Shown: piece by piece, positions 1 through 64,000 of the stretch | How positions within the stretch are numbered: the stretch's first letter is position 1 | How the letters are laid out: each line of letters starts with the position of its first letter | Source of the DNA: a virus | Taxonomy: Duplodnaviria > Caudoviricetes | IMG/VR virus record: IMGVR_UViG_3300032233_001498 | Span: 1 to 64,000 of that record | Length of the DNA stretch: 64,000 nt | Direction: 5' to 3' (one strand) | The notes under the pieces: model-generated | Database searches by the model: none | Seen by the model: the letters and a program-made list of their open reading frames with translations, nothing else | Told to the model about the DNA's origin: nothing | Position numbers and translations under genes: made by a program

Positions 1-1
1 A

Positions 2-1900
2 TACGCATATTCAAATGCTGCATATGCACAAGCAAACTCTGGATTCATCCAAGCAAATGCTGCGTTTGTTCACGCAAACTCAGCATACCAAAGTCAGAAT
101 GCAACTGGACAATATGCTAATGCGGCATATACTCATGCCAACTCTGCATACAATCAAGCAAACACCGCAACTACAAATGCAGCCACAGCAGACCAGAAAG
201 CAGTAAGTGCTGGTACCTATGCTAATGCGGCTTATACTCAGGCTAATACTGCAACTCAGTATGCAACAAGTGCCGGTGCTTATGCTAATGCGGCATACTC
301 ACAGGCGAATACTGCAACTCAATATGGTCAGTCTGCTGGTACTTACGCCAATGCAGCCTTCACATTAGCGAATACAAAGTACAGTTCATCAGGTGGTACA
401 ATCTCTGGTGATGCAGTCATTACAGGTAACTTGACAATACTTGGTTCACAAGTATATGCAAATACACAAACTGTACTGATTAAAGATAACATCATTACAT
501 TAAATGCAGCTATCGACCAAACTTCTACACCAACTGCTGATTCTGGTTTAGAAATTGACCGTGGTTCTGCCGCAAATGTGTACATGATTTATGATGAGTC
601 GAATGATAAGTGGAAGTTTACGAATGATGGCACAAACTACTCTTATGTTGGTGCCGAATCTGGTGCAACTTATGCAAATGCAGCTTATGCTCAGGCTAAC
701 ACCGCAGCTCAATACGGACAGTCATCAGGTGCTTACGCAAATTCTGCCTACTTGCAAGCAAATACTGCAACTCAGTATGCACAATCCGCAGGCACTTATG
801 CAAACGCAGCTTATGTAGCTGCTAATACGGCAGACCAAAAGGCAGTAAGTGCCGGTACATATGCGAATGCATCTTACGTACAAGCTAACACCGCAACTCA
901 ATATGGTCAGTCTGCCGGTGCATATGCTAATGCAGGTTATGCCGTTGCTAATACTGCCAATGTAAACGCAATTAGTGCTGGTACATATGCAAATGCTGCC
1001 TATACTCAAGCGAATACTGCCACAACTAATGCGGCCACAGCTGACCAAAAAGCGGTAAGTGCTGGTACTTATGCTAACGCAGCTTATGTTCAAGCTAACA
1101 CCGCAACTCAATACGGTACATCGGCCGGTGCATATGCTAATGCGGCCTATGTACAGGCAAATACTGCTACTCAATATGGTACAAGTGCTGGTGCTTATGC
1201 TAATGCGGCCTATGTACAGGCAAATACTGCTAATGCAACCGCAAACTATGCTTCTGCTCACGCAAACGCTGGTTACAACCAAGCAAATACTGCAACTCAG
1301 TATGCAACAAGTGCTGGTGCATATGCTAATGCCGCCTATTCACAAGCAAACACCGCAACAACAAATGCGGCCACGGCAGACCAAAAGGCAGTAAGTGCTG
1401 GTACATATGCAAATGCTGCCTATACTCAAGCGAATACTGCAACACAATACGGTCAGTCTTCTGGTGCTTACGCTAACGCATCATTTGCAGTTGCTAATAC
1501 TGCAAACGTAAATGCAATTAGTGCTGGTACTTACGCCAATGCTGCCTTTACGCAGGCAAATACTGCAAATACAAATGCGGCCACCGCAGACCAAAAGGCA
1601 GTAAGTGCTGGTGCTTACGCTAATGCAGCTTATTCACAAGCTAATACTGCAAACACAAATGCGGCCACAGCAGACCAAAAGGCAGTAAGTGCTGGTACTT
1701 ACGCCAATGCTGCCTTTACGCAGGCAAATACTGCAACACAATACGGTCAGTCTTCTGGCGCATATGCTAATGCGGCTTACTCACAGGCAAATACCGCAAC
1801 AACTAATGCGGCAACTGCTGACCAAAAGGCAGTAAGTGCTGGTACTTACGCTAATGCTGCCTACGCTGTTGCGAATACCAACTCATCCGTCAATAATACA
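2..1900 (+). repeat. Intragenic degenerate tandem repeats (63/84-nt units)
   Basis: Recurrent units ANTATQYGxSAGAYANAAYxQ (21 aa), ANTANVNAISAGTYANAAY/FxQ (21 aa) and ANTATTNAATADQKAVSAGTYANAAYxQ (28 aa); DNA such as gaccaaaaggcagtaagtgctggta is repeated many times. Confidence 0.9.
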
Positions 1901-2146
1901 CAGAATACCAATATCACATCAGCTGCGACTTATGCCAATGCAGCATTCGATAAAGCAAACTCTGCCGGTACTGTTGCCAATACAGACTACACAACCGTAT
2001 CTGCAACTGCCGGCACATATGGTAATACAACTGCGATTCCAGTAGTTACTGTTGCTGCAAACGGTCGTGTTACATCAATTACAACTCAGACTACCACTTA
2101 TGCACAGATTGGTGATGTTCTGGCACTTGCAATAGCATTAGGATAA
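2..2146 (+). CDS. Tail fibre/virion fibre protein, 5'-partial, with Ala/Asn-rich heptad repeats
   Basis: The frame of track ORF 431..2146 is open back to position 2. It has 21/28-aa repeat units, an internal GGTISGD..GNLTI..GLEIDRG module and a C-terminal GTYG..IPVVTVAANGRVT motif, and lies just upstream of neck gene 13. Confidence 0.7.
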   Translation, partial: YAYSNAAYAQANSGFIQANAAFVHANSAYQSQNATGQYANAAYTHANSAYNQANTATTNAATADQKAVSAGTYANAAYTQANTATQYATSAGAYANAAYSQANTATQYGQSAGTYANAAFTLANTKYSSSGGTISGDAVITGNLTILGSQVYANTQTVLIKDNIITLNAAIDQTSTPTADSGLEIDRGSAANVYMIYDESNDKWKFTNDGTNYSYVGAESGATYANAAYAQANTAAQYGQSSGAYANSAYLQANTATQYAQSAGTYANAAYVAANTADQKAVSAGTYANASYVQANTATQYGQSAGAYANAGYAVANTANVNAISAGTYANAAYTQANTATTNAATADQKAVSAGTYANAAYVQANTATQYGTSAGAYANAAYVQANTATQYGTSAGAYANAAYVQANTANATANYASAHANAGYNQANTATQYATSAGAYANAAYSQANTATTNAATADQKAVSAGTYANAAYTQANTATQYGQSSGAYANASFAVANTANVNAISAGTYANAAFTQANTANTNAATADQKAVSAGAYANAAYSQANTANTNAATADQKAVSAGTYANAAFTQANTATQYGQSSGAYANAAYSQANTATTNAATADQKAVSAGTYANAAYAVANTNSSVNNTQNTNITSAATYANAAFDKANSAGTVANTDYTTVSATAGTYGNTTAIPVVTVAANGRVTSITTQTTTYAQIGDVLALAIALG

Positions 2147-2149
2147 ATA
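2142..2149 (+). promoter_or_regulatory. T4-type late promoter (GATAAATA)
   Basis: NNTAAATA box just upstream of gene 13; the same box recurs before other structural genes and gp55 is encoded in the window. Confidence 0.6.
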
Positions 2150-2155
2150 TCAACT

Positions 2156-3112
2156 ATGGCTGCTCCAACTACTCGCTCACAATTTAAAGATTATTGCTTA
2201 CGCAGACTAGGTCATCCTGTTATTGAAATTAACGTAGATGATGACCAAGTTGAAGACCGTATTGATGATGCATTAGCATTCTTCCATGATTATCATTGGG
2301 ATGGTGTTGAGAAAATTTTTATGAAACATAGAATTCAACAGGCCGATATCGACCGTGGTTGGATTCATGTGCCAGAACCAGTTCTATTTGTAACTGGTGT
2401 TTTTCCGTTTGATGAATCCAATTCATCAATCAATATGTTCGATATGCGTTACCAATTACGTTTGCATGATTTGTATGACTTCACATCGGTAAGTTATGTG
2501 TCATATGAAATTACCATGCAACATTTGGCAACATTAAATATGTTGTTCTCTGGTAAACCACAATTCAGATTCAATAAACACAATGATAAGTTGATGTTGG
2601 ATATTGATTGGACACGTGACTTGGATGTAGGTCAGTATGTTGTAGTTGAATGTTATCGTAAAATGGCACCAGACAATACAACAATTACTGGTACAGTAAA
2701 CCTAGTTTCTGGCAATACTACTGTTATTGGTACTGGAACAATATTTGACCGTGAGTTAATTGAAGGTGATGAAGTAGGTTTCAGTAATGGTGAAACTATT
2801 CGTGTTAATAAAATCATTTCACCTACACAATTAACTTTGACTTATGCACCTACAAGTAATGCTGCAACTGCAACAATGTTAACTGCTGGTCTTTCTGATG
2901 TATGGAATGACCGTTTCTTGAAAGCATACGGAACCGCAAAAATTAAATATCAATGGGGTGCAAACCTATCTAAGTTTGCCGGCATTCAAATGCCTGGCGG
3001 TGTAACACTAGATGGCCCTCGCATTATGGCTGAAGCAAAAGAAGATATTGAAAAGTTAGAAGAAACTATGTTCAATTACAATTCTTTACCATCTGAAATT
3101 TTTGTTGGTTAA
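2156..3112 (+). CDS. gp13: Neck protein gp13
   Basis: YCLRRLGHPVIEINVDDDQVEDRIDDAL and KYQWGANLSKF..QMPGGVTLDG are typical of T4-like gp13; synteny agrees. Confidence 0.92.
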   Translation: MAAPTTRSQFKDYCLRRLGHPVIEINVDDDQVEDRIDDALAFFHDYHWDGVEKIFMKHRIQQADIDRGWIHVPEPVLFVTGVFPFDESNSSINMFDMRYQLRLHDLYDFTSVSYVSYEITMQHLATLNMLFSGKPQFRFNKHNDKLMLDIDWTRDLDVGQYVVVECYRKMAPDNTTITGTVNLVSGNTTVIGTGTIFDRELIEGDEVGFSNGETIRVNKIISPTQLTLTYAPTSNAATATMLTAGLSDVWNDRFLKAYGTAKIKYQWGANLSKFAGIQMPGGVTLDGPRIMAEAKEDIEKLEETMFNYNSLPSEIFVG

Positions 3113-3114
3113 TA

Positions 3115-4131
3115 ATGGCAACCAATTTTTACTTCAATAACTTTCCAAAAAATCATATTACTCCTGAGCAGTTGCTCATTGAGGATTTGGTTATTGAAGC
3201 GATGCAAATCTATGGCATGGACGTGTTCTATATGCCGAGAAGTTCCCGTGACTCTGTAGACCAGATTTACGGTGAAGATACACTTAAAACATATCGCAAA
3301 GCATATCCTATCGAAATGTATATGGAGAATGTTACCGGTATGGACGGTGAACAGGACTTTATTTCTAAGTTTGGTTTAGAGATTCGTGATGAACTAACAA
3401 TGTTGGTGTCACGCAGAAGATTTAAGTATTCAACTGGTGCTGAGAATTTGGTCAGACCACGTGAAGGTGATTTGGTTTATGTGCCGTTAGTACAGAACTT
3501 CTTTGAAATCACATTTGTTGAAGATGAGAATGACCAAGCAATGTTTCATACCTTGGGTCGTGGTAGAGGCGGCAACGTTTATGTCTATGCACTAAAGTTG
3601 AAACAGTTTGTGTTTTCTGAAGAAGTTATTGAAACTGGTATTGAAGAGATTGATGAACAGATTCGTGACGCATACAAGAAGACACTCATTTATGTTACAG
3701 GTGCCACAGACCGTTATGTACAAGATGAGATTGTTTACCAAGGTGAAAACGTTGCAAACTCAACTGCACAGGCAATTGTTTACTCATATACATCAAATGC
3801 ACCTAACTACATATTAGAAGTTACAAGAGTTCGTGGTACGTTCATGGCGAACGTAGAAATTATTGGTGCAACAAGTAACACTAGATACGATATGGTGTCT
3901 AAAGATGACATGACACCATTTGACAATATCAATGAAGATATTGCTGATAACAATCTATTTGAACAAGAATCGGAAGGTTTGATTGATTTCTCTGAATTCA
4001 ATCCGTTTAGTGAGGTTGTTTTAACATACAGAATCTCTATGGATAGTAGTAAAGTAACCATGGATAATTTGATTACAAATTCAACAGAATTAGAAAAGGT
4101 CCGACTATTCATGGACAACGAGGATTTTTAA
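3115..4131 (+). CDS. gp14: Neck/head-completion protein gp14
   Basis: EQLLIEDLVIEA, SKFGLEIRDE, RPREGDLVY motifs; follows gp13. Confidence 0.92.
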   Translation: MATNFYFNNFPKNHITPEQLLIEDLVIEAMQIYGMDVFYMPRSSRDSVDQIYGEDTLKTYRKAYPIEMYMENVTGMDGEQDFISKFGLEIRDELTMLVSRRRFKYSTGAENLVRPREGDLVYVPLVQNFFEITFVEDENDQAMFHTLGRGRGGNVYVYALKLKQFVFSEEVIETGIEEIDEQIRDAYKKTLIYVTGATDRYVQDEIVYQGENVANSTAQAIVYSYTSNAPNYILEVTRVRGTFMANVEIIGATSNTRYDMVSKDDMTPFDNINEDIADNNLFEQESEGLIDFSEFNPFSEVVLTYRISMDSSKVTMDNLITNSTELEKVRLFMDNEDF

Positions 4132-4839
4132 ATGACACGAAGAATAATTTTAAACGGTACAGTTGCCAACGATGGCACAGGTGATACTCTACGAACTGCT
4201 GCACAGAAGATTAATGATAACTTTGCAGAAGTTTACAATGCATTTGGTGACGCTACATCAATTGCGCTACGACCGGCAACAAGAGCAAACTTAGGTGGTG
4301 TGTTTATTGGTGCATCGTTGAACGTTGCATCTAACGGCCAATTAAGTGCAAACATTGCCACAACCACAGGTCTTGGTGTTGTTAAAGTAGGTTCATCTTT
4401 AATCATTTCTGCAAACGGACAAATCGATGCTAACATTCCTGATTCTATTTTAGATTTAGGTATCTCTGACGGTTCAGCAGGCCAATTCTTGCGTACAAAC
4501 GGTAATGGAGGATTTAGTTTTGCTTCGACAGGTGGTGGCGCAAACACCGGTAATCCATTTGACCAAAACCTGAATACAACAAATACTGTATCATTTGTTA
4601 CAACAACATCTGAACAGTTCTTATTATCTGGCGCAGGTGTACCAACAGTCGAATCTGATACTACACTTAATTTGTCGGCAAACACACGTGTCTCTGTTAT
4701 TTACTCACCATTCAAATTAAAGTCGTATACTTCTACCGAGAGAAATGCATTAGTATCACAAAATGGTGATTTGATTTATAACGCAACCACAAACAAATTT
4801 CAAGGTTATGCCGCAAACACTTGGGTCGATTTACACTAA
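4132..4839 (+). CDS. Virion structural protein with gp9/gp10-like N-terminal motif
   Basis: N-terminal GTVANDGTGDTLRTAAQKINDNFAEVY, characteristic of T4 baseplate/fibre-attachment proteins; Gly-rich fibre-like body. Confidence 0.6.
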   Translation: MTRRIILNGTVANDGTGDTLRTAAQKINDNFAEVYNAFGDATSIALRPATRANLGGVFIGASLNVASNGQLSANIATTTGLGVVKVGSSLIISANGQIDANIPDSILDLGISDGSAGQFLRTNGNGGFSFASTGGGANTGNPFDQNLNTTNTVSFVTTTSEQFLLSGAGVPTVESDTTLNLSANTRVSVIYSPFKLKSYTSTERNALVSQNGDLIYNATTNKFQGYAANTWVDLH

Positions 4840-4848
4840 AGGTTTATA

Positions 4849-7239
4849 ATGAGAGAGTATATTGTCAGTCTTAAAAAAGACGTTGACTACGATTCATTTT
4901 GGAATGAAATTGAATCAGTCAGCAATGGTGACGGTTTTGTTCCGGCAAGACGAGTAGAGATTGTAAATAACCGTGATGGTTCATTGCGTAGTTGCCATTA
5001 CTCCCTTACTTCCGAAGAAGCGGCACTACTGACAAATGATGACCGTGTTTATTCGGTAGAAATTCCACCTCAACAAAGAACAGACATTGAGATTGGACTT
5101 AAAGTAACACAAACCGGTAATTTTAATAAAACTACCTCTGATGCAGGCAGCAATATTAACTGGGGTTTAATTCGTCACAGTAATAACACAAACGTTTATG
5201 GAACATCTACAAACACAACACTATCATATCTTTATGATTTTGATGGTACAGGTGTTGATGTTGTTATCTCAGATAGTGGCCTACAAGTAGACCATCCAGA
5301 ATTTCAAGATAGTTCGGGTGTATCACGTGTGCAATTAATTAACTGGTATACAGAATCAGGTGTAGCTGGCACACAATCCGCATTTCACTACAGAGATTAT
5401 GATGGGCACGGAACACACGTTGCTGGTATCACCGCAGGTAAACGTTATGGTTGGGCAAAAAATTCTCGAATCTATTCTATTAAAGTTAATGGACTAGAAG
5501 GTACAGGAGACTCAGGTGGTATTTCTATCACAGATTGTTTTGATGTAATTAAGTTATGGCATCGAAACAAACCAGTTGACGCATCTACAGGTTTTAAACG
5601 ACCAACTATTGTTAATATGAGTTGGGGTTATGGTCGGGATTTTGTTAGGATTAATGGAGGTTCTTATCGTGGAGCTGCATGGTCAGGTTCAGCACGTGAC
5701 ACATCAAAAGGTATGACTGGTGTGTTTACTGGTTCAAGTTATCGTCATCCTGTCAGAGTTGGTTCAGTCGATTCTGATGTACAAGAATTAATTGATGAAG
5801 GTGTTATTGTTTGTATTGCCGCAGGTAATGAATATAGTAAGTCAGACCGAGTTGGTGGATTAGACTACAACAATTATTACAACGACACAACTGAAGGACA
5901 AATTTACTATAATAGAGGCATGAGTCCCCATAGTGATAATGCAATTAAAGTTGGTTCATTAGATTCAACTGTCTATAGTGCATCACTAGACCAAAAATCT
6001 GTATTTAGCAATTCAGGACCAGGCATTGATATTTTTGCTGCCGGTTCAGATATTATGAGTACATGTAGCGCTATCAATATACGTGGTGGTGTAGGTTATT
6101 ATTGGAATAGTGCTTTCAAACAGTTAAATATTAGTGGCACTTCTATGGCATCACCACAGGTTTGTGGTATTGGTGCATTGTACCTACAAGCAAATCTTAA
6201 TGCAACACCATCACAAGTTAAAACTGCTTTACAAACTTTGGCAAAAGACCAAGTCTATAGAACAGGTTTAAATAACGATTATACAAATCAACGTTCTGTT
6301 TGGGGTGCAACTGCGAATGTAACATACTTTGCGGCATCCGCAAACGTTTCTGCGCCAGTAACACCACCAGCCGGAAACACTTCAAGTATTATATTGCAAG
6401 GTCAATATGTTAAAATTGGTTTTAGTGGTTTAAGTGGTACTGTTGGTTATGGTGGTTCTACTAAACCTGGTATTCAATATGATTCTACCGGCACAGGAAA
6501 TTTTCCTGGCACCACAGATTATTTAACTCCTGGTAGTCCGTTTGAAGGTTGGGCAGTTAAGTACGCCAGCACAATGCGAGGTTACAACAACAACTATTTT
6601 TATAACACACCTGGCGTTGCGGGTTCATTTGTAAACTATTCTGGTGTATCTTTTCGTGGTGAACTGTTTGATAAACGTGTTTTGTGGACAGGTGAGGTAA
6701 TTGGTCAGTATACAATTGAACATGATGTGCGCTTCAATAACGATTTTGAAAAAATTGATTTTCAAACCACAATTAAAAATAATTCAGCTTCTGCATTTAC
6801 AGATTTGAGATATGCACGTTTTATTGACCCAGATGCCGGCGCAGATGTTGGTGGTTCATTCAGTACAAAAAACTACAGAGGTTATCCTGCTTTAGGTATC
6901 TCTGCTCGTAACGTTGTTATTGCTGAGACAACAGTTGGTCCTGCTTTTGTACTAGGACTATTCTCACCTATGGCAACAAACGTAAATACAGGCATTGCAT
7001 ACCCTTGGGGTGAAGACCCTGATGTATATTATGCAGGTCCGGACTTTGCTTCAGGTGATAATGCTATTGGTATAGCGTTCAATAAATCTACACTAAGTAG
7101 TGGTGAATCTGTAACTTTCAGATACTCATATTTCACCACACCAAATGCCTTGAATCTTAAAAACTTGTTTGAAATTCCGGTATTTAACGTATTCAAAGGA
7201 ATCGGTGGACGTTCTACTGCTTCCTTTAAAAAGGTATAA
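4849..7239 (+). CDS. Subtilisin-like S8 serine protease with C-terminal beta-rich domain
   Basis: Catalytic triad motifs VVISDSG (Asp), HGTHVAG (His), SGTSMASP (Ser) and oxyanion AAGNE; I9-like N-terminal prodomain; about 290-aa C-terminal extension. Confidence 0.88.
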   Translation: MREYIVSLKKDVDYDSFWNEIESVSNGDGFVPARRVEIVNNRDGSLRSCHYSLTSEEAALLTNDDRVYSVEIPPQQRTDIEIGLKVTQTGNFNKTTSDAGSNINWGLIRHSNNTNVYGTSTNTTLSYLYDFDGTGVDVVISDSGLQVDHPEFQDSSGVSRVQLINWYTESGVAGTQSAFHYRDYDGHGTHVAGITAGKRYGWAKNSRIYSIKVNGLEGTGDSGGISITDCFDVIKLWHRNKPVDASTGFKRPTIVNMSWGYGRDFVRINGGSYRGAAWSGSARDTSKGMTGVFTGSSYRHPVRVGSVDSDVQELIDEGVIVCIAAGNEYSKSDRVGGLDYNNYYNDTTEGQIYYNRGMSPHSDNAIKVGSLDSTVYSASLDQKSVFSNSGPGIDIFAAGSDIMSTCSAINIRGGVGYYWNSAFKQLNISGTSMASPQVCGIGALYLQANLNATPSQVKTALQTLAKDQVYRTGLNNDYTNQRSVWGATANVTYFAASANVSAPVTPPAGNTSSIILQGQYVKIGFSGLSGTVGYGGSTKPGIQYDSTGTGNFPGTTDYLTPGSPFEGWAVKYASTMRGYNNNYFYNTPGVAGSFVNYSGVSFRGELFDKRVLWTGEVIGQYTIEHDVRFNNDFEKIDFQTTIKNNSASAFTDLRYARFIDPDAGADVGGSFSTKNYRGYPALGISARNVVIAETTVGPAFVLGLFSPMATNVNTGIAYPWGEDPDVYYAGPDFASGDNAIGIAFNKSTLSSGESVTFRYSYFTTPNALNLKNLFEIPVFNVFKGIGGRSTASFKKV

Positions 7240-7241
7240 TA

Positions 7242-8276
7242 ATGTTAGGTAATCATTACTTCTATAACAGAACTATTCGCAAAATTGTTGTTGCGTTTGG
7301 TTCATTGTTTAATGAAATTATTGTTGTACGTAAAAACAAAGCACAAACAACCAATTTTGAACAGTTTAAAGTGCCTTTAATTTATGGTTCAAAAGAGAAA
7401 TATCTAACACGTTTACAATCAGACCCAACTTTAGTTAAATCTATTGCAATGAATTTGCCACGTATCAGTTTTGAAATGACTGGTATGACTTATGATTCAT
7501 CACGTAAACAAATCTCGACTGCACAAAACTTTGCAATAAGAACAGGTAACAATACTAAGACTGGTGTAAATTCTCAATATATGCCTGTGCCATATAATTA
7601 TGATTTCAGTATGGCAATCTATGTACGTAATACGGAAGATGGTGCCCAAATCTTAGAACAAATTTTACCGTTTTTTACACCCGATTATACTGTAACAATT
7701 TCATATAGTACAGAAATGGCACAAAAATATGATGTGCCTATTATCTTAGATTCAGTATCTAATGAAGTAGACTATGAAGGTGACATGATGAACACCCGAA
7801 TGATTATTTGGAATTTATCATTCACAGTTAAAGGTTTTGTATTTCCACCAGTTAAGAATTCTGAAATTATCCGTATGGCAAACACCAATGTTTACATCGA
7901 TAATTCAATACAAGAAGTTCAAACTGTATTGGTTGATACTGCAAATGGCCAAGGTACCTTTGTTCAGAACGAAGCAGTACGTGTGGCAAACACCAACATT
8001 TCTGGCCTAGTTGTTAAGTATGATACTGCAACAAATACCGGAGTCTCAGATACCGCATACTTATACATAAGCGGTATGGATAAGAAATTAAATAATGGTG
8101 ATACATTGAAAGGTGATGATAGTAATGCGATTCGTACAGTCACATCTTTAGATAGACTGTATATTACTCCTATTCTTGCCTCTACTGTTACAACTGTACC
8201 TTCTCCGTTTGATTCTGAACCAGATGATGAATTTGGATTCTCAGAAACAATCAAGAATTGGCCCGATACTATATGA
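7242..8276 (+). CDS. gp15: Tail sheath stabiliser/terminator gp15
   Basis: YFYNRTIRKIVVAFGSLFN, KVPLIYGSKEKYL, LPRISFEM, EQILPFFTP motifs. Confidence 0.92.
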   Translation: MLGNHYFYNRTIRKIVVAFGSLFNEIIVVRKNKAQTTNFEQFKVPLIYGSKEKYLTRLQSDPTLVKSIAMNLPRISFEMTGMTYDSSRKQISTAQNFAIRTGNNTKTGVNSQYMPVPYNYDFSMAIYVRNTEDGAQILEQILPFFTPDYTVTISYSTEMAQKYDVPIILDSVSNEVDYEGDMMNTRMIIWNLSFTVKGFVFPPVKNSEIIRMANTNVYIDNSIQEVQTVLVDTANGQGTFVQNEAVRVANTNISGLVVKYDTATNTGVSDTAYLYISGMDKKLNNGDTLKGDDSNAIRTVTSLDRLYITPILASTVTTVPSPFDSEPDDEFGFSETIKNWPDTI

Positions 8277-8680
8277 AACAATTGAATGAAAATTTATCTA
8301 AACTGCTTGATGTTGAACCTATAGACATGACACCAATAGAGGTTTTGCCGGCCGTGGTCGATGAAGTCTCCGGAAGTAAAGCAGACATTGATGAAGACTT
8401 TGAATTTGCTCGCAAGAACATGAAAGACCTAATCAAACAAGGTAATTCAGCAGTTGAACAAATCATTTCGGTTGCAAAAGCAACTGACCATCCACGTGCC
8501 TATGAAGTTGTTGCAACCTTAATTAATTCGGTTGCAGCTATGAACAAAGACCTGATGGACATCCGTAAGAAGAAACAAGACATTACCGGCGAAAAGAAGA
8601 CACAGAATATCAACGTAGATAAGGCTGTGTTTGTTGGTTCTACAGCAGAGTTAATCAGACAAATCAAGGAAAATAAATAA
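8273..8680 (+). CDS. gp16: Terminase small subunit gp16
   Basis: DFEFARKNM..HPRAYEV..AVFVGSTAEL; the ATG at 8273 overlaps the gp15 stop (ATGA). Confidence 0.88.
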   Translation: MKQLNENLSKLLDVEPIDMTPIEVLPAVVDEVSGSKADIDEDFEFARKNMKDLIKQGNSAVEQIISVAKATDHPRAYEVVATLINSVAAMNKDLMDIRKKKQDITGEKKTQNINVDKAVFVGSTAELIRQIKENK

Positions 8681-8684
8681 GATT

Positions 8685-9119
8685 ATGGAACAACTAATTC
8701 AACAACTAAAAACAATCTTGGGTACAAATTTTCATTTGTATACCAAGTCACATTCATATCATTGGAACATTGAAGGTCCTTTCTTTGATTCTTATCACAC
8801 ATTTTTAGGTACTTTATATACCGCAATTTGGGGTAATACAGACCTTATTGCTGAAAAGATTCGTATGTGTGGTGCCTATGCACCTACAGGACTTGTTCGT
8901 TTGATGGAATTATCCGACTTAGAAGACACAGAGAATGTTCCAGATGCACATACTATGTTGGCAAACTTAGCACAAGATAATGATAGATTCATTTATCACT
9001 TGCGTGCTGGCATTTCGGCTGCTGAACAAGCAAACGAACCAGCTATTGGTAATTTTCTACAAGATTTGTTAGACCAACACCAGAAACATGCATGGATGTT
9101 AAAAAGTCTTATTAAGTAA
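8685..9119 (+). CDS. dps: Dps/ferritin-like DNA-protection protein
   Basis: HSYHWNIEGPFF..H..DLIAEKIR ferroxidase signature and C-terminal H.KHAWML. Confidence 0.88.
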   Translation: MEQLIQQLKTILGTNFHLYTKSHSYHWNIEGPFFDSYHTFLGTLYTAIWGNTDLIAEKIRMCGAYAPTGLVRLMELSDLEDTENVPDAHTMLANLAQDNDRFIYHLRAGISAAEQANEPAIGNFLQDLLDQHQKHAWMLKSLIK

Positions 9120-9124
9120 ATTTG

Positions 9125-10762
9125 ATGAGTAATAGTGATGGTTATCTTGGTAATGCGAGTTTAAAACGGGCAGGAGAAATAATCTCCTATACCGAAGAAC
9201 AGACATTAGAACTTGCAAGATGTATTAGTGACCCAGCTTATTTTATCAGAAACTACGTTAAGATTGTTAACGTTGATAAAGGTCTAGTACCATTCGAAAT
9301 GTGGCCATTTCAGGAAGAAATGGTCAACACTTTCCATGAAAATCGATTCTCAATTGCAAAGATGCCTCGTCAGGTTGGTAAAACAACCACGACAGCAGGC
9401 TATATGCTTTGGTGCGTTCTGTTCCAAGAAAACTACAACATTGCTATTCTCGCCAACAAAGGTTCATTGGCACGTGAAATTCTAGGCCGTATCCAATACT
9501 CATATGAATACTTACCAAAGTGGTTGCAACAAGGCATCATTACTTGGAACAAAGGTAACATTGAACTGGAGAATGGTTCAAAGATTAATGCCTATGCAAC
9601 ATCTGCTGCTGGTGTTCGTGGTGGTTCATACAACTTAATCTTCTTAGACGAATTTGCTTTCGTTCCTAAGAACATGGCAGACGAATTCTTCACATCTACT
9701 TACCCTGTTATTTCATCTGGTAAAACTACCAAGGTTATTATCGTTTCAACACCTTATGGTTTGAACCACTTCTACAAGATGTGGACCGATGCAATCGAAA
9801 AACGTAGTCTTTATAAAACAATTGAAGTCCATTGGTCTATGGTACCAGGCAGAGATGCCAAATGGAAAGAAGAAACTGTTCGCAATACCTCAGAAGAACA
9901 GTTCCGACAAGAATTTGAAACTGAGTTTATTGGTTCATCCGCAACTCTAATTAGTGGTTCTAAACTAAGAAGTCTGGCGTTTAACAACCCCTTGTCCTCA
10001 CGTGAAGGTTTCGATATATATGAGGAACCAATACCAGGACATTTCTATATTGTCAATGTTGACTGTTCAGAAGGTGTATTACGAGACTACTCGGCACTAT
10101 CAGTTATTGATGTTACAGAGATTCCATACAAGGTAGTTGCAAAGTTTCGCAAGAATGACTTACCTTTGTTGCTTTACCCAAACGTTATTTTTCAAGTAGG
10201 TATGAGATATAACGAGGCATTTATTCTTGTAGAAACAAATAACATCGGTCAACAAGTTGTTGACACGTTACATTATGATTTGGAATATGAAAACATCTTT
10301 AAACTGGAACATCATGTAATTAAAGGTCAACATATTTCATCCGGTTTTAAACGCTCAATCTCTTTGGGTCTTAAAACTACGGTATCAGTAAAGAAAATAG
10401 GGTGTGCCAACCTTAAAACTTTGATTGAGAATGACAAACTACTGATACCCGATTTTGATACTATTGCTGAACTTAACACTTTCGTCAGAGTTAAAAACTC
10501 TTATGAAGCCGAAGACGGTAATAATGATGACTTGGTTATGACACTTGTTATGTTTGCGTGGTTGACGGCACAAACGTTTTTTAAAGATAATACGAATACC
10601 GATATTAGGTTGAAATTGGTTCAAGAACAACAAGACATGTTTGACGATAACCTGTTACCTTTCGGTGAATTTGATGATGGTATAAAAGAACACGTAACTG
10701 TGGAGGACGGAGACTCATGGTCTGTTTCCGACTTTAAAGGTTACTTTCCATCAACTTTCTAA
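9125..10762 (+). CDS. gp17: Terminase large subunit gp17
   Basis: MPRQVGKTT Walker A, LIFLDEFAF Walker B, IIVSTPYG, FRQEFE, nuclease DDLVM. Confidence 0.97.
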   Translation: MSNSDGYLGNASLKRAGEIISYTEEQTLELARCISDPAYFIRNYVKIVNVDKGLVPFEMWPFQEEMVNTFHENRFSIAKMPRQVGKTTTTAGYMLWCVLFQENYNIAILANKGSLAREILGRIQYSYEYLPKWLQQGIITWNKGNIELENGSKINAYATSAAGVRGGSYNLIFLDEFAFVPKNMADEFFTSTYPVISSGKTTKVIIVSTPYGLNHFYKMWTDAIEKRSLYKTIEVHWSMVPGRDAKWKEETVRNTSEEQFRQEFETEFIGSSATLISGSKLRSLAFNNPLSSREGFDIYEEPIPGHFYIVNVDCSEGVLRDYSALSVIDVTEIPYKVVAKFRKNDLPLLLYPNVIFQVGMRYNEAFILVETNNIGQQVVDTLHYDLEYENIFKLEHHVIKGQHISSGFKRSISLGLKTTVSVKKIGCANLKTLIENDKLLIPDFDTIAELNTFVRVKNSYEAEDGNNDDLVMTLVMFAWLTAQTFFKDNTNTDIRLKLVQEQQDMFDDNLLPFGEFDDGIKEHVTVEDGDSWSVSDFKGYFPSTF

Positions 10763-10765
10763 AAC

Positions 10766-10773
10766 ACTAAATA
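10766..10773 (+). promoter_or_regulatory. T4-type late promoter (ACTAAATA)
   Basis: In the intergenic gap before gene 18. Confidence 0.6.
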
Positions 10774-10818
10774 GAACATAAAGAATAATTGACCTTATAC
10801 AACTAAAGGAGAAATCCA

Positions 10819-12738
10819 ATGGCATTTCAGCTATCACCAGGGGTATCAATTGCAGAAGTCGATTTGACTTCCGTGGTACCATCAGTTGCCACCTCGATTG
10901 GCGCTTTTGCTGGGCCGTTCTCATGGGGTCCAGTTAATGAAGTAGTTACAATTTCTGACGAAGTACGTCTTTCGGACAGATTTGGTAAACCTACCAATTC
11001 AAATTATGAATACTGGTTCTCAGCGGCGAACTTCCTCGCATATTCGAACAACTTAAAAGTAGTACGTGCAGCTAACAATTCATCTACACTCAACGCAACT
11101 GCTAACGGTGCTGTAGGTGTACTGATTGAAAACGAAACAGACTATGAACAAAACCACTCTAGTGGTGCTAGCACTTATGGTGTTGCCGCTGCTAAGTGTC
11201 CTGGCGCTTCAGGAAACTCTATAAAGATTTCTATTTGCCCATCTGCAAACGCATTTTCATCTAACTTAACCATACAGTCTAATACTGCTGGTACTCCAAT
11301 TACTGCTTCTGCGGCCTTAACTGGCCAAACAACTATTGGTTTGAGTACTACTGGTATTGCCAACTTTATGGTTGTTGGTGACCAAATATCAGTTGACGGT
11401 GGTACAACTTACATCCGTGTTACTGCCGTTAACGCACAAAGCATTAACATTGCAACACCTCTTACAGCAAACGTTGCAAGCGGCCAATCAATCCTCCGTA
11501 AATGGGAATATGCAAGTCAGTTTGCATTGATACCAGGAACTTCCGAATATGGCACTTCAGTTGGTGCAACCAATGACGAAATGCACATTATTGTTATTGA
11601 TGAGGATGGTATATTTACCGGTGCTGCTAACACAGTAATTGAAAAGTATGCTTTTGTTTCTAAAGCCTCTGATGCTAAGTATTCAGATGGTTCTTCAAAC
11701 TATTACAAAAACATATTGAATAAACGTTCACGTTACGTTTGGTGGTTGTCTCACCCAACTGGTGCTTCTAACTGGGGCACAACTGGCGCAGGCAAAACAT
11801 TTACCAATTTAGAAAAACCAACCACTTCTTCTCTAAGTGCTGGTGCTGATGGTACTATTACTAATGCTGACTTACAAAATGCTTATGGGCAGTATGTAAA
11901 CGGTGACACTATTGATATCTCTCTAGTTGTTTCTGGTCCTGCTGATGCTACAATGGCCGGCTATTTGATTAGCAACCTATGTGAAGTACGTAAAGATTGT
12001 ATGGTATTCTTGTCACCATTGGGTGATGATGTTGTCGACAATGCTGGTTCAGAGACTACAGATATCGTTGCTTACCGTGACGGTCTAACATCATCTTCAT
12101 TCGCAGTTATGGACAGCGCATGGAAATATCAGTTCGATAAGTACAATGACGTATATCGTTGGGTACCAATGAACGGTGACGTTGCTGGTCTATGTGTACG
12201 TACAGATAAAGAACGTGACCCATGGTTCTCACCTGCTGGTCTAAATCGTGGTGTTATCAAAAACGTTATTAAACTATCATGGAATCCTTCATTAGCAAAC
12301 CGTGATGCTTTGTATGTTAAAGGTATCAACCCAATCGTAACCTTCCAAGGTGAAGGCACATTGTTGTATGGTGATAAAACTATGTTGGCTCGTCCATCTG
12401 TGTTTGACCGCATCAATGTTCGCCGTCTGTTTATCGTATTGGAAAAATCGATTGCTAAGGCTGCTCGTTCTTCATTGTTTGAATTTAACGACCAGTTTAC
12501 ACGTGCTCAGTTTGTCGCATTGATTGAACCGTATCTACGTGATGTTCAAGGTCGCCGTGGTATTACCGACTTCCGTGTTGTTTGTGATGATACAAATAAC
12601 CCACCAGCAGTTGTTGATGCCAACCAATTCATCGGTGACATTTACATCAAACCAACTCGTTCTATTAACTTTATCCAATTGAATTTCGTAGCAGTACGTA
12701 CTGGTGTAAGTTTTGAAGAAGTTGTTGGACAATTCTAA
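10819..12738 (+). CDS. gp18: Tail sheath protein gp18
   Basis: LSPGV..EVDLT, WFSPAGLNRG, DRINVRRLF motifs; SD AAGGAG. Confidence 0.96.
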   Translation: MAFQLSPGVSIAEVDLTSVVPSVATSIGAFAGPFSWGPVNEVVTISDEVRLSDRFGKPTNSNYEYWFSAANFLAYSNNLKVVRAANNSSTLNATANGAVGVLIENETDYEQNHSSGASTYGVAAAKCPGASGNSIKISICPSANAFSSNLTIQSNTAGTPITASAALTGQTTIGLSTTGIANFMVVGDQISVDGGTTYIRVTAVNAQSINIATPLTANVASGQSILRKWEYASQFALIPGTSEYGTSVGATNDEMHIIVIDEDGIFTGAANTVIEKYAFVSKASDAKYSDGSSNYYKNILNKRSRYVWWLSHPTGASNWGTTGAGKTFTNLEKPTTSSLSAGADGTITNADLQNAYGQYVNGDTIDISLVVSGPADATMAGYLISNLCEVRKDCMVFLSPLGDDVVDNAGSETTDIVAYRDGLTSSSFAVMDSAWKYQFDKYNDVYRWVPMNGDVAGLCVRTDKERDPWFSPAGLNRGVIKNVIKLSWNPSLANRDALYVKGINPIVTFQGEGTLLYGDKTMLARPSVFDRINVRRLFIVLEKSIAKAARSSLFEFNDQFTRAQFVALIEPYLRDVQGRRGITDFRVVCDDTNNPPAVVDANQFIGDIYIKPTRSINFIQLNFVAVRTGVSFEEVVGQF

Positions 12739-12744
12739 TAAATA
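12737..12744 (+). promoter_or_regulatory. T4-type late promoter (AATAAATA)
   Basis: Directly upstream of gene 19. Confidence 0.55.
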
Positions 12745-12765
12745 GAGACAACAGGAGAATATTAA

Positions 12766-13311
12766 ATGGCCTTTAACGTAAATGAGTTTCGTGCTCAGAT
12801 GCAAGGCGATGGGGCTCGCCCAAACCTCTTTGAGGTCTCTATGCCCTTCCCTGCGTTTGCTCAACCAGCAAATGCACAAACTAAACTAACGTTTATGTGT
12901 AAGACTGCACAAATGCCGGGTTCAACACTCGGTGTTGTGCCAGTTCAATACTTTGGACGTGAGTTGAAGTTTGTGGGAAATAGAACATTCCAAGACTGGA
13001 CAATTACCATTATTAACGATGAAGACTTCGTTGTTCGTAATGCATTTGAACGTTGGATGAATGGTATTAACTCTCACACATTTAACGTTCGTAGTCCGCT
13101 TGCTTTGACTACAACAAGTTATAGTGTTGACGGTGAAGTTAAACAGTTTGGTAAAACAGGCAATACTTTGAAAAAGTATAAATTCGTTGGTTTATTCCCA
13201 ACGGATGTTGCACCAATTGACGTTGACTGGGGTTCCAACGATACTATTGAAGAGTTCACAGTTACTCTTTCATATCAATGGTGGGAATCAGTCGATTCTG
13301 GCGTGGTATAA
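12766..13311 (+). CDS. gp19: Tail tube protein gp19
   Basis: GARPNLFEV, GRELKFVGNRTFQDWTITIIND, IEEFTVT. Confidence 0.95.
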   Translation: MAFNVNEFRAQMQGDGARPNLFEVSMPFPAFAQPANAQTKLTFMCKTAQMPGSTLGVVPVQYFGRELKFVGNRTFQDWTITIINDEDFVVRNAFERWMNGINSHTFNVRSPLALTTTSYSVDGEVKQFGKTGNTLKKYKFVGLFPTDVAPIDVDWGSNDTIEEFTVTLSYQWWESVDSGVV

Positions 13312-13315
13312 GTAT

Positions 13316-13345
13316 AGAGGGAGATTTACTCTCCCTCTTTATTTC
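13316..13345 (+). terminator. Hairpin/intrinsic terminator after gene 19
   Basis: AGAGGGAGA-TTTAC-TCTCCCTCT followed by a T-rich tract; a late-like TATAAGTA sits at 13307-13314. Confidence 0.6.
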
Positions 13346-13364
13346 TTTATAGGATGAAAAAACA

Positions 13365-15011
13365 ATGGCTGTAAAATTATTCGGGTTCACTCTCGGTAAA
13401 CAAGATATAGTTCAGGTAGAAAAACCTGAACAGGCTTCTTTCGCACTTCCAACAGAATCGTTGGATGATGGTGCGGTTACAATTACTCAGAATGCTCACT
13501 ACGGCACATATGTGGATTTGGAAGGTTCAGTTCGCAACGAACTTGAACTGATTACTCGTTATCGTGAAATGTCTAATCACCCTGAGTGTGAGAATGCAAT
13601 CACCGAAATTGTTGACGAATCAATTACACATGATGAAGACGGTACAGTTGTAGATATCGTATTAGATAAACTAAAACAACCTGATACGATTAAGAGAAAA
13701 ATCAAAGAAGAATTTGAAAATGTTCTTCGTATGATGAATTTTTCTAATCTTGCTGATGATATATTCAAACGTTGGTATATTGACGGCAGACTTTACTATC
13801 ACGTTATCGTTAATGAGAAAAACCCTAAAGAGGGTATTCAAGAATTACGTTACATTGACCCACGTAAGATTCGTAAGGTCAGAGAAGTTAAAAAAGGTAA
13901 AGACCCAAAGACTGGTGCAGATATCATTCAGTCAATTGCTGAATACTATATGTATTCCGATAGAGGTCAAACTACACAAAGTTATACCGCATCAGTAAAC
14001 TCAGGTCTGCGTATTGCACCTGAAGCAGTTATCAACATCAACTCTGGTTTGATGGATGCTAAGAACACAATGGTAATTTCTTTTTTACATAAAGCAATTA
14101 AACCATTAAACCAGTTGCGTATGATTGAAGACGCAATTGTTATTTACCGTTTATCAAGAGCACCTGAACGCCGCATTTTCTACATTGACGTTGGTAACTT
14201 ACCAAAAGGCAAAGCAGAACAATACTTGCGTGACATTATGGTCAAGTATCGTAACAAGATGGTTTACGATGCCAACACAGGCGAGTTACGTGATGACCGT
14301 AAGCACATGTCAATGTTGGAAGATTTCTGGTTACCTCGCCGTGAAGGTGGAAAAGGTACAGAGATTACTACATTGCCTGCTGGTCAAAACCTTGGTGAAC
14401 TAGAAGACGTTAAGTACTTTCAAAAGAAATTGTTACAATCTCTATCAGTTCCATACTCACGTTTGGAGTCACAAGGTGGTAGTATGGTTGGTATTGGCCG
14501 TACTACAGAGGTCACACGTGATGAATTGAAATTTAATAAGTTCATTCAACGCCTCCGCAATAAATTTTCACAGGTATTTGACCATGCGTTGCGTGTTCAA
14601 TTGGCACTTAAAGGTATCTGTACTCAAGAAGAATGGGATGAATTTAAAGAATTTGTCTACTATGACTTCAAAAAAGACAACAACTTTTCAGAATTAAAAG
14701 AATCTGAATTATTACAATCACGCATCCAAATGGTCGGTATGTTAGACCCATTTGTAGGACGTTATTTTTCACAAGCATGGGTTAAGAAAAATGTTCTTAA
14801 AATGACCGATGAAGAGGTGGAACAGATGCAGAAAGAAATTGATGAAGAACCGGAAAACCCAGCGCTTGCCAATCCTATTGATTCCCAAGCACCAACAGAA
14901 GAGCAATTCCCACCAGAAGATAACACAATCGAACCCGGTGCAAACGAATCGCTAACTCCTGAGTTGGATGCCGAGGTAGAGAAGTATAGTAGTAATATAA
15001 ATAAGAAATAA
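13365..15011 (+). CDS. gp20: Portal protein gp20
   Basis: LITRYREM..HPE, WYIDGR, YRLSRAPERRIFYIDVGNLPK.KAEQYL, EDFWLPRREGGKGTEI. Confidence 0.97.
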   Translation: MAVKLFGFTLGKQDIVQVEKPEQASFALPTESLDDGAVTITQNAHYGTYVDLEGSVRNELELITRYREMSNHPECENAITEIVDESITHDEDGTVVDIVLDKLKQPDTIKRKIKEEFENVLRMMNFSNLADDIFKRWYIDGRLYYHVIVNEKNPKEGIQELRYIDPRKIRKVREVKKGKDPKTGADIIQSIAEYYMYSDRGQTTQSYTASVNSGLRIAPEAVININSGLMDAKNTMVISFLHKAIKPLNQLRMIEDAIVIYRLSRAPERRIFYIDVGNLPKGKAEQYLRDIMVKYRNKMVYDANTGELRDDRKHMSMLEDFWLPRREGGKGTEITTLPAGQNLGELEDVKYFQKKLLQSLSVPYSRLESQGGSMVGIGRTTEVTRDELKFNKFIQRLRNKFSQVFDHALRVQLALKGICTQEEWDEFKEFVYYDFKKDNNFSELKESELLQSRIQMVGMLDPFVGRYFSQAWVKKNVLKMTDEEVEQMQKEIDEEPENPALANPIDSQAPTEEQFPPEDNTIEPGANESLTPELDAEVEKYSSNINKK

Positions 15012-15193
15012 TGGAGAACAACATGACAGAAGTACGTAATTTTATTGACCTTGTTGCCGCAGGTAACAACGCCGATGCAAAAGAAGCTCTAAGTGAGCTG
15101 TTATCTGCACGTGCATTTGAATCACTTGATGACAAAAAGAAAGAAATGGCATCGAGTCTATTCAACGGTGTGGAAGTTCAAGAAGCAGAATGA
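15011..15193 (+). CDS. gp67: Prohead core protein (gp67-like)
   Basis: Small acidic protein directly after the portal gene, in the T4 gene 67 position. Confidence 0.55.
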   Translation: MENNMTEVRNFIDLVAAGNNADAKEALSELLSARAFESLDDKKKEMASSLFNGVEVQEAE

Positions 15194-15921
15194 AATCTTT
15201 AACTGATTTTAAATCTATTAATGAAGAAGAGAAGTCGGACTATTCCAAGTTCGATACTCTAGTACGTGCTGGTCTTGCCAACAAAGCACAGATACAACGT
15301 ATTCATAAAATTTTGGATAAGATGGGTGAAGAAAGACCTGTCTTTAATAATGCTGACCGCATGATTGTTCAAAATCTTTTTAATAAGATGGTCGATTTAA
15401 TCTCAAATAACAAACAGATTTTCAATCAAACTCGCCGAGCAGTACGTGAAGACAATGAGTTACCTAAAGATGACTACATTGAAGCAGAAAATATTGATGA
15501 AGCTTATGGCCAATTGGTAGACCCTCCGGCCGTATTAATTTTAAAACGCACAGCAATTCGTGTTTATCCAAATGACACAAGAGTTGCCTTGTACTATAGT
15601 CAACGTTTAAAGAAGATTTTTACCGTTCCATACAGTACGTCCAAAGATAACAATTTTGGACCTATAGTACAAGCAGAAGAAACAGAAATTGCAGAAAGTC
15701 ATATGATTGACCTGCAAAAGATTAAAGACACACATCAACACGGCAGCATTAAACATGCTGACGGTACTTCTAGTAAAGTTGATGTGCAAACCGCTCATGC
15801 AATCCTAACCGTTCATAAAGCTTTGAATGACGAGAATAAAAAGAAGTTCTCCGATTTAGTAGGACGTTCTAAACAACACCTACAAAAAGCAGCAGACTTT
15901 TCATTCAAACATTTAAAATGA
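15190..15921 (+). CDS. Conserved T4-like hypothetical protein, probable head-internal protein
   Basis: In the head cluster; N-terminus MKSLTDFKSINE and several (I/V)xE motifs. Confidence 0.55.
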   Translation: MKSLTDFKSINEEEKSDYSKFDTLVRAGLANKAQIQRIHKILDKMGEERPVFNNADRMIVQNLFNKMVDLISNNKQIFNQTRRAVREDNELPKDDYIEAENIDEAYGQLVDPPAVLILKRTAIRVYPNDTRVALYYSQRLKKIFTVPYSTSKDNNFGPIVQAEETEIAESHMIDLQKIKDTHQHGSIKHADGTSSKVDVQTAHAILTVHKALNDENKKKFSDLVGRSKQHLQKAADFSFKHLK

Positions 15922-16358
15922 ACTTTGTAGAATTGATTGCCCAAGGTAAGTTGGTTGAAGCTAAACAAGAATTGTTTGCTAAACTGGATAAACTTGCTGG
16001 TGAGAAGTTATATGATTTGAAGAGCGTTGTTGCCGAACAACAATATATAGAAGTTGAAGTGCTTGATGAAGCAAGGAGTACCAACATTGTTAAGTCTGGT
16101 AGAATTCAAAAGATTCGCCGCAGAATTCGCCGCAATGCAAAAGGTAAGATTGTAGTACAAAGGAATGTTAAACGTTCAGCTATTAAGGGTTATCGTATTT
16201 CTGGTAACAAAGTTGTACGTATTTCTGCTACAGAGAGAATGAATAAGACTAGAAAATTAAAAAGGTATTGGAAGACAAAAGGTCGAGCAAAACTCAATCG
16301 TACTCTATTAAAGAGAAAAATGTCTATGCAACGCCGCAAATCTATGGGAATAAAATAA
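15918..16358 (+). CDS. Prohead core protein (gp68-like), basic
   Basis: Very basic Arg/Lys-rich C-terminal half; located between gp67 and gp21. Confidence 0.5.
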   Translation: MNFVELIAQGKLVEAKQELFAKLDKLAGEKLYDLKSVVAEQQYIEVEVLDEARSTNIVKSGRIQKIRRRIRRNAKGKIVVQRNVKRSAIKGYRISGNKVVRISATERMNKTRKLKRYWKTKGRAKLNRTLLKRKMSMQRRKSMGIK

Positions 16359-16724
16359 ATGTCATATGAAGTAAATAACACTTTAAGAAATGCGAGTTTG
16401 ATTCGTGCAGAAGGTCCAGGCACATACACCATCACTCTTGCAAACCTTTCTTCTAACTCAGCATTAGAAACTGTCTCATCTGCATCTATCAGAAAAATGA
16501 ACTGGACTTCCAACACAAACGGAAGTATCACAGTTGCTCGTGGTGCAACACCAAATACATTGTACTCATTATACGGTACTGGTGAATTGAAACTTGATGA
16601 ATATGGTCATGCAGCAGCAAACGGTTCAACTGGTAATATTGTTGTTACTATTGCATCTGCTGGTAGTTTAACAATGGAAGTTTCTAAAGTTGCCACATAT
16701 TCAAGAGACTTAGGAACACTATGA
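16359..16724 (+). CDS. Hypothetical head-cluster protein
   Basis: Tightly packed ORF between the gp68-like gene and gp21. Confidence 0.6.
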   Translation: MSYEVNNTLRNASLIRAEGPGTYTITLANLSSNSALETVSSASIRKMNWTSNTNGSITVARGATPNTLYSLYGTGELKLDEYGHAAANGSTGNIVVTIASAGSLTMEVSKVATYSRDLGTL

Positions 16725-17371
16725 AACTAATTACAGAAACAATAGAAGAAGTTAAGTACTTAACTGAATCTACTGAAACAGGCAAGAAGCATTTGTTTAT
16801 TGAAGGTCCTTTTTTGGTTGCTGAAGAACCAAACAAGAATCGCCGTATGTATAAACTTGAAACCTTGAAAGAGGAAGTAAATAGATATAACAATGAATAC
16901 ATTGCTACAAGTCGTGCTTTAGGTGAACTAGGTCATCCTGATACTCCATCTATTAACTTAGAACGTGTATCACACAAGATTGTCTCTCTGAGACAAGAAG
17001 GTAACCGTTTCATTGGTAAAGCGCAAATTCTTGAAACACCATATGGTAACATCGTTAAGAACTTTATTGATTCTGGCGTAAACCTAGGTGTTTCATCAAG
17101 AGGCATGGGTACTTTAACTCAAGGCCGAGACGGCATCAATATTGTTCAGGACGATTTTCGTCTTGCAACTGCTGCTGATATCGTTGCAGACCCTTCTGCA
17201 CCTGGTGCCTTTGTTAATGGCATCATGGAGAATAAAGAATGGTTGTTTGTTGAAGGTCGATTCGTAGAGGTCGACATTGATAAAGCTAAACAACAAATTA
17301 GAAAAGCAACCCCAAAACAAATTGAGGAAGTAGCAATTAAATTGTTTCAAAATTTCCTCTCAAAACTTTAA
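16721..17371 (+). CDS. gp21: Prohead protease gp21
   Basis: NKNRRMY, RALGELGHP, VSHKI, GVSSRGMG, DIVADPSAPGAFV. Confidence 0.96.
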   Translation: MKLITETIEEVKYLTESTETGKKHLFIEGPFLVAEEPNKNRRMYKLETLKEEVNRYNNEYIATSRALGELGHPDTPSINLERVSHKIVSLRQEGNRFIGKAQILETPYGNIVKNFIDSGVNLGVSSRGMGTLTQGRDGINIVQDDFRLATAADIVADPSAPGAFVNGIMENKEWLFVEGRFVEVDIDKAKQQIRKATPKQIEEVAIKLFQNFLSKL

Positions 17372-17374
17372 TTT

Positions 17375-17382
17375 ACTAAATA
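17375..17382 (+). promoter_or_regulatory. T4-type late promoter (ACTAAATA)
   Basis: Intergenic, upstream of gene 22. Confidence 0.6.
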
Positions 17383-17407
17383 AGCAATCATATTAAGGAG
17401 AACCCTA

Positions 17408-18394
17408 ATGGCAAAAAATCAATTGTTCGAAGCAGCAGCTGACATTCTTGCACAAAGCAAGAAAACAGCCGGTGCCGATCCAATGCCAAAGGCAGATGCA
17501 ACACCAGTAGATTTAGGCGGACCTACCCCAACCGATGGTAAGCCTGATGACGATTCTAATAAAATCGATGCTACTAAAGCAGCTAAGAGTGCAACTGCTC
17601 CAACAACTAAACCTTCTGATGCATCACCTGATACACAGAACAAACCAGTTGGTGGCACAAAAACAATGAAAGAAGACATTGATGCAATTTTCGCAGACGA
17701 TGACACTATTTCAGAAGAATTTAAATCAAAAGTATCTACAATTTTTGAAGCTCGTGTTACTGATAAAGTGTCTCAGATTGAAGAAGAAACTGAAGCACGT
17801 TATGCAGGTATGCTTGAAGAAGCTGTCGAATCAGTTAAGTCTGACTTGACAGAAAAGGTAAATGATTACCTTTCATATGTTGTAGAACAATGGATTGCCG
17901 ACAATGAAATCGCTATCGAATCTGGACTACGTTCAGAGTTGACAGAAGAATTTATTGCTGGTCTACGTAACCTATTTGCAGAACACTACATTGATGTTCC
18001 TGCCGAAAAAGTTGATTTAGTCGATGAACTAGCTTCTAAGGTCGAAGACCTAGAAGGTAAGTTGAACGAAGAGATTGAACGTGGTATCGAAACTAAGAAA
18101 GCCTTGGTCGAGTCACGTAAACAAGAAGTTACCCGTACAGTTTCCGAAGGTCTTACCGCAACTCAAGTTGAAAAAATCAAATCACTTGCAGAGAGTGTTG
18201 ATTTCTCCACAGAGGATGAATACAAAGAAAAACTTGAGACCATCCGTGAGAATTACTTCCCTTCAGGTGCTAAAAAAGCAACTGAATCTCAACTGCACGA
18301 ACAGGTAGAAGACGGAAGCGAAGTTAAAAAGCCAGCATCTGCTGACCCATTCGTTGCATCCGTTATGCAAGCTATTTCCAAAACCAAAATCTAA
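17408..18394 (+). CDS. gp22: Prohead scaffolding protein gp22
   Basis: Acidic coiled coil; EEFKSKVSTIFEA, YLSYVVEQW, F..GLRNLFAEHYIDVP. Confidence 0.92.
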   Translation: MAKNQLFEAAADILAQSKKTAGADPMPKADATPVDLGGPTPTDGKPDDDSNKIDATKAAKSATAPTTKPSDASPDTQNKPVGGTKTMKEDIDAIFADDDTISEEFKSKVSTIFEARVTDKVSQIEEETEARYAGMLEEAVESVKSDLTEKVNDYLSYVVEQWIADNEIAIESGLRSELTEEFIAGLRNLFAEHYIDVPAEKVDLVDELASKVEDLEGKLNEEIERGIETKKALVESRKQEVTRTVSEGLTATQVEKIKSLAESVDFSTEDEYKEKLETIRENYFPSGAKKATESQLHEQVEDGSEVKKPASADPFVASVMQAISKTKI

Positions 18395-18413
18395 TACATT
18401 AGGAGAAAATTTT

Positions 18414-19742
18414 ATGTATTTAACCGAACAAATTCAAAAGACTTGGGGTCCTGTTCTAGAACATCCAGACCTTCCAGCAATTAAAGATCCATACCGTAAA
18501 GCTGTTACAGCTTTGGTATTGGAAAATACTAAAGAAGCCATGATTAAAGAAGGCCAAATCATGGAAGCTTCACCAACAAACTCAGCCGGTAACGGTGGTT
18601 TTTCTGGTGGTGCTACTGCAGCTGGTCCAGTTGCAGGTTTCGACCCAATCCTTATCAGCTTGGTTCGCCGTTCATTGCCTAACCTTATTGCTTATGATAT
18701 CTGCGGTGTCCAACCTATGACTGGTCCTACAGGTTTGATTTTCGCAATGCGTACTAAGTACGAAAGTCAATCTGGCACAGAAGCATTCTTCAATGAAGCA
18801 AATACCGCACACACAGGTGCTGCTGGTGGTTCACAAGCTGCTTTGGCAGTTGGTGCTGGTGTTGGTAACACATTCGTTTCTAACGCTACAACTGGTGCCG
18901 CATTGACTACAGCTAATGCTGAAGCTCTTGGTACTTCTGGTTCACCTGCGTTCAACGAAATGGCATTCTCTATTGAGAAAGTAACTGTAACAGCAAACAC
19001 ACGTGCGTTGAAAGCAGAATACTCAATGGAACTTGCACAAGACTTGAAAGCAGTTCATGGTCTTGACGCTGAAACAGAATTGGCAAACATTTTGTCTGCT
19101 GAAATTCTTGCTGAAATTAACCGTGAAGTTATCCGTACTATCTACAAAGTAGCTAAGACTGGTGCTCAAATCGGTACTACTACTGCCGGTACTTTCGACT
19201 TAGACACCGACTCTAATGGTCGTTGGATGGTTGAAAAAGTTAAAGGTTTGGCATTCCAAATCGAACGTGAAGCTAACGCTATCGCTAAGACAACTCGCCG
19301 TGGTAAAGGTAACATCCTTATCGTTTCTTCTGACGTTGCTTCTGCATTGGCAATGGCTGGTCTTTTAGACTACCAATCTGCTTTGAACAGTCAAGTTAAC
19401 TTAGTTGTTGACGATACAGGTAACACATTTGCTGGTACATTGTTCGGTCGTATCAAGGTTTATATCGACCCATATTTCCCAGTTGGTCAAACATCTGAAT
19501 TCGCTGTAGTTGGCTACAAAGGTTCTAATGCATATGACGCTGGTATGTTCTACTGCCCATACGTTCCTCTACAAATGGTTCGTGCAGTTGATACAGGTTC
19601 ATTCCAACCTAAGATTGGTTTCAAGACACGTTATGGTTTAGTTGCTAACCCATTCGCAGAAGGAACAAGCCAAGGTTCTGGTACATTGAACGCTCAGACC
19701 AACAACTACTACCGTGCATTCAAGATTGCAAACTTAATGTAA
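18414..19742 (+). CDS. gp23: Major capsid protein gp23
   Basis: GFDPILISLVRR, VQPMTGPTGLIFAMR, RALKAEYS, FQPKIGFKTRYG; start at ATG 18414 after SD AGGAG. Confidence 0.98.
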   Translation: MYLTEQIQKTWGPVLEHPDLPAIKDPYRKAVTALVLENTKEAMIKEGQIMEASPTNSAGNGGFSGGATAAGPVAGFDPILISLVRRSLPNLIAYDICGVQPMTGPTGLIFAMRTKYESQSGTEAFFNEANTAHTGAAGGSQAALAVGAGVGNTFVSNATTGAALTTANAEALGTSGSPAFNEMAFSIEKVTVTANTRALKAEYSMELAQDLKAVHGLDAETELANILSAEILAEINREVIRTIYKVAKTGAQIGTTTAGTFDLDTDSNGRWMVEKVKGLAFQIEREANAIAKTTRRGKGNILIVSSDVASALAMAGLLDYQSALNSQVNLVVDDTGNTFAGTLFGRIKVYIDPYFPVGQTSEFAVVGYKGSNAYDAGMFYCPYVPLQMVRAVDTGSFQPKIGFKTRYGLVANPFAEGTSQGSGTLNAQTNNYYRAFKIANLM

Positions 19743-19771
19743 TCGAAGAAGTCACCGTAGAGTGATGTTTT

Positions 19772-19800
19772 AAAGAGACCCTTTCGAGGGTCTCTTTTTT
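19772..19800 (+). terminator. Rho-independent terminator after gene 23
   Basis: AAAGAGACCCT-TTCG-AGGGTCTCTTT followed by a T run. Confidence 0.9.
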
Positions 19801-19804
19801 TATG

Positions 19805-19812
19805 GATAAATA
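19805..19812 (+). promoter_or_regulatory. T4-type late promoter (GATAAATA)
   Basis: Upstream of gene 3. Confidence 0.6.
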
Positions 19813-19817
19813 ACAAT

Positions 19818-20345
19818 ATGAGCGCACTAGATAGAAACCCAACCAATCCGAATCTTCTCCACCCTAATAAGTTTCAACTAAACTTTTCTAGGGCACCGAA
19901 TATTCAGTACTTTTGCCAAGCAGTTAATCTGCCTGGTTTATCATTGTCTGAAATTCCACGTAATACACCATTCGTTGATATCTACTCACCAGGTGAGAAG
20001 GTACAGTATGATGCATTGAACGTTACATTTCTTATTGATGAGAATCTACAGTCATGGTTTGAAATACATGATTGGATTCGTGCATTAACTTTCCCAACAA
20101 GGTTTGAAGAATACCGAGAATTGGGTCAATTATCACCCGTTACTAATCAGAATTTTCCACAATTCTCTGATGCACAATTGACGTTATTAACATCAGCAAA
20201 CAATCCGAATTATAAAATTAAATTCATTGATTGTTTCCCAACGGCACTATCATCAATTATTTTCTCTGCCTCTGATTCACCAGAATCGGTAATGACGGCA
20301 GATGCGACATTCAGATTTTCCTATTTTGATATTGACAGAGACTAA
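19818..20345 (+). CDS. gp3: Tail completion/tube terminator gp3
   Basis: NLLHPNKFQL, YFCQAVNLPG, FLIDENL..W.EIHDW, ADATFRFSYF. Confidence 0.85.
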   Translation: MSALDRNPTNPNLLHPNKFQLNFSRAPNIQYFCQAVNLPGLSLSEIPRNTPFVDIYSPGEKVQYDALNVTFLIDENLQSWFEIHDWIRALTFPTRFEEYRELGQLSPVTNQNFPQFSDAQLTLLTSANNPNYKIKFIDCFPTALSSIIFSASDSPESVMTADATFRFSYFDIDRD

Positions 20346-20360
20346 CTTTTGTGTTAGACT
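20332..20360 (+). promoter_or_regulatory. Sigma70-type promoter for uvsY
   Basis: TTGACA (20332-37), 17-nt spacer, TAGACT (20355-60). Confidence 0.65.
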
Positions 20361-20381
20361 CCTATAAGGAGGCTTTATATT

Positions 20382-20816
20382 ATGAGCAAGTTAGACGATT
20401 TACTCGCCGAATGGGCGAAAGATTCACAGATTGACCGTACCGAACCAGGTAAGGCACTATTAGATATACCCAAACTTCATAGTAAGTATTTGAATATCCT
20501 TTCTAGTCATAGACTATTGATTAAGGATGCCGAGTTTAAGTACAACAAGATGAAGAAACTTAAATGGGAATACTATACTGGCAAGTTGGATGATGACCAA
20601 CTAAACAAACATGGATGGGAACCATTTCCATTCGTACTCAAATCCGACATTACTACATACCTTGAGAGTGACGAGGACTTAAATAAGTACCTTGCACAGA
20701 AAGCAATGCACGCTGAAGTGGTTGAAGTCTGTCAAGCAATTATGAAAGAACTTAGTGCTCGCACGTTTCAATTGCGTGACTTTATAGCATGGGAAAGATT
20801 CATTCAAGGTGTCTGA
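20382..20816 (+). CDS. uvsY: Recombination mediator UvsY
   Basis: W.KDS.ID, IPKLHSKYL, KWEYYTGK; precedes uvsW. Confidence 0.9.
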   Translation: MSKLDDLLAEWAKDSQIDRTEPGKALLDIPKLHSKYLNILSSHRLLIKDAEFKYNKMKKLKWEYYTGKLDDDQLNKHGWEPFPFVLKSDITTYLESDEDLNKYLAQKAMHAEVVEVCQAIMKELSARTFQLRDFIAWERFIQGV

Positions 20817-22275
20817 TTTAAAAATTCACAAGGTCGATGAGGTCTTTGTTCAAATAGAAGGTGAACGTAGTCTGTTACAAGAGTTATCAGATTACTTTAC
20901 CTTTTATGTTCCAGGTTACCAATTTACTCCCGCATACAAATCAAGATATTGGGATGGTAAAATTCGTATGTTGGATTTACGCACCAGTCGTATGTACTAC
21001 GGGTTGGTTCCTTATATCGAAAAGTTTTGTGAAGAACGGGATTATAAAGTCGAATCTTCACCTGAAGTAAAACTTACAGGGAACTTTTCAATAAAAGAAG
21101 CTAACGAGTTTATTAAAACTTTAAGTTTGCCTTTTGAACCACGTGATTATCAAGTCAATTCTTTTGTACATGCAATACGTAATAAACGTATTCTGTTACT
21201 GTCTCCTACCGCATCAGGTAAATCACTAATCATATACTTGATTCTCCGATATCTGCAAGAATCGGATATGGAAAAAGGTATTTTAATTGTACCAACCACA
21301 TCATTGGTTGAACAGATGTACTCAGACTTTGAATCATATGGTTACGATTCAGAAACGTATTGTCACCGACAGTATGCAGGTAAAGATAAACATACAAACA
21401 AGTTTCTAACCATTACTACTTGGCAATCCATCTATACACTTGGACAAGAATACTTTGAACAATTTGATTTTGTTCTTGGTGATGAAGCACACCAATTTAA
21501 GGCAAAATCTTTGACAACGATTCTAACGGGAATGAATCGTGCAAGTTATCGTATTGGTTGTACAGGTACACTTGATGGTACTCAGACACATAAACTGGTA
21601 CTAGAAGGTTTGTTTGGTGCTGTATATCGTTCAACTTCAACATCAGAACTTATTGAACAAGGTCACCTTGCTGAGTTTAAAATTAAGTGTTTGATTTTAA
21701 AATATCCTGATGCAACATGTAAGTTAGCAAAAGATTGGGACTACAATGCAGAGATGAACTACATAGTAGGAAATGCACAACGTAATCAGTTCATTAAGAA
21801 TCTTACATTGTCATTAAATGGGAACACATTAGTATTGTTTCAGTATGTAGAGAAACATGGTCGAGAATTGTACAAATTAATTAATGAGGAAAAGAAGAAA
21901 AGAAAAGTCTTCTTTGTGTTTGGTGGAACAGATGTTGAAATACGTGAGTCAGTTCGTTCTATTACTGAGAAAGAAAATGATGCGATTATTATTGCCAGTT
22001 ATGGTACTTTCTCAACTGGTATTAATATTCGTAATCTTCATAACGTTGTCTTTGCTTCACCAAGCAAGTCTCGCATTAGAAACTTGCAATCAATCGGCCG
22101 AGGTCTACGTAAAGGTGACAACAAAGATTCTGCCACACTATTCGACATTGCAGACGATTTCAGAATAGGCAAATTTACCAATTACACCTTGAAACATTTT
22201 GTTGAACGTGTTAAAATATATGACGAAGAAAAATTCGAATATAAATTTTACAATATAGAACTGAAAAATGGATAA
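20809..22275 (+). CDS. uvsW: DNA helicase UvsW
   Basis: PRDYQ, SPTASGKS, GDEAH, STGINIRNLHN, QSIGRGLR. Confidence 0.95.
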   Translation: MSDLKIHKVDEVFVQIEGERSLLQELSDYFTFYVPGYQFTPAYKSRYWDGKIRMLDLRTSRMYYGLVPYIEKFCEERDYKVESSPEVKLTGNFSIKEANEFIKTLSLPFEPRDYQVNSFVHAIRNKRILLLSPTASGKSLIIYLILRYLQESDMEKGILIVPTTSLVEQMYSDFESYGYDSETYCHRQYAGKDKHTNKFLTITTWQSIYTLGQEYFEQFDFVLGDEAHQFKAKSLTTILTGMNRASYRIGCTGTLDGTQTHKLVLEGLFGAVYRSTSTSELIEQGHLAEFKIKCLILKYPDATCKLAKDWDYNAEMNYIVGNAQRNQFIKNLTLSLNGNTLVLFQYVEKHGRELYKLINEEKKKRKVFFVFGGTDVEIRESVRSITEKENDAIIIASYGTFSTGINIRNLHNVVFASPSKSRIRNLQSIGRGLRKGDNKDSATLFDIADDFRIGKFTNYTLKHFVERVKIYDEEKFEYKFYNIELKNG

Positions 22276-22738
22276 TATAATAAAACTAATACGTTTACAA
22301 TCAGGCGAAGACATTATCGCATCTATTCATCCTGAAGAAGATGGTGAATCAGTTACATTAGGTAATCCAATGACTGTCATCTTTAAACGACTACCGACAG
22401 GTAGAGCAGTAATGATGATGGCACCTTGGTTACCGATTGAATTGATTGAGATAAATTCTGCAACGTTATATATCGCAGACATTTTAACTACCATTGAACC
22501 TAAAGCATCTATGATTCAGTACTATGCAAATGCCGTAGATGAAGCACATGATATTATGAATGATGCAGATGAGGTTGACGAAGCTTTATCTTCAGGTAGA
22601 AATGATGCAAATGATTCCGATTTTATGGAACAAATGAACGATTCGCAAGAAGAAGAACCAGACGATGAAGAATTTGACCAAGAACGATTGAATGAAATGC
22701 TAAAAGGCACTAGTTCTAAGAAGAAGCTGTTACATTAA
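22268..22738 (+). CDS. Hypothetical protein (Sm-like N-terminus, acidic tail)
   Basis: IKLIRLQSGEDIIA..NPM..WLP pattern of a small T4-like family usually found after uvsW. Confidence 0.55.
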   Translation: MDNIIKLIRLQSGEDIIASIHPEEDGESVTLGNPMTVIFKRLPTGRAVMMMAPWLPIELIEINSATLYIADILTTIEPKASMIQYYANAVDEAHDIMNDADEVDEALSSGRNDANDSDFMEQMNDSQEEEPDDEEFDQERLNEMLKGTSSKKKLLH

Positions 22739-22805
22739 TCTTAAACAGCAACACCGAGATAGTAACACGTGTCAAGCGTTAAGTGAGGCAAAGGTGTAGA
22801 AACAC

Positions 22806-22834
22806 TTGACATATGTGCCAATGTAGTATATAAT
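22806..22834 (+). promoter_or_regulatory. Consensus sigma70 promoter for gene 55
   Basis: TTGACA (22806-11), 17 nt, TATAAT (22829-34). Confidence 0.85.
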
Positions 22835-22869
22835 CACTACATGTTAAACTTATTATGGAGATATAATGC

Positions 22870-23526
22870 ATGACAGATACAGTTAAAATTACCGAGGAAA
22901 TGACCGAAAGGTTAGAACCTCCCAAAAAGGCACCACGACATTACGTCAATAATGCCGACTTTCTTACCGCTCTTGTAGATTACAAAGACAGATGCCGTAA
23001 AGCAGATGTTGAAGGTAAAGAACATCCACAGATTCCAAACTATGTGGGTGAATGTTTTTTAAAAATTGCGGAACATTTATCTCGCAAACCAAACTTTATT
23101 TCATATTCCTTCCGTGAAGAAATGATATCTGATGGTATCGAAAATTGTATCATGTACTTTAGGAATTTCGATGAAACGAAGTCTAAAAATCCATTTGCAT
23201 ACTTTACACAAATTATCTACTATGCTTTCCTCCGTAGAATTATGAAGGAGAAGAAACAACTGTATGTGAAATATAAAGCAACACAACAGTTTGGTATTCT
23301 CAATGAGGGTGAGTCATACGAAGATGCCGAAGGTAACATGCAACAGTTTGTATTGTATGATAATATCTCCGAATTTATACAAACATTTGAAGATAACAAG
23401 AAGAAAAAGAAAACAAAAACAAAAGGTGTAGATAAGTTTATCGACTCTGGAGAAGTAACTGAAGAACTGCCTGAAATACCTGAAGATATTTTAACCTTAG
23501 ATGAAATTAATGAGGATGAAAAATGA
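22870..23526 (+). CDS. gp55: Late-transcription sigma factor gp55
   Basis: HYVNNADF, KPNFISYSFREEMISDGIENC, NPFAYFTQIIYYAFLRRI.KEKKQ. Confidence 0.96.
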   Translation: MTDTVKITEEMTERLEPPKKAPRHYVNNADFLTALVDYKDRCRKADVEGKEHPQIPNYVGECFLKIAEHLSRKPNFISYSFREEMISDGIENCIMYFRNFDETKSKNPFAYFTQIIYYAFLRRIMKEKKQLYVKYKATQQFGILNEGESYEDAEGNMQQFVLYDNISEFIQTFEDNKKKKKTKTKGVDKFIDSGEVTEELPEIPEDILTLDEINEDEK

Positions 23527-23936
23527 AAGTAGGATTTACCTGTTCATGTTTTGATTTGTTTCATGCTGGGCACGTTATGATGCTCAAAGAGGCAAGGGAA
23601 CAATGTGATTACCTAATTGTAGGTTTACAAACTGACCCAACGATTGATAGACCTGAGAAAAACAGACCTATACAATCCGTGTTCGAAAGATTCGTACAGT
23701 TAGATGCCTGCAAATACGTAGATGAGGTAGTTGTTTATGCTACGGAAAAAGAGTTGATAGACCTCTTGCTTTCTTATCCTATTAATGTTAGAATACTAGG
23801 AGATGAATATCAAGGCAAACCTTTTACAGGTAATGATATTGATATGGAGTTTTATTTTAATACCCGCCGACATAGTTTCTCAACAACAGAATTGAGGCAA
23901 CGTGTCGTTGATGCTGAAACGAAAAAACGTAAATGA
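23523..23936 (+). CDS. TagD-like cytidylyltransferase (HxGH family)
   Basis: GFTCSCFDLFHAGH, LIVGLQTD, ER..QL.ACKYVDEV, RRHSFSTTELR. Confidence 0.85.
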   Translation: MKVGFTCSCFDLFHAGHVMMLKEAREQCDYLIVGLQTDPTIDRPEKNRPIQSVFERFVQLDACKYVDEVVVYATEKELIDLLLSYPINVRILGDEYQGKPFTGNDIDMEFYFNTRRHSFSTTELRQRVVDAETKKRK

Positions 23937-25000
23937 AGATTGTTATTTTAGGTGATACACATTTTGGAATGCGTGGTGATTCATTAGAGTTTCATCAACA
24001 CTATAAGAAGTTCTATAATGATGTGTTCTTTCCATACTTGTTAGAGAATAATATCAAGATTGTTTACCAACTTGGTGACTTGTTTGACCGCAGAAAGTTT
24101 ATTAACTTCAACTCTCTGTATCTTGCTCGTCAATACTTCTTTAACAAGTTGAAAGAACACAATATTGAATTTCATACCTTGCTAGGCAACCATGACGTTA
24201 CCTACAAGAATACACTTGAAGTCAATTCTTCCCAATTGGTTTTAAATGAATATGAAAACATTACCATCTATGATGCACCAGCGAAGGTAACAATCGATGG
24301 TGTAGATATTGATATTGTACCTTGGATATGTGCAGACAATGAGTTACAGATTGCCGAGTTTATGAAGAACTCTACCTCAGAAATTTGTTTCGGACACTTT
24401 GAAATTGCAGGGTTTGAAATGGATAGAGGCAATGTTTGTCACGAAGGTATTGACAAATCGATGTTAAAGAGATATGATGTTGTATTGAGCGGACACTTTC
24501 ATCACAAATCTACCGATGGGCAGATTACATATGTTGGTACACCGGGTGAAATGACATGGGCAGATTACAATGATGCACGTGGCTTCCATACCTTTGATAC
24601 TGAGACACGTGAGTTGGTGTTCATTGAGAACCCATACAAGATGTTTTATAAACTGACATATGATGATAGTACACAAGACTATGAATATTGGAAGGCATAT
24701 AATTTTGAACAATACAAGAGTGCATATGTAAAAGTGGTTGTGTTGAATAAACAGAACCCATACCTATTTGATAATGTGATTGACAACTTATATAAGGCAA
24801 TGCCTTCTGACATTTCAATCGTTGAAGACTTCACAGAAGTTATTACCGAAGAAGATGCAGAGTTGATTGACCAAGCAGAAGATACAATGACAATTCTAGG
24901 TAAGTACATTGATGGTTTACAAATAAGTGTAGAACCGGATAAACTCAAAACTGTAATGCGTGAGTTATATGTTGAAGCATTGAATACTGAAACTGAATGA
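23933..25000 (+). CDS. gp47: Recombination endonuclease gp47 (Mre11/SbcD-like)
   Basis: GDTHFG, GDLFDRR, GNHD, GHFE, SGHFH. Confidence 0.95.
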   Translation: MKIVILGDTHFGMRGDSLEFHQHYKKFYNDVFFPYLLENNIKIVYQLGDLFDRRKFINFNSLYLARQYFFNKLKEHNIEFHTLLGNHDVTYKNTLEVNSSQLVLNEYENITIYDAPAKVTIDGVDIDIVPWICADNELQIAEFMKNSTSEICFGHFEIAGFEMDRGNVCHEGIDKSMLKRYDVVLSGHFHHKSTDGQITYVGTPGEMTWADYNDARGFHTFDTETRELVFIENPYKMFYKLTYDDSTQDYEYWKAYNFEQYKSAYVKVVVLNKQNPYLFDNVIDNLYKAMPSDISIVEDFTEVITEEDAELIDQAEDTMTILGKYIDGLQISVEPDKLKTVMRELYVEALNTETE

Positions 25001-26709
25001 TAATTTTTAGAAAATTAAGATGGAAGAATTTTCTTTCAACCGGTAATTACTATACAGAATTACAATTAGACCAAGAAGCAAATACACTAGTAGTTGGTTC
25101 AAACGGGTCAGGTAAGAGCACTATGCTAGATGCATTGTGCTTTTCTTTGTTTGGCAAACCATTTCGTGATATCAACAAACCACAATTGATTAACTCTATC
25201 AATGGTAAAGATTGTATTGTTGAAGTTGAGTTTGATGTAGGCAACAAATCATATAAGATTGTTCGTGCAATTAAACCTAACAGATTTGAAATCTATGTGA
25301 ATGGTGAACTACTGAACCAAGATGCCGCAGTACGTGACTACCAAGAACACCTTGAGAAGTTTATTCTTAAACTGAATTACAAATCATTTACTCAAATTGT
25401 TATCTTGGGTAGCGCTTCGTTTGTGCCGTTCATGCAATTGAAACCTGGTGACCGCAGAGAAATCATTGAAGACTTACTTGACATTCAAATCTTTAGTGCC
25501 ATGAATACGGTACTCAAAGACAAGATGACAAACAACAAGGACTTAATGATTTCTAAGAAGTATGACATTGACTTGAATGAACAGAAACTTGAAATGCATA
25601 AATTGCATATCAACGAGCAGAAACAAAACAATGATGTGAAAGTAAAACAATATGATGATGAGATACAAAGTAATCAGAGTGTGGTACAAACCATACATGA
25701 AGAAATTGGCCGACTTACACAAACTGTATCGGAACTCTCCGAACAAGTCATTAGCAAGAGTGAAATTGAGACTAAGGTCAAGACGTTTAATAAACTTGAA
25801 TCTCAAATTGAAAGCAACTTATCCAAATTTCGAAAAGATATACGTTTCTTTGACACAAATGATAGTTGTCCAACGTGTAGGCAGGCCATTGCCTTGGAGT
25901 TTAAGGAGACGGAGCTTACCGGTCTCACCAACAAGGTCGAGAAATGTGAACATGGTCTCAGCGAGCTTGAACAAAAACTAATTGTTGAACAAGATAAACT
26001 GAATGTTATTGCAGATATTCAGAGACAGATTCAAATAAATCAAGTTGAGATTGCAACAAAGAATACCACTATTACCGAAACGAATAAGTATATTTCTAAG
26101 TTGCAAAAAGAAATCAAGACACTAACTGAGAAGAAAGAAAGTTCAGTTACAGAAGAATCACAGTTAACAATTCTAAATGATACGTTGACAACAATGAAGG
26201 CTGACTTGAAGGCATTGATTGATGAGAAGACTTATTATGAAGTTGCCTCAAACTTGTTAAAAGATACAGGTATCAAAACGAAGATTATTCGTCAGTACTT
26301 GCCTATCATTAATAAGTTGGTGAACAAACACTTGGCAACATTGGACTTCTTTGTTAACTTTAACCTTGATGAAAGTTTCAAAGAAACAATTAAGTCCCGT
26401 CACCGTGATGAATTCAGTTACGCATCATTTAGTGAAGGTGAGAAACAACGTATTGACATGGCACTTATGTTGACATGGCGTGCAGTTGCAAAATTAAAGA
26501 ACTCAGCAAATACAAACTTGTTGATTTTGGATGAAGTGTTTGATAGTAGTCTCGACACCAATGGTACAGAATACTTGATGAACATTTTACAGATGTTAGA
26601 GAATGTGAATCTTTTTGTTATCTCTCATAAGGGTGATATACTACAAGATAAATTTAGAAGTGTGATTCGTTTTGATAAAGTTAAGAATTTTTCGAGGATT
26701 GTAAAATGA
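24997..26709 (+). CDS. gp46: Recombination ATPase gp46 (Rad50/SbcC-like)
   Basis: GSNGSGKST, CPTCRQ zinc hook, FSEGEKQR signature, LDEVFD. Confidence 0.96.
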   Translation: MIIFRKLRWKNFLSTGNYYTELQLDQEANTLVVGSNGSGKSTMLDALCFSLFGKPFRDINKPQLINSINGKDCIVEVEFDVGNKSYKIVRAIKPNRFEIYVNGELLNQDAAVRDYQEHLEKFILKLNYKSFTQIVILGSASFVPFMQLKPGDRREIIEDLLDIQIFSAMNTVLKDKMTNNKDLMISKKYDIDLNEQKLEMHKLHINEQKQNNDVKVKQYDDEIQSNQSVVQTIHEEIGRLTQTVSELSEQVISKSEIETKVKTFNKLESQIESNLSKFRKDIRFFDTNDSCPTCRQAIALEFKETELTGLTNKVEKCEHGLSELEQKLIVEQDKLNVIADIQRQIQINQVEIATKNTTITETNKYISKLQKEIKTLTEKKESSVTEESQLTILNDTLTTMKADLKALIDEKTYYEVASNLLKDTGIKTKIIRQYLPIINKLVNKHLATLDFFVNFNLDESFKETIKSRHRDEFSYASFSEGEKQRIDMALMLTWRAVAKLKNSANTNLLILDEVFDSSLDTNGTEYLMNILQMLENVNLFVISHKGDILQDKFRSVIRFDKVKNFSRIVK

Positions 26710-27278
26710 GTGAAGTGTTAACGTTTAATACCGAAAGTGGTATTGTACAAGAGGAAGAGATTCTACCTCTTCAAGTACTAGATGAGAATTTTCCTGGCCT
26801 ACGTTCTAGTTTGCCAGAAATTGATGTGACTGCATTACCTAATAATGTAACTACTAATTTGGTCAAGCGATTGAAAATGACCATGAAGTTGTATAATGGA
26901 TTAGGTCTTTCGGCAAGTCAATGCGGCATTATGCAAAGAGTTTTTGTTATCGGTACAGACCAGTTTCAAATTGCCTGTATCAATCCTAAAATTGTTTCAA
27001 GTAAGGCAGAAGTTGCAAAAGACAAAGAAGGTTGCCTCTCTTTTCCAGGTTTATCGCTTATAATAGAAAGACCAAAAAGTATTGATGTTGAGTTCTATAC
27101 CGAAAACGGTGAACTCAAACAGATGACACTTGATGGATTGACTGCAAGATGTTTTCAACATGAACTAGACCACCTGAATGGTATTCGGATGACTGAGCAT
27201 GTTAAACCACTTGCATTACAGATGGCTCGAAAAAGACAAAGCAAATTGATTAAACAATACGTGAAAAGATTAAAATAA
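26706..27278 (+). CDS. def: Peptide deformylase
   Basis: GLGLSASQ, EGCLS and QHELDHL motifs. Confidence 0.93.
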   Translation: MSEVLTFNTESGIVQEEEILPLQVLDENFPGLRSSLPEIDVTALPNNVTTNLVKRLKMTMKLYNGLGLSASQCGIMQRVFVIGTDQFQIACINPKIVSSKAEVAKDKEGCLSFPGLSLIIERPKSIDVEFYTENGELKQMTLDGLTARCFQHELDHLNGIRMTEHVKPLALQMARKRQSKLIKQYVKRLK

Positions 27279-28615
27279 TGGCATTCTCATTTGACCCAAA
27301 AGATGACGTAGAAACTCAATGGCTGAAATGGCAAGAAACAAATCCTGCCGATTCATTCATTGATGTTGACGAAGGTAAACTTAAAGAACAGGTTATCTCC
27401 GACTTGTCGTATGTCTCTCAGATGGATGTCAAAGAATATACCTTATATCAAAAGTGGTGTGAGATTCATCAGAAGTATCCAACATTTACCAACAACACAT
27501 TGTTTGGTGAAGAGGTACAACTTTTAGACCCATCACAACAAAAGTTCATTGATGAAATCAAGTCGAACATTTGGATTCCTACCGCACCAGAAGACTATGT
27601 AAATTTGAAACCAATTCTTGTATACACGGATGATTCTGGTTCGATTATGTCAACAGGAATCGATGGCTCAGAAGTTAAGATTGATACGAAACGTAGTAAC
27701 TTACCGGAAGTATGGAACACGATTCGTAATTTCATTTCTACAATGAAGAACAACAGCAACATTGGGCGCAACTTAAACTTCCTTGCAATGGATGAGATTA
27801 CTGGCAAATATATTGGTGTTGTCTGTATAAGTTCCGATTTCCTTGATTTAACTCCACGTGACAACACTATCGGTTGGAAACGTGAATTGAAAACACAAGG
27901 CGGCATGATTAATCATACTGCGATTGGTTCCACAATTGTTCCATTCCAACCACTTGGTTATAACTATGTTGGTGGCAAACTGCTTGCCCTCTTATGTCTA
28001 TCAGACGAGGTTCAACGTTTGTGGAAGAAACAATACGGTGATACATTAGTTGGTGTTACAACAACATCACTCTATGGTAAAACTAAGGCAGGTGGACTAT
28101 CACAGTATGATAACTTAGACCATTGGTTGCCAATGGGTTTTTCAAGTGGTTCTGTATCATTTGAACCTGAACGTGAGACACGTTATCTTATTCGTGAGTG
28201 GTTGAAAAAGAATCACACACGTAGATACTTTGAATGGTATATTGCAAAGAAAGCATCAGGTCAACCACATAAGCGTGACCATAAGAATCGTTCATTGAAT
28301 TTCACTTATTCTAAGTTGAATATTCCTAAAGAAATCATTCGTGCTGAACATCACCGTGGTATTTACTTTAGTCCACTTTACAATAATACCTATGAGTTCT
28401 TACGTGGTGAAATTAAAGAAGACCAATTGGTGAAATCTTTCGACACATCATATGATGCCCTCGTTTCAATTTGGAAAAACAAGTTGGTAAAAGGACGCAT
28501 TAAACAATTGGTGAAGAAAGGTAATGTTTCATATGAAACACTTTTCTATGATGATTTGATTTACCTGTCATGGGAAGAAACTAAGGCAAAGTATCTGTCA
28601 CAAGTCGGCAGATGA
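27278..28615 (+). CDS. DUF4338/DruA-like protein (Mom-like GNAT fold inferred)
   Basis: IGRNLNF..YIGVVCISSDFLDL.PRD..IGW and IVPFQPLGYNYVGGKLLAL..TTTSLYG resemble the DruA/DUF4338 pattern as recalled; not searched. Confidence 0.55.
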   Translation: MAFSFDPKDDVETQWLKWQETNPADSFIDVDEGKLKEQVISDLSYVSQMDVKEYTLYQKWCEIHQKYPTFTNNTLFGEEVQLLDPSQQKFIDEIKSNIWIPTAPEDYVNLKPILVYTDDSGSIMSTGIDGSEVKIDTKRSNLPEVWNTIRNFISTMKNNSNIGRNLNFLAMDEITGKYIGVVCISSDFLDLTPRDNTIGWKRELKTQGGMINHTAIGSTIVPFQPLGYNYVGGKLLALLCLSDEVQRLWKKQYGDTLVGVTTTSLYGKTKAGGLSQYDNLDHWLPMGFSSGSVSFEPERETRYLIREWLKKNHTRRYFEWYIAKKASGQPHKRDHKNRSLNFTYSKLNIPKEIIRAEHHRGIYFSPLYNNTYEFLRGEIKEDQLVKSFDTSYDALVSIWKNKLVKGRIKQLVKKGNVSYETLFYDDLIYLSWEETKAKYLSQVGR

Positions 28616-28627
28616 TGAAAATAGTGG

Positions 28628-28657
28628 TTGCTTTTCATATTAGAAAGCCTATATAAT
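28628..28657 (+). promoter_or_regulatory. Sigma70-type promoter for the tRNA-like RNA
   Basis: TTGCTT (28628-33), 18 nt, TATAAT (28652-57), ending 9 nt before the RNA. Confidence 0.65.
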
Positions 28658-28666
28658 TATATCAAT

Positions 28667-28733
28667 GCGGTTGTTGTAGAACAGTTCAGGTGTCCAACTT
28701 GAACGGTATGTGCGAATCATACAAACCGCTCCA
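28667..28733 (+). tRNA. Atypical tRNA-Gly(UCC)-like RNA, 67 nt, reduced D arm
   Basis: Acceptor GCGGTT/AACCGC + T + CCA; anticodon stem GTTCAGG/CTTGAAC with loop TGTCCAA; T arm GTATG-TGCGAAT-CATAC; 3-bp D arm. Confidence 0.75.
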
Positions 28734-28747
28734 AATTCACAAGTTAA

Positions 28748-28781
28748 GAGACTGTTGCGTAAAAACAACAGTCTTTTTTTT
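28748..28781 (+). terminator. Intrinsic terminator after the tRNA-like RNA
   Basis: AGACTGTTG-CGTAAAAA-CAACAGTCT followed by a T run. Confidence 0.7.
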
Positions 28782-28784
28782 CGC

Positions 28785-28813
28785 TTGCCTTACCCATTAC
28801 CTTGTGTTATACT
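28785..28813 (+). promoter_or_regulatory. Sigma70-type promoter
   Basis: TTGCCT, 17 nt, TATACT. Confidence 0.6.
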
Positions 28814-28838
28814 GGTCTTTTGAGTTGAGGACTATAAC

Positions 28839-29036
28839 ATGATTGATAACGATTATTCCCATACCCTCTTGGAGCAAGAGGAACAACGGTTCCATTTTAG
28901 TACTTTTGATGTACAAGATGCATTCTTGACCTTTTCGGTCAAGAATATACTTGATGAGGTGCGTAAAAATCCTGTTATAAATCAACAGCTTACAGATTAC
29001 CTAAAAACGCTTGACATTGCTGAGGAAGTGTGTTAG
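28839..29036 (+). CDS. Small hypothetical protein
   Basis: SD GAGGA and an upstream promoter; 65 aa. Confidence 0.55.
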   Translation: MIDNDYSHTLLEQEEQRFHFSTFDVQDAFLTFSVKNILDEVRKNPVINQQLTDYLKTLDIAEEVC

Positions 29037-29039
29037 GAT
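29011..29039 (+). promoter_or_regulatory. Sigma70-type promoter for the peptidase-VWA gene
   Basis: TTGACA (29011-16), 17 nt, TAGGAT (29034-39). Confidence 0.65.
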
Positions 29040-29067
29040 AGAGGTATAGAAAATAAAAAAGGCAATT

Positions 29068-31419
29068 ATGACTACATTTTCAGTAGAATCTAAGTCTCAG
29101 CTGGCCAAGTTGTTGGCCACAGAAAACTTGAGCATTCAACACCAAAAAATTTCAACAGCACGGTTTGACCCTAAGAACCGTGTTTTATATTGTCCTATTT
29201 GGCAAGATATGTCTGGTGACATGTATGATTTGCTAATGGGTCATGAGGTTGGTCATGCACTTGAAACACCTGCTGAAGGCTGGCATGATGCTGTTACAGT
29301 TGGTAATAAAGGCAAAAACTATAAACACTTTTTGAATGTGGTTGAAGATGCCCGTATCGAAAAGAAAATCAAACGCCGTTATCCAGGTCTCCGTGCTTCG
29401 TTTGTACGTGGTTATAAAAACCTGCTTGACCGTGATTTTTTTGGCATTATTAATAAAGATGTTAATCAATTGCCTTTCGTTGACCGATTGAATCTTTATA
29501 CAAAAGGTGGTACTCAATTGGGTATCGAATTCAATCAAGAGGAAACTACATTACTTAACCGTGTTGAAAATTGTGAAACATGGCAAGATGTGCTTGATGT
29601 TACCGGTGCAGTATTCGATTATTCAAAAGATGAACAGTTTAATATTCAACAAGAAAGTTTTGCATCATACAAATTCGATTACAATGATAGTGAGTTTGAT
29701 GATGAATTCGAAAATGATGATTATGATTATGATTCTCAGGAATCTAATACCGAAGAGGATGAAAATTCTGATAATGAAGAAGGCAATGGTGATGACGGTG
29801 ATGCCCAATCTGTAGATGAGGAACATGATGCTACTCAACAAAAATCTAAAAAATCTGATGGTGAAGCTGATGAATCTAAAGAAAATATTGATTCGGACAA
29901 AAGTTCACAATTGAATCGTTATAAAGATTCTTCTGAATCTAAACGTGACCAGTTTGAACCAACTTGTTCTACTGATGAATCATTTCGTGAAAATGAAACT
30001 GCTTTACTTGATGCTCAATGTAAAGAATATGTTTATGTTGATATGCCTAAACCTATTCTCAAAAACATTTTGACACCATATAAGCGTGTACATCAATTGC
30101 TCGAAGACCATTATAAAATGTATGATAGAGTTGATGCTAACAAATTATATAATGAATTCAAACAAAAGAATGACCGTTATGTTGGTTTATTGGCAAAAGA
30201 ATTTGAAATGAAAAAGGCCGCACGTGCCTATTCTAAAACTAAAACTGCCAATACTGGTGATATTGATATTTCTCGCTTGTACAAATATCAAGTTGATGAT
30301 AATATCTTTCGTAAAATGCAACGTACACCAAAAGGTAAATCACATGGTTTAGTTCTTTTACTTGACCGTTCTGGTTCTATGTCTGATAATATGGCAGGTT
30401 CGTTGGAACAGATTATGGTCTTGGCATTGTTTTGTCGCAAAGTGAATATTCCTTTTGTTGTATATGGTTTTGGTGATTGTGATGAATCTCGCCGTTTGGA
30501 TTTCCCAAATGTAAAACAAGAGAAAACATTCGAAGAAAAAGTTGGTTCGCTTGCAATTAGTAATGTTTATTTACGTGAATACATTAATTCACGCATGGGC
30601 AATGCAGAGTTTACTCGCTGTATGAAAAACTTGTCTGTATTAAAACATTCATATGAGAATCGTTATGCACATTACTTGCGTCCTCAATCTGAACATCTTT
30701 CCAATACACCTTTGATACAAGCCATGATTGCATTGCGTCCACTTGTAAATGATTTCCGCAAAATGAATAATCTTGATTTGGTTAACCTTGTTGTTGTGAA
30801 TGATGGTGATGCCGATAATTGCAATAGTAAAATAGATATTTACCGTTACCCTAATGGCACAGAAACACTTGCAAGGCGAGGTTTCGATAATCGAACACAA
30901 AATGTAATTTTGCGTGATGATGTAAGCAAATTGACAATTACATTACGTTCAGAAGCACCAAATGGTCACTATGATGATGCTGTACGTGCAGGTATTTTTG
31001 ATTGGTTCCGTGCTGTAACTGGTGCAAAGATTTTTGGTTTCTTTATTGCTGGCCAAAATCGTTCTTTGCGTCAATCGCTTTGTGCTAAGTATGTTTATTC
31101 TGACGGTACTACCGTGTATGACAAACTAGGTATTCCACGTAATGCACGCCGCTGGAATTTTAATCCACAAGGACATGATATCACTAAAGACCTTGCTAAG
31201 ACTTTGGTGAAAAATAAATTTGTACAATCATATAATAATGGTTACAATTCTTTCTTTATTATTCCTGGTGGTGCTGAACTTGCCGTTCAAAATGATGAGT
31301 TGCAAGTTGAAGGTAAAGTTACCGCAAGCAAGTTGAAGACGGCATTTTTGAAAATGTCTAAGGCAAAACAAGTGAACCGAGTACTGGTTTCTAAGTTTAT
31401 TGAAGGCATTGCTGCCTAA
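29068..31419 (+). CDS. HExxH metallopeptidase-like domain + acidic linker + VWA domain (CobT-like)
   Basis: GHEVGHAL and NVVEDARIE in the N-terminus, Asp/Glu-rich linker, MIDAS LLLDRSGSMS, later TP and NDGD; adjacent to a CobS/MoxR AAA gene. Confidence 0.8.
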   Translation: MTTFSVESKSQLAKLLATENLSIQHQKISTARFDPKNRVLYCPIWQDMSGDMYDLLMGHEVGHALETPAEGWHDAVTVGNKGKNYKHFLNVVEDARIEKKIKRRYPGLRASFVRGYKNLLDRDFFGIINKDVNQLPFVDRLNLYTKGGTQLGIEFNQEETTLLNRVENCETWQDVLDVTGAVFDYSKDEQFNIQQESFASYKFDYNDSEFDDEFENDDYDYDSQESNTEEDENSDNEEGNGDDGDAQSVDEEHDATQQKSKKSDGEADESKENIDSDKSSQLNRYKDSSESKRDQFEPTCSTDESFRENETALLDAQCKEYVYVDMPKPILKNILTPYKRVHQLLEDHYKMYDRVDANKLYNEFKQKNDRYVGLLAKEFEMKKAARAYSKTKTANTGDIDISRLYKYQVDDNIFRKMQRTPKGKSHGLVLLLDRSGSMSDNMAGSLEQIMVLALFCRKVNIPFVVYGFGDCDESRRLDFPNVKQEKTFEEKVGSLAISNVYLREYINSRMGNAEFTRCMKNLSVLKHSYENRYAHYLRPQSEHLSNTPLIQAMIALRPLVNDFRKMNNLDLVNLVVVNDGDADNCNSKIDIYRYPNGTETLARRGFDNRTQNVILRDDVSKLTITLRSEAPNGHYDDAVRAGIFDWFRAVTGAKIFGFFIAGQNRSLRQSLCAKYVYSDGTTVYDKLGIPRNARRWNFNPQGHDITKDLAKTLVKNKFVQSYNNGYNSFFIIPGGAELAVQNDELQVEGKVTASKLKTAFLKMSKAKQVNRVLVSKFIEGIAA

Positions 31420-31467
31420 GTTGTTGTTTTGTAACGGTATTTCTGTTGTTTTCCTGCAACAGACTGG

Positions 31468-31496
31468 TTGCCAAGAGACCAGAATACCGTTATAAT
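31468..31496 (+). promoter_or_regulatory. Sigma70-type promoter embedded in nested inverted repeats
   Basis: TTGCCA (31468-73), 17 nt, TATAAT (31491-96). Confidence 0.7.
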
Positions 31497-31514
31497 AGAT
31501 GTATCTAGTGAGAA

Positions 31515-32738
31515 ATGGAGTTTATTATGCGTATTAAAGTTGAAGCACGTGAGAAATTTATCAAGTTGGCAACCGCTACTGGTAAAGATGTACTTACAAT
31601 CCAAGAAATTCGTGACCTTTGCGATATCAATGATATTAAATTGCCGCAATGGTATGTTAAAGATATGTCCTACCGAGCAGGTCGTGGAATGTATAAGGTG
31701 CCGGCTTCTGCTGGTGTTGTGAGTGAACCTGCTGAGACCATCGCTATGGCTCCTGCTCAAGTTATTAAAATGAAAACTGATTACGAAAAAAATATGTCAG
31801 GTAACCGTATTTCAAACGTTACTACTGATTTGGAAACCGAGAATCTGATTCCAAAAGTTTATAAAAACTATGTGCCTTTTGGCAATTATGATGATGTACT
31901 TTCGATTGTTGCAAGCAAACAATTCTTCCCAATTCTAATTACTGGTCAATCTGGCAATGGTAAAACAATGTCTGTAGAACAGGCATGTGCAAAACTTGGT
32001 CGCAAATTTATTTGTGTATCAATGACACCTGAAACCGATGAAAGTGATTTACTCGGTAACTTTGTGTTGATTAATGGTCAAATGGAATGGCGTGATGGTC
32101 CAGTTACCGTTGCTGCTCGACAAGGTGCTGTTTTGTGTATTGATGAAATCGATTATGGTGCTCAGAATCTTTCCGCATTGCAACGTGTGCTTGAAGGCAA
32201 ACCATTTTTGTTGAAAAAGAAAAATGAATTGATTACACCTGCCGAAGGTTTTACAATTGTTGCTACTGCTAATACCAAAGGTAAAGGTAGTGAAGATGGT
32301 CGTTATATGTTTACTAACGTATTGAACGAAGCTTTCTTGGAACGTTTTCTCAATACTATGGAACAGGACTTCCCACCTGTTAAGATTGAACAAAAAATTA
32401 TCAAAAAGGAAATGGCCTCTGCTGGTCGTCCTGATGATGAATTTGCCGAGAAACTTGTTACTTGGGCAGACGTTATTCGTAAAACTTTTGCCGAAGGTGG
32501 TGCTGATGAAATTATCTCCACTCGCCGCCTTGTGCATATTGTGAAAACTTATGGTGTGTTCGGTAACAAAATGAAAGCAATTCAATTGTGTTTGAATCGT
32601 TTCGATGATGATACCAAACTTTCTTTCCTTGACCTGTACACCAAAGTTGATGCAGGTGCGAATACTCAAACAATCATGGCAAGTACCGAACCTGTCGTGA
32701 CTGTTGATGATGCCGCAAGTGAAGAAGTACCGTTTTAA
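31515..32738 (+). CDS. cobS: CobS/MoxR-family AAA+ ATPase
   Basis: GQSGNGKT Walker A, LCIDEID Walker B, ATANTKG.G, LNEAFLERF, ISTRRL. Confidence 0.88.
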   Translation: MEFIMRIKVEAREKFIKLATATGKDVLTIQEIRDLCDINDIKLPQWYVKDMSYRAGRGMYKVPASAGVVSEPAETIAMAPAQVIKMKTDYEKNMSGNRISNVTTDLETENLIPKVYKNYVPFGNYDDVLSIVASKQFFPILITGQSGNGKTMSVEQACAKLGRKFICVSMTPETDESDLLGNFVLINGQMEWRDGPVTVAARQGAVLCIDEIDYGAQNLSALQRVLEGKPFLLKKKNELITPAEGFTIVATANTKGKGSEDGRYMFTNVLNEAFLERFLNTMEQDFPPVKIEQKIIKKEMASAGRPDDEFAEKLVTWADVIRKTFAEGGADEIISTRRLVHIVKTYGVFGNKMKAIQLCLNRFDDDTKLSFLDLYTKVDAGANTQTIMASTEPVVTVDDAASEEVPF

Positions 32739-32744
32739 TATTAT

Positions 32745-32773
32745 AGTACCCACGGCAACGTTGGGTACTTTTT
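32745..32773 (+). terminator. Intrinsic terminator after cobS
   Basis: AGTACCC-ACG-GCAA-CGT-T-GGGTACT plus T run (GNRA loop). Confidence 0.75.
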
Positions 32774-32794
32774 CGTCTTTTGCCTAAAAAACAC

Positions 32795-32823
32795 TTGACT
32801 ATCTGAATTTAGTATGTTATACT
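32795..32823 (+). promoter_or_regulatory. Sigma70-type promoter with extended -10
   Basis: TTGACT, 17 nt, TG-n-TATACT. Confidence 0.75.
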
Positions 32824-32827
32824 TAAT

Positions 32828-32876
32828 GCATATTTGAGAGACAGGTCACCTCTCGAATGCTTCTTTGACTGTGACC
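32828..32876 (+). promoter_or_regulatory. Candidate H-type pseudoknot in 5' UTR
   Basis: Stem ATTTGAGAG/CTCTCGAAT; loop GGTCAC (32844-49) is complementary to GTGACC (32871-76). Confidence 0.45.
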
Positions 32877-32896
32877 GTTTTTATTATGGAGACATT

Positions 32897-33169
32897 ATGT
32901 CCGCAAAATCTAAAGTTCTTTCTTACCTTTCTAAAGGTTCTTCTTACAACACATTGACTGCTGCAAAGATGCAATCAGTTTTTGGTGTTGCGAATCCATC
33001 AGCAACCATCAATGAGTTGCGTAACGAAGGTAATGCAATTTACTTGAACACCCGCATTAATACTCATGGTGAGAAAGTTTCTTTCTACCGTTTGGGTACA
33101 CCAACTAAGCGCCAAGTCGCTGCTGGTTTGCAAGCACTCCGTGCTCAAGGTGTATCAACATTCGCCTAA
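32897..33169 (+). CDS. Small winged-helix-like DNA-binding protein (putative)
   Basis: KVLSYL..LTAAKMQSVFGVANPSATINELRNEG followed by a beta-hairpin wing; SD GGAG before ATG 32897. Confidence 0.55.
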   Translation: MSAKSKVLSYLSKGSSYNTLTAAKMQSVFGVANPSATINELRNEGNAIYLNTRINTHGEKVSFYRLGTPTKRQVAAGLQALRAQGVSTFA

Positions 33170-33189
33170 TTCTCTAGGCGTTTTCTCAG

Positions 33190-33226
33190 AGGGAATCGAT
33201 ATATATTAGTATCGATTCTCTTTTTT
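33190..33226 (+). terminator. Intrinsic terminator
   Basis: AGGGAATCGATA/TATCGATTCTCT stem followed by a T run. Confidence 0.75.
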
Positions 33227-33243
33227 TATTTTATGGATATACT

Positions 33244-34059
33244 ATGGAAATTCAAGTTAAAGTTGACGACCTAAAGAAACATAAGTTATTCGTTGCTACC
33301 CCGATGTATGGTGGCATGAATCACGGACTGTACATGAAGTCGTGTCTAGACCTACAGGGTCTAATGAACAAGTATGGTGTTGAAACCAAATTCTCATTCT
33401 TGTTCAACGAATCTCTTATAACAAGAGCACGAAACTATCTCGTAGATGAGTTTCTCCGCACAGACTACACACACATGCTGTTCATTGACAGCGACATTCA
33501 TTTCAACCCGCAAGATGTTATTGCTATGTTGGCACTTGACAAAGACCTTATTGGTGGTCCTTATCCCAAGAAATCTATTAACTGGGGCAACGTAGCAGAT
33601 GCTGCACGAAAGCATCCAACTATGGAACCACGGGAATTGGAAAACTTGGTTGGTGAGTACGTATTCAATGTTGTTAAGGGTACACAATCATTTCAAGTTG
33701 CTGAACCACTTGAAGTGATGGAGATTGGTACTGGTTACATGATGATTAAACGTCATGTATTTGGTAAACTTGAAAAAGAATTTCCTCAATTGCGTTACAA
33801 ACCAGACCATGTTGGTCAGGCAAACTTTGATGGTTCACGTTACATTCATGCATTCTTTGATACAATCATTGATACTGCTGATAGTGCAACTGGTGGTGGT
33901 TCAGACCGTTACCTAAGTGAAGATTATATGTTCTGTCAACTATGGCGTAAAATTGGTGGTAGTATCTACTTGTGTCCATGGATGAAAACACAACACATTG
34001 GTACATATGCCTTTACTGGTAATATGCCTGCTGTGGCACAATACACAGGAAAACTCTGA
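33244..34059 (+). CDS. GT-A fold glycosyltransferase-like protein
   Basis: LFVATPMYGG, ESLITRARN, MLFIDSDI (DxD), GTGYMMIKR, YLSEDYMFC. Confidence 0.7.
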   Translation: MEIQVKVDDLKKHKLFVATPMYGGMNHGLYMKSCLDLQGLMNKYGVETKFSFLFNESLITRARNYLVDEFLRTDYTHMLFIDSDIHFNPQDVIAMLALDKDLIGGPYPKKSINWGNVADAARKHPTMEPRELENLVGEYVFNVVKGTQSFQVAEPLEVMEIGTGYMMIKRHVFGKLEKEFPQLRYKPDHVGQANFDGSRYIHAFFDTIIDTADSATGGGSDRYLSEDYMFCQLWRKIGGSIYLCPWMKTQHIGTYAFTGNMPAVAQYTGKL

Positions 34060-34424
34060 TGCCAAAGTTTGATGAAACCCTAAATGAAAACATTCAACTT
34101 GGGCATGTCCGGGCTTCTCAAACTGCCACAACCGGCGGCCGCAAATTTGATGGTGGCAAACTAGAATATGGTTTGTTACCACCAGCGGCACTAAAGGCAA
34201 CTGTGGAAATTCTTACCTTTGGTGCTCAGAAGTATGAACGTGACAATTGGAAAAATGTACCTGATTCTAAACGCAGGTATTTTGATGCAATGCAACGTCA
34301 CCTGTGGGCATGGAAAGAGGGTGAAATCAATGACCTTGAAACTGGCAAACATCACTTAGCACATGCTATGTGTTGCCTCATGTTTCTATATGAACATGAT
34401 ACAATCTATTCACGTGACGAATAA
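34059..34424 (+). CDS. dATP/dGTP diphosphohydrolase-like protein (DUF5664-type)
   Basis: KFDGGKLEYGLLP, GAQKYERDNW, Y.DAMQRHL, D.ETGKHHLAHA. Confidence 0.8.
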   Translation: MPKFDETLNENIQLGHVRASQTATTGGRKFDGGKLEYGLLPPAALKATVEILTFGAQKYERDNWKNVPDSKRRYFDAMQRHLWAWKEGEINDLETGKHHLAHAMCCLMFLYEHDTIYSRDE

Positions 34425-34441
34425 CCTTATTGGAGTATATT

Positions 34442-35122
34442 ATGAAATTATCGACTGACACTATTAACGTATTAAAAAACTTTGCTACTATTAATCAAGG
34501 CATCTTGTTTAAGCAAGGCAAAACAATTAAAACTGTTTCTTCACACAAGAACATTCTTGCAGAGGCAACAATCAACGAAGAAATTCCTACAGAGTTTGGT
34601 GTTTATGACCTGAACAATTTCTTGTCTGTTGTTTCAATGCACAAAGACGAACCATCTTTTGAGTTCGTACAGAATGACGTTGTTATCTGTGGTAACAAAG
34701 GACGTTCAAAGATTAAATATCGATTCTGTGACCCTAAAAGCATCGTAACACCACCCGAAAAGGCACTTCAAATGCCTGACCCTGAGATTGCATTTGAGCT
34801 CTCACAAGAAGACTTAGATTGGGTATTACGGGTTGCTTCTGTTCTCTCTTCACCACAAATCGCTCTTGATTCTGATGGTTCTAAAATTAGTTTGATGGCA
34901 ATGAATTTGCAAGATGACTCAGCACACACCGATACGCTTCAAATTGCTGATGGTAATGGTGACAAGTATCGTATGGTATTCAAGACTGAAAACTTGAAAA
35001 TGATTTCTGGTTCATATGATGTGAAGGTTTCTTCAAAAGGTATCTCACACTTTAAGAACAAGAACAAAGACCTGCAATACTGGATTACTACAGAAGCTGG
35101 TTCTACCTTCACCAAAGGTTAA
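34442..35122 (+). CDS. gp45: Sliding clamp gp45
   Basis: MKLSTDTINVLKNFATINQGI, FGVYDLNNFL; precedes gp44. Confidence 0.93.
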   Translation: MKLSTDTINVLKNFATINQGILFKQGKTIKTVSSHKNILAEATINEEIPTEFGVYDLNNFLSVVSMHKDEPSFEFVQNDVVICGNKGRSKIKYRFCDPKSIVTPPEKALQMPDPEIAFELSQEDLDWVLRVASVLSSPQIALDSDGSKISLMAMNLQDDSAHTDTLQIADGNGDKYRMVFKTENLKMISGSYDVKVSSKGISHFKNKNKDLQYWITTEAGSTFTKG

Positions 35123-35198
35123 TCGTAAAAAACTTTACGTCAAAGATGCCATTTGATGTAAAGTGTGATACAATATTATTTTATTATGAGGTGTGTGA

Positions 35199-36131
35199 AT
35201 GTCGGAACAATTATTGTGGACAGAGAAGTATCGTCCAAAAACAATCAATGAATGTATTCTTCCTGAACGTTTGAAGAAACCGTTTCAAGAATACGTCAAC
35301 TCAAAAGAAATCCCCAATCTCTTGCTTGCTGGTGGCGCAGGTGTCGGTAAGACAACTGTTGCTAAGGCAATGTGTGAAGAGATTGGTTGCGATTACATGG
35401 TCATTAATGGTTCTGATGACAATGGTGTTGATACTGTTCGTTATAAGATTAAGAACTATGCATCAAGTATGTCTCTTGCAGGTGGTCGTAAGGTCATTAT
35501 TGTTGATGAGGCAGACTATCTATCGCCTAACGCACAGGCAGCTTTCCGTAATGTGATTGAAGAATTCGCAGGTAACTGTTCATTTATCTTTACATGTAAC
35601 TTTAAGAATAAGATTATTGAACCGTTGCACAGTCGGTGTGCGGTCGTGGACTTCATTCTGAAGAACAATGAGAAGGCACAGATGGCTGGCCAATTCTTCA
35701 AGCGAATTCAAGGTGTTTTGCAAAGTGAAGAAATCAAGTATGATGACAAGGTTATTGCAGAACTGGTGAAGAAACACTTTCCAGACTTTCGCCGTGTTAT
35801 CAATGAACTGCAACGCTACTCAAAGTTTGGCGAAATCAATACTGGTATTCTTTCACAGATTATTGAAGTTGGCCTATCTGATGTTATTCGACACCTGAAA
35901 GAAAAGGACTTTGGTTCTATTCGCAAATGGGTTGCATCAAATGATATCGATGCGGCATCTTTGTACCGTAAGTTGTATGATAATCTCTATGACGTTCTGA
36001 AACCACAATCTATTCCTCAAGCAGTTATTATTCTTGCTGACTATCAGTACAAACATGCATTTGTTGCCGATGCAGAAATAAATACTGTTGCATGTCTAAC
36101 TGAATTGATGGTAGAATGTGAGTTTCAATGA
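35199..36131 (+). CDS. gp44: Clamp loader large subunit gp44
   Basis: WTEKYRP, GGAGVGKTT, IIVDEAD, PLHSRC, FPDFRR. Confidence 0.96.
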   Translation: MSEQLLWTEKYRPKTINECILPERLKKPFQEYVNSKEIPNLLLAGGAGVGKTTVAKAMCEEIGCDYMVINGSDDNGVDTVRYKIKNYASSMSLAGGRKVIIVDEADYLSPNAQAAFRNVIEEFAGNCSFIFTCNFKNKIIEPLHSRCAVVDFILKNNEKAQMAGQFFKRIQGVLQSEEIKYDDKVIAELVKKHFPDFRRVINELQRYSKFGEINTGILSQIIEVGLSDVIRHLKEKDFGSIRKWVASNDIDAASLYRKLYDNLYDVLKPQSIPQAVIILADYQYKHAFVADAEINTVACLTELMVECEFQ

Positions 36132-36415
36132 TTATTGACCTTTTCAAACCGACTGTAGATTGGATTAAAGATGATTGGAATAGTAACCCTTTCCGTTTTA
36201 TCATTGAGCTTATTGCTTGGGCTATTAGTATTGGTTGCTCCATTACTATGGCGAGTACCGTACCAAATCCTCCCTTACTGGTATTGTATCCTATTTGGAT
36301 TGCCGGTTGCGGGCTGTATGCTTGGGCTGCTTATACTAGGAAATCTTTTGGGATGTTGGCTAACTACCTCCTGTTAACAACTATTGACACCATCGGTCTA
36401 ATTCGAATGTTATGA
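36128..36415 (+). CDS. Small membrane protein
   Basis: Three hydrophobic segments; ATGA overlaps with both neighbouring genes. Confidence 0.65.
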   Translation: MIIDLFKPTVDWIKDDWNSNPFRFIIELIAWAISIGCSITMASTVPNPPLLVLYPIWIAGCGLYAWAAYTRKSFGMLANYLLLTTIDTIGLIRML

Positions 36416-37065
36416 CCGAAAAAGAAATCTTCATATGTAATCTCTTCAAGGCATCAGGTGGCCACGGTTTAACCGAACTTCAATTGCATAAACAATTGTA
36501 CTCTTCTAACGATATTAATATGTTAGTGTATACAATTAAAAAAGCATTTGAATTAAATGGTAATTCATGGTTGTCTGTTACCGAATCGTATGATGAAGAT
36601 ATTATTGGTTCATGGTCATCATGGCACCAAATTGATGAGAAGTATTCACCTGAGTGGGGTTTTAAGAAGACACAACCTGGATGTTATATCTATGGTTTGT
36701 TTGAAACATCACCAACCGGTCAAGCCAATCATTTGATGGATGAAGTATTCTATATTGGTGAAAGTAGAGCAGTAACACGTAATTGTATGTTGGGACGTAG
36801 AGGTGATTTTGTCAGTACTGTACGAAATAATCCTCATTGTCCATATGGATGTGGAACATCTTTTCTAAACATCTTTGGAAAAGAGAACATAGATAAAGTA
36901 TATCAAGCTTATCTGCCAACACCAGCACATCAATGCAAAAAGAAAGAAGCTGATTTATTGGTTGATTATTACAGGAAATATGGTAAAATACCTGTATGTA
37001 ATTATCACACCGATTTGAATAGAATTGCCAAGTTGTCATCAAATTTAGAGAATTTTATATTATGA
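36412..37065 (+). CDS. Hypothetical protein with GIY-YIG-like motifs
   Basis: GCYIYGL..FYIGES..R..E..L...Y..KYG.IP..N pattern. Confidence 0.45.
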   Translation: MTEKEIFICNLFKASGGHGLTELQLHKQLYSSNDINMLVYTIKKAFELNGNSWLSVTESYDEDIIGSWSSWHQIDEKYSPEWGFKKTQPGCYIYGLFETSPTGQANHLMDEVFYIGESRAVTRNCMLGRRGDFVSTVRNNPHCPYGCGTSFLNIFGKENIDKVYQAYLPTPAHQCKKKEADLLVDYYRKYGKIPVCNYHTDLNRIAKLSSNLENFIL

Positions 37066-37445
37066 GTCCATTTGATTTTGTAAACCAAATCCTACAAAGT
37101 AAGCAACAACTAATTGTAGATGAACAGACCGAAGGTGAATATGCACCTTTCTTGGTCAACCGTAGTCTTTCCTACCATAAAGATACTATTCTTTATGCAA
37201 ATGAGATGAATCGGAGACACCACTTAGATAAAAAACTACAGAATGATTTTTTACTAAATACCGTAAGGTCTAGGAAAAGGCCTTTCGTTAAGTGGGTTAA
37301 ATCTGATAAAAGTGAAGACATATCATGTATCAAACAAGTCTATGGTTTTTCAGACACCAAAGCCCGTGAAGCACTACGCCTCCTTAATGATGAACAAATC
37401 CAACAATTAAAAAAACAAACCGATATCGGTGGATTAAGGAAATGA
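37062..37445 (+). CDS. gp62: Clamp loader small subunit gp62
   Basis: YAPFLVNRSLSY..D..LYANEMN, YGFSDTKAREAL. Confidence 0.9.
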   Translation: MSPFDFVNQILQSKQQLIVDEQTEGEYAPFLVNRSLSYHKDTILYANEMNRRHHLDKKLQNDFLLNTVRSRKRPFVKWVKSDKSEDISCIKQVYGFSDTKAREALRLLNDEQIQQLKKQTDIGGLRK

Positions 37446-37446
37446 C

Positions 37447-37851
37447 ATGTTTGACCTATCAAATTTCGTTGAGGTTGTACTCAACGAACAAGATGATTTC
37501 TTGAAGGTTCGTGAAACGTTAACACGAATCGGAGTGTCTTCACGCAAAGAAAAAGTGCTTTATCAATCTTGCCACATTCTACATAAACAAGGCAAGTACT
37601 ACGTAGTACACTTTAAAGAATTATTTGCATTGGATGGTAAACCATCTAATATTTCAGAAAACGATATTCATAGACGTAACGCTATTGCTAAGTTACTAGA
37701 AGAATGGGGTCTAATTCGTATAATTAACCCTGAGATTATAGTAGATAAGATTGCACCTTTGCATCAAATTAAAATTATATCTTTCAAAGAAAAAGATGAA
37801 TGGGAATTGATTGCGAAGTACCAAATTGGCACCAAGAAAAAAGAATTTTGA
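37447..37851 (+). CDS. regA: Translational repressor RegA
   Basis: DDFLKVRETLTRIG, LYQSCHILHKQG.YYVVHFKELF. Confidence 0.96.
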   Translation: MFDLSNFVEVVLNEQDDFLKVRETLTRIGVSSRKEKVLYQSCHILHKQGKYYVVHFKELFALDGKPSNISENDIHRRNAIAKLLEEWGLIRIINPEIIVDKIAPLHQIKIISFKEKDEWELIAKYQIGTKKKEF

Positions 37852-37862
37852 AATGAGTAGTT

Positions 37863-38033
37863 ATGAGAGTATTCAAATTGAAGAACCGTTTTACGGGAGA
37901 TATTGTTCTCTGTAATGATATGAATAACATTACTGAATCTAATGGTATGAAATTCGTTCGAGTGTATAAACAGGAAAATCCTAACAGAACCTTCTTAGTT
38001 AACCTCGAAGCATTTACAATTTTGGATAAATAA
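37863..38033 (+). CDS. Small hypothetical protein (56 aa, not in ORF track)
   Basis: ORF MRVFKLKNRFTG..AFTILDK fills the gap after regA. Confidence 0.55.
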   Translation: MRVFKLKNRFTGDIVLCNDMNNITESNGMKFVRVYKQENPNRTFLVNLEAFTILDK

Positions 38034-38205
38034 TTCATCTCGGGATGGGATCGAGGTGGAGGCAACCTCGCTAAAAACCTTCACGAACACCTACCTTAGG
38101 TTCCGTTGGCCGCTACGGCATAAGGCGTCCGTGTAATTACACCCTTGACACGAAAGTTCAAGCCAGTATAAGGTAAGCTGGGCTGATGCGCCTAATGGGC
38201 ATCTA
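38034..38205 (+). ncRNA. GC-rich multi-hairpin structured RNA upstream of hsp20
   Basis: At least six stem-loops plus an alternative 7-bp pairing; begins right after the late-like box GATAAATA (38025-32). Confidence 0.55.
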
Positions 38206-38212
38206 TTTCGAT

Positions 38213-38239
38213 AACTCGCTTAATAAGGAGACTTTAATG
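38213..38239 (+). promoter_or_regulatory. ROSE-like RNA thermometer hairpin over the hsp20 SD
   Basis: CTCGCTT pairs with SD AAGGAG with a bulged G; contains the ROSE U(U/C)GCU motif. Confidence 0.55.
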
Positions 38240-38680
38240 ACGTTAATTCGTTCACCTTTTGGAACTTTGCTTCCATCTACAGTTGGTTTTGACCGTGTGT
38301 TCAATGTATTTGATAACATGGTTACAGAAAAATCAACATACCCTCACCACAATATTGTAAAAAAAGAAGACAACAAGTATATTGTTGAACTCGCTGTTTC
38401 TGGTTTCACCGATGCCGATATTGATATCGAAATTGTTGACAGCACTTTACATATTCGTGGTGCCAAAGAAGATAATGTAGAAGTAACATATCTACATCGT
38501 GGCATTGCTACTCGGTCTTTTCACAAAACTGTTCGCCTAGCCGAAACTGTTGAAGTGACTGGTGCTGACCTTGAAAATGGTATTCTCAAAGTCTATCTTG
38601 AAAACAAGGTAGAAGAAAAGAAATCTGTCAAGGTACCTATCGGTAAAATTGCCGGTAAAAAACAGTTACTCGTAGAGTAA
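38237..38680 (+). CDS. ibpA: Small heat-shock protein Hsp20/IbpA
   Basis: VGFDRVF, YPHHNIVK, ELAVSGF, YLHRGIATRSF, A.LENGIL. Confidence 0.93.
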   Translation: MTLIRSPFGTLLPSTVGFDRVFNVFDNMVTEKSTYPHHNIVKKEDNKYIVELAVSGFTDADIDIEIVDSTLHIRGAKEDNVEVTYLHRGIATRSFHKTVRLAETVEVTGADLENGILKVYLENKVEEKKSVKVPIGKIAGKKQLLVE

Positions 38681-38692
38681 TACTTCCGTACT

Positions 38693-38725
38693 AGTGTGGA
38701 TGTTTGCCGCATCCACACTTTTTTT
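38693..38725 (+). terminator. Intrinsic terminator after hsp20
   Basis: AGTGTGGATG-TTTGCCG-CATCCACACT plus T run. Confidence 0.8.
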
Positions 38726-38744
38726 ATGTTATAATGGACTCATT

Positions 38745-39680
38745 ATGAAAATCGCAATCTGTTCTGACATCCATTTAGAGTTTCGTACCATCGTGTTAGA
38801 AAACACAGAAGGTGCGGATGTGCTCGTTCTCTCAGGTGATATCTGTGTTGAGCGTGATTTACAAATGTACGACCGTAGACAAGTTGAGTTAGGTTTCTCA
38901 AGCAAGAAAAGTGATTCATACCATGAGTTCTTTCAAACTTGTGGAGAAAACTTTCCTCATGTAATCTACATTGCAGGTAATCACGAACACTATCATGGTG
39001 ACTATCGTTTCACTATTAATGAGTTGAAACGTAAACTGTCATATATCAAAAACTTGTATGTACTTGACCGTGAAATCAAAGTAATCGATGATGTAACATT
39101 CATTGGTGGTACTTTGTGGACTGATATGAACAAAGAAGACCCATTGACATTGCTTCATATGAAGTCAATGATGAATGATTTCGTTTGTGTTGCAAACAGT
39201 AATCGTCAAGTGAACTACAAGGTCTTTATGCCTGTAGATAAACCTGTTGGTGTGACTGATGAAGAATGGTTGAAAGAACCTACTGAAACACGGAACAAAC
39301 CTGTGTTTAAGACACGTGATGCAAAGTTTGCGCCAGAAGATGCAGTTGAAGACCATAAGAACATGTTGCAATACATTCAAGTGGTAACTGATATGATGGG
39401 TAAAAACGATAACAAATATGTTGTTGTTGGACACCATGCACCAAGTCGGCAGTCAACTCATCCACGTTACAAACAAGATGTAATTATGAATGGTGGTTAC
39501 TCAAGTGACTTGAATCAATTCATTGAAGACCGTCCTTGTATCAAATTGTGGACTCATGGACATACACATGAACCATTTGACTATATGATTGGTGAAACAC
39601 GAATCGTATGTAACCCACGTGGTTATAAGGGGCACGAACAACGTGCTGAAGATTTCGAATTAAAATATGTAGAGGTTTAA
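38745..39680 (+). CDS. Calcineurin-like metallophosphoesterase
   Basis: SDIH, LSGDI, AGNHEHY, GHHAP, HGHTH. Confidence 0.88.
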   Translation: MKIAICSDIHLEFRTIVLENTEGADVLVLSGDICVERDLQMYDRRQVELGFSSKKSDSYHEFFQTCGENFPHVIYIAGNHEHYHGDYRFTINELKRKLSYIKNLYVLDREIKVIDDVTFIGGTLWTDMNKEDPLTLLHMKSMMNDFVCVANSNRQVNYKVFMPVDKPVGVTDEEWLKEPTETRNKPVFKTRDAKFAPEDAVEDHKNMLQYIQVVTDMMGKNDNKYVVVGHHAPSRQSTHPRYKQDVIMNGGYSSDLNQFIEDRPCIKLWTHGHTHEPFDYMIGETRIVCNPRGYKGHEQRAEDFELKYVEV

Positions 39681-39995
39681 ATGAATACATATACACCCGA
39701 CCGTTGGGTTGTTTTAGAATTCGACTACAATGGTGATGACATTCGCAAGGTATTTGCAGGATGGTACGGTGGTTATGCCGGTTCTGATTCTTGGAAACTA
39801 TCAAGTGGCATCACAGAGACTAAAGAGTTTGAAGATAGATATGAGTTCCTTAACGAAAGTGGTTCACTCTATATCTGTTATAAAACTGGATATGGAATGG
39901 GTGGATATCAATCAGCAATTTATTATCAATGGCAAACTGAAGTTGCCAAGAGTGATAAAGTAACAATGAAATTAATAGAGGATTATGATGTATAA
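39681..39995 (+). CDS. Conserved phage hypothetical protein
   Basis: YTPDRWVV..KVFAGWYGGY.GSDSWKLSSG pattern; SD GAGG. Confidence 0.6.
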   Translation: MNTYTPDRWVVLEFDYNGDDIRKVFAGWYGGYAGSDSWKLSSGITETKEFEDRYEFLNESGSLYICYKTGYGMGGYQSAIYYQWQTEVAKSDKVTMKLIEDYDV

Positions 39996-40155
39996 AACAA
40001 GTGCAAACTTTAGAATTGAAAAACAAGTAAAACGTACAATGGCAACTATAGTTGACCCTATTGCTCGTAATGCATATAAGAATAGTATGATTCAAGCACA
40101 GATGTTTGAATTAAACAGTCGCCCAAAAGGCAAAGGTAAAAAGTCTGAAGCATGA
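39988..40155 (+). CDS. Small hypothetical protein (55 aa, not in ORF track)
   Basis: ORF MYKTSANFRIEKQVKR.. with SD GAGGA and an ATGA overlap into the dCMP deaminase gene. Confidence 0.55.
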   Translation: MYKTSANFRIEKQVKRTMATIVDPIARNAYKNSMIQAQMFELNSRPKGKGKKSEA

Positions 40156-40658
40156 AAACCAAGTACATTCAATCGTACATGGCAACTGCTGAAATCTTTG
40201 CTGAGCATTCTTCAGCAAAGAGACTTCACGTTGGTGCAGTCATTGTAAAAGATGACCGTATCATTTCTATTGGTTACAATGGAATGCCAAGTGGTTGGGA
40301 TAATACTTGTGAAGATAGAGACTATATGAGTTCTGATGCTGGCGGCTGGCTTAATCCAGATGAGATTGAGGAACGCTGGCCATTTGAAGATGAATCGGTG
40401 AAAAGTGGATATCGCAGATATGCATTGAAAACAAAACCTGAAGTACTTCATGCAGAAACTAATGCAATTGCTAAACTTGCAAAATCTACTGAGAGTGGTG
40501 ATGGTGCTACTATGTTCATCACTCATGCTCCTTGTGTTGATTGTGCCAAGTTGGTTTATCAGAGTGGTATTAATTCTGTCTACTACCGCAACAGTTATCG
40601 TGATGAAAATGGAATTGAATTCTTGAGAAAAGCAGGAGTAAAAGTTGAACAATTATAA
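40152..40658 (+). CDS. cd: dCMP deaminase
   Basis: VGAVIVKD.RIISIGYNG, HAETNAI, THAPCVDCAK. Confidence 0.93.
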   Translation: MKTKYIQSYMATAEIFAEHSSAKRLHVGAVIVKDDRIISIGYNGMPSGWDNTCEDRDYMSSDAGGWLNPDEIEERWPFEDESVKSGYRRYALKTKPEVLHAETNAIAKLAKSTESGDGATMFITHAPCVDCAKLVYQSGINSVYYRNSYRDENGIEFLRKAGVKVEQL

Positions 40659-41277
40659 ATCATACACATCGAATGTATTAGAAATTTGTGATAACGGTGA
40701 TGCAATCATTGAATTGCCACCTGAATTATGTAAAGAAATGGGTTGGGAAACAGGCACAGTTTTAAACATCGAAGAAAAAGATGGTGCTATTTACCTCAAC
40801 GAAGTAAAACCTATGGAGAAAAATATGAGTTTAACAATTAAGAATCTTGAGGCCGCTTTTGCAGGTGAGTCTCAAGCACATACAAAATATCGATACTTTG
40901 CCAAATTGGCACGTGCAGAAGGTTTCGAAGATGTTGCAAAACACTTTGAACATACTGCTGACCAAGAGTTACTTCATGCATGGGGGCACCTTGAATTATT
41001 GATTGGTAAACCTGATACCAAAAAATGTCTTGAAATGGCAATCGCAGGTGAGACAGAAGAATATACAAATATGTACCCTACAATGAAAGCAGAAGCAATC
41101 GTTGAAGGTAACCAAGAAGCAGAACGTGAAGCAGCACATCAAATTGCTGAATCAGAATACCATGCACAAGAATTTAGAAAAGTTCTTGCCCAAGCAGAGA
41201 AACGTTTTGCTGCGTTAGCTAAAGTTGAGAAACGTCATGCAAGTGCTTATCAAAAAATGTTACAGGAGATTCAATAA
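40645..41277 (+). CDS. rbr: AbrB-like N-terminal module fused in frame to a short rubrerythrin (internal start at 40825)
   Basis: First 56 aa AIIELPPELCKEMGWETGTVL (AbrB/SpoVT-like); then NLEAAFAGESQA..Y..FA, E..H, GETEEY..MYP, E..H di-iron motifs; GGAG at 40815 precedes ATG 40825. Confidence 0.8.
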   Translation: MNNYKSYTSNVLEICDNGDAIIELPPELCKEMGWETGTVLNIEEKDGAIYLNEVKPMEKNMSLTIKNLEAAFAGESQAHTKYRYFAKLARAEGFEDVAKHFEHTADQELLHAWGHLELLIGKPDTKKCLEMAIAGETEEYTNMYPTMKAEAIVEGNQEAEREAAHQIAESEYHAQEFRKVLAQAEKRFAALAKVEKRHASAYQKMLQEIQ

Positions 41278-41408
41278 TGGAACACGTATGCATAGTTTGT
41301 GGTCATGTACACGATGAAACAACAGAAGGTAAATGGGAAGATTTACCGAATACATTTGAATGTCCAGAATGTGGCGTAGGTAAAGAAGACTACGTTGCAA
41401 TGGACTGA
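41277..41408 (+). CDS. rub: Rubredoxin (43 aa, not in ORF track)
   Basis: MEHVCIVCGHVHDE..WEDLPNTFECPECGVGKEDY: two CxxC motifs; translationally coupled to rubrerythrin. Confidence 0.9.
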   Translation: MEHVCIVCGHVHDETTEGKWEDLPNTFECPECGVGKEDYVAMD

Positions 41409-41420
41409 TATATACAATAT

Positions 41421-41494
41421 AGCGGATTAGTGAAACGGTATCACAAAGGACTCATAATCCTTAATTCCTAGTTCGAATCTGGGGTCCGCAACCA
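41421..41494 (+). tRNA. tRNA-Met(CAT), initiator-like
   Basis: Cloverleaf with loop CTCATAA, T loop TTCGAAT, encoded CCA; 3' end CCGCAACCA and a 1:72 mismatch as in tRNA-fMet. Confidence 0.88.
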
Positions 41495-41503
41495 AGGATA
41501 ATT

Positions 41504-41854
41504 ATGACAATGAATAGTGATGTGGTGCGTTTTATTGACGCCTGTGACCAATTGAAATTACCAGAGAATGCATCTTTGTATCGCAACCTCATGGTAGAAG
41601 AATACAATGAATTCATTGTAGCACTAAACAAAAAAGACGAAGTAGAACAACTAGATGCCTGCATGGACTTAATTTGGGTGACCCTCGGATTTTGTTACAT
41701 GAAAGGTTATGATGTAGACGGCGCATGGACAGAAGTTGCCCGAAGCAATCTTGCCAAGATTGATGCAACAACAGGCAAGGTTATCAAGCGTGCAGACGGT
41801 AAAGTTCTCAAACCTGAGGGCTGGACACCGCCTGACCTAAGACCTTACGTTTAA
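41504..41854 (+). CDS. MazG-like/PRA-PH nucleotide pyrophosphohydrolase
   Basis: EEYNE, EQLDACMDLIWV, EVARSNLAK, KRADGKVLKPEGW.PPDL. Confidence 0.8.
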   Translation: MTMNSDVVRFIDACDQLKLPENASLYRNLMVEEYNEFIVALNKKDEVEQLDACMDLIWVTLGFCYMKGYDVDGAWTEVARSNLAKIDATTGKVIKRADGKVLKPEGWTPPDLRPYV

Positions 41855-41862
41855 GGTAAAGA

Positions 41863-41904
41863 TGTAACATAGAGCTTGTTATCTAACATAAACTATGTTA
41901 CAAT
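41863..41904 (+). promoter_or_regulatory. Sigma70-type promoter inside a 10-bp inverted repeat
   Basis: TTGTTA (41876-81), 17 nt, TACAAT (41899-904); flanked by TGTAACATAG/CTATGTTACA. Confidence 0.55.
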
Positions 41905-41941
41905 GCACAATCAATGTTAATTAATGAGGTTAGATTTTAAT

Positions 41942-42172
41942 ATGAACACCAACAAACTCGCAAAACAAATCGCTATCGAAAACAATTTGCCACGGGCATA
42001 TAAGTACGATTTGTTCCTGAGGAATTTCGACAATATGGTTGAAGTTGTGGGACTTGTGGATGACCCCACAAGTGATATGAGAAATTATGTAGGAAGGGAA
42101 ATGATGTTCCCTAAAAAGTGGGTCACACTTGATGTGATGGATGCAAAAGCTAACTTTAAGATGCCAGCATAA
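41942..42172 (+). CDS. Small hypothetical protein
   Basis: SD GAGGT upstream; has its own promoter. Confidence 0.6.
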   Translation: MNTNKLAKQIAIENNLPRAYKYDLFLRNFDNMVEVVGLVDDPTSDMRNYVGREMMFPKKWVTLDVMDAKANFKMPA

Positions 42173-42342
42173 TGTATCGGGTTTCATACACAAATGATAA
42201 AAATCCTGCTGTGTATATCAGAGAGTTTGAAACTTTCTCTGACGCAGCCTCATTTTCACTACAACAACATTTTATTATAGAGATTAAACATTATGAATTT
42301 AAAACTAATAACTCTCAAGACGAATCATACAATTTTGGGTGA
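42172..42342 (+). CDS. Small hypothetical protein (56 aa, not in ORF track)
   Basis: ATG coupled to the previous stop (TAATG); overlaps the next gene by 50 nt. Confidence 0.35.
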   Translation: MYRVSYTNDKNPAVYIREFETFSDAASFSLQQHFIIEIKHYEFKTNNSQDESYNFG

Positions 42343-42607
42343 TGTGACAGACCTGCCTGAAAATTCTTTCGTAAACATTACCAAACCAGTTCAGGTTATT
42401 TCCGTACCACCAAGTCAAACTAATCCGCAAGGTGGTATTGCATTCTCACCATTCGTAGAATACTCAGAAGAATTTAAATCTGGTGGTTACAATATTCAGC
42501 GTGCTGATATTCTATTCGTGTCTACTCCGGTACGTGAACTAGAAAATCAATACAGTCAAATTTTCGGTAGTGGTATTCAAATTGCCTCATCTATTCCAAA
42601 TGTGTGA
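42293..42607 (+). CDS. Conserved hypothetical protein (Sm-like) upstream of DNA polymerase
   Basis: LKLITLKTNHTILG..KPVQV..FSPF..ELENQYSQIFGSGI. Confidence 0.6.
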   Translation: MNLKLITLKTNHTILGDVTDLPENSFVNITKPVQVISVPPSQTNPQGGIAFSPFVEYSEEFKSGGYNIQRADILFVSTPVRELENQYSQIFGSGIQIASSIPNV

Positions 42608-42619
42608 TATAATCAATAA

Positions 42620-45148
42620 ATGAATTACTATACAAGTGTATTGACAGTTGGCAATAACATTCTGTATCGTGGAGTTAAAGAAGGTCGGCGAGTAAAACTG
42701 AAAATCGGCTACTCGCCTACACTTTTTTTGGCAGCCAAGAAACAGAGTAAGTTTTCGAATCTTCAAGGCGAGCCACTCGAACCTATGAAGTTTGAAAACA
42801 TGAGAGAAGCCCGTGACTTCATTAAAAACTATGAAGACGTTGGCAACTTTAAAATCTATGGTCAATCTCGTTTCGAATATGCCTTTATTGCTGAACAGCA
42901 TAAGGGTATGATTGATTGGGACAAAGACCAAATTTCTATTGGTGTAATCGATATCGAGGTCGGTTCAGAGAATGGTTTCCCTGACCCATATAAAGCATAT
43001 GAACCAATCACAGCTATCTGTTTGAAGTATGTGAGTGGTGAAACATATGTGTGGGGTTGTGGTGATTATGAAAACAAAGGCAATGAAATCTATATCAAGT
43101 GCCGTGATGAACATGACCTGATGACCAAGTTCTTGCAACAATGGCAAGAACAAACACCAGATATTATTACTGGTTGGAACATTAAGTTCTTTGATATTCC
43201 ATATCTGTGCAATCGTTTTGAGAAACTATCTGGTGAAGATGCCAAAGAGAAACTTTCGCCTTGGGGTATAATCTCTGAGCGTAAAGTTATGGCGATGGGT
43301 AAAGAAAACGTTGCATATGAATTACTTGGTTGTGCCACACTAGACTATATTGAATTGTACAGATGGTATGCGCCGGGTGGTAAATCACAAGAATCATATC
43401 GCCTTGACAATATCGCCAACGTTGAAATTGGTGATGCGAAGTTGACATATGATGAATATGATAACTTGCACGACCTATACAAACGTAATTACCAACTCTT
43501 TATTGAATACAACATTAAAGACGTTGAGTTGATTTTGAAATTGGATGAGAAGTTGAAGTTGCTTGAATTGGCAATGACACTTGCATATGATACCAAAACC
43601 AACTATGAAGATATCTTTGCACAAACCCGCATGTGGGATTCAATGACTTATTCCTATTTGTTGGAACAAGGCATCGTTGTACCGCCACGTATTGTTCAAA
43701 GTAAAAACTCCGCATTTGAAGGTGCATATGTTAAAGATGTACAAGTTGGTATGCATAATTATGTTGCCAGTTTTGACTTGAATTCTTTGTACCCTCATTT
43801 GATGATGCAGTACAATATCTCACCTGAGACATTGATACAACCCGAAGACTATACACCAGAGATGCGCCAGATTCTTTCGCAAGGTGTAACAGTCGATAAG
43901 ATGATTGATAAATTGATTGACTTATCACAATTAAAGAATGCAACGATTACACCAAATGGTCAATTCTTCCGTACAGACAAGATTGGTTTCTTGCCTAAGA
44001 TGATGGAAGAAATGTATGAAGACCGTAAAAAGTTTAAGAACTTGATGATTAAGGCGAAGCAAGATTATGAAGTTGAAACTGATGATTCTAAAAAGTATGA
44101 GATTGAAAAACGTATCGCTCGATATAACAATCTACAACTAGCAAAGAAAGTCGGTTTGAACTCTGCTTATGGTGCTCTTGGTTCACAATATTTCCGTTTC
44201 TATGACTTACGTATGGCTCTCGCAGTTACACTTGCAGGCCAATTGTCTATTCGTTGGATTGAAAAGAAACTTAATGCCTATATGAATGGCTTACTAAAAA
44301 CGAATAAAGATTATGTTATCGCCTCAGACACAGATTCGATTTATCTCAAGATTGGTCCACTTGTTAACAAAGTGTATTCTGAAAAGACAGATGTTAATCA
44401 GATTATCTCCTTCATGGACCGTGTCTGTGAGGATAAGATTCAACCTTACATTGACGAAAGTTATCAGGAACTTGCTACGTATGTCCATGCGTATTCCCAA
44501 AAAATGCAAATGAAACGTGAAGCCTTGGCAGATAAAGGTATCTGGACTGCCAAGAAACGTTACATCATGCATGTATACAACAACGAAGGCGTTCAATACA
44601 CCACACCCGATATTAAGGTGATGGGTCTTGAAATGGTCAAGTCATCTACTCCATCTATCATTCGTGGTAAGATGAAGGAATTGATTGCGTTGTGTTTACG
44701 TGGAAGTGAAGAAGATGTGCAAAAATTTATCTCCGATTTTAGAGAAGAATTCAAAGGTCTACCACCCGAAGAAATTAGTTTCCCACGTGGTCTGAACAAC
44801 TTGAAAGAGTATTCCGATTCTACAATGCTGTATAAGAAAGGCACACCTATTCACGTTAAAGGTGCGATTATCTACAATCACTTTTTGAAACAGATGGGTC
44901 TTGAAAAGAAGTACCCTCTAATTCAGGAAGGCGAGAAGTTGAAGTTTACATATCTCAAACAACCTAATCCGTTTAAAGATATGGTAATTTCATACCCTGG
45001 TCGTTTGCCTTCTGAATTTGGTATGCATCAATACGTTGATTATGACACACAGTTTTCAAAGGCATTCCTTGAACCTGTTGATGTTATCATTAAAAGTATT
45101 GGTTGGAATCATGAGAAGGTAAACTCGCTAGAGTCCTTCTTTGGTTGA
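42620..45148 (+). CDS. gp43: Family B DNA polymerase gp43
   Basis: Exonuclease DIE, GWNIKFFDIPY, YNIKD; polymerase SFDLNSLYPH, K..LNSAYG, SDTDS. Confidence 0.98.
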   Translation: MNYYTSVLTVGNNILYRGVKEGRRVKLKIGYSPTLFLAAKKQSKFSNLQGEPLEPMKFENMREARDFIKNYEDVGNFKIYGQSRFEYAFIAEQHKGMIDWDKDQISIGVIDIEVGSENGFPDPYKAYEPITAICLKYVSGETYVWGCGDYENKGNEIYIKCRDEHDLMTKFLQQWQEQTPDIITGWNIKFFDIPYLCNRFEKLSGEDAKEKLSPWGIISERKVMAMGKENVAYELLGCATLDYIELYRWYAPGGKSQESYRLDNIANVEIGDAKLTYDEYDNLHDLYKRNYQLFIEYNIKDVELILKLDEKLKLLELAMTLAYDTKTNYEDIFAQTRMWDSMTYSYLLEQGIVVPPRIVQSKNSAFEGAYVKDVQVGMHNYVASFDLNSLYPHLMMQYNISPETLIQPEDYTPEMRQILSQGVTVDKMIDKLIDLSQLKNATITPNGQFFRTDKIGFLPKMMEEMYEDRKKFKNLMIKAKQDYEVETDDSKKYEIEKRIARYNNLQLAKKVGLNSAYGALGSQYFRFYDLRMALAVTLAGQLSIRWIEKKLNAYMNGLLKTNKDYVIASDTDSIYLKIGPLVNKVYSEKTDVNQIISFMDRVCEDKIQPYIDESYQELATYVHAYSQKMQMKREALADKGIWTAKKRYIMHVYNNEGVQYTTPDIKVMGLEMVKSSTPSIIRGKMKELIALCLRGSEEDVQKFISDFREEFKGLPPEEISFPRGLNNLKEYSDSTMLYKKGTPIHVKGAIIYNHFLKQMGLEKKYPLIQEGEKLKFTYLKQPNPFKDMVISYPGRLPSEFGMHQYVDYDTQFSKAFLEPVDVIIKSIGWNHEKVNSLESFFG

Positions 45149-45160
45149 ACTAAATATAAT

Positions 45161-45182
45161 AGTGGGGTAGTTCCCCACTTTA
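45161..45182 (+). terminator. Hairpin after gene 43
   Basis: AGTGGGG-TAGTT-CCCCACT-TT; a late-like ACTAAATA at 45149-56 precedes it. Confidence 0.55.
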
Positions 45183-45212
45183 AAACAATCAACACAACAT
45201 AAAGGAAATAAA

Positions 45213-46265
45213 ATGAGTTTACTCGAAAAAATGAAAAAAGTTGGTTCTATTAAATCTGTAGAACTATTAAGTGAATCAACCTTCTTCAACAAGAAGGAAG
45301 CAGTACAAACCGAAGTGCCAATTATTAACATGGCATTATCCGGTGAAGTGGATGGTGGTTTAGTATCAGGTCTTACCTTTCTAGCCGGCCCATCAAAACA
45401 TTTCAAATCTCTCCTCGGTTTAGTTATGGTAAAGTCCTACATGGACAAGTATAAAGATGCCATCTGTTTATTCTATGATTCAGAATTCGGTATCACACCA
45501 GACTATATTAAAACCAACGGCATCGACACAGAACGTGTACTACACATTCCAATTGAACACTTAGAACAGTTGAAGTTTGATATCTCTAAACGATTAGAGG
45601 CAATCGAACGTGGTGACAAAGTGATTATCTTTATTGATTCAGTTGGCAACTTGGCTTCAAAGAAAGAAGTTGAAGATGCACTTGATGAAAAATCAGTTGC
45701 AGATATGTCACGTGCTCGTGTTATGAAGTCTCTATGGCGTATCGTTACACCACACTTGACCACAAAAGATATTCCATGTATCGCAGTCAATCATACTTAC
45801 CAAACTATGGAAATGTTTAGTAAATCTGTTATGTCTGGTGGCACAGGCGGTATGTACTCCGCTAATCAAGTGTTTATCATTGGCAAAGCACAAGAAAAAG
45901 ATGGCACAGACCTAGTTGGTTGGAACTTCACCATCAACATTGAGAAGTCACGTTTTGTCCGTGAGAAATCCAAGTTCCCATTTCTTGTTACATTCGAAGG
46001 CGGTATTCAGAAATATTCTGGTCTAATGGACATTGCACTTGAAGGTGGCTTTGTAACTAAACCATCAAATGGTTGGTTTTCAAAAGTTGACCGTGCAACA
46101 GGTGAAATCGGTGAGAAGAAACGCATGGCTGACACCTTGTGTGCTGAATTTTGGGATTCAATCCTTAAAGACCAAGAGTTCAAAGATTACGTTAAATCTA
46201 AATTCACTATTGCTTATGGTAGTTTAATGGGAGAACAAAATGTTCAATCTGAACAAATTGCCTAA
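45213..46265 (+). CDS. uvsX: RecA-like recombinase UvsX
   Basis: AGPSKHFKS, YDSEFG, IDSVGNLASKKE, NHTYQT, GGTG..YSA. Confidence 0.96.
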   Translation: MSLLEKMKKVGSIKSVELLSESTFFNKKEAVQTEVPIINMALSGEVDGGLVSGLTFLAGPSKHFKSLLGLVMVKSYMDKYKDAICLFYDSEFGITPDYIKTNGIDTERVLHIPIEHLEQLKFDISKRLEAIERGDKVIIFIDSVGNLASKKEVEDALDEKSVADMSRARVMKSLWRIVTPHLTTKDIPCIAVNHTYQTMEMFSKSVMSGGTGGMYSANQVFIIGKAQEKDGTDLVGWNFTINIEKSRFVREKSKFPFLVTFEGGIQKYSGLMDIALEGGFVTKPSNGWFSKVDRATGEIGEKKRMADTLCAEFWDSILKDQEFKDYVKSKFTIAYGSLMGEQNVQSEQIA

Positions 46266-46593
46266 AGAAGGCACACATTATGAGTTTATTGAAACACCGG
46301 AAGTAACTAGTGTAAAACTCATCAAAGGTAAATATAAAGACATTGTTTATAATTACGGCACGGTAAAGGTTGTACCTGATGAATCTAAGCCTACTGTCCA
46401 ATTTGATTACACAGTCACCAACTTTGGTAAACATGAGCCTGACCTATTGACGGCAGACAAAAAATTCACTAAAATGATGGGTGACATATTAATTAATATT
46501 TTTGAAACCGAAATGAACGGTTTTGATTGGACAAAAAAGGAAGAAGATGAATCGTCTGGAATTATCGATACTGAAGAACCTGATTTACAATGA
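46240..46593 (+). CDS. Hypothetical protein in the gp40 (head vertex chaperone) position
   Basis: Between uvsX and gene 41; G.YK..VYNYG.V pattern. Confidence 0.45.
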   Translation: MFNLNKLPKEGTHYEFIETPEVTSVKLIKGKYKDIVYNYGTVKVVPDESKPTVQFDYTVTNFGKHEPDLLTADKKFTKMMGDILINIFETEMNGFDWTKKEEDESSGIIDTEEPDLQ

Positions 46594-47956
46594 TGATTAT
46601 GCTCGAAAGGTTTTGCCTTTTCTTTCAGCCGATTATTTCAATGATGTAGTTGAGAAAAACATCTTCAAAGAGGTGAATGACTTTATCAACAAGTATAAAG
46701 TTCTTCCCACCCATGAAGCATTGGTAATTAATTTTACTGAGAGTAAGAATCATACAGAAGACCAGGTTAAGTCCGCAATCAATACTCTTAAAGAGATTGA
46801 TGATGCTAAGAATCAACCTACTGAAACACAATGGTTGACTGAACAAACTGAAAAGTTCTGCCAAGATAAGGCACTCTATAATGCAATTATGGAATCTGTC
46901 TCCATCTTGGATGAGTCCAATAAAACACTCAAGAGCAAAGGTGAGATTCCAAAACTTCTTGCTGATGCACTTGGTGTGTCTTTTGACCAAAACATCGGTC
47001 ACGATTACATGAACGATTCAGAATCTCGTTTTGAATTTTATCACAAAAAAGAATCTCGTATTCCTTTTGACCTAGAATTCTTTAACAAGATTACAAAAGG
47101 TGGATTACCTAAGAAAACATTGAACATTGCACTTGCTGGCACCGGTGTTGGCAAGTCCTTGTTTATGTGTCATTGTTCTGCCGCTGCGATTAGTCAAGGT
47201 CTGAATGTACTCTATATCTCCCTTGAAATGGCAGAAGAACGTATTGCTGAACGTATCGATGCTAATTTACTGAACGTGACGATGGATGATTTACATTCTA
47301 TCCCACGTGCAGACTATGACCGTAAATTCGGTGCATTGAAGAACAAGGCACAAGGTAAGTTAATCATTAAAGAATATCCAACCGCAAGTGCTGGGTCTAT
47401 GCACTTTCGTTCTCTAATGAATGAATTGCATTTGAAGAAGAACTTTAAACCTGATATCGTATTCGTTGATTACCTAAACATCTGTTGTTCGTCACGTATC
47501 AAACAAGGTGGTTCTGTAAACTCATACACATACATCAAAGCAATTGCAGAAGAACTACGTGGTCTTGCTGTTGAGTTTGATGTACCAATCGTATCTGCAA
47601 CACAAACAACTCGTTCTGGTTTCTCCAACTCTGACGTTGGTTTGGAAGATACTTCTGAATCATTTGGTCTACCTGCAACTGCCGACTTTATGTTTGCATT
47701 GATTAGTACTGAAGAACTAGAACAACTTGGTCAGATTATGGTCAAGCAATTGAAGAATCGTTATAACGACCCCAACTTCAACAAGAAGTTTGTTATTGGT
47801 GTTGACCGTTCTAAGATGAGATTGTATGATGCAGAGAATTCGGCACAAACAGATTTATCCGATAGTGGTCAGGCAATACCTGATAAACCACTAAACACAT
47901 TTGGAAACCGTGAGAATAAATTTCAAAAGAAAAGTTTTGGTGGATTAAAAGTATGA
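46547..47956 (+). CDS. gp41: Replicative helicase gp41
   Basis: AGTGVGKS, SLEMAEE, VDYLN, SATQTTR, ESFGLPATADF, QLKNRY. Confidence 0.96.
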   Translation: MNRLELSILKNLIYNDDYARKVLPFLSADYFNDVVEKNIFKEVNDFINKYKVLPTHEALVINFTESKNHTEDQVKSAINTLKEIDDAKNQPTETQWLTEQTEKFCQDKALYNAIMESVSILDESNKTLKSKGEIPKLLADALGVSFDQNIGHDYMNDSESRFEFYHKKESRIPFDLEFFNKITKGGLPKKTLNIALAGTGVGKSLFMCHCSAAAISQGLNVLYISLEMAEERIAERIDANLLNVTMDDLHSIPRADYDRKFGALKNKAQGKLIIKEYPTASAGSMHFRSLMNELHLKKNFKPDIVFVDYLNICCSSRIKQGGSVNSYTYIKAIAEELRGLAVEFDVPIVSATQTTRSGFSNSDVGLEDTSESFGLPATADFMFALISTEELEQLGQIMVKQLKNRYNDPNFNKKFVIGVDRSKMRLYDAENSAQTDLSDSGQAIPDKPLNTFGNRENKFQKKSFGGLKV

Positions 47957-48558
47957 AACACATAACTCTTTACAAAAAACTCCATGCATTTGCACCAAAA
48001 TTATACGGTGAGAAAACTACGGGTCAATTGATGTATTGGGTTAGAAAGATGTTAACACCGCACAAGGTCAAAGTAAATCGAATCATTGATAAGAAAAACT
48101 TGGCATTGAGTGGTTATACGATAGGTGGTTTCTACGATTCAACAGGTGAGTTTGGTGATAAAGACATTGAAATGTATCTTGTTTTCAATGAAGAAGATAA
48201 GAACAAAACATTTCTGTTTGAAGAGTGGAGTGTTAAGATGTTGATTGATGAATTGTTTATCACACTTGCACATGAGAAACGACACCGTTATCAATTCAAA
48301 CAAAGAGGCAATGCTTTTGGTCCACAATATCGAAGCAAAGTTACCGATGAAGATTTGAAGGCAGAGTTGGAATATTACGGTGACCCCGATGAGTTGGATG
48401 CCTATGCACAAGAAGCAATCATCGAGGAGAGATTAGGTAGAGATACGCTAATGGGTGCTCAGGCAAAGTACAGACAAATGTTTGCCAATTATGACCCAAA
48501 AGTGTATAATAAATTCTTGAAGAAAAAATATAAATTTGACCAAAAAGTTTCATTATGA
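47953..48558 (+). CDS. Hypothetical protein with HExxH zinc-peptidase-like motif
   Basis: TLAHEKRH and Y..DPDELDAYAQE. Confidence 0.55.
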   Translation: MKHITLYKKLHAFAPKLYGEKTTGQLMYWVRKMLTPHKVKVNRIIDKKNLALSGYTIGGFYDSTGEFGDKDIEMYLVFNEEDKNKTFLFEEWSVKMLIDELFITLAHEKRHRYQFKQRGNAFGPQYRSKVTDEDLKAELEYYGDPDELDAYAQEAIIEERLGRDTLMGAQAKYRQMFANYDPKVYNKFLKKKYKFDQKVSL

Positions 48559-49670
48559 ATTTAACTAAAGAGCAGGCAATCCATGGTGCCAATGTATTCT
48601 CAGACTACTTTGATAGGTTTGGTCGTATCGATGAGTACATGCGTGAACAGAAACTAACTGCGATGGCCGAAAGGCCATTCGTTCTTCCTGGCATGGGACC
48701 TGAAGAAGATTTGTTCTCTGATTTTTCTATGTCACCTGCTGACATGGATTTTGAGATTGTGGAGTTGCCGCAAGAACGTTGGGACACTTATCTCAATATG
48801 ATTTCAAGTCACTCAAACATGACCAGTATTCCTGGTCGTTGCTTGCGCCTTGCTGTATTTGAAAAGAAAACACAGAAGTGGTGTGGTTTCATTCGCCTTG
48901 GTTCACCAGTTATCAATTGTAAACCACGTAACGAAATGTTAGGTGAAGTCTTTACTCAACGTGACGGCGGCGCCCAACAGTTCAACAAGTGTGCAATCAT
49001 GGGTTTCGTAATTGTACCTGCACAACCATTCGGTTTCAATTATCTTGGTGGTAAGTTACTTGCTGCTATCTGCACATCACATGAAGTACGTAAGATGATG
49101 AACGCCAAATATAACATGACCACATGTCTGTTTGAGACCACATCACTCTATGGTTCATCTAAGACTGTATCACAATATGATGGTATGAAACCTCTGATTC
49201 GTTTCAAAGGCTTGACTGATAGTGACTTCTTGCCTATGTTGCACGGCAAAACATATACAGACTTAAAAGACTACATTGAGAACATTACAGGCGAACCACT
49301 TGCACCACTAGATGCTTCTAGTCGTAAGTTGAAAATATCAAATGCAATGGTTGGCATGATTAAAGTTGCACTCAAAGGCAAACCAGAAGGTGAGAAGTTT
49401 GCAAAAACTATTGAGAATGCAAAGAATCTAAACGAACAAAAACGTTATTTTGTTTCTGATTATGGTTTTAAGAACATGGTTGACGTAGTGAATGGTAAGG
49501 CAGATAAGTTGATTCCAGGTGAAAACTATGAGAAACACAATCTAGCCAATATTGTGGAGTGGTGGAGAAAGAAGGCCATCAACCGATTTGATACTTTGAA
49601 TATAGAAGGTCGCATTCGTACTGAACAAGAGGTCTGGACAGGCGATAAACATATTGACATTATTAGGTGA
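48555..49670 (+). CDS. Second DUF4338/DruA-like protein, paralogue of 27278..28615
   Basis: Shares IVPxQPxGxNYxGGKLLA..S.EV..TTSLYG..SQYD with the first copy. Confidence 0.6.
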   Translation: MNLTKEQAIHGANVFSDYFDRFGRIDEYMREQKLTAMAERPFVLPGMGPEEDLFSDFSMSPADMDFEIVELPQERWDTYLNMISSHSNMTSIPGRCLRLAVFEKKTQKWCGFIRLGSPVINCKPRNEMLGEVFTQRDGGAQQFNKCAIMGFVIVPAQPFGFNYLGGKLLAAICTSHEVRKMMNAKYNMTTCLFETTSLYGSSKTVSQYDGMKPLIRFKGLTDSDFLPMLHGKTYTDLKDYIENITGEPLAPLDASSRKLKISNAMVGMIKVALKGKPEGEKFAKTIENAKNLNEQKRYFVSDYGFKNMVDVVNGKADKLIPGENYEKHNLANIVEWWRKKAINRFDTLNIEGRIRTEQEVWTGDKHIDIIR

Positions 49671-49687
49671 TTGTGATAGGATAAATA
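49654..49687 (+). promoter_or_regulatory. Overlapping sigma70 and late promoters
   Basis: TTGACA (49654-59), 17 nt, TG-n-TAGGAT (49677-82); GATAAATA at 49680-87. Confidence 0.65.
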
Positions 49688-49715
49688 CCTAGAAAATTTC
49701 AACTCTAGGTATAAA

Positions 49716-50816
49716 ATGAAAATTCCATCGAAAGTTAATGTAGATACAGAAGGTAAAGTCTCAGGTGCTGGCTCAGAAGTTACTGCTTTGGCGGAAAGTT
49801 TACAGGCATATGCTTGTGCCACAAGGCAACACCTTGGTAAAGACTTGAATGATGTTTCTCAGATTACCAAATCTACAGTTGCTGATGCTGATTGTGATAG
49901 AACACTTGATGCTTGTATGAAAGGTCTTGATGAGAATTGGTTCAGAAGTGTCGTGTTAACCGCTAACTTAATCTTTGAAGAAGTACCTGGTGCAAAGACA
50001 GGTAAGAATTTTAAATTTTATCGTGGTGGAAATTTAGTCAATTCAATCTATGATAATTGGCGCAAATTTAAAAAAGGTAGTGGTATCACAGGTGATGACA
50101 AATGGAATCCTGCTGATATTTGGATGATTAAAAAAGGTTTCAAATTAAAAACCGAGTTTGATACTTTGACAGAGTACAATCGTTATGTTTATGATGAGTT
50201 TGCTTACACCAATATGATTGGTATTTCATTGAAGAAGATTGGTCCTAAGGACAGTCCACATTCTAAGTTTTTCAACAATGGCAAACCTCTTGTTGCACAA
50301 TTTACTGGTGTGAAACTTGGCATGAACATGACCGATTCGAAAGACATTTACATCAAGTATAAGTCTGAAGGTAAAGATGGTGAAGTTCAGTTACGTAATT
50401 TCTCAAGTCGTCCTGTACCATCATCATGGCAAGGCGAGATTAAAGGTAAGGCTGCAGCAGGTGGTAAAATTGGTGGTGGTGTTATTTTTGAAGGTGCAAT
50501 TGAAACTGGTGTCAGTAAAACTAAGTTGACTTTACCTAATCAAACACCAATTGATAAACCATCAGATGCTGACTTTAAAAAGTTTGCAACAATGTTTAAA
50601 GAGTTATCAGGTTCAAAAGATAAATTAGAAACTTTGATTACTCAAGCAAAAGCAGGACACAGACAAGATAAGACTTGGTGGATGTCAAAGTATATTGGTA
50701 TTGATTTAGTCTATACCGTTATCAAAGAAAAGAAGATGGATGCGTTGTGTAAATACATCTATGAGTATGCATCTTCAGCAACCAAAAACAGTAGTATATT
50801 CATAAAGTATAGTTAA
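49716..50816 (+). CDS. PD-(D/E)xK nuclease-like hypothetical protein
   Basis: DKWNPADIW..IGISLKK pattern. Confidence 0.45.
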   Translation: MKIPSKVNVDTEGKVSGAGSEVTALAESLQAYACATRQHLGKDLNDVSQITKSTVADADCDRTLDACMKGLDENWFRSVVLTANLIFEEVPGAKTGKNFKFYRGGNLVNSIYDNWRKFKKGSGITGDDKWNPADIWMIKKGFKLKTEFDTLTEYNRYVYDEFAYTNMIGISLKKIGPKDSPHSKFFNNGKPLVAQFTGVKLGMNMTDSKDIYIKYKSEGKDGEVQLRNFSSRPVPSSWQGEIKGKAAAGGKIGGGVIFEGAIETGVSKTKLTLPNQTPIDKPSDADFKKFATMFKELSGSKDKLETLITQAKAGHRQDKTWWMSKYIGIDLVYTVIKEKKMDALCKYIYEYASSATKNSSIFIKYS

Positions 50817-50817
50817 T

Positions 50818-52050
50818 ATGGACTTCAAACAATATTTAATCGAAGCGAAAAAAGAAGGTGCTAACCTTCACCTAGAACACCTTGAAGATGAAATTTTGAA
50901 TCGTGGCGTTCGAGGTGGCCGTGATGCAATCAATTTCTTACAGGCATTGAGAGATATGCTTGCGGGTCATTCACAAGTAAAAGTAAACACTACAACAAAA
51001 TGGGATGGTTCTCCTGCAATCTTTTGCGGTATCAATCCAGACAATGGCAAATTCTTTGTTGGTACAAAAGGTGTATTCAATGCAAATGCAAAGTTGAATT
51101 ACACCGATGCTGATATCGATACAAATCATCCAGGTGAAGGTCTAAATGCAAAACTTAAAGTTGCATTACGATATCTTCCAAAACTTGGTATCAAAGGTGT
51201 TCTGCAAGGTGATATGATGTTTGCAAAAGGTGATATCACAGAGAAGACATTTGATGGAGAAGACTATATCACATTTCAACCAAATACATTAATCTATGCT
51301 GTGCCTTCTGGTTCTAAGTTGGCCAAAACAATGCAGGCTGCACAACTAGGTGTGGTGTTTCATACTTCATACACAGGCAAAACATTTGCTGATATGAAGG
51401 CATCATTCAATATTGACATTAAGAATTTAACATCAACTAAAGATGTTTGGTTTCGTGATGCATATTTTACCGATGCATCTGGTACGGCATCATTCACCGA
51501 AGAAGAAACAAAACAAATGACTTACATTCTTTCTACTATTGGTGCAACATTCAAGCAAACAAATGCATTGTCTATTAATAGAATATCTTCAAGTGATACA
51601 GTTAGAGAATACATTAAGACATTCAACAACACCAAAGTTAGAGAAGGTCAAAAGATTACAAACACCGCAGCACATACAAAAGAATTATTAAGATGGGTTG
51701 AAGATAGATTGAATAAAGATATTGTCTCTGCAAAGATGGAGAAGACAAAGAGAGATAAGGCGATGATTAAGAATGAAATCATGCGTACTCTCCGTGGTGC
51801 TGCAAATGATTTGATTAAAATGTTTGACATACAGAATGGCATGGTAGATGCCAAAAATATGGTCATCAAAAAGTTGCAACAGATGAAACAAGTTACAAGT
51901 ACATTCGTACAAACTGAAGATGGTTTCAAAGTGACAAATCCCGAAGGTTTTGTTGCAGTTGATAAGATATCAGGTAATGCAGTTAAATTGGTTGATAGAT
52001 TGGAATTTAGTCATTTGAATTTCACCGCACAGAAAAACTGGAGTAAGTAA
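50818..52050 (+). CDS. Ligase-like nucleotidyltransferase (DUF6267-type conserved T4-like protein)
   Basis: TKWDG (motif I), LQGD (III), EGFV (IV), VKLVDR (V). Confidence 0.55.
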   Translation: MDFKQYLIEAKKEGANLHLEHLEDEILNRGVRGGRDAINFLQALRDMLAGHSQVKVNTTTKWDGSPAIFCGINPDNGKFFVGTKGVFNANAKLNYTDADIDTNHPGEGLNAKLKVALRYLPKLGIKGVLQGDMMFAKGDITEKTFDGEDYITFQPNTLIYAVPSGSKLAKTMQAAQLGVVFHTSYTGKTFADMKASFNIDIKNLTSTKDVWFRDAYFTDASGTASFTEEETKQMTYILSTIGATFKQTNALSINRISSSDTVREYIKTFNNTKVREGQKITNTAAHTKELLRWVEDRLNKDIVSAKMEKTKRDKAMIKNEIMRTLRGAANDLIKMFDIQNGMVDAKNMVIKKLQQMKQVTSTFVQTEDGFKVTNPEGFVAVDKISGNAVKLVDRLEFSHLNFTAQKNWSK

Positions 52051-52331
52051 TGGCTGATAAAAAGTTTGATTTGAATGAAATCTTTGCTGAGTATGGTGAA
52101 GATGATTTTGGTTTTACTGCGACTGATGAGGCAGAATATAATTCAGTTATTGCACAGAAAGAAGAAACAGTCGAAGAATACAAAGACCGTTTAGTACAAG
52201 TAGAGAAACTAATTCTACCATTCTTAATGCAATTGTTAAAGACCGCTGACCAACCAATCATCAAATGGCCAAATCGCAAACCAATTATTGAATCACAGAT
52301 TCAAAAGATTCTGAATCTAACAAGAGGTTAA
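52050..52331 (+). CDS. Hypothetical protein
   Basis: Coupled ORF (TAATG); DDFGFTA..LILPFL..L.KT...IKWPNRK. Confidence 0.6.
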   Translation: MADKKFDLNEIFAEYGEDDFGFTATDEAEYNSVIAQKEETVEEYKDRLVQVEKLILPFLMQLLKTADQPIIKWPNRKPIIESQIQKILNLTRG

Positions 52332-52332
52332 T

Positions 52333-52671
52333 ATGGATTTCAGAGACTTCAAAGAATTACAGGAAGCTGCATATGCCGGTAACATTGGCATTATGGAACT
52401 AATTAAGTTCAAAAGCAAAGCAACACCAGAACAGAAAAAGAAATTTGATGATTTGTTGAAGAACAAAAAAGGTAAAGAAGTGTGGGACTTGGTACAAGAT
52501 GTTACTGGTATCAAGTTACACAAATCGGTACATGAAGAAGTTAAACCTAACATTCTCCCAAAATCTGGTGCTGGTGCATGGGGTACGCAAGATTTAGTAG
52601 ATACATATAAGAAGGACACACCTGGTCAAACACCAAAAAAGGTAAAGTCATTTAAAGAATACAAAAAATAA
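52333..52671 (+). CDS. Hypothetical protein, probable head-internal protein
   Basis: N-terminus MDFRDFKELQEA; GAGAWGT..YKKDTPGQ motif; SD GAGGT. Confidence 0.55.
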   Translation: MDFRDFKELQEAAYAGNIGIMELIKFKSKATPEQKKKFDDLLKNKKGKEVWDLVQDVTGIKLHKSVHEEVKPNILPKSGAGAWGTQDLVDTYKKDTPGQTPKKVKSFKEYKK

Positions 52672-52689
52672 TTGTTACGTGAGGTTATT

Positions 52690-53556
52690 ATGAAAGATAT
52701 TGTGGTAGGGTGTATTACTAATTACACTTTTGATAAAATTGAACCGTGGGTAAATTCTTTAGACCGTTCAGGATTTGACGGTACTAAACTTATGATTTGT
52801 TACAACATTGGTTATGATGTTGTAGAGGAATTAAGCAAACGTGGTTACGTTGTGTTTGGTTTCAATCGTAATGATACATTACGGAGACTAGAGTACGACA
52901 AGAAAGATTTCAATATCTGCCTTGAACGTTTCATTCATATCTGGTACTTCTTAAATAAACTCCAAGATAAAGAACAGTTCCGTTACGTCATTTCTACTGA
53001 CGTTAAGGATGTTATCTTTCAGAGTAATCCATCTACATGGCTCGAAGAAAACATTGGTGATAAACAAATCAATGTTGCGAGCGAATCAATCAAATACAAA
53101 GACGAAGGTTGGGGCAACAACAATCTATACCAATCGTTTGGTCCTTTTGTACACGACATGAACAAAGAAAACACAATCTACAATGCCGGCACCATTGCAG
53201 GCAAGTTTGATGTTGTACTTGATTTGTTCTTAAACATCTACTTGGCCTGTGGTGGCGCACCATCGAATGTTCCAGGTGGCGGTGGTCCAGACCAAGCTGC
53301 ATTGAATGTATTGTTGAACACAGTATCATATAAGAACATTACCAACTTTGCACCAAGTGAATCAGGTTATGCGGCACAATTAGGTACAACTGCTGACCCA
53401 TCTAAGATTGACCAGTTTAGACCTTTCTTGTTAGAACCAACTCCTATCTTTGAAGATGGTATTGTGAAAACATCTACAGGTAAACCTTTTGCAATCGTAC
53501 ATCAGTATGATAGGGTACCTGAATGGCGTGCTATCATTGAAGAGAAATACCGATGA
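52690..53556 (+). CDS. Glycosyltransferase-like protein (GT-A)
   Basis: RFIHIWYFL, ISTDVKDVIFQSNP, YNAGTIAG, DQAALN, HQYDR. Confidence 0.65.
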   Translation: MKDIVVGCITNYTFDKIEPWVNSLDRSGFDGTKLMICYNIGYDVVEELSKRGYVVFGFNRNDTLRRLEYDKKDFNICLERFIHIWYFLNKLQDKEQFRYVISTDVKDVIFQSNPSTWLEENIGDKQINVASESIKYKDEGWGNNNLYQSFGPFVHDMNKENTIYNAGTIAGKFDVVLDLFLNIYLACGGAPSNVPGGGGPDQAALNVLLNTVSYKNITNFAPSESGYAAQLGTTADPSKIDQFRPFLLEPTPIFEDGIVKTSTGKPFAIVHQYDRVPEWRAIIEEKYR

Positions 53557-54173
53557 ACTTCAGTTTTGGAATTACAACCGATTACTCCGACCAGAATCGG
53601 TTGAATGAAATCATATCTTCTATTCGTAGTTTGCAAATACCAAATTATGAAATAATGGTTATTGGTGGACAAAAACCGGAAGACAAACAGGATGTGAATC
53701 ATATCTTCTTTGATGATACTGCGAATCCAGGTTGGGTAACACGTAAGAAGAATACTCTTACACAGGCCGCAAAGTATGACAACGTAGTTATTTTCCATGA
53801 TTACTTTGTGTTTGAAAAAGATTGGTATAAAAACTTCTTAGAATTCGGTGATGATTGGGATGTTTGTTCTAATGCACAGTATTTAATTTCGGGCAAGAGA
53901 CACTTCACAGATTGGGTTGTATGGGATTCACCAATCTTTCCACGTTACTGGTCACTAAACTATGACGATTGGTCGCACACTAAGTATATGTACCAATCAG
54001 GCGGTTACATGATTGTTAAGAAACAATTCATGGAGAAGTTCCCATTAAATGAGAAAATGATTTGGGGTACTGGTGAAGACGTTGAATGGTCTTTGCGTAT
54101 GCGTGATAAAGCAAATTGGAAATGTAATGGTAAATCCATTGTGACACATAATAAGGTTCATCGTGATGCATAA
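53553..54173 (+). CDS. GT2-like glycosyltransferase
   Basis: FSFGIT, YEIMVIG, KKN..QAAKYDNVVIFHDY, GEDVEW. Confidence 0.7.
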   Translation: MNFSFGITTDYSDQNRLNEIISSIRSLQIPNYEIMVIGGQKPEDKQDVNHIFFDDTANPGWVTRKKNTLTQAAKYDNVVIFHDYFVFEKDWYKNFLEFGDDWDVCSNAQYLISGKRHFTDWVVWDSPIFPRYWSLNYDDWSHTKYMYQSGGYMIVKKQFMEKFPLNEKMIWGTGEDVEWSLRMRDKANWKCNGKSIVTHNKVHRDA

Positions 54174-55536
54174 GTTAATTATTTTTGACCTAGATGGTGT
54201 ATTGATTGAGAGTAGAGAACTTCATTATCATTCATTGAATGATGCTCTATCCAGAGTTGGTGGAGATTACATTATCTCCCGTGAGGAACACCTATCAATC
54301 TATGATGGGTTGAGCACAACTAGAAAACTTGAAATGTTGTCTGAACGTAAAGGTTTAGACCGCAAGTTTTTCAATCAGGTCTGGCAAGACAAACAAACTG
54401 CCACATTCAATCTGATTCGTAGAATTCCAAAGAACAATGACCTACGCCAGATGTTTGCAGGCATTCAATCACGGGGTTATAAGATTGCCGTTGCAAGCAA
54501 TTCTATACGTGAGACTATCAAACTTGCCCTTCTGTCCATCGGTGTTATGGAATATGTTGACTATTACGTTTCGAATGAAGATGTTAAGAGAACAAAACCT
54601 TACCCTGAAATGTACTGGCAATGTATGACTGCTTTAAATGCACTTCCTAAAAGTACAATTATTGTAGAAGATAGTCATATTGGGCGCCAAGGTGCAATTG
54701 ATAGCGGTGCTCATCTATTGCCCGTTGAGAACTCAAGGGACTTGACTTCATATAAAGTTTTTAGTAAAATCGATGAGGTTGATGAAAACGGACACAAACA
54801 AACTATACCATGGAGAGATAAGAAATTGAATGTACTAATCCCTATGGCAGGCGCAGGCAGTAGATTTACACAAGCTGGCTACACATTCCCTAAACCTCTG
54901 ATTGAAGTCAGAGGCAAACCAATGATTCAAGTTGTTGTTGAGAACTTGAATATTGAAGCAAACTATATTTTCTTGGTGCAGAAATCACATTATGAGAAAT
55001 ACAACTTGCAATCTGTACTAACCATTCTGAAACCAGGATGTAAGATTGTTCAAGTTGATGGTCTAACTGAAGGTGCTGCCTGCACTACACTACTCGCAAA
55101 AGAATTGATTGATAATGATGAACCACTTGTTATGGCAAACTCTGACCAGTTTGTTGAGTGGGATTCAAACAACGTTATGTACTCATTCACCGCAGATGGC
55201 ATCGATGGTGGTATTCTAACATTCAAGGCCACACATCCTAAATGGTCATATGCAAAACTAGATGAGAATGGTTTTGTATCGCAAGTCGCAGAAAAGAATC
55301 CTATCTCTGATAATGCAACAGTAGGTGTTTACTACTGGAAGAAAGGTTCTGATTACGTTAAATATGCAGAGCAAATGATTGAGAAGAACATTCGCACCAA
55401 TAATGAATTCTATGTCTGTCCAGTATTCAACGAAGCAATTGCAGGCGGCAAAAAGATTCGTGTTAAAGAGATATCCAAGATGTGGGGTATTGGAACACCA
55501 GAAGATTTAAACTACTTTTTAGAGAACCATAAATGA
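54163..55536 (+). CDS. HAD phosphatase fused to sugar-phosphate nucleotidyltransferase
   Basis: FDLDGVL, KPYP, VEDS..G (HAD); IPMAGAGSRF..PKPLIEV, EK.PIS, GTPEDL (NTP transferase). Confidence 0.85.
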   Translation: MMHKLIIFDLDGVLIESRELHYHSLNDALSRVGGDYIISREEHLSIYDGLSTTRKLEMLSERKGLDRKFFNQVWQDKQTATFNLIRRIPKNNDLRQMFAGIQSRGYKIAVASNSIRETIKLALLSIGVMEYVDYYVSNEDVKRTKPYPEMYWQCMTALNALPKSTIIVEDSHIGRQGAIDSGAHLLPVENSRDLTSYKVFSKIDEVDENGHKQTIPWRDKKLNVLIPMAGAGSRFTQAGYTFPKPLIEVRGKPMIQVVVENLNIEANYIFLVQKSHYEKYNLQSVLTILKPGCKIVQVDGLTEGAACTTLLAKELIDNDEPLVMANSDQFVEWDSNNVMYSFTADGIDGGILTFKATHPKWSYAKLDENGFVSQVAEKNPISDNATVGVYYWKKGSDYVKYAEQMIEKNIRTNNEFYVCPVFNEAIAGGKKIRVKEISKMWGIGTPEDLNYFLENHK

Positions 55537-56219
55537 GCAATTATCAGAAAATATTTACATTTGATGACGGTCCAGTCCAGTATGAAAACTCAGGCAAAGA
55601 CCATATCAAAATGAAACAACATCCTTTTCCCTATTCAATTAAGGAAGAGGAATTCAACTTCATCACAGACACCATTGTAAAGTATGATTTGAAACGTGGT
55701 TATGAATGTGCTACCGCATTCGGTGTTTCAACAATGGCATGTGCATTAGGTTTCAAACAAACCGGTGGTAGAATGGTCACAATGGATGCATACATCGAAG
55801 AAGATACTGCTAATCCTGAGGCATATAAAAATCACGAAGAGAAACAAACATTTTCTGATTCTGATGGTTACAAATCTGTAGTGTATCTACGTGAGAAATT
55901 TGGTGTACAAGACAACCTAGAGTGTGAAGTTGGTTGGTCACCTGATGATACAGAGAAAACAATTCGTAAACATTTTGGTGACGAGAAGATTGACTTTGTA
56001 TTCCTTGATGCAGGACATTTCCCTGGCCAGATTATCAAAGACATTGATTCGTTTGTACCGTTCTTAGCGGAGAAGTTTGTTGTATTGTTCCATGATGATT
56101 ACACATGGAGTTTTACACAAGATGTACACAATCACATCCAGAATGTATTTGGTTGCAAAACAGAAATTTTTATCCCTCATCCAAGAGGTGAGAACTTATC
56201 AGGAGTTATCAAAGTATGA
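55533..56219 (+). CDS. Class I SAM-dependent methyltransferase (Methyltransf_24-like)
   Basis: ECATAFGVST, IDFVFLDAGH, LFHDD. Confidence 0.7.
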   Translation: MSNYQKIFTFDDGPVQYENSGKDHIKMKQHPFPYSIKEEEFNFITDTIVKYDLKRGYECATAFGVSTMACALGFKQTGGRMVTMDAYIEEDTANPEAYKNHEEKQTFSDSDGYKSVVYLREKFGVQDNLECEVGWSPDDTEKTIRKHFGDEKIDFVFLDAGHFPGQIIKDIDSFVPFLAEKFVVLFHDDYTWSFTQDVHNHIQNVFGCKTEIFIPHPRGENLSGVIKV

Positions 56220-56668
56220 GATTGATTGCACATCGAGGCCTAATGTATGGCCCAAATAAAGAGATTGAGAATCATCCCGATACAATCGAAGAAGCTTGGG
56301 CTAATGACTTTGATTGTGAAATAGATTTATGGCGAATCGACCACAGGTGGTTCCTTGGCCATGATGCACCCACATATGAAGTGCCAAGTTATTTCTTAAT
56401 GCTTGGTCGTTCATGGTTTCATTGTAAAAACTTTGAAGCACTAGATTGGTTGAGTACTTGGTCAAAAGGAATTAATTTCTTCTGGCACCAAAAGGATAAC
56501 TATACCATGACCAGTTTCGGATATGTGTGGGCATATCCTGGTCAATCTGTCGGTGACAACACCATCTTTGTAATGCCTGAACAGGTGATGAAATTAGAAG
56601 ATGTGAAGACATTGAAATGTTTCGGTGTCTGTAGTGATTACGTTAATGATATTAAAGGTATGTTATGA
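56216..56668 (+). CDS. Glycerophosphodiester phosphodiesterase-like (PLC-like) protein
   Basis: IAHRG, EN.P, CEIDLW, LGHD, HCKN, GVCSDY. Confidence 0.7.
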   Translation: MRLIAHRGLMYGPNKEIENHPDTIEEAWANDFDCEIDLWRIDHRWFLGHDAPTYEVPSYFLMLGRSWFHCKNFEALDWLSTWSKGINFFWHQKDNYTMTSFGYVWAYPGQSVGDNTIFVMPEQVMKLEDVKTLKCFGVCSDYVNDIKGML

Positions 56669-57627
56669 AAATTTGTTTTGTTGTTCATCGTTATGCTCCA
56701 TTTCCTGGCGGGTCGGAGTATTATGTTCAGCAGATGGCTGAAGAATGCGTTCAACGTCACCATGATGTGACTGTTCTTGCAGGTGAACATCAAGGCGATT
56801 TGAATGGTGTACGTGTGACAAGTGAAGCACATCACCTACATGACCAAGATTTGGTCGTTGTACATGGCGGTGATGTTCATGTACAAAACTTTGTATTATC
56901 CAACGCAAAGAACATTAATTCACCAATGTTGTATATGCTCATCAAACCTTCTGATAGTCAGGTTTGTGTACAAGCAATGCAAGATGTTGCCTTCATTGGT
57001 TGCTCTGCACCAGAGGATTGGGAACATGTTGAGAAACACGGACTAAAACAAAAGGCACACCGAGTTATTCATGGTATTTCACCTACCGATTGTATCGGCA
57101 CAAAAGGTAAGTTTAAGAAGAAATACGGTATTCCTGAAGATAAAGAAATGTTCTTGTCTTGCGGTGGGTATTGGCCAAACAAACAGATGATTGAATTGGC
57201 GGAGTGTTTTAAACGTGCCAATAGACCTAATGCTGTACTCGTTACAACTGGTTATGATAATCGATTCGGTATCATGCCACATGCGTCCGAGACGGTCATT
57301 CCATTGATGGTTGAAGACCCTATGGATGTCAAAGATGCAATTGCCGATGCTGATTGTTATGTGATGAATTCAAATGCCGAAGGTTTTGGTCTGGTAATCT
57401 TAGAATCTATGATTAACAAGACACCATGGATTGCACGTGAAATTGCTGGCGCAAGATTGTTACACAACTACGGCACCACATATCATAAAGAAGATGTTTT
57501 GATTGAACATATCAAAGAGTTTAAACGTAATGATAAACTTGTCAAAGATGCATTTCAATATGTTATTGCGAACCATTTAATTAAGAACACAGTAGATGAC
57601 ATTCTGGCACTAATAAATACTAAATAG
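56665..57627 (+). CDS. GT4-family (GT-B) glycosyltransferase
   Basis: MKICFVVHRYAP.PGGSE, EGFGLVILESM. Confidence 0.85.
   Translation: MKICFVVHRYAPFPGGSEYYVQQMAEECVQRHHDVTVLAGEHQGDLNGVRVTSEAHHLHDQDLVVVHGGDVHVQNFVLSNAKNINSPMLYMLIKPSDSQVCVQAMQDVAFIGCSAPEDWEHVEKHGLKQKAHRVIHGISPTDCIGTKGKFKKKYGIPEDKEMFLSCGGYWPNKQMIELAECFKRANRPNAVLVTTGYDNRFGIMPHASETVIPLMVEDPMDVKDAIADADCYVMNSNAEGFGLVILESMINKTPWIAREIAGARLLHNYGTTYHKEDVLIEHIKEFKRNDKLVKDAFQYVIANHLIKNTVDDILALINTK
57612..57626 (+). promoter_or_regulatory. Tandem T4-type late promoters
   Basis: AATAAATA (57612-19) and ACTAAATA (57619-26). Confidence 0.6.
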
Positions 57628-57657
57628 AAGATAAACTTAACTGCTGTAGAGGCGGAG

Positions 57658-59922
57658 ATGAAATTTAGAGAATTTATTACGGAAGCCAAAACTGGCAAGG
57701 TTATCGTTGTGTACGGTGGTGGATTCCAGCCGTTCCACGCTGGCCACATCAGTTCATATGAACAAGCAAAGCGAGCATTTCCTTCTGCTGATTTCTATGT
57801 TGCGTCCAGTAATGACGTTAAACAACGTCCAATCCCCTTCAAAGATAAACAATTTCTTGCCCAACAGGCAGGCGTAACTGACGCTTTTGTACAAGTTTCA
57901 CAACCAGTTAATCCACAAGAAATTCTCACCAAATACAATCCCGACAAAGATATTCTTATTCTTGTCCGTTCAGAACGTGACCCTGTTAACTACACTAAAA
58001 AAGATGGTTCTTCAGCATATTATCAACCGTTCAAATCCTTAAAAGACTGTAAACCATTTAATCCCAAAAAAGATGGTCATGGCTATGTTTTTGTCACCAA
58101 GAAAAAAGTGTTCTCTATTGGTGGCAAAGAAATATTTTCAGGCAGTCAAGTTCGTTCAATGTATTCAAAAGGTGATGATATTGAACGTAGAGATATGATT
58201 AGAGATTTATATCCGAAAGCGAAATCCCCATTGAAAGTTAAAACATTGCTAGACAAATACATCGGCGGTGTAAATGAAGAAGTTGACCTAGATGAAGCGG
58301 TTCAACATATCATTTCAGAAGGTGTACACGATAAATCAATCTTCAAGGCAGTATTTCTTGCTGGTGGTCCAGGTTCTGGAAAAGATTATGTACTCGACAA
58401 TACACTTGCTGGTCACGGACTAACAGAACTTAACTCAGACAAAGCTTTAGAGTTTTTAATGGACAAAAGCGGTCTTGATAAGACTATGCCTGCATCTGAA
58501 ACAGAAAAGCGTGATATCGTTCGTGGTAAGGCAAAGAGTCTTACAGACCTACGTCAACGTTTGGCTCTATTAGGCCGTAATGGCCTTATCATCAATGGTA
58601 CAGGTGATGATGTTGAGAAGATTAAAAAGATTAAGGCACGTTTGGAAGAAATCGGATATGATACGCATATCATTGTTGTCAATACTGCCGATGAAATTTC
58701 TGCACAACGTAATGTAGAACGTGGCCAGCGTGGTGGACGTACAGTACCAGAAAAGATTCGTAAACAAAAGTGGGATGCTGTTCAAAATGCACGTCCAGAA
58801 CTTGCAAAGATTTTTGGTGACAATTATGTGGAGTTTGATAACTCAGAAGATTTACGACAAGCACCACCTGAAGTAGTTAAGGCCAAAAAAGACGAAATGC
58901 TAAATGTATTTAAGAAGATTAAAGCATTTACATCGGCACCGCCAAAATCACCAGAATCCCAATTATGGATTGCTAGTGAAATGTCTAAAAAAGATAAACT
59001 TGGTGTTCCTAAATCTGGTGAAGGTACTCAATTGGCACCACATCCAGATTCAGGTGCTGCTGAAGAAGCCAAGAAACTTGGCCTATCATATTTTGGTTTT
59101 GGTCGTTGGGGTAAAGAAGGTGTTGTTACACACCATTCAGTACACGATTCTCTAGTGCCTATTGAGAAAGAAAAAATAGGTCAGAAAACATTAAAGATTG
59201 CTGCACCAGGTCAATCTAAGACCACAAACTCTACAATCAATAAGGTACAAATGAATCCGACCAAAGTTAATGAAGACTTTGAAAATTTCTTGACCGAAGC
59301 AGTAGCAATTACCGTTGAGGCAGAAGAAACTTTTGATATTCATCAAGAGGAAAAAAAACAAGAGTTGCACCATAACCAACTACTAAAAAGTAGTAATGGT
59401 AAAGTAAAAACTTTTATGTTACGCCGTGCAGCCGCAAAAGAAGCACACATCAATGGTGGTGTTGTGCATAAACAAGGCGCAGGTTATGTTATTAAAATAA
59501 AGGAGAGCGAAGATGTTTCAAGCATTAATCAACCTATTCAAGAAGCAACCACAGGTAGAAGTACCGTACAAAGTGGAAGTACCACAAGTACAAGAAGTCT
59601 TGTCCCCGAAAGTGGAGACTCCAGTTGTGACTGTGGAACCTGCAGCAGTTGTGGAACAGAAGGCACCCGCCAAAAGAAAAGCGTCACCGAAGCCAAAAAA
59701 TTATGGCAGAAAAAAGTCAGTACCGAAGCAATAGATGCTGGTACTGAGGCTGGCATGTCTTTAAGTGGTGCATCAAAAGAAAAATTAGACAAAAATGGTA
59801 AAGTCACTATGACTGAACTGACAGGTGATGAAACCACTTTGTCTATTGGTGACCAAAAAGAAGATGAGTTGAAAAAAGTTGGTATCAATCTATCAACATT
59901 CAAAGCAAAGAAATTCGTATGA
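57658..59922 (+). CDS. HxGH nucleotidyltransferase + zeta/AAA_33-like P-loop kinase multidomain protein
   Basis: YGGGFQPFHAGH and SGSQVR; then FLAGGPGSGKD, LIINGTG, RNVERG; low-complexity C-terminal tail. Confidence 0.75.
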   Translation: MKFREFITEAKTGKVIVVYGGGFQPFHAGHISSYEQAKRAFPSADFYVASSNDVKQRPIPFKDKQFLAQQAGVTDAFVQVSQPVNPQEILTKYNPDKDILILVRSERDPVNYTKKDGSSAYYQPFKSLKDCKPFNPKKDGHGYVFVTKKKVFSIGGKEIFSGSQVRSMYSKGDDIERRDMIRDLYPKAKSPLKVKTLLDKYIGGVNEEVDLDEAVQHIISEGVHDKSIFKAVFLAGGPGSGKDYVLDNTLAGHGLTELNSDKALEFLMDKSGLDKTMPASETEKRDIVRGKAKSLTDLRQRLALLGRNGLIINGTGDDVEKIKKIKARLEEIGYDTHIIVVNTADEISAQRNVERGQRGGRTVPEKIRKQKWDAVQNARPELAKIFGDNYVEFDNSEDLRQAPPEVVKAKKDEMLNVFKKIKAFTSAPPKSPESQLWIASEMSKKDKLGVPKSGEGTQLAPHPDSGAAEEAKKLGLSYFGFGRWGKEGVVTHHSVHDSLVPIEKEKIGQKTLKIAAPGQSKTTNSTINKVQMNPTKVNEDFENFLTEAVAITVEAEETFDIHQEEKKQELHHNQLLKSSNGKVKTFMLRRAAAKEAHINGGVVHKQGAGYVIKIKESEDVSSINQPIQEATTGRSTVQSGSTTSTRSLVPESGDSSCDCGTCSSCGTEGTRQKKSVTEAKKLWQKKVSTEAIDAGTEAGMSLSGASKEKLDKNGKVTMTELTGDETTLSIGDQKEDELKKVGINLSTFKAKKFV
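59513..59734 (+). CDS. Nested overlapping small protein in an alternative frame
   Basis: SD AAGGAG (59500-05) 7 nt before ATG; 73-aa ORF with an amphipathic N-terminus and Lys/Pro/Ala-rich tail. Confidence 0.5.
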   Translation: MFQALINLFKKQPQVEVPYKVEVPQVQEVLSPKVETPVVTVEPAAVVEQKAPAKRKASPKPKNYGRKKSVPKQ

Positions 59923-60296
59923 AATCCTTAAAAGAATTTATTAACGAAGGAGGTCGTTGCTGGCCAGGTTATAAAGCTGTAAAAGGCAAAGAACCTTTTT
60001 CTCCAGGTAGTTGCGAAAAAGTATCAGAAGAATCTGCCGCATGGCAACGCAAAGAAGGTAAGAATCCTGAAGGTGGTTTAAACCGCAAAGGCATCGCTTC
60101 ATATCGCCGTGAAAATCCTGGTTCCAAACTGTCAATGGCAGTTACAACACCCCCATCTAAATTGGACCCCGACAGTAAGGCAGCAAAGCGCCGCAAATCA
60201 TTTTGTGCTAGAATGTCTGGTGTTGATGGACCAATGAAGAAACCTAATGGTGAACCAACACGCAAAGCATTGGCATTAAAAAAATGGAATTGTTAA
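59919..60296 (+). CDS. Conserved T4-like hypothetical protein (DUF6321-like)
   Basis: EGKNPEGGLN.KG..SY.RENPGSKL..RRKSFCARM..KKWNC. Confidence 0.6.
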   Translation: MKSLKEFINEGGRCWPGYKAVKGKEPFSPGSCEKVSEESAAWQRKEGKNPEGGLNRKGIASYRRENPGSKLSMAVTTPPSKLDPDSKAAKRRKSFCARMSGVDGPMKKPNGEPTRKALALKKWNC

Positions 60297-60327
60297 TAGG
60301 TAACAAAGAATAATAAAAGGAGAACTT

Positions 60328-61083
60328 ATGTTCAAAGATAAAATTAATCAATCGGTGGCAGAAGCTGCTGCAAAAATTATGATGGGTGAAAAAGCATTAC
60401 ATCCAAACCAACAAAAGTTGGATGTGCATGAACCAGAGAAAGATGAATTGACTGCTGACGATTTCAAAAAACTTCGTGCTAAAAAAGAAGTAAAGCAAGA
60501 AGAAGTTGAAGGTTTGCTTGAATATGAAACCAACAAAGATGGTAAATACGTACACAATGCAAAAACAGGCAGATATGGTGGTTCAGAAAAACCAACAGAC
60601 CCGTTTGCTGGTGTTCGTGGTCCATCTACCGCTGCTCTTTCAGCAATTGAAAAAGAGAAGCAAAAGAAGAAGAAGAAATTCTCTGAAATGGTAGATGTTT
60701 ACAATACTACTGGTATCAAAGGTCTATTCGAAGAACTTCAGATTGCGAAAGAAGAAGCTTCACAAGAAGAATTTAATGCTGAATTAGAAAAGCAAAAAAA
60801 GAAAGCATCTGGTACTGCTGCTGAAGCAGATAAAGCAAAAGTTGCTAAGCCAGCAGTTCAAGCAGTTCAGCAAGAAGAAATTCAAGTCATTAATGCAGAC
60901 ATTGCAAATGGTGTTGATACTGTTAACATTGCAGAACGTGAACTTACTGGTGGTGAAATGAAGAAAAAAGAAGAAATCGTTATGAGCATGAAAAAAGGTA
61001 TCGAAGGTTTCAAGTCTCGTTACGGTAAAGATGCTAAGTCTGTAATGTACGCAACTGCTACAAAACAAGCTAAAGGCGAGTAA
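60328..61083 (+). CDS. Hypothetical Lys/Glu-rich protein, probable head-internal protein
   Basis: SD AGGAG; motifs LHPNQQKLD and FKSRYGKDAKSVMYATATKQA. Confidence 0.6.
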   Translation: MFKDKINQSVAEAAAKIMMGEKALHPNQQKLDVHEPEKDELTADDFKKLRAKKEVKQEEVEGLLEYETNKDGKYVHNAKTGRYGGSEKPTDPFAGVRGPSTAALSAIEKEKQKKKKKFSEMVDVYNTTGIKGLFEELQIAKEEASQEEFNAELEKQKKKASGTAAEADKAKVAKPAVQAVQQEEIQVINADIANGVDTVNIAERELTGGEMKKKEEIVMSMKKGIEGFKSRYGKDAKSVMYATATKQAKGE

Positions 61084-62720
61084 TGAAAAAGTTTCGTCAA
61101 CTATCTGAACAATTGGATATGCCTTCTGCTAATGGTAGAGCAGCTGGACGTTTCTCGTCTGGTGCTTCGAAGAAAGTTATTCCAACACAAACTCAAGCAA
61201 CACCACGCAGAGAAGTTGACGAAGCCTCACCAGAAGCAGGTGAAGATATTAACAATCAACCATCACCTGCGTTAGTTCGCAAGAATGGAAAAGTTAAAAC
61301 TGCTGATGCATTACCTGATGCTGAAATGGGTGGCACTATGTCACGTTATATGCCAGAAGAACGTATGTCTGCCGCAGTTAAATTACAAAGAGCATTTCAA
61401 CGTCAGCAAGAGAAATCTGCAGCATCACGAAAAAGAGCAGAAGAACTTTTAAGACCAAAACAAGAACCAGTAAAACCAGTTAGTGAAGATTTGCGTAAGT
61501 GGTTTAGTAAGACTGATCCCGAAGGTGGTTGGAAAAGAATCAATAGTAAAGGTGAAGCAATTGGTCCTTGTGCAAGAGAACCTGGTGAACCTAAACCGAA
61601 ATGTATGTCTAATGAAAAAAGAGCATCATTAAGTAAAAAAGAAAGAGCCTCGGCTGTTGCCTCTAAAAGAAAACATGACCCGAATCCTGAAAGAAAAGGT
61701 GAACCAATCAATGTTTCCAATTTTGGAAAAGGAAAGATAAGCGAAGATATGGAAAACTTAGAAGAAAAAAATGTACCAACAAGTCCTGAAAAATGGGCTC
61801 AAGCAATTGCACAAGCCAAAACCAAGTTTGATGTTTACCCTTCCGCATATGCAAATGGTTGGGCAGCAAAAAAATATAAAGCAATGGGTGGCGGATGGAA
61901 ATCTGTTTCAGAAGCCAAAGAGAAAACCGAATATGATTACGAAGGTGATATGGCCCGTGGTCAATTACAAAGCGTAATCAATAATGCTCAAAGAGTCCAT
62001 GATATGTTGGAAGATAATGATAATCTTCCTGAGTGGGTTCAATCTAAAATTACTCTTGCAGAAGATTACATTTCAACAGTTGCCAACTATATGATGAGTG
62101 AGGTAGATGAGGAAGTTGAACTCCAAGAAGGTCGTCCATCACAACGTCACCCACTTGAAGGTCATGAATATCATAAGAAATCTAATGATGCGTTGATTCA
62201 CATAGCTAAAGATGCCCATGAGGCAGCTGAAGCAATGAAGTCACACAATACTACTGCTGAAAATAAGTACCGTGACCAAGCAAATGATTCAGCAACAGTA
62301 AGACATTTCCGCCAAAAGAATGGAATGCCTGACTGGTACAAGAAGAAGTATGGGCACATGAAAGAAGGAACTGTAAACGAAGTTATGGATGAACCAAAAT
62401 ATAGTTTGTCAATTCAAGCTCGTCAAAAGAAGGCCGATGATGCCAACAAACCACCATTTGATGGACCATACACAAAAAGGCCTGCTGTTGTAACAGATAA
62501 ATCTGGTGCGAAACATGGTCCAATGTCACGTGTAAGAGACCTTGCTCGTGATGCAATGAAAAAGGTATCTTCTGGATTACCTAAGAAGAAATTAACAGAA
62601 TCTCGTAAAACAGAGATTGTCAAACAGGCATCGAAAGATGCTAAAAAGAAGTCTAAAGTATCTGATGATAAGTTTCAATCTGAACCTACTTTAGTTAACG
62701 ATATTATTAAACCAAATTGA
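61083..62720 (+). CDS. Modular hypothetical protein, probable head-internal polyprotein
   Basis: Modules EDLRKWF..PKC, YPSAYANGW and EYDYEGDMA..LPEWVQSKI, separated by (V/L/I)xE sites. Confidence 0.6.
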   Translation: MKKFRQLSEQLDMPSANGRAAGRFSSGASKKVIPTQTQATPRREVDEASPEAGEDINNQPSPALVRKNGKVKTADALPDAEMGGTMSRYMPEERMSAAVKLQRAFQRQQEKSAASRKRAEELLRPKQEPVKPVSEDLRKWFSKTDPEGGWKRINSKGEAIGPCAREPGEPKPKCMSNEKRASLSKKERASAVASKRKHDPNPERKGEPINVSNFGKGKISEDMENLEEKNVPTSPEKWAQAIAQAKTKFDVYPSAYANGWAAKKYKAMGGGWKSVSEAKEKTEYDYEGDMARGQLQSVINNAQRVHDMLEDNDNLPEWVQSKITLAEDYISTVANYMMSEVDEEVELQEGRPSQRHPLEGHEYHKKSNDALIHIAKDAHEAAEAMKSHNTTAENKYRDQANDSATVRHFRQKNGMPDWYKKKYGHMKEGTVNEVMDEPKYSLSIQARQKKADDANKPPFDGPYTKRPAVVTDKSGAKHGPMSRVRDLARDAMKKVSSGLPKKKLTESRKTEIVKQASKDAKKKSKVSDDKFQSEPTLVNDIIKPN

Positions 62721-62722
62721 TT

Positions 62723-62734
62723 CATAAATAAATA
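62723..62734 (+). promoter_or_regulatory. T4-type late promoter(s)
   Basis: CATAAATA and AATAAATA overlap upstream of 62761. Confidence 0.6.
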
Positions 62735-62760
62735 GTTCAATAAATTTTAGGAGATAACAA

Positions 62761-63525
62761 ATGGCACTATGGTCAAACACAGATGGCGCTGCAGGTAAAC
62801 CAAAATACCTTTCAGACGCCGACAAAGCAAAAACATTCGGTATGGATAATACCGAAATCACAGCAGGTAGTGATAACGTAACTTCAGTTGCAGTTGCTGC
62901 TAGTGGTGCTCGTTACTTAGAAGCACCCGCAGTTACCTTCTCAGGTGGAGCAGGATCTTCTGCTGCAGCTACTGCATCTATTGCTGGTGGAGTGGTTACA
63001 GGAATCGCTGTCACCAATGTAGGTTCTGCATACACATCAGCACCAACTGTTGCTATCGCAATCCCAAGACGCACTATTCCTACTACTGGTATTACTATTG
63101 CTACTGATACTATTGCTTACACAACGCATGGCCTAAGTGCTGGCGATGCTGTTAAGTACTTCCATGGAGGCGGCGCTGCTGCAACTGGTCTAGCAAATAA
63201 CACAACATATTATGTTATTGCTTCTGGTCTAACTGCCAATGCGTTTAAAGTTTCTGCTACTGATGGTGGATCAACTATTGATATTAGTGGTACTGGTAAT
63301 AATGCTCAATACTTTGAACTTGCTACTGATGTAGCAACTATTCAAGCAACAGCAGTTGCTGATTTAGGTTATGGTTCTTCTGGAATGAAAGCTACTCACG
63401 CTGGATGGGTTCTCCGTACTGTTGGTACTGGTGGTCGTGCTGGTCGTGTTCAAACAGAAACATTAGTTGCCATGGGTTCTATGTCTTCTGACGCTTCTGA
63501 CGATACAGTCCTACCAGATGCATGA
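62761..63525 (+). CDS. Virion structural protein (putative)
   Basis: MALWSNTD..KPKYL, Gly/Ala/Thr-rich beta repeats, C-terminal GRAGRVQTETLVAMGS; late promoter and SD AGGAG. Confidence 0.55.
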   Translation: MALWSNTDGAAGKPKYLSDADKAKTFGMDNTEITAGSDNVTSVAVAASGARYLEAPAVTFSGGAGSSAAATASIAGGVVTGIAVTNVGSAYTSAPTVAIAIPRRTIPTTGITIATDTIAYTTHGLSAGDAVKYFHGGGAAATGLANNTTYYVIASGLTANAFKVSATDGGSTIDISGTGNNAQYFELATDVATIQATAVADLGYGSSGMKATHAGWVLRTVGTGGRAGRVQTETLVAMGSMSSDASDDTVLPDA

Positions 63526-63844
63526 TTTTAATAATTACTTGGTTGAGGAAGAAAACCTTGACCAAGTAAATGATGAACTCGGTGAAGCACTAGACAGTTA
63601 CGTTTCGTCTATCGTTGATGCTTTTCAAACCATTCGGTCAATTTTAATATCGAATGATTTGACTATGCCTGAGACATATGAATTCGACACAGAAGGTGAC
63701 GAATGTGTTTTTGAATTGAATCCAGGTATCTACCTCTATGTAATTTTTTATCATACCGATGATGGTCAATATGATGTCTTTGCCGAAGTAACGGATGAAG
63801 AAGGTCTTGCTGCGCTAATGTCGGAGGATATAACCGAAGAATAA
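63518..63844 (+). CDS. Acidic hypothetical protein
   Basis: Probable start MHDFNNYLVEE at 63518, overlapping the previous stop. Confidence 0.55.
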   Translation: MHDFNNYLVEEENLDQVNDELGEALDSYVSSIVDAFQTIRSILISNDLTMPETYEFDTEGDECVFELNPGIYLYVIFYHTDDGQYDVFAEVTDEEGLAALMSEDITEE

Positions 63845-63847
63845 TTA

Positions 63848-64000
63848 ATGTTATTTGATGATTTGACTAATGATAATATTCTCATGTATGCTGCTAAAGC
63901 ATATGATAAACCAAACTGTATTATGTCTGAGTTTAAAGAGGATATGAAACGATTTAACTATCTTAAAAGGTTGCTTCGTAGGTATAGAAAAGTAGGTGAG
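63848..64000 (+). CDS. Conserved T4-like hypothetical protein, 3'-partial
   Basis: MLFDDLTNDNILMYAAKAYDKPNC..EFKEDMKRFNYLKRLL runs off the end of the window. Confidence 0.65.
   Translation, partial: MLFDDLTNDNILMYAAKAYDKPNCIMSEFKEDMKRFNYLKRLLRRYRKVGE

Follow-up and report, generated by a model that had tools for sequence, protein, structure and literature searches.

A miniature tRNA-Gly-like RNA beside a DruA-family gene in T4-like phages: a possible private glycine carrier

What is a shrunken tRNA-Gly doing directly behind a DruA-family gene in a phage genome? The pair lies in a 64,000-nt stretch of DNA (hereafter the window) from an 88-kb IMG/VR record, a contig of an uncultured aquatic T4-like phage. 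A sequence-only reading of this window had proposed that the phage couples a Mom-like transferase with a glycine-donating tRNA of its own that stays out of translation. The locus itself is as first described (Table 1): the ORF belongs to the DruA/DUF4338 family (Pfam PF14236, 66.5 bits against a cut-off of 27, E 2.9e-18, residues 145-377), it stops with TGA at 28613-28615, and the RNA starts exactly 51 nt later. The gene lies between those for peptide deformylase and a phage peptidase, in a neighborhood that also holds gp47/gp46-like nuclease subunits and a 65-aa ORF. A shorter paralogue, 39% identical to the long protein over 157 aa, sits after a DnaB-like helicase gene and may also make use of the RNA.

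Table 1. Positions of the DruA-family genes, the mini-RNA and its putative expression signals in the window
Feature	Coordinates	Strand	Basis and remarks
Long DruA/DUF4338-family gene, predicted GNAT acyltransferase	27278..28615	+	445 aa; PF14236, PADLOC DruA, modeled fold
Candidate sigma-70-like promoter of the RNA	28628..28657	+	Read from sequence; weak -35, perfect -10
Miniature tRNA-Gly-like RNA, 67 nt	28667..28733	+	Folds, covariance model R1, family covariation
Intrinsic terminator 3' of the RNA	28746..28781	+	Terminator scan and fold
Short DruA-family paralogue, 371 aa	48555..49670	+	PF14236 (E 5.2e-9); replication module

A family of miniature tRNA-Gly-like RNAs

The RNA (hereafter the mini-RNA) opens with GCGG and closes with CCGC-U-CCA, so that U73 is present and the CCA is encoded. 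Its acceptor stem has six pairs (G1-C72, C2-G71, G3-C70, G4-C69 and two U-A pairs), its D hairpin has three pairs and a 4-nt loop (GUAG), its variable region is a single nucleotide, and its T arm has five pairs and the loop UGCGAAU. The anticodon-like arm had been drawn as a 7-bp stem with a 7-nt loop; folding favors an 8-bp stem closed by the 5-nt loop GUCCA, which holds UCC. The cloverleaf has a minimum free energy of -22.2 kcal/mol, with a z-score of -3.8 when the flanks are included. The canonical marks of a decoding tRNA, namely a 7-nt anticodon loop with U33, GG in the D loop and U54-U55-C56 in the T loop, are absent from the window's copy, while the four-helix cloverleaf and the CCA end of a canonical tRNA are there. 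Without G18, G19 and U55 in the D and T loops, the elbow of the molecule must differ from that of ordinary tRNAs. ARAGORN calls no tRNA at this position, nor does Rfam match a tRNA when E values up to 10 are allowed. We do not take this silence as an argument against the RNA, as covariation supports a real cloverleaf.

A covariance model (R1) places the RNA far beyond chance. It scores the window's copy at 73.1 bits (E 1.7e-16) and makes a single match in the 64-kb window, and likewise in the 88-kb record (E 4e-17). IMG/VR contains 78 distinct variants of 63-69 nt. When the family alignment is fitted to the model, pairing is seen in 91.2% of pair cells, compared with 42%-53% when the partners are slid. 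Compensatory changes are seen in 17 of the 22 pairs, all four helices are supported by covariation, and none of 500 shuffles reaches the observed values. The mini-RNA thus belongs to a real RNA family, and its derivation from tRNA-Gly, suggested on first reading, is borne out.

In an alignment of 32 sequences the invariant nucleotides are G1, C2, G3, G4, the C-C of the loop, G53, A58, C61 and the terminal CCGC-U-CCA. The determinants read by bacterial alpha2beta2 GlyRS are G1C72, C2G71, C35, C36, U73 and a purine-4:pyrimidine-69 pair (PMC10464925). The window's mini-RNA carries all of them as well as G3:C70, and they are invariant in the same alignment, in which the sole invariants are these determinants, the CCA and the core of the T arm. 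The anticodon arm varies far more. NCC is kept in 78/78 variants, and the wobble position before the first loop CC is free, being U (47 variants, including UCCCAA-type loops that could also be read as CCC) or A (26 variants). The loop has 5 nt in 59 variants, 4 nt in 11, 6 nt in three and 7 nt in none, and 55 variants have a stem of 8-9 bp. An exact 21-nt pattern of the arm found nothing in IMG/VR because the arm evolves too fast. Loops of 4-6 nt on such long stems make decoding by the mini-RNA appear unlikely. Function aside, tRNA finders and Rfam overlook this structured RNA family, which lacks annotation, and the minimal set of nucleotides it retains amounts to a natural experiment on what GlyRS requires.

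The mini-RNA had also been credited with its own promoter and terminator. The terminator is called by our scan, with a 12-bp stem at 28746-28777, an 8-nt loop and a T-run to 28781, and in relatives, too, a terminator-like hairpin follows the RNA at this position. The promoter is less clear-cut: a perfect -10 box (TATAAT, 28652-28657) ends 9 nt before G1, but the -35 (TTGCTT, 28628-28633) matches the consensus at only three of six positions with an 18-nt spacer, which is why a simple consensus scan calls no promoter upstream of the RNA. In 52 of the 61 relatives in which the RNA adjoins the gene, G1 is preceded at 5-20 nt by a -10-like box, and many of these adjacent relatives have a TTGAC-type -35 at the same place. 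In some relatives the RNA abuts the DruA stop codon and has no promoter.

Linkage of the mini-RNA to the long DruA gene

The pairing is not peculiar to this phage. Among 76 related loci in which the downstream flank is present, the mini-RNA follows the long DruA gene by 5-75 nt in 61, and this adjacency persists over DruA divergence down to ~59% identity. A sister clade has a different arrangement, with the mini-RNA in a tRNA cluster, directly beside a canonical tRNA-Gly (UCC or GCC). In 7/7 contigs of at least 24 kb with the RNA in such a cluster, the DruA genes are found elsewhere in the genome; these large contigs carry both paralogues. By comparison, among 22 control contigs (34-221 kb) that have the same canonical tRNA-Gly type and no mini-RNA, the long DruA is seen in 0/22 and the short DruA in 2/22 (Fisher p 6e-7 and 2e-5, respectively, both optimistic given that the contigs are related). 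The linkage expected between gene and RNA in related phages is hence observed. Describing the RNA as dedicated to the gene fits the 61 adjacent loci and does not fit the sister clade, which keeps it among tRNAs. Its occurrence there also leads us to reject the idea that it belongs to the DruA mRNA as a 3'-UTR or processing element.

The association has its exceptions. Twelve distinct relatives, all in one clade, have the long DruA without the mini-RNA, as do the cultured Pelagibacter phages Mosig and HTVC008M, in which the enzyme is present and the RNA absent; the mini-RNA must therefore be accessory. HTVC008M carries an unusual tRNA-Gly(ACC). Mapped onto the DruA tree, adjacency and its absence require no more than three changes, two of them forced. 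Few independent events thus underlie the linkage, and a repeated independent origin of the adjacency is not supported. Cyanophage loci with a short DruA, for which there is no control set, have no mini-RNA, and a canonical tRNA-Gly(UCC) is found elsewhere in those genomes. A distant DruA representative (P0160) lies in a bacterial island of the integrase/HU type with no tRNA nearby and has no relatives in IMG/VR.

The tRNA-Gly of T4-like clusters shares the acceptor stem GCGG...CCGC-U-CCA with the mini-RNA. It is otherwise an ordinary tRNA of 74-76 nt with the 7-nt loop UUUCCAA, GG in the D loop and TTCGA in the T loop; it is called by ARAGORN and scores ~35-45 bits on model R1, compared to 49-78 bits for mini-RNAs. 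As it adjoins the mini-RNA in many contigs and shares the acceptor stem, it is likely the ancestor, by duplication. The presence of both side by side indicates that the mini-RNA is an extra, specialized copy and not the decoding tRNA-Gly.

A predicted GNAT fold and the comparison with Mom

The long protein also matches the DruA model of PADLOC (E 4.3e-16) and phrog_19197, and our searches recovered more than 3,500 close proteins and 890 clusters at 50% identity. DUF4338 has been classed as a GNAT domain (PMC10853773). Our AF2 model (pLDDT 92.7) agrees, predicting that the protein has a GNAT fold with its core at about residues 105-390. In a VIA-align comparison the top structural neighbor of the model is Mom of phage Mu (8bv8, chain entry 8bv8_B; Z 9.8, rmsd 3.9 over 167 aa), nearly tied with generic GNATs that follow at Z 8.9-8.0, within about one Z-unit. 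Most of the structural neighbors are acetyl-CoA enzymes. Foldseek with the full model against PDB gives weak GNAT matches (best E 6e-3), with Mom not among the matches listed. At the sequence level, phmmer finds no match for the protein in PDB, comparing the DruA profile by hhalign with the sequence of Mom, and with an alignment of 30 Mom sequences, yields a probability below 1%, and the Mom model PF25680 has no match in the 88-kb record and none for the ORF at E values up to 0.1. A sub-threshold lead in the ESM Atlas points to PF22559, a phage GNAT-like family (score 0.86). The Mom-like character proposed for DUF4338 is thus upheld as regards the GNAT fold, and beyond that shared fold the protein is not demonstrably Mom-like.

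Mom is nonetheless the most instructive comparison. The sequence-only reading had brought up its use of Gly-tRNAGly, and this is now published: Mom takes glycine from host Gly-tRNAGly, modifies adenine in dsDNA at N6 and apparently recognizes chiefly the acceptor end of the tRNA (Silva et al., Nat Commun 2026, PMC13219725). That same end is what the mini-RNA keeps invariant, and both proteins are phage-encoded and share the GNAT fold. The differences are also substantial. Mom has 241 aa, whereas the protein here has 445 aa and additional parts at both termini. The tRNAs that Mom draws on are those of the host, and no RNA dedicated to it has been described, whereas here there is a candidate private RNA. 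Mom has an HTH-like insertion and depends on R111, S124, D149 and R151, to which the DruA invariants (G180, K234, T262, T263, Y277, W399 and R407) do not map by sequence. The beta4-alpha3 loop of the DruA proteins has a conserved Q-P-x-G-x-N...GGK motif where GNATs bind the pyrophosphate of CoA, and so an acetyl-CoA-dependent enzyme must be kept in mind.

No fold is recognized in the first ~100 residues of the protein. Folded alone, the N-terminal 142 residues give a pLDDT of 84.6 and a pTM of 0.46 with no fold match (Z no higher than 3.5, Foldseek E at least 0.3), which leaves unsupported a winged helix that had been guessed from the order of secondary-structure elements. The DruA protein of type I Druantia anti-phage defense shares this Pfam and PADLOC classification and the GNAT domain (PMC10853773), but it has the partners DruB-E, and the phage gene has no Druantia partners nearby. 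Literature searches turned up no paper that connects DruA with tRNA and none describing a DruA and mini-RNA system.

Glycine carrier, decoy or enzyme partner

We put at about even the chance that the mini-RNA is a ribosome-orthogonal glycine carrier serving the adjacent long DruA GNAT. The RNA would be transcribed from its own promoter or together with the gene upstream, processed so that it ends in the encoded CCA, and charged with glycine by the host GlyRS. The long DruA GNAT would then use it as the donor of activated glycine for a glycyl transfer, by analogy with Mu Mom and with the staphylococcal Fem enzymes. On this view the mini-RNA is a tRNA-Gly, shrunken but with arm lengths roughly preserved, that keeps the features GlyRS reads and lacks both the 7-nt anticodon loop and the tertiary contacts between D and T loops found in decoding tRNAs. 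Phage DNA is our leading guess for the acceptor.

A dedicated glycine donor for a GNAT-fold transferase outside translation has a bacterial precedent. Staphylococci keep extra, non-proteogenic tRNAGly beside their decoding copies, and these feed glycine to FemX, FemA and FemB. The staphylococcal tRNAs are full-size with normal anticodon loops, whereas the mini-RNA is shrunken; the Fem system is bacterial and marked by T-stem changes that reduce EF-Tu affinity, whereas the one here is phage-encoded; and the partner here is of the DruA family and not the Fem family, with FemA (1lrz) in the middle of the list of structural neighbors (Z 7.9, rmsd 6.1). Counted against a glycine carrier is the report that bacterial GlyRS needs the whole L-shape (PMC10464925), together with the placement of C35 and C36 in a 5-nt loop.

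If this reading is right, the pair would be the first case of a virus encoding a non-decoding aminoacyl carrier together with its own transferase, and the RNA a natural orthogonal tRNA that solely delivers activated glycine. It would extend tRNA-dependent DNA modification, as performed by Mu Mom, to a second and much larger GNAT family, one abundant in freshwater and marine T4-like phages, and would offer a biochemical hypothesis for the role of DruA in Druantia defense. A broader proposal, which we advance tentatively and regard as possible though doubtful, is that DruA-family GNATs in general, including both paralogues and the Druantia DruA, may be aminoacyl-tRNA-dependent glycyl transferases acting on nucleic acid, likely DNA, and that a private carrier evolved to keep DNA hypermodification from drawing on the Gly-tRNAGly that translation needs.

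Other explanations would do without a glycyl transfer by DruA. The mini-RNA could be a tRNA-Gly mimic or decoy independent of DruA, for instance a sponge or sacrificial substrate for a host defense such as TacT-type GNAT toxins, which acetylate Gly-tRNAGly, or toxins that modify the acceptor end. Phages commonly carry tRNA clusters, and in one clade the mini-RNA sits in such a cluster; its conservation at the acceptor end and the GlyRS determinants would suit a decoy that needs charging, and GNAT toxins that target Gly-tRNAGly are known, going by work cited in PMC13219725. However, a decoy for anticodon nucleases should keep the native 7-nt loop, which no variant does, and the RNA tracks the long DruA in the tRNA-cluster contigs and lies directly downstream of it across deep divergence, all of which makes this reading an unlikely one.

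We also think it improbable that the RNA is instead a substrate, guide, activator or structural partner of the DruA GNAT, as in an acetyl-CoA-dependent acylation of glycyl-RNA or of a base. This would fit the linkage as well as a glycine carrier does, and the motif at the canonical CoA-pyrophosphate position, the preponderance of acetyl-CoA enzymes among the structural neighbors and the existence of tRNA-modifying GNATs such as TmcA and TacT all speak for it. It leaves the invariance of the exact GlyRS set unexplained unless charging matters, and the relatives that have the enzyme without the RNA show that the RNA is not an obligatory substrate.

It would be very surprising if the mini-RNA were a reduced tRNA-Gly that still decodes GGN codons in the manner of armless mitochondrial tRNAs. 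The cloverleaf, the T arm with G53-C61 and A58, the CCA and the NCC at the center of the loop are what one would expect of such a tRNA, but the 4-6 nt loops are closed by Watson-Crick pairs, U33 is absent in the window's copy, A34 is frequent, a canonical tRNA-Gly adjoins the mini-RNA elsewhere, and neither ARAGORN nor Rfam recognizes it. A decaying tRNA-Gly pseudogene or a processing signal without function of its own is scarcely credible: the RNA is evidently derived from tRNA-Gly and in some relatives abuts the DruA stop without a promoter, but 78 variants keep four helices through compensatory changes together with a fixed set of nucleotides, and the RNA is also found far from DruA in tRNA clusters.

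The miniature RNA beside DruA and its family

The window is part of an 88-kb contig in IMG/VR from an aquatic, T4-like phage; judged by the DruA protein, the nearest cultured relatives are the Pelagibacter myophages Mosig (59.6% amino acid identity) and HTVC008M (53.8%). Upstream of the DruA gene are gp47/gp46-like nuclease genes and a peptide deformylase gene; downstream of it lies a phage peptidase gene. This neighborhood is variable, as the flanking genes of Mosig differ from these: two 2OG-Fe(II)/phytanoyl-CoA dioxygenase-like genes lie on the upstream side and a MazG gene comes after DruA. The sequence-only reading had placed a tRNA-Gly-like RNA (here, the mini-RNA) just past the DruA gene, with its own promoter and terminator, and both its coordinates and its signals hold (see table).

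Features of the window around the mini-RNA and the two DruA genes
Feature	Position	Strand	Description
Peptide deformylase gene	26706-27278	+	abuts DruA gene on its upstream side
Long DruA gene	27278..28615	+	445 aa; Pfam DruA/DUF4338 E 2.9e-18; PADLOC DruA
-10 box of mini-RNA	28652-28657	+	perfect; accompanying -35 weak
Mini-RNA	28667-28733	+	67 nt; 5' end GCGG, 3' end CCGC-U-CCA; 51 nt past DruA stop
Terminator past mini-RNA	28746-28781	+	strong
Promoter-like site and small ORF	28785-29036	+	TTGCCT-17-TATACT with TG, then 65-aa ORF 28839-29036
tRNA-Met(CAT)	41421-41494	+	only ARAGORN-called tRNA in window
Second, shorter DruA paralogue	48555..49670	+	371 aa; replication module

RNAfold predicts a compact cloverleaf for the mini-RNA. 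ARAGORN does not call it in the window, and searching the region against Rfam returns no tRNA, even with E relaxed to 10. A covariance model of the mini-RNA (R1) has a single match in the window and a single one in the whole 88-kb record, which has no canonical tRNA-Gly. The 65-aa ORF beyond the terminator matches nothing in Pfam and is at best borderline in PHROG; several relatives have a comparable small ORF or promoter between mini-RNA and peptidase gene.

The mini-RNA is a real, conserved RNA family. An IMG/VR search with the DruA protein gave 565 relatives, and among the best 80 loci, which were kept, a same-ended RNA lies 5-75 nt past the DruA stop in 61; it is truly absent in 15, and four end at a contig edge. 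R1 was built on a four-helix structure from 32 distinct sequences, which were then realigned to it. Standard pairs fill 91.2% of pair cells in the realignment, versus 42-53% with partners slid 1-3 columns, compensatory double changes occur in 17 of 22 pairs, and the observed values were reached by none of 500 shuffles; fitting the alignment to R1 favors such values, but the margin is large nonetheless.

Charging, decoding, and origin

The interior of the 32 aligned sequences is nearly unconstrained. Invariant are G1-C72, C2-G71, G3-C70, G4-C69, U73, CCA, the two Cs of the middle loop, G53-C61, and A58, a set that matches the published determinants of bacterial α2β2 GlyRS (G1C72, C2G71, C35, C36, U73 and, by preference, purine-4:pyrimidine-69; PMC10464925). 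Scanning a second time for the conserved ends raised the tally to 78 distinct variants of 63-69 nt. By contrast, the hallmarks of a decoding tRNA have been lost. The middle arm of the variants has a stem of 8-9 bp in 55 and a loop of 5 nt in 59, 4 nt in 11, and 6 nt in three; a 7-nt anticodon loop is found in none of the 78. The window's loop, GUCCA, has G at the expected U33 position, and the family's wobble position is unconstrained (U or A). The D hairpin has 3 bp and no GG, and the T loop retains U54 and A58 and has lost U55. Selection would thus appear to keep GlyRS chargeability and a tRNA-like acceptor/T domain, and not codon reading. The idea of a tRNA-Gly derivative that is linked to an enzyme gene and can be charged but does not decode is, at the level of sequence comparison, well supported.

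In 37 further contigs the mini-RNA does not adjoin DruA; the majority of these copies belong to a phage tRNA cluster, where a canonical 74-nt tRNA-Gly(UCC) or tRNA-Gly(GCC) typically starts 70-80 nt away. Because the canonical tRNA sits beside it there, the mini-RNA is an extra, specialized copy, most simply a duplicate of a phage tRNA-Gly. The same clusters rule out two other roles: as the phage's only tRNA-Gly, given the canonical neighbor, and as a cis-acting part of the DruA mRNA, given the distance from DruA. At 12 loci (L095, L097, L102, L104, L106, L108, L122, L125, L126, L134, L153, and L166) the mini-RNA is immediately beside tRNA-Gly(UCC) in a multi-tRNA cluster, as if by tandem duplication. 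HTVC008M has no mini-RNA. Past its DruA gene, at a distance of 3.9 kb, lies a 74-nt tRNA-Gly(ACC) (KC465899.1 91140-91213) with an A34 that is unusual for bacterial Gly and an odd T loop, AGCGUUA; this tRNA may be intermediate on the way to the mini-RNA.

Linkage of the mini-RNA to DruA

Adjacency persists down to about 59% DruA identity, with differing spacers, promoters, and genes downstream. Contigs of less than 15 kb are uninformative for co-occurrence; among the seven of at least 24 kb with a cluster-borne mini-RNA, all have DruA genes elsewhere, six of them both the ~430-aa (long) and ~370-aa (short) types. As controls we took 22 contigs (34-221 kb) that share the 5' half of this canonical tRNA-Gly(UCC) and have no mini-RNA, in which all R1 matches are 74-76 nt and score at most 45 bits. 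The short type occurs in two of them and the long type in none. RNA-gene linkage in related phages, which the sequence-only reading had offered as a check, is thus found both in the adjacency and in the long type (7/7 versus 0/22 contigs; Fisher p 6e-7, and 2e-5 for any DruA, the contigs being fragments and mutually related). The independent linkage events are few, as three changes suffice on an 86-sequence DruA tree to account for the presence or absence of adjacency. Long DruA also occurs with no mini-RNA, in Mosig, in HTVC008M, and in a clade of 12 distinct relatives, so the RNA is an accessory, not a requirement.

The window's short paralogue is preceded by a DnaB-like helicase gene (46523-47956) and a 201-aa ORF of no assigned function, and is of the type that sits between clamp-loader genes in cyanophages.

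The DruA protein and a possible glycyl donor

An AlphaFold2 model of the DruA protein, made with 61 diverse homologues, is of high confidence (pLDDT 92.7, pTM 0.87). Against structural representatives, Mu Mom ranks first (8bv8_B; Z 9.8, rmsd 3.9, 167 residues, model 105-378), followed by ordinary GNAT acetyltransferases at Z 8.9-8.0 and FemA at 7.9; Foldseek returns GNAT rows, all weak. The N-terminal 140 residues have no recognizable fold in structure comparison. Profile-profile comparisons with Mom and with its family alignment are null, and the Mom Pfam model matches nowhere in the 88-kb record. With so narrow a lead and these nulls, the protein is best described as a DruA-family GNAT and not a Mom-family member, and its modeled resemblance to Mom is no more than suggestive. 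Conserved residues cluster at the β4-α3 loop (Q224-P-x-G227...G232-G233-K234) and past β5 (T262-T263-S264). The GNAT β4-α3 loop is where the CoA pyrophosphate is held, so the enzyme could conceivably use acetyl-CoA. Of the supposed link between DUF4338 and Mom-like folds, the GNAT class stands (Krishnan et al., PMC10853773) and Mom-family membership does not.

The use of Gly-tRNAGly by Mom, named in the sequence-only reading, is published: glycine is moved to adenine N6 in dsDNA, and the product then rearranges to give the carbamoylmethyl form (Silva et al., Nat Commun 2026, PMC13219725; preprint 2023). All three E. coli tRNA-Gly isoacceptors serve and Gly-tRNAAla does not, and recognition is suggested to lie mainly at the acceptor end. 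That study concerns host tRNA and mentions neither a dedicated RNA nor DruA; in full-text searches that combined DruA with GNAT, with Mom, or with tRNA, no account of such a pair was found. The proposed transferase with a private glycyl donor is partly supported. Its RNA half has good comparative support; for the enzyme half, fold class, the narrow structural ranking, and analogy suggest that DruA might be Mom-like and transfer glycine to DNA. That the mini-RNA, charged by GlyRS, donates glycine to a DruA-family GNAT seems to us an even proposition, and DNA as the acceptor a rather doubtful one.

A distant DruA homologue (L092; 36% identity, ENA scaffold) lies in a bacterial integrase-bearing island with no tRNA nearby. 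It adjoins guaA and is directly 3' of a gene for an HU-like DNA-binding protein, and a distant DruA representative (P0220) shows the same HU-DruA pairing.

Follow-up and report, generated by a model that had tools for sequence, protein, structure and literature searches.

Certain RNAs carry domains that accept an amino acid without decoding as tRNAs do, among them the tRNA-like domain of tmRNA and the 3' tRNA-like structures of plant viruses, and the tRNA cluster of phage T4 encodes small stable RNAs. The non-proteogenic tRNAGly species of staphylococci have UGC or UGU in the T loop, bind poorly to EF-Tu and the ribosome, and feed the Fem transferases (PMC7826273). The phage enzyme Mom moves glycine from Gly-tRNAGly to the N6 of adenine in dsDNA; the resulting adduct then rearranges to carbamoylmethyl-adenine (PMC13219725). 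The same paper makes no mention of a dedicated tRNA or of DUF4338; Mom of phage Mu uses the tRNAGly of the host (PMC13219725).

The window, which is the whole stretch of 64,000 nucleotides that was analysed, is part of an 88-kb IMG/VR contig from a freshwater T4-like phage and represents a genome that is about 51% complete. It contains an element which, judged from its sequence and those of its homologues, is a real, conserved and unannotated phage gene for a miniature tRNA-Gly. This RNA resembles the NP1-NP3 tRNAGly of S. aureus and S. epidermidis, which serve FmhB, FemA and FemB (PMC7826273), in that it appears to be an extra tRNA-Gly(UCC) that keeps charging by GlyRS. Its T loop is likewise of the UGC type and not UUC (no Ψ55), and the usual D-loop features are absent. 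The staphylococcal species are poor in translation and act as glycyl donors for a GNAT-fold aminoacyl-transferase; for the phage RNA an equivalent of this role is proposed here. The T-loop hallmark of non-proteogenic tRNAs (UGC or UGU for UUC, with an unusual D loop) is found in the window as UGCGAAU, and position 55 is a G in 48 of 71 distinct homologues, which therefore have no TΨC. NP1-NP3 differ in being full-size cloverleaves that are encoded by the cell and serve cell-wall synthesis, whereas the mini RNA is phage-encoded, 63-70 nt long, has a 3-bp D arm, an altered anticodon-arm length and non-standard loops, and is linked to DruA-family or Mom genes.

The comparison with Mom of phage Mu (PF25680, PDB 8bv8) concerns the neighbouring enzyme. 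Both are phage GNAT-fold enzymes, and in one subclade of Mom a mini tRNA-Gly is present at the 3' end of the gene, which is the gene-then-RNA layout of the window. However, the enzyme in the window belongs to PF14236 instead of PF25680, shows no profile similarity to Mom and has an extra N-terminal domain. With the D-arm-lacking metazoan mitochondrial tRNAs the mini RNA shares a reduced D arm and the loss of elbow contacts. Those tRNAs decode with co-adapted factors and ribosomes, whereas the mini RNA belongs to a bacterial virus, occurs beside normal tRNAs and has, in many of its members, loops that preclude standard decoding. As in tmRNA and the plant-virus structures, the acceptor and T arm form a tRNA mimic ending in CCA of the sort recognised by synthetases and processing enzymes, but those RNAs have Ala, Val, His or Tyr identity and another architecture and roles. 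Full-text literature searches returned no description of such phage mini tRNA-Gly RNAs.

Structure and expression signals of the element

The RNA reads GCGGUU-GUU-GUAG-AAC-A-GUUCAGG-UGUCCAA-CUUGAAC-G-GUAUG-UGCGAAU-CAUAC-A-AACCGC-U-CCA (28667-28733, + strand). Its parts and the flanking signals are as follows.

28628-28657, + strand: sigma-70-like promoter TTGCTT, 18-nt spacer, TATAAT, read from the sequence
28667-28733, + strand: 67-nt miniature tRNA-Gly-like RNA, based on sequence, fold, covariance model and ARAGORN mitochondrial mode
28667-28672, + strand: acceptor 5' strand GCGGUU, paired with AACCGC (G1-C72, C2-G71, G3-C70)
28673-28682, + strand: D mini-arm, 3-bp stem GUU/AAC, loop GUAG, no GG
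28684-28704, + strand: anticodon-like arm, 7-bp stem with strands 28684-28690 and 28698-28704
28691-28697, + strand: anticodon-arm loop UGUCCAA with G33 and anticodon UCC; C35 and C36 at 28694-28695
28706-28722, + strand: T arm GUAUG-UGCGAAU-CAUAC
28724-28729, + strand: acceptor 3' strand AACCGC
28730, + strand: discriminator U73
28731-28733, + strand: encoded CCA
28746-28785, + strand: intrinsic terminator, 12-bp stem, 8-nt loop and T run, starting 13 nt after CCA

The cloverleaf is the minimum-free-energy fold of the RNA (z = -3.0), and none of 200 shuffled sequences folded as well. An earlier note on this DNA had described a 3-bp D arm without GG, the T loop TGCGAAT, G33 and a 7-bp anticodon stem, and all of these are seen in the sequence. 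It had also reported a G.A mismatch at 7:66. G7 is better read as opening the D stem, where it pairs with C16; this column pair is G-C in 63 of the 71 homologues. The acceptor stem is therefore 6 bp long and A66 is unpaired. The A51-U63 pair of the T stem, which the same note had taken as a sign of weakened EF-Tu binding, is indeed present, but the EF-Tu argument does not discriminate, because the T stems of the canonical tRNA-Gly(UCC) of related phages are equally A/U-rich.

The promoter ends 9 nt upstream of the RNA, and the predicted start lies 2-3 nt before G1. It was not listed by a promoter scan because its -35 hexamer matches at just 3 of 6 positions. A TATAAT-like -10 element is found 5-35 nt upstream in most of the syntenic homologues, terminator hairpins follow the CCA in homologues as well, and in most loci the mini RNA has its own promoter and terminator. 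The sequencing runs with matching DNA are lake, freshwater or unspecified metagenomes, with no RNA run among them.

Two further tRNA genes were found in this phage: a tRNA-Met(CAU) at 41421-41494 of the window and a tRNA-Gln(UUG) at 88323-88396 of the full contig, which is its very end. As a tRNA gene ends a contig that is about 51% complete, a tRNA cluster may lie beyond the assembled DNA.

Detection by tRNA finders and database searches

In bacterial mode ARAGORN made no call on the element, even at -ps80, and searching 281 bases against Rfam gave no match to the tRNA family (RF00005), nor to any other meaningful family, whether at the gathering score or with E<=10. The expectation that standard tRNA finders would miss the element was thus borne out. 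The metazoan-mitochondrial mode of ARAGORN called a 'D-loop mtRNA-Gly(tcc)' at exactly 28667-28733. Comparison of the region by blastn with 50,697 phage records gave just short matches inside the DUF4338 gene of Pelagibacter phages, and an exact 38-mer from the element had no match in IMG/VR. Among prokaryotes, sampled as one genome per species (185,579), the commonest subtype, GCGGUG...CACCGC, had no match above 27 bits. The 55 pattern matches that were obtained in prokaryotes were rejected as chance matches to the fixed ends, none of them exceeding 27 bits with the family model. Members of the family were found in phage contigs only. This represents an annotation gap: mini tRNA-Gly genes escape standard tRNA finders, and Rfam does not contain them.

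The neighbouring DruA-family genes

The gene that precedes the RNA and its paralogue in the window are listed here.

27278-28615, + strand: 445-aa DruA/DUF4338-family protein, ending 51 nt before the RNA
48555-49670, + strand: second, shorter DruA-family paralogue of 371 aa (PF14236)

With Pfam PF14236 the 445-aa paralogue scores 66.5 bits and the 371-aa paralogue 36.1 bits, at a cut-off of 27. The DruA/DUF4338 domain has been described as a GNAT (PMC10853773). In the AF2 model of the 445-aa protein (pLDDT 93) a GNAT fold spans about residues 107-389 and is accompanied by an N-terminal domain. Folded alone, the latter reached a pLDDT of 60; from its modelled helix and hairpin layout it might be a winged helix.

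Kinship of the 445-aa protein with Mom was considered and ruled out at the sequence level. PF25680 (Mom) matched nothing in the genome of the window at E<=10, and hhalign of the DruA-like protein with Mom, and with an alignment of 39 Mom sequences, gave probabilities of about 1% or less. In fold comparisons of the DruA-like protein Mom leads the generic acetyl-CoA GNATs by less than 1 Z unit. Because the profile comparisons with Mom were negative, the protein is filed as a DruA-family GNAT and not as a Mom.

The shorter paralogue is preceded by a DnaB-like helicase gene (46523-47956) and a 201-aa ORF without a Pfam family (47953-48558), and is followed by a 366-aa ORF without a Pfam family and a DUF6267 gene. 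Immediately upstream of the 445-aa gene lies a gene for a phage peptide deformylase (26706-27278). The window has the gene order SbcCD, PDF, DruA-like, CobT-like 'peptidase', CobS in common with Pelagibacter phages.

Homologues and covariation

The upstream 445-aa ORF was used as a query and yielded 80 related viral loci. In 62 of these the corresponding intergenic position is occupied by a highly divergent sequence of 63-69 nt, which always starts with U-GCGG and ends with CCGCUCCA. A covariance model was built from 32 distinct sequences derived in this way by synteny. It matched once in each locus, with no further match anywhere in the window or the whole contig; the window copy scored 73.3 bits (E about 1e-17). 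A second set was obtained by a pattern scan of IMG/VR that was blind to the proteins and produced at least 120 matches with many new subtypes. Together these define a large, unannotated family of tRNA-Gly look-alikes of 63-70 nt in phages.

Among the matches listed there were 71 distinct homologues, in which 92% of the cells pair, as against about 43% in controls with a slid structure. Compensatory changes occur in 16 of the 21 pairs, among them each of the three in the mini D stem, and all four helices covary. The covariation score of the 71 sequences was 0.546 versus 0.144 in shuffles, and none of 500 shuffles reached it. Covariation among homologues had been proposed beforehand as a check on the element, and with these compensatory changes and the conservation of the identity bases the element passed it. 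Comparison of the sequences indicates that the structure of the mini tRNA-Gly is under selection.

Conservation of charging determinants and loss of decoding features

In the 32 synteny-derived sequences the sole invariants are G1-C72, C2-G71, G3-C70, G4-C69, U73, CCA, the CC of the loop, G53, A58 and C61. The invariance of the ends and of G53, A58 and C61 rests on this set, because the pattern of the second scan fixed those positions. The loop CC was not fixed by the pattern, and C35 and C36 are nevertheless present in 71 of 71 homologues. The published identity set of bacterial GlyRS consists of U73, G1-C72, C2-G71, G3-C70, C35 and C36 (PMC9976931 Table 1). All six elements occur in the window copy and are invariant across the family, so that the family invariants match this set with the addition of G4-C69, CCA, G53-C61 and A58. 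G53-C61 and A58 make up the core of the T loop, which keeps the acceptor/T minihelix in one piece. Of the features of canonical tRNAs, the acceptor stem, the T arm with G53-C61 and A58, the 7-nt T loop, the discriminator and the CCA are retained. The earlier note had stated that the GlyRS identity elements are kept, which is now supported by their invariance in the 32 synteny-derived homologues. Its argument that charging determinants were retained selectively, and not left over from random decay, is strengthened by the coincidence of the invariants with the GlyRS set and by the covariation of the four helices.

The decoding core of tRNAs (U8, a 4-bp D stem, G18G19, U33, purine 37 and T54-Ψ55-C56) is found neither in the window copy nor in the family. 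The window copy has a 3-bp D stem with the loop GUAG, G33 and U54-G55-C56. G18G19 is absent from the family; position 33 is U or G, the recurrent loop UGUCCAA having G33; U, A or C stands at position 34; and position 37 is C or A (C in 43 of 71). The anticodon-arm loops measure 4-7 nt, whole subgroups having 4-6 nt (e.g. UCCCAA). Across the 71 homologues there is free variation in loop length and at positions 32, 33, 34, 37 and 38.

Many phages have the mini gene in a tRNA cluster, a few nucleotides from a canonical tRNA-Gly(UCC), and keep both. Because of this proximity, the sequences suggest that the mini gene arose by duplication of the adjacent canonical tRNA-Gly(UCC).

Linkage of the mini tRNA-Gly to GNAT genes

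The mini tRNA-Gly was found in three genetic contexts. In the first, which is that of the window, the RNA is located directly 3' of the long DruA paralogue. This was the case in the 62 of 80 syntenic loci, and the long paralogue also lies directly 5' of the RNA in at least about 22 loci of the protein-blind scan. In many phages the RNA is 7-11 kb from the enzyme gene. Where it occurs away from DruA, in tRNA clusters, each of the 11 mini-class contigs that measure 15 kb or more, among the matches listed, carries a DruA gene elsewhere; contigs with canonical or chance matches carry one in 0 of 8 cases, again among the matches listed. The co-occurrence of DruA and the RNA may in part reflect the shared ancestry of T4-like phages.

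The second context, seen in other phages, consists of a short DruA paralogue, a 330-aa ORF and a tRNA-Gly variant of 72 nt whose loop is UGUCCAA. An example is the unit at L109:5136-7450, in which the 330-aa ORF has no Pfam family. The 72-nt variant of this locus has G33, lacks G18G19, possesses a canonical T loop and is called by ARAGORN. Its sequence is that of an apparent intermediate between canonical and mini forms.

The third context was found in unrelated GC-rich phages, where an independent clade of mini tRNA-Gly, 69 nt long and with a loop of 6 nt, is present at the 3' end of true Mom genes. Copies were located at the following positions.

L272:2227-2295, + strand: Mom-linked mini tRNA-Gly
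L274:2185-2253: Mom-linked mini tRNA-Gly
L276:2176-2244: Mom-linked mini tRNA-Gly
L277:906-974: Mom-linked mini tRNA-Gly
L275, about 1345-1415: Mom-linked mini tRNA-Gly

The RNA starts 1-2 codons after the conserved C-terminus of Mom (PF25680, 222.8 bits), and the 5 distinct copies show compensatory changes in 6 of 20 pairs. Where the Mom-linked contigs are long enough, they measure 38 kb (98% complete) and 47 kb. The RNA lies inside the 3' tail of the mom open frame, with no stop codon before it; its excision would deprive the mom mRNA of a stop codon. More distant Mom loci had no mini tRNA-Gly.

DruA-like genes also occur without a mini tRNA on the DNA available, namely in the sister clade L058-L072 and in the Pelagibacter phages HTVC008M and Mosig. 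The enzyme therefore does not require the RNA, which is an accessory. More distant DruA homologues were looked up by identity, on contigs too short to show their neighbours.

Discussion

From the sequences we infer a chain of events that runs from transcription, processing and charging through exclusion from translation to use by a GNAT and its target. The mini tRNA-Gly would be transcribed from its own early-type promoter, ended by its own terminator and trimmed to G1 and the gene-encoded CCA; in its acceptor/T-arm minihelix, which has G53-C61, A58 and U(-1), RNase P and 3' trimming would find what they need. Because the RNA keeps exactly the GlyRS identity set, it would be glycylated by the GlyRS of the host. 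It appears unfit for decoding by way of EF-Tu and ribosomes, being devoid of elbow contacts, of U33 and of a kept purine 37, and in some relatives of a 7-nt loop, and hence the glycine that it carries would be reserved for a non-ribosomal reaction. The adjacent DruA/DUF4338 GNAT would then take the glycyl group from the 3' end of the RNA and pass it to its own substrate, for which DNA is the leading guess by analogy with Mom. The RNA is probably a private glycine carrier for the adjoining acyltransferase gene. On balance we lean towards this whole chain, in which a glycine carrier kept out of translation feeds a phage GNAT; that the RNA is charged but non-decoding is a part of it that we hold with greater confidence.

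Other readings have to be weighed against the glycine carrier. Some of the evidence would fit a decoy or sponge that mimics tRNAGly or Gly-tRNAGly towards a host defence factor, or that titrates GlyRS. Conservation is limited to GlyRS and acceptor determinants, some GNAT toxins are known to acetylate Gly-tRNAGly (cited in PMC13219725), and the defence protein DruA, namesake of the Pfam family, shares its domain with the neighbouring phage gene; candidate targets would be a TacT/AtaT2-type GNAT toxin, the Druantia DruA of the host, or an acceptor-stem or anticodon nuclease. We nevertheless consider a decoy unlikely. It leaves unexplained why the RNA is attached to the phage's own GNAT genes, including a true Mom, and the host is not known to have a defence system directed at tRNA-Gly. 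The earlier note had suggested a decoy for anticodon nucleases in particular; such a decoy should copy the host loop, whereas the loop of the family varies freely in length and at positions 32, 33, 34, 37 and 38, everything except the CC. The reverse relation between RNA and enzyme is also conceivable, the RNA being a GNAT substrate instead of a donor, with its glycine N-acylated from acetyl-CoA or another acyl donor to give an N-blocked glycyl-RNA that would serve in regulation or in some later step. Acetylation of aminoacyl-tRNA by GNATs has precedents (PMC13219725 Fig. 5 legend) and the linkage fits this equally well as the donor model, but the Mom-linked clade favours a donor, since Mom takes glycine from tRNA, and no downstream enzyme is evident. 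We regard this reading, product included, as quite improbable.

That the element is an odd but working tRNA-Gly(UCC), supplementing the host pool for the GGN codons of the phage, seems very unlikely in spite of the anticodon UCC, the 7-nt loop of the window copy, the encoded CCA, the dedicated promoter and terminator and its acceptance by the mitochondrial mode of ARAGORN. D-arm-lacking tRNAs do function in mitochondria, and no canonical tRNA-Gly was seen in 88 kb of this phage. That observation loses weight, however, in a contig so incomplete and with a possible tRNA cluster beyond its end, and in related phages, which keep a canonical tRNA-Gly(UCC) next to the mini gene, a copy that was no more than degenerate would be redundant. 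G33 in the window copy, C37, A34 and 4-6-nt loops in relatives, and the lack of a G18G19 or TΨC elbow also speak against decoding. Hardly any credence can be given to an RNA that works without aminoacylation, either as an element for processing or stability (such as an RNase P site or a 3' tRNA-like cap) or as a T-box or stringent-response mimic. In the subgroup L073-L081 the RNA starts 2-3 nt after the stop codon and has no promoter, and the position of the Mom-linked RNA inside an open frame would suit such an element too. However, C35 and C36, U73 and the exact G1-G3 pairs are not needed for processing and yet are invariant, most loci have their own promoter and terminator, and many phages have the RNA in tRNA clusters, a long way from any mRNA to cap. 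As to the mimic of a T-box or of the stringent response that had been put forward earlier, nothing points to either role, and the gene context points to a glycyl donor for a GNAT.

If the glycine-carrier reading holds, it provides a concrete cofactor, Gly-tRNA, for the function-orphan DruA/DUF4338 family, which occurs widely among T4-like phages of aquatic habitats and in Druantia defence. Some DNA hypermodification enzymes of the Mom type would bring their own glycine donor, which would shield phage translation from competition for Gly-tRNA, and non-proteogenic tRNAs, so far reported only in staphylococci, would extend to viruses. The more than 70 variants would form a natural mutagenesis series that sets the needs of GlyRS, RNase P and 3' processing against those of the ribosome. 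More tentatively, and with less than even confidence, it may be speculated that phages repeatedly evolved ribosome-invisible mini tRNA-Gly as GNAT cofactors in at least two families (DruA/DUF4338 and Mom), and that DruA, including that of Druantia, is a second class of aminoacyl-tRNA-dependent modifier. Were this so, the mini RNAs would mark a natural minimal substrate of bacterial GlyRS, and the modification by the DruA family would hit nucleic acid or another target.

Some minor observations concern the surroundings of the mini tRNA genes. In the window, the terminator of the RNA is directly followed by a 65-aa ORF (28839-29036), which has no Pfam or PHROG match and to which a promoter-like site TTGCCT-N17-TATACT (28785-28813) belongs. 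In HTVC008M and Mosig the slot of the mini tRNA is occupied by a different conserved hairpin, GCTGTGCGA-N-TGACGCA-CAGC (L083:3095-3125 and L082:3500-3525). At L159 two different mini tRNA-Gly genes stand in tandem directly 3' of the long DruA (287-355 and 362-430, - strand), and these may represent one for each DruA paralogue.
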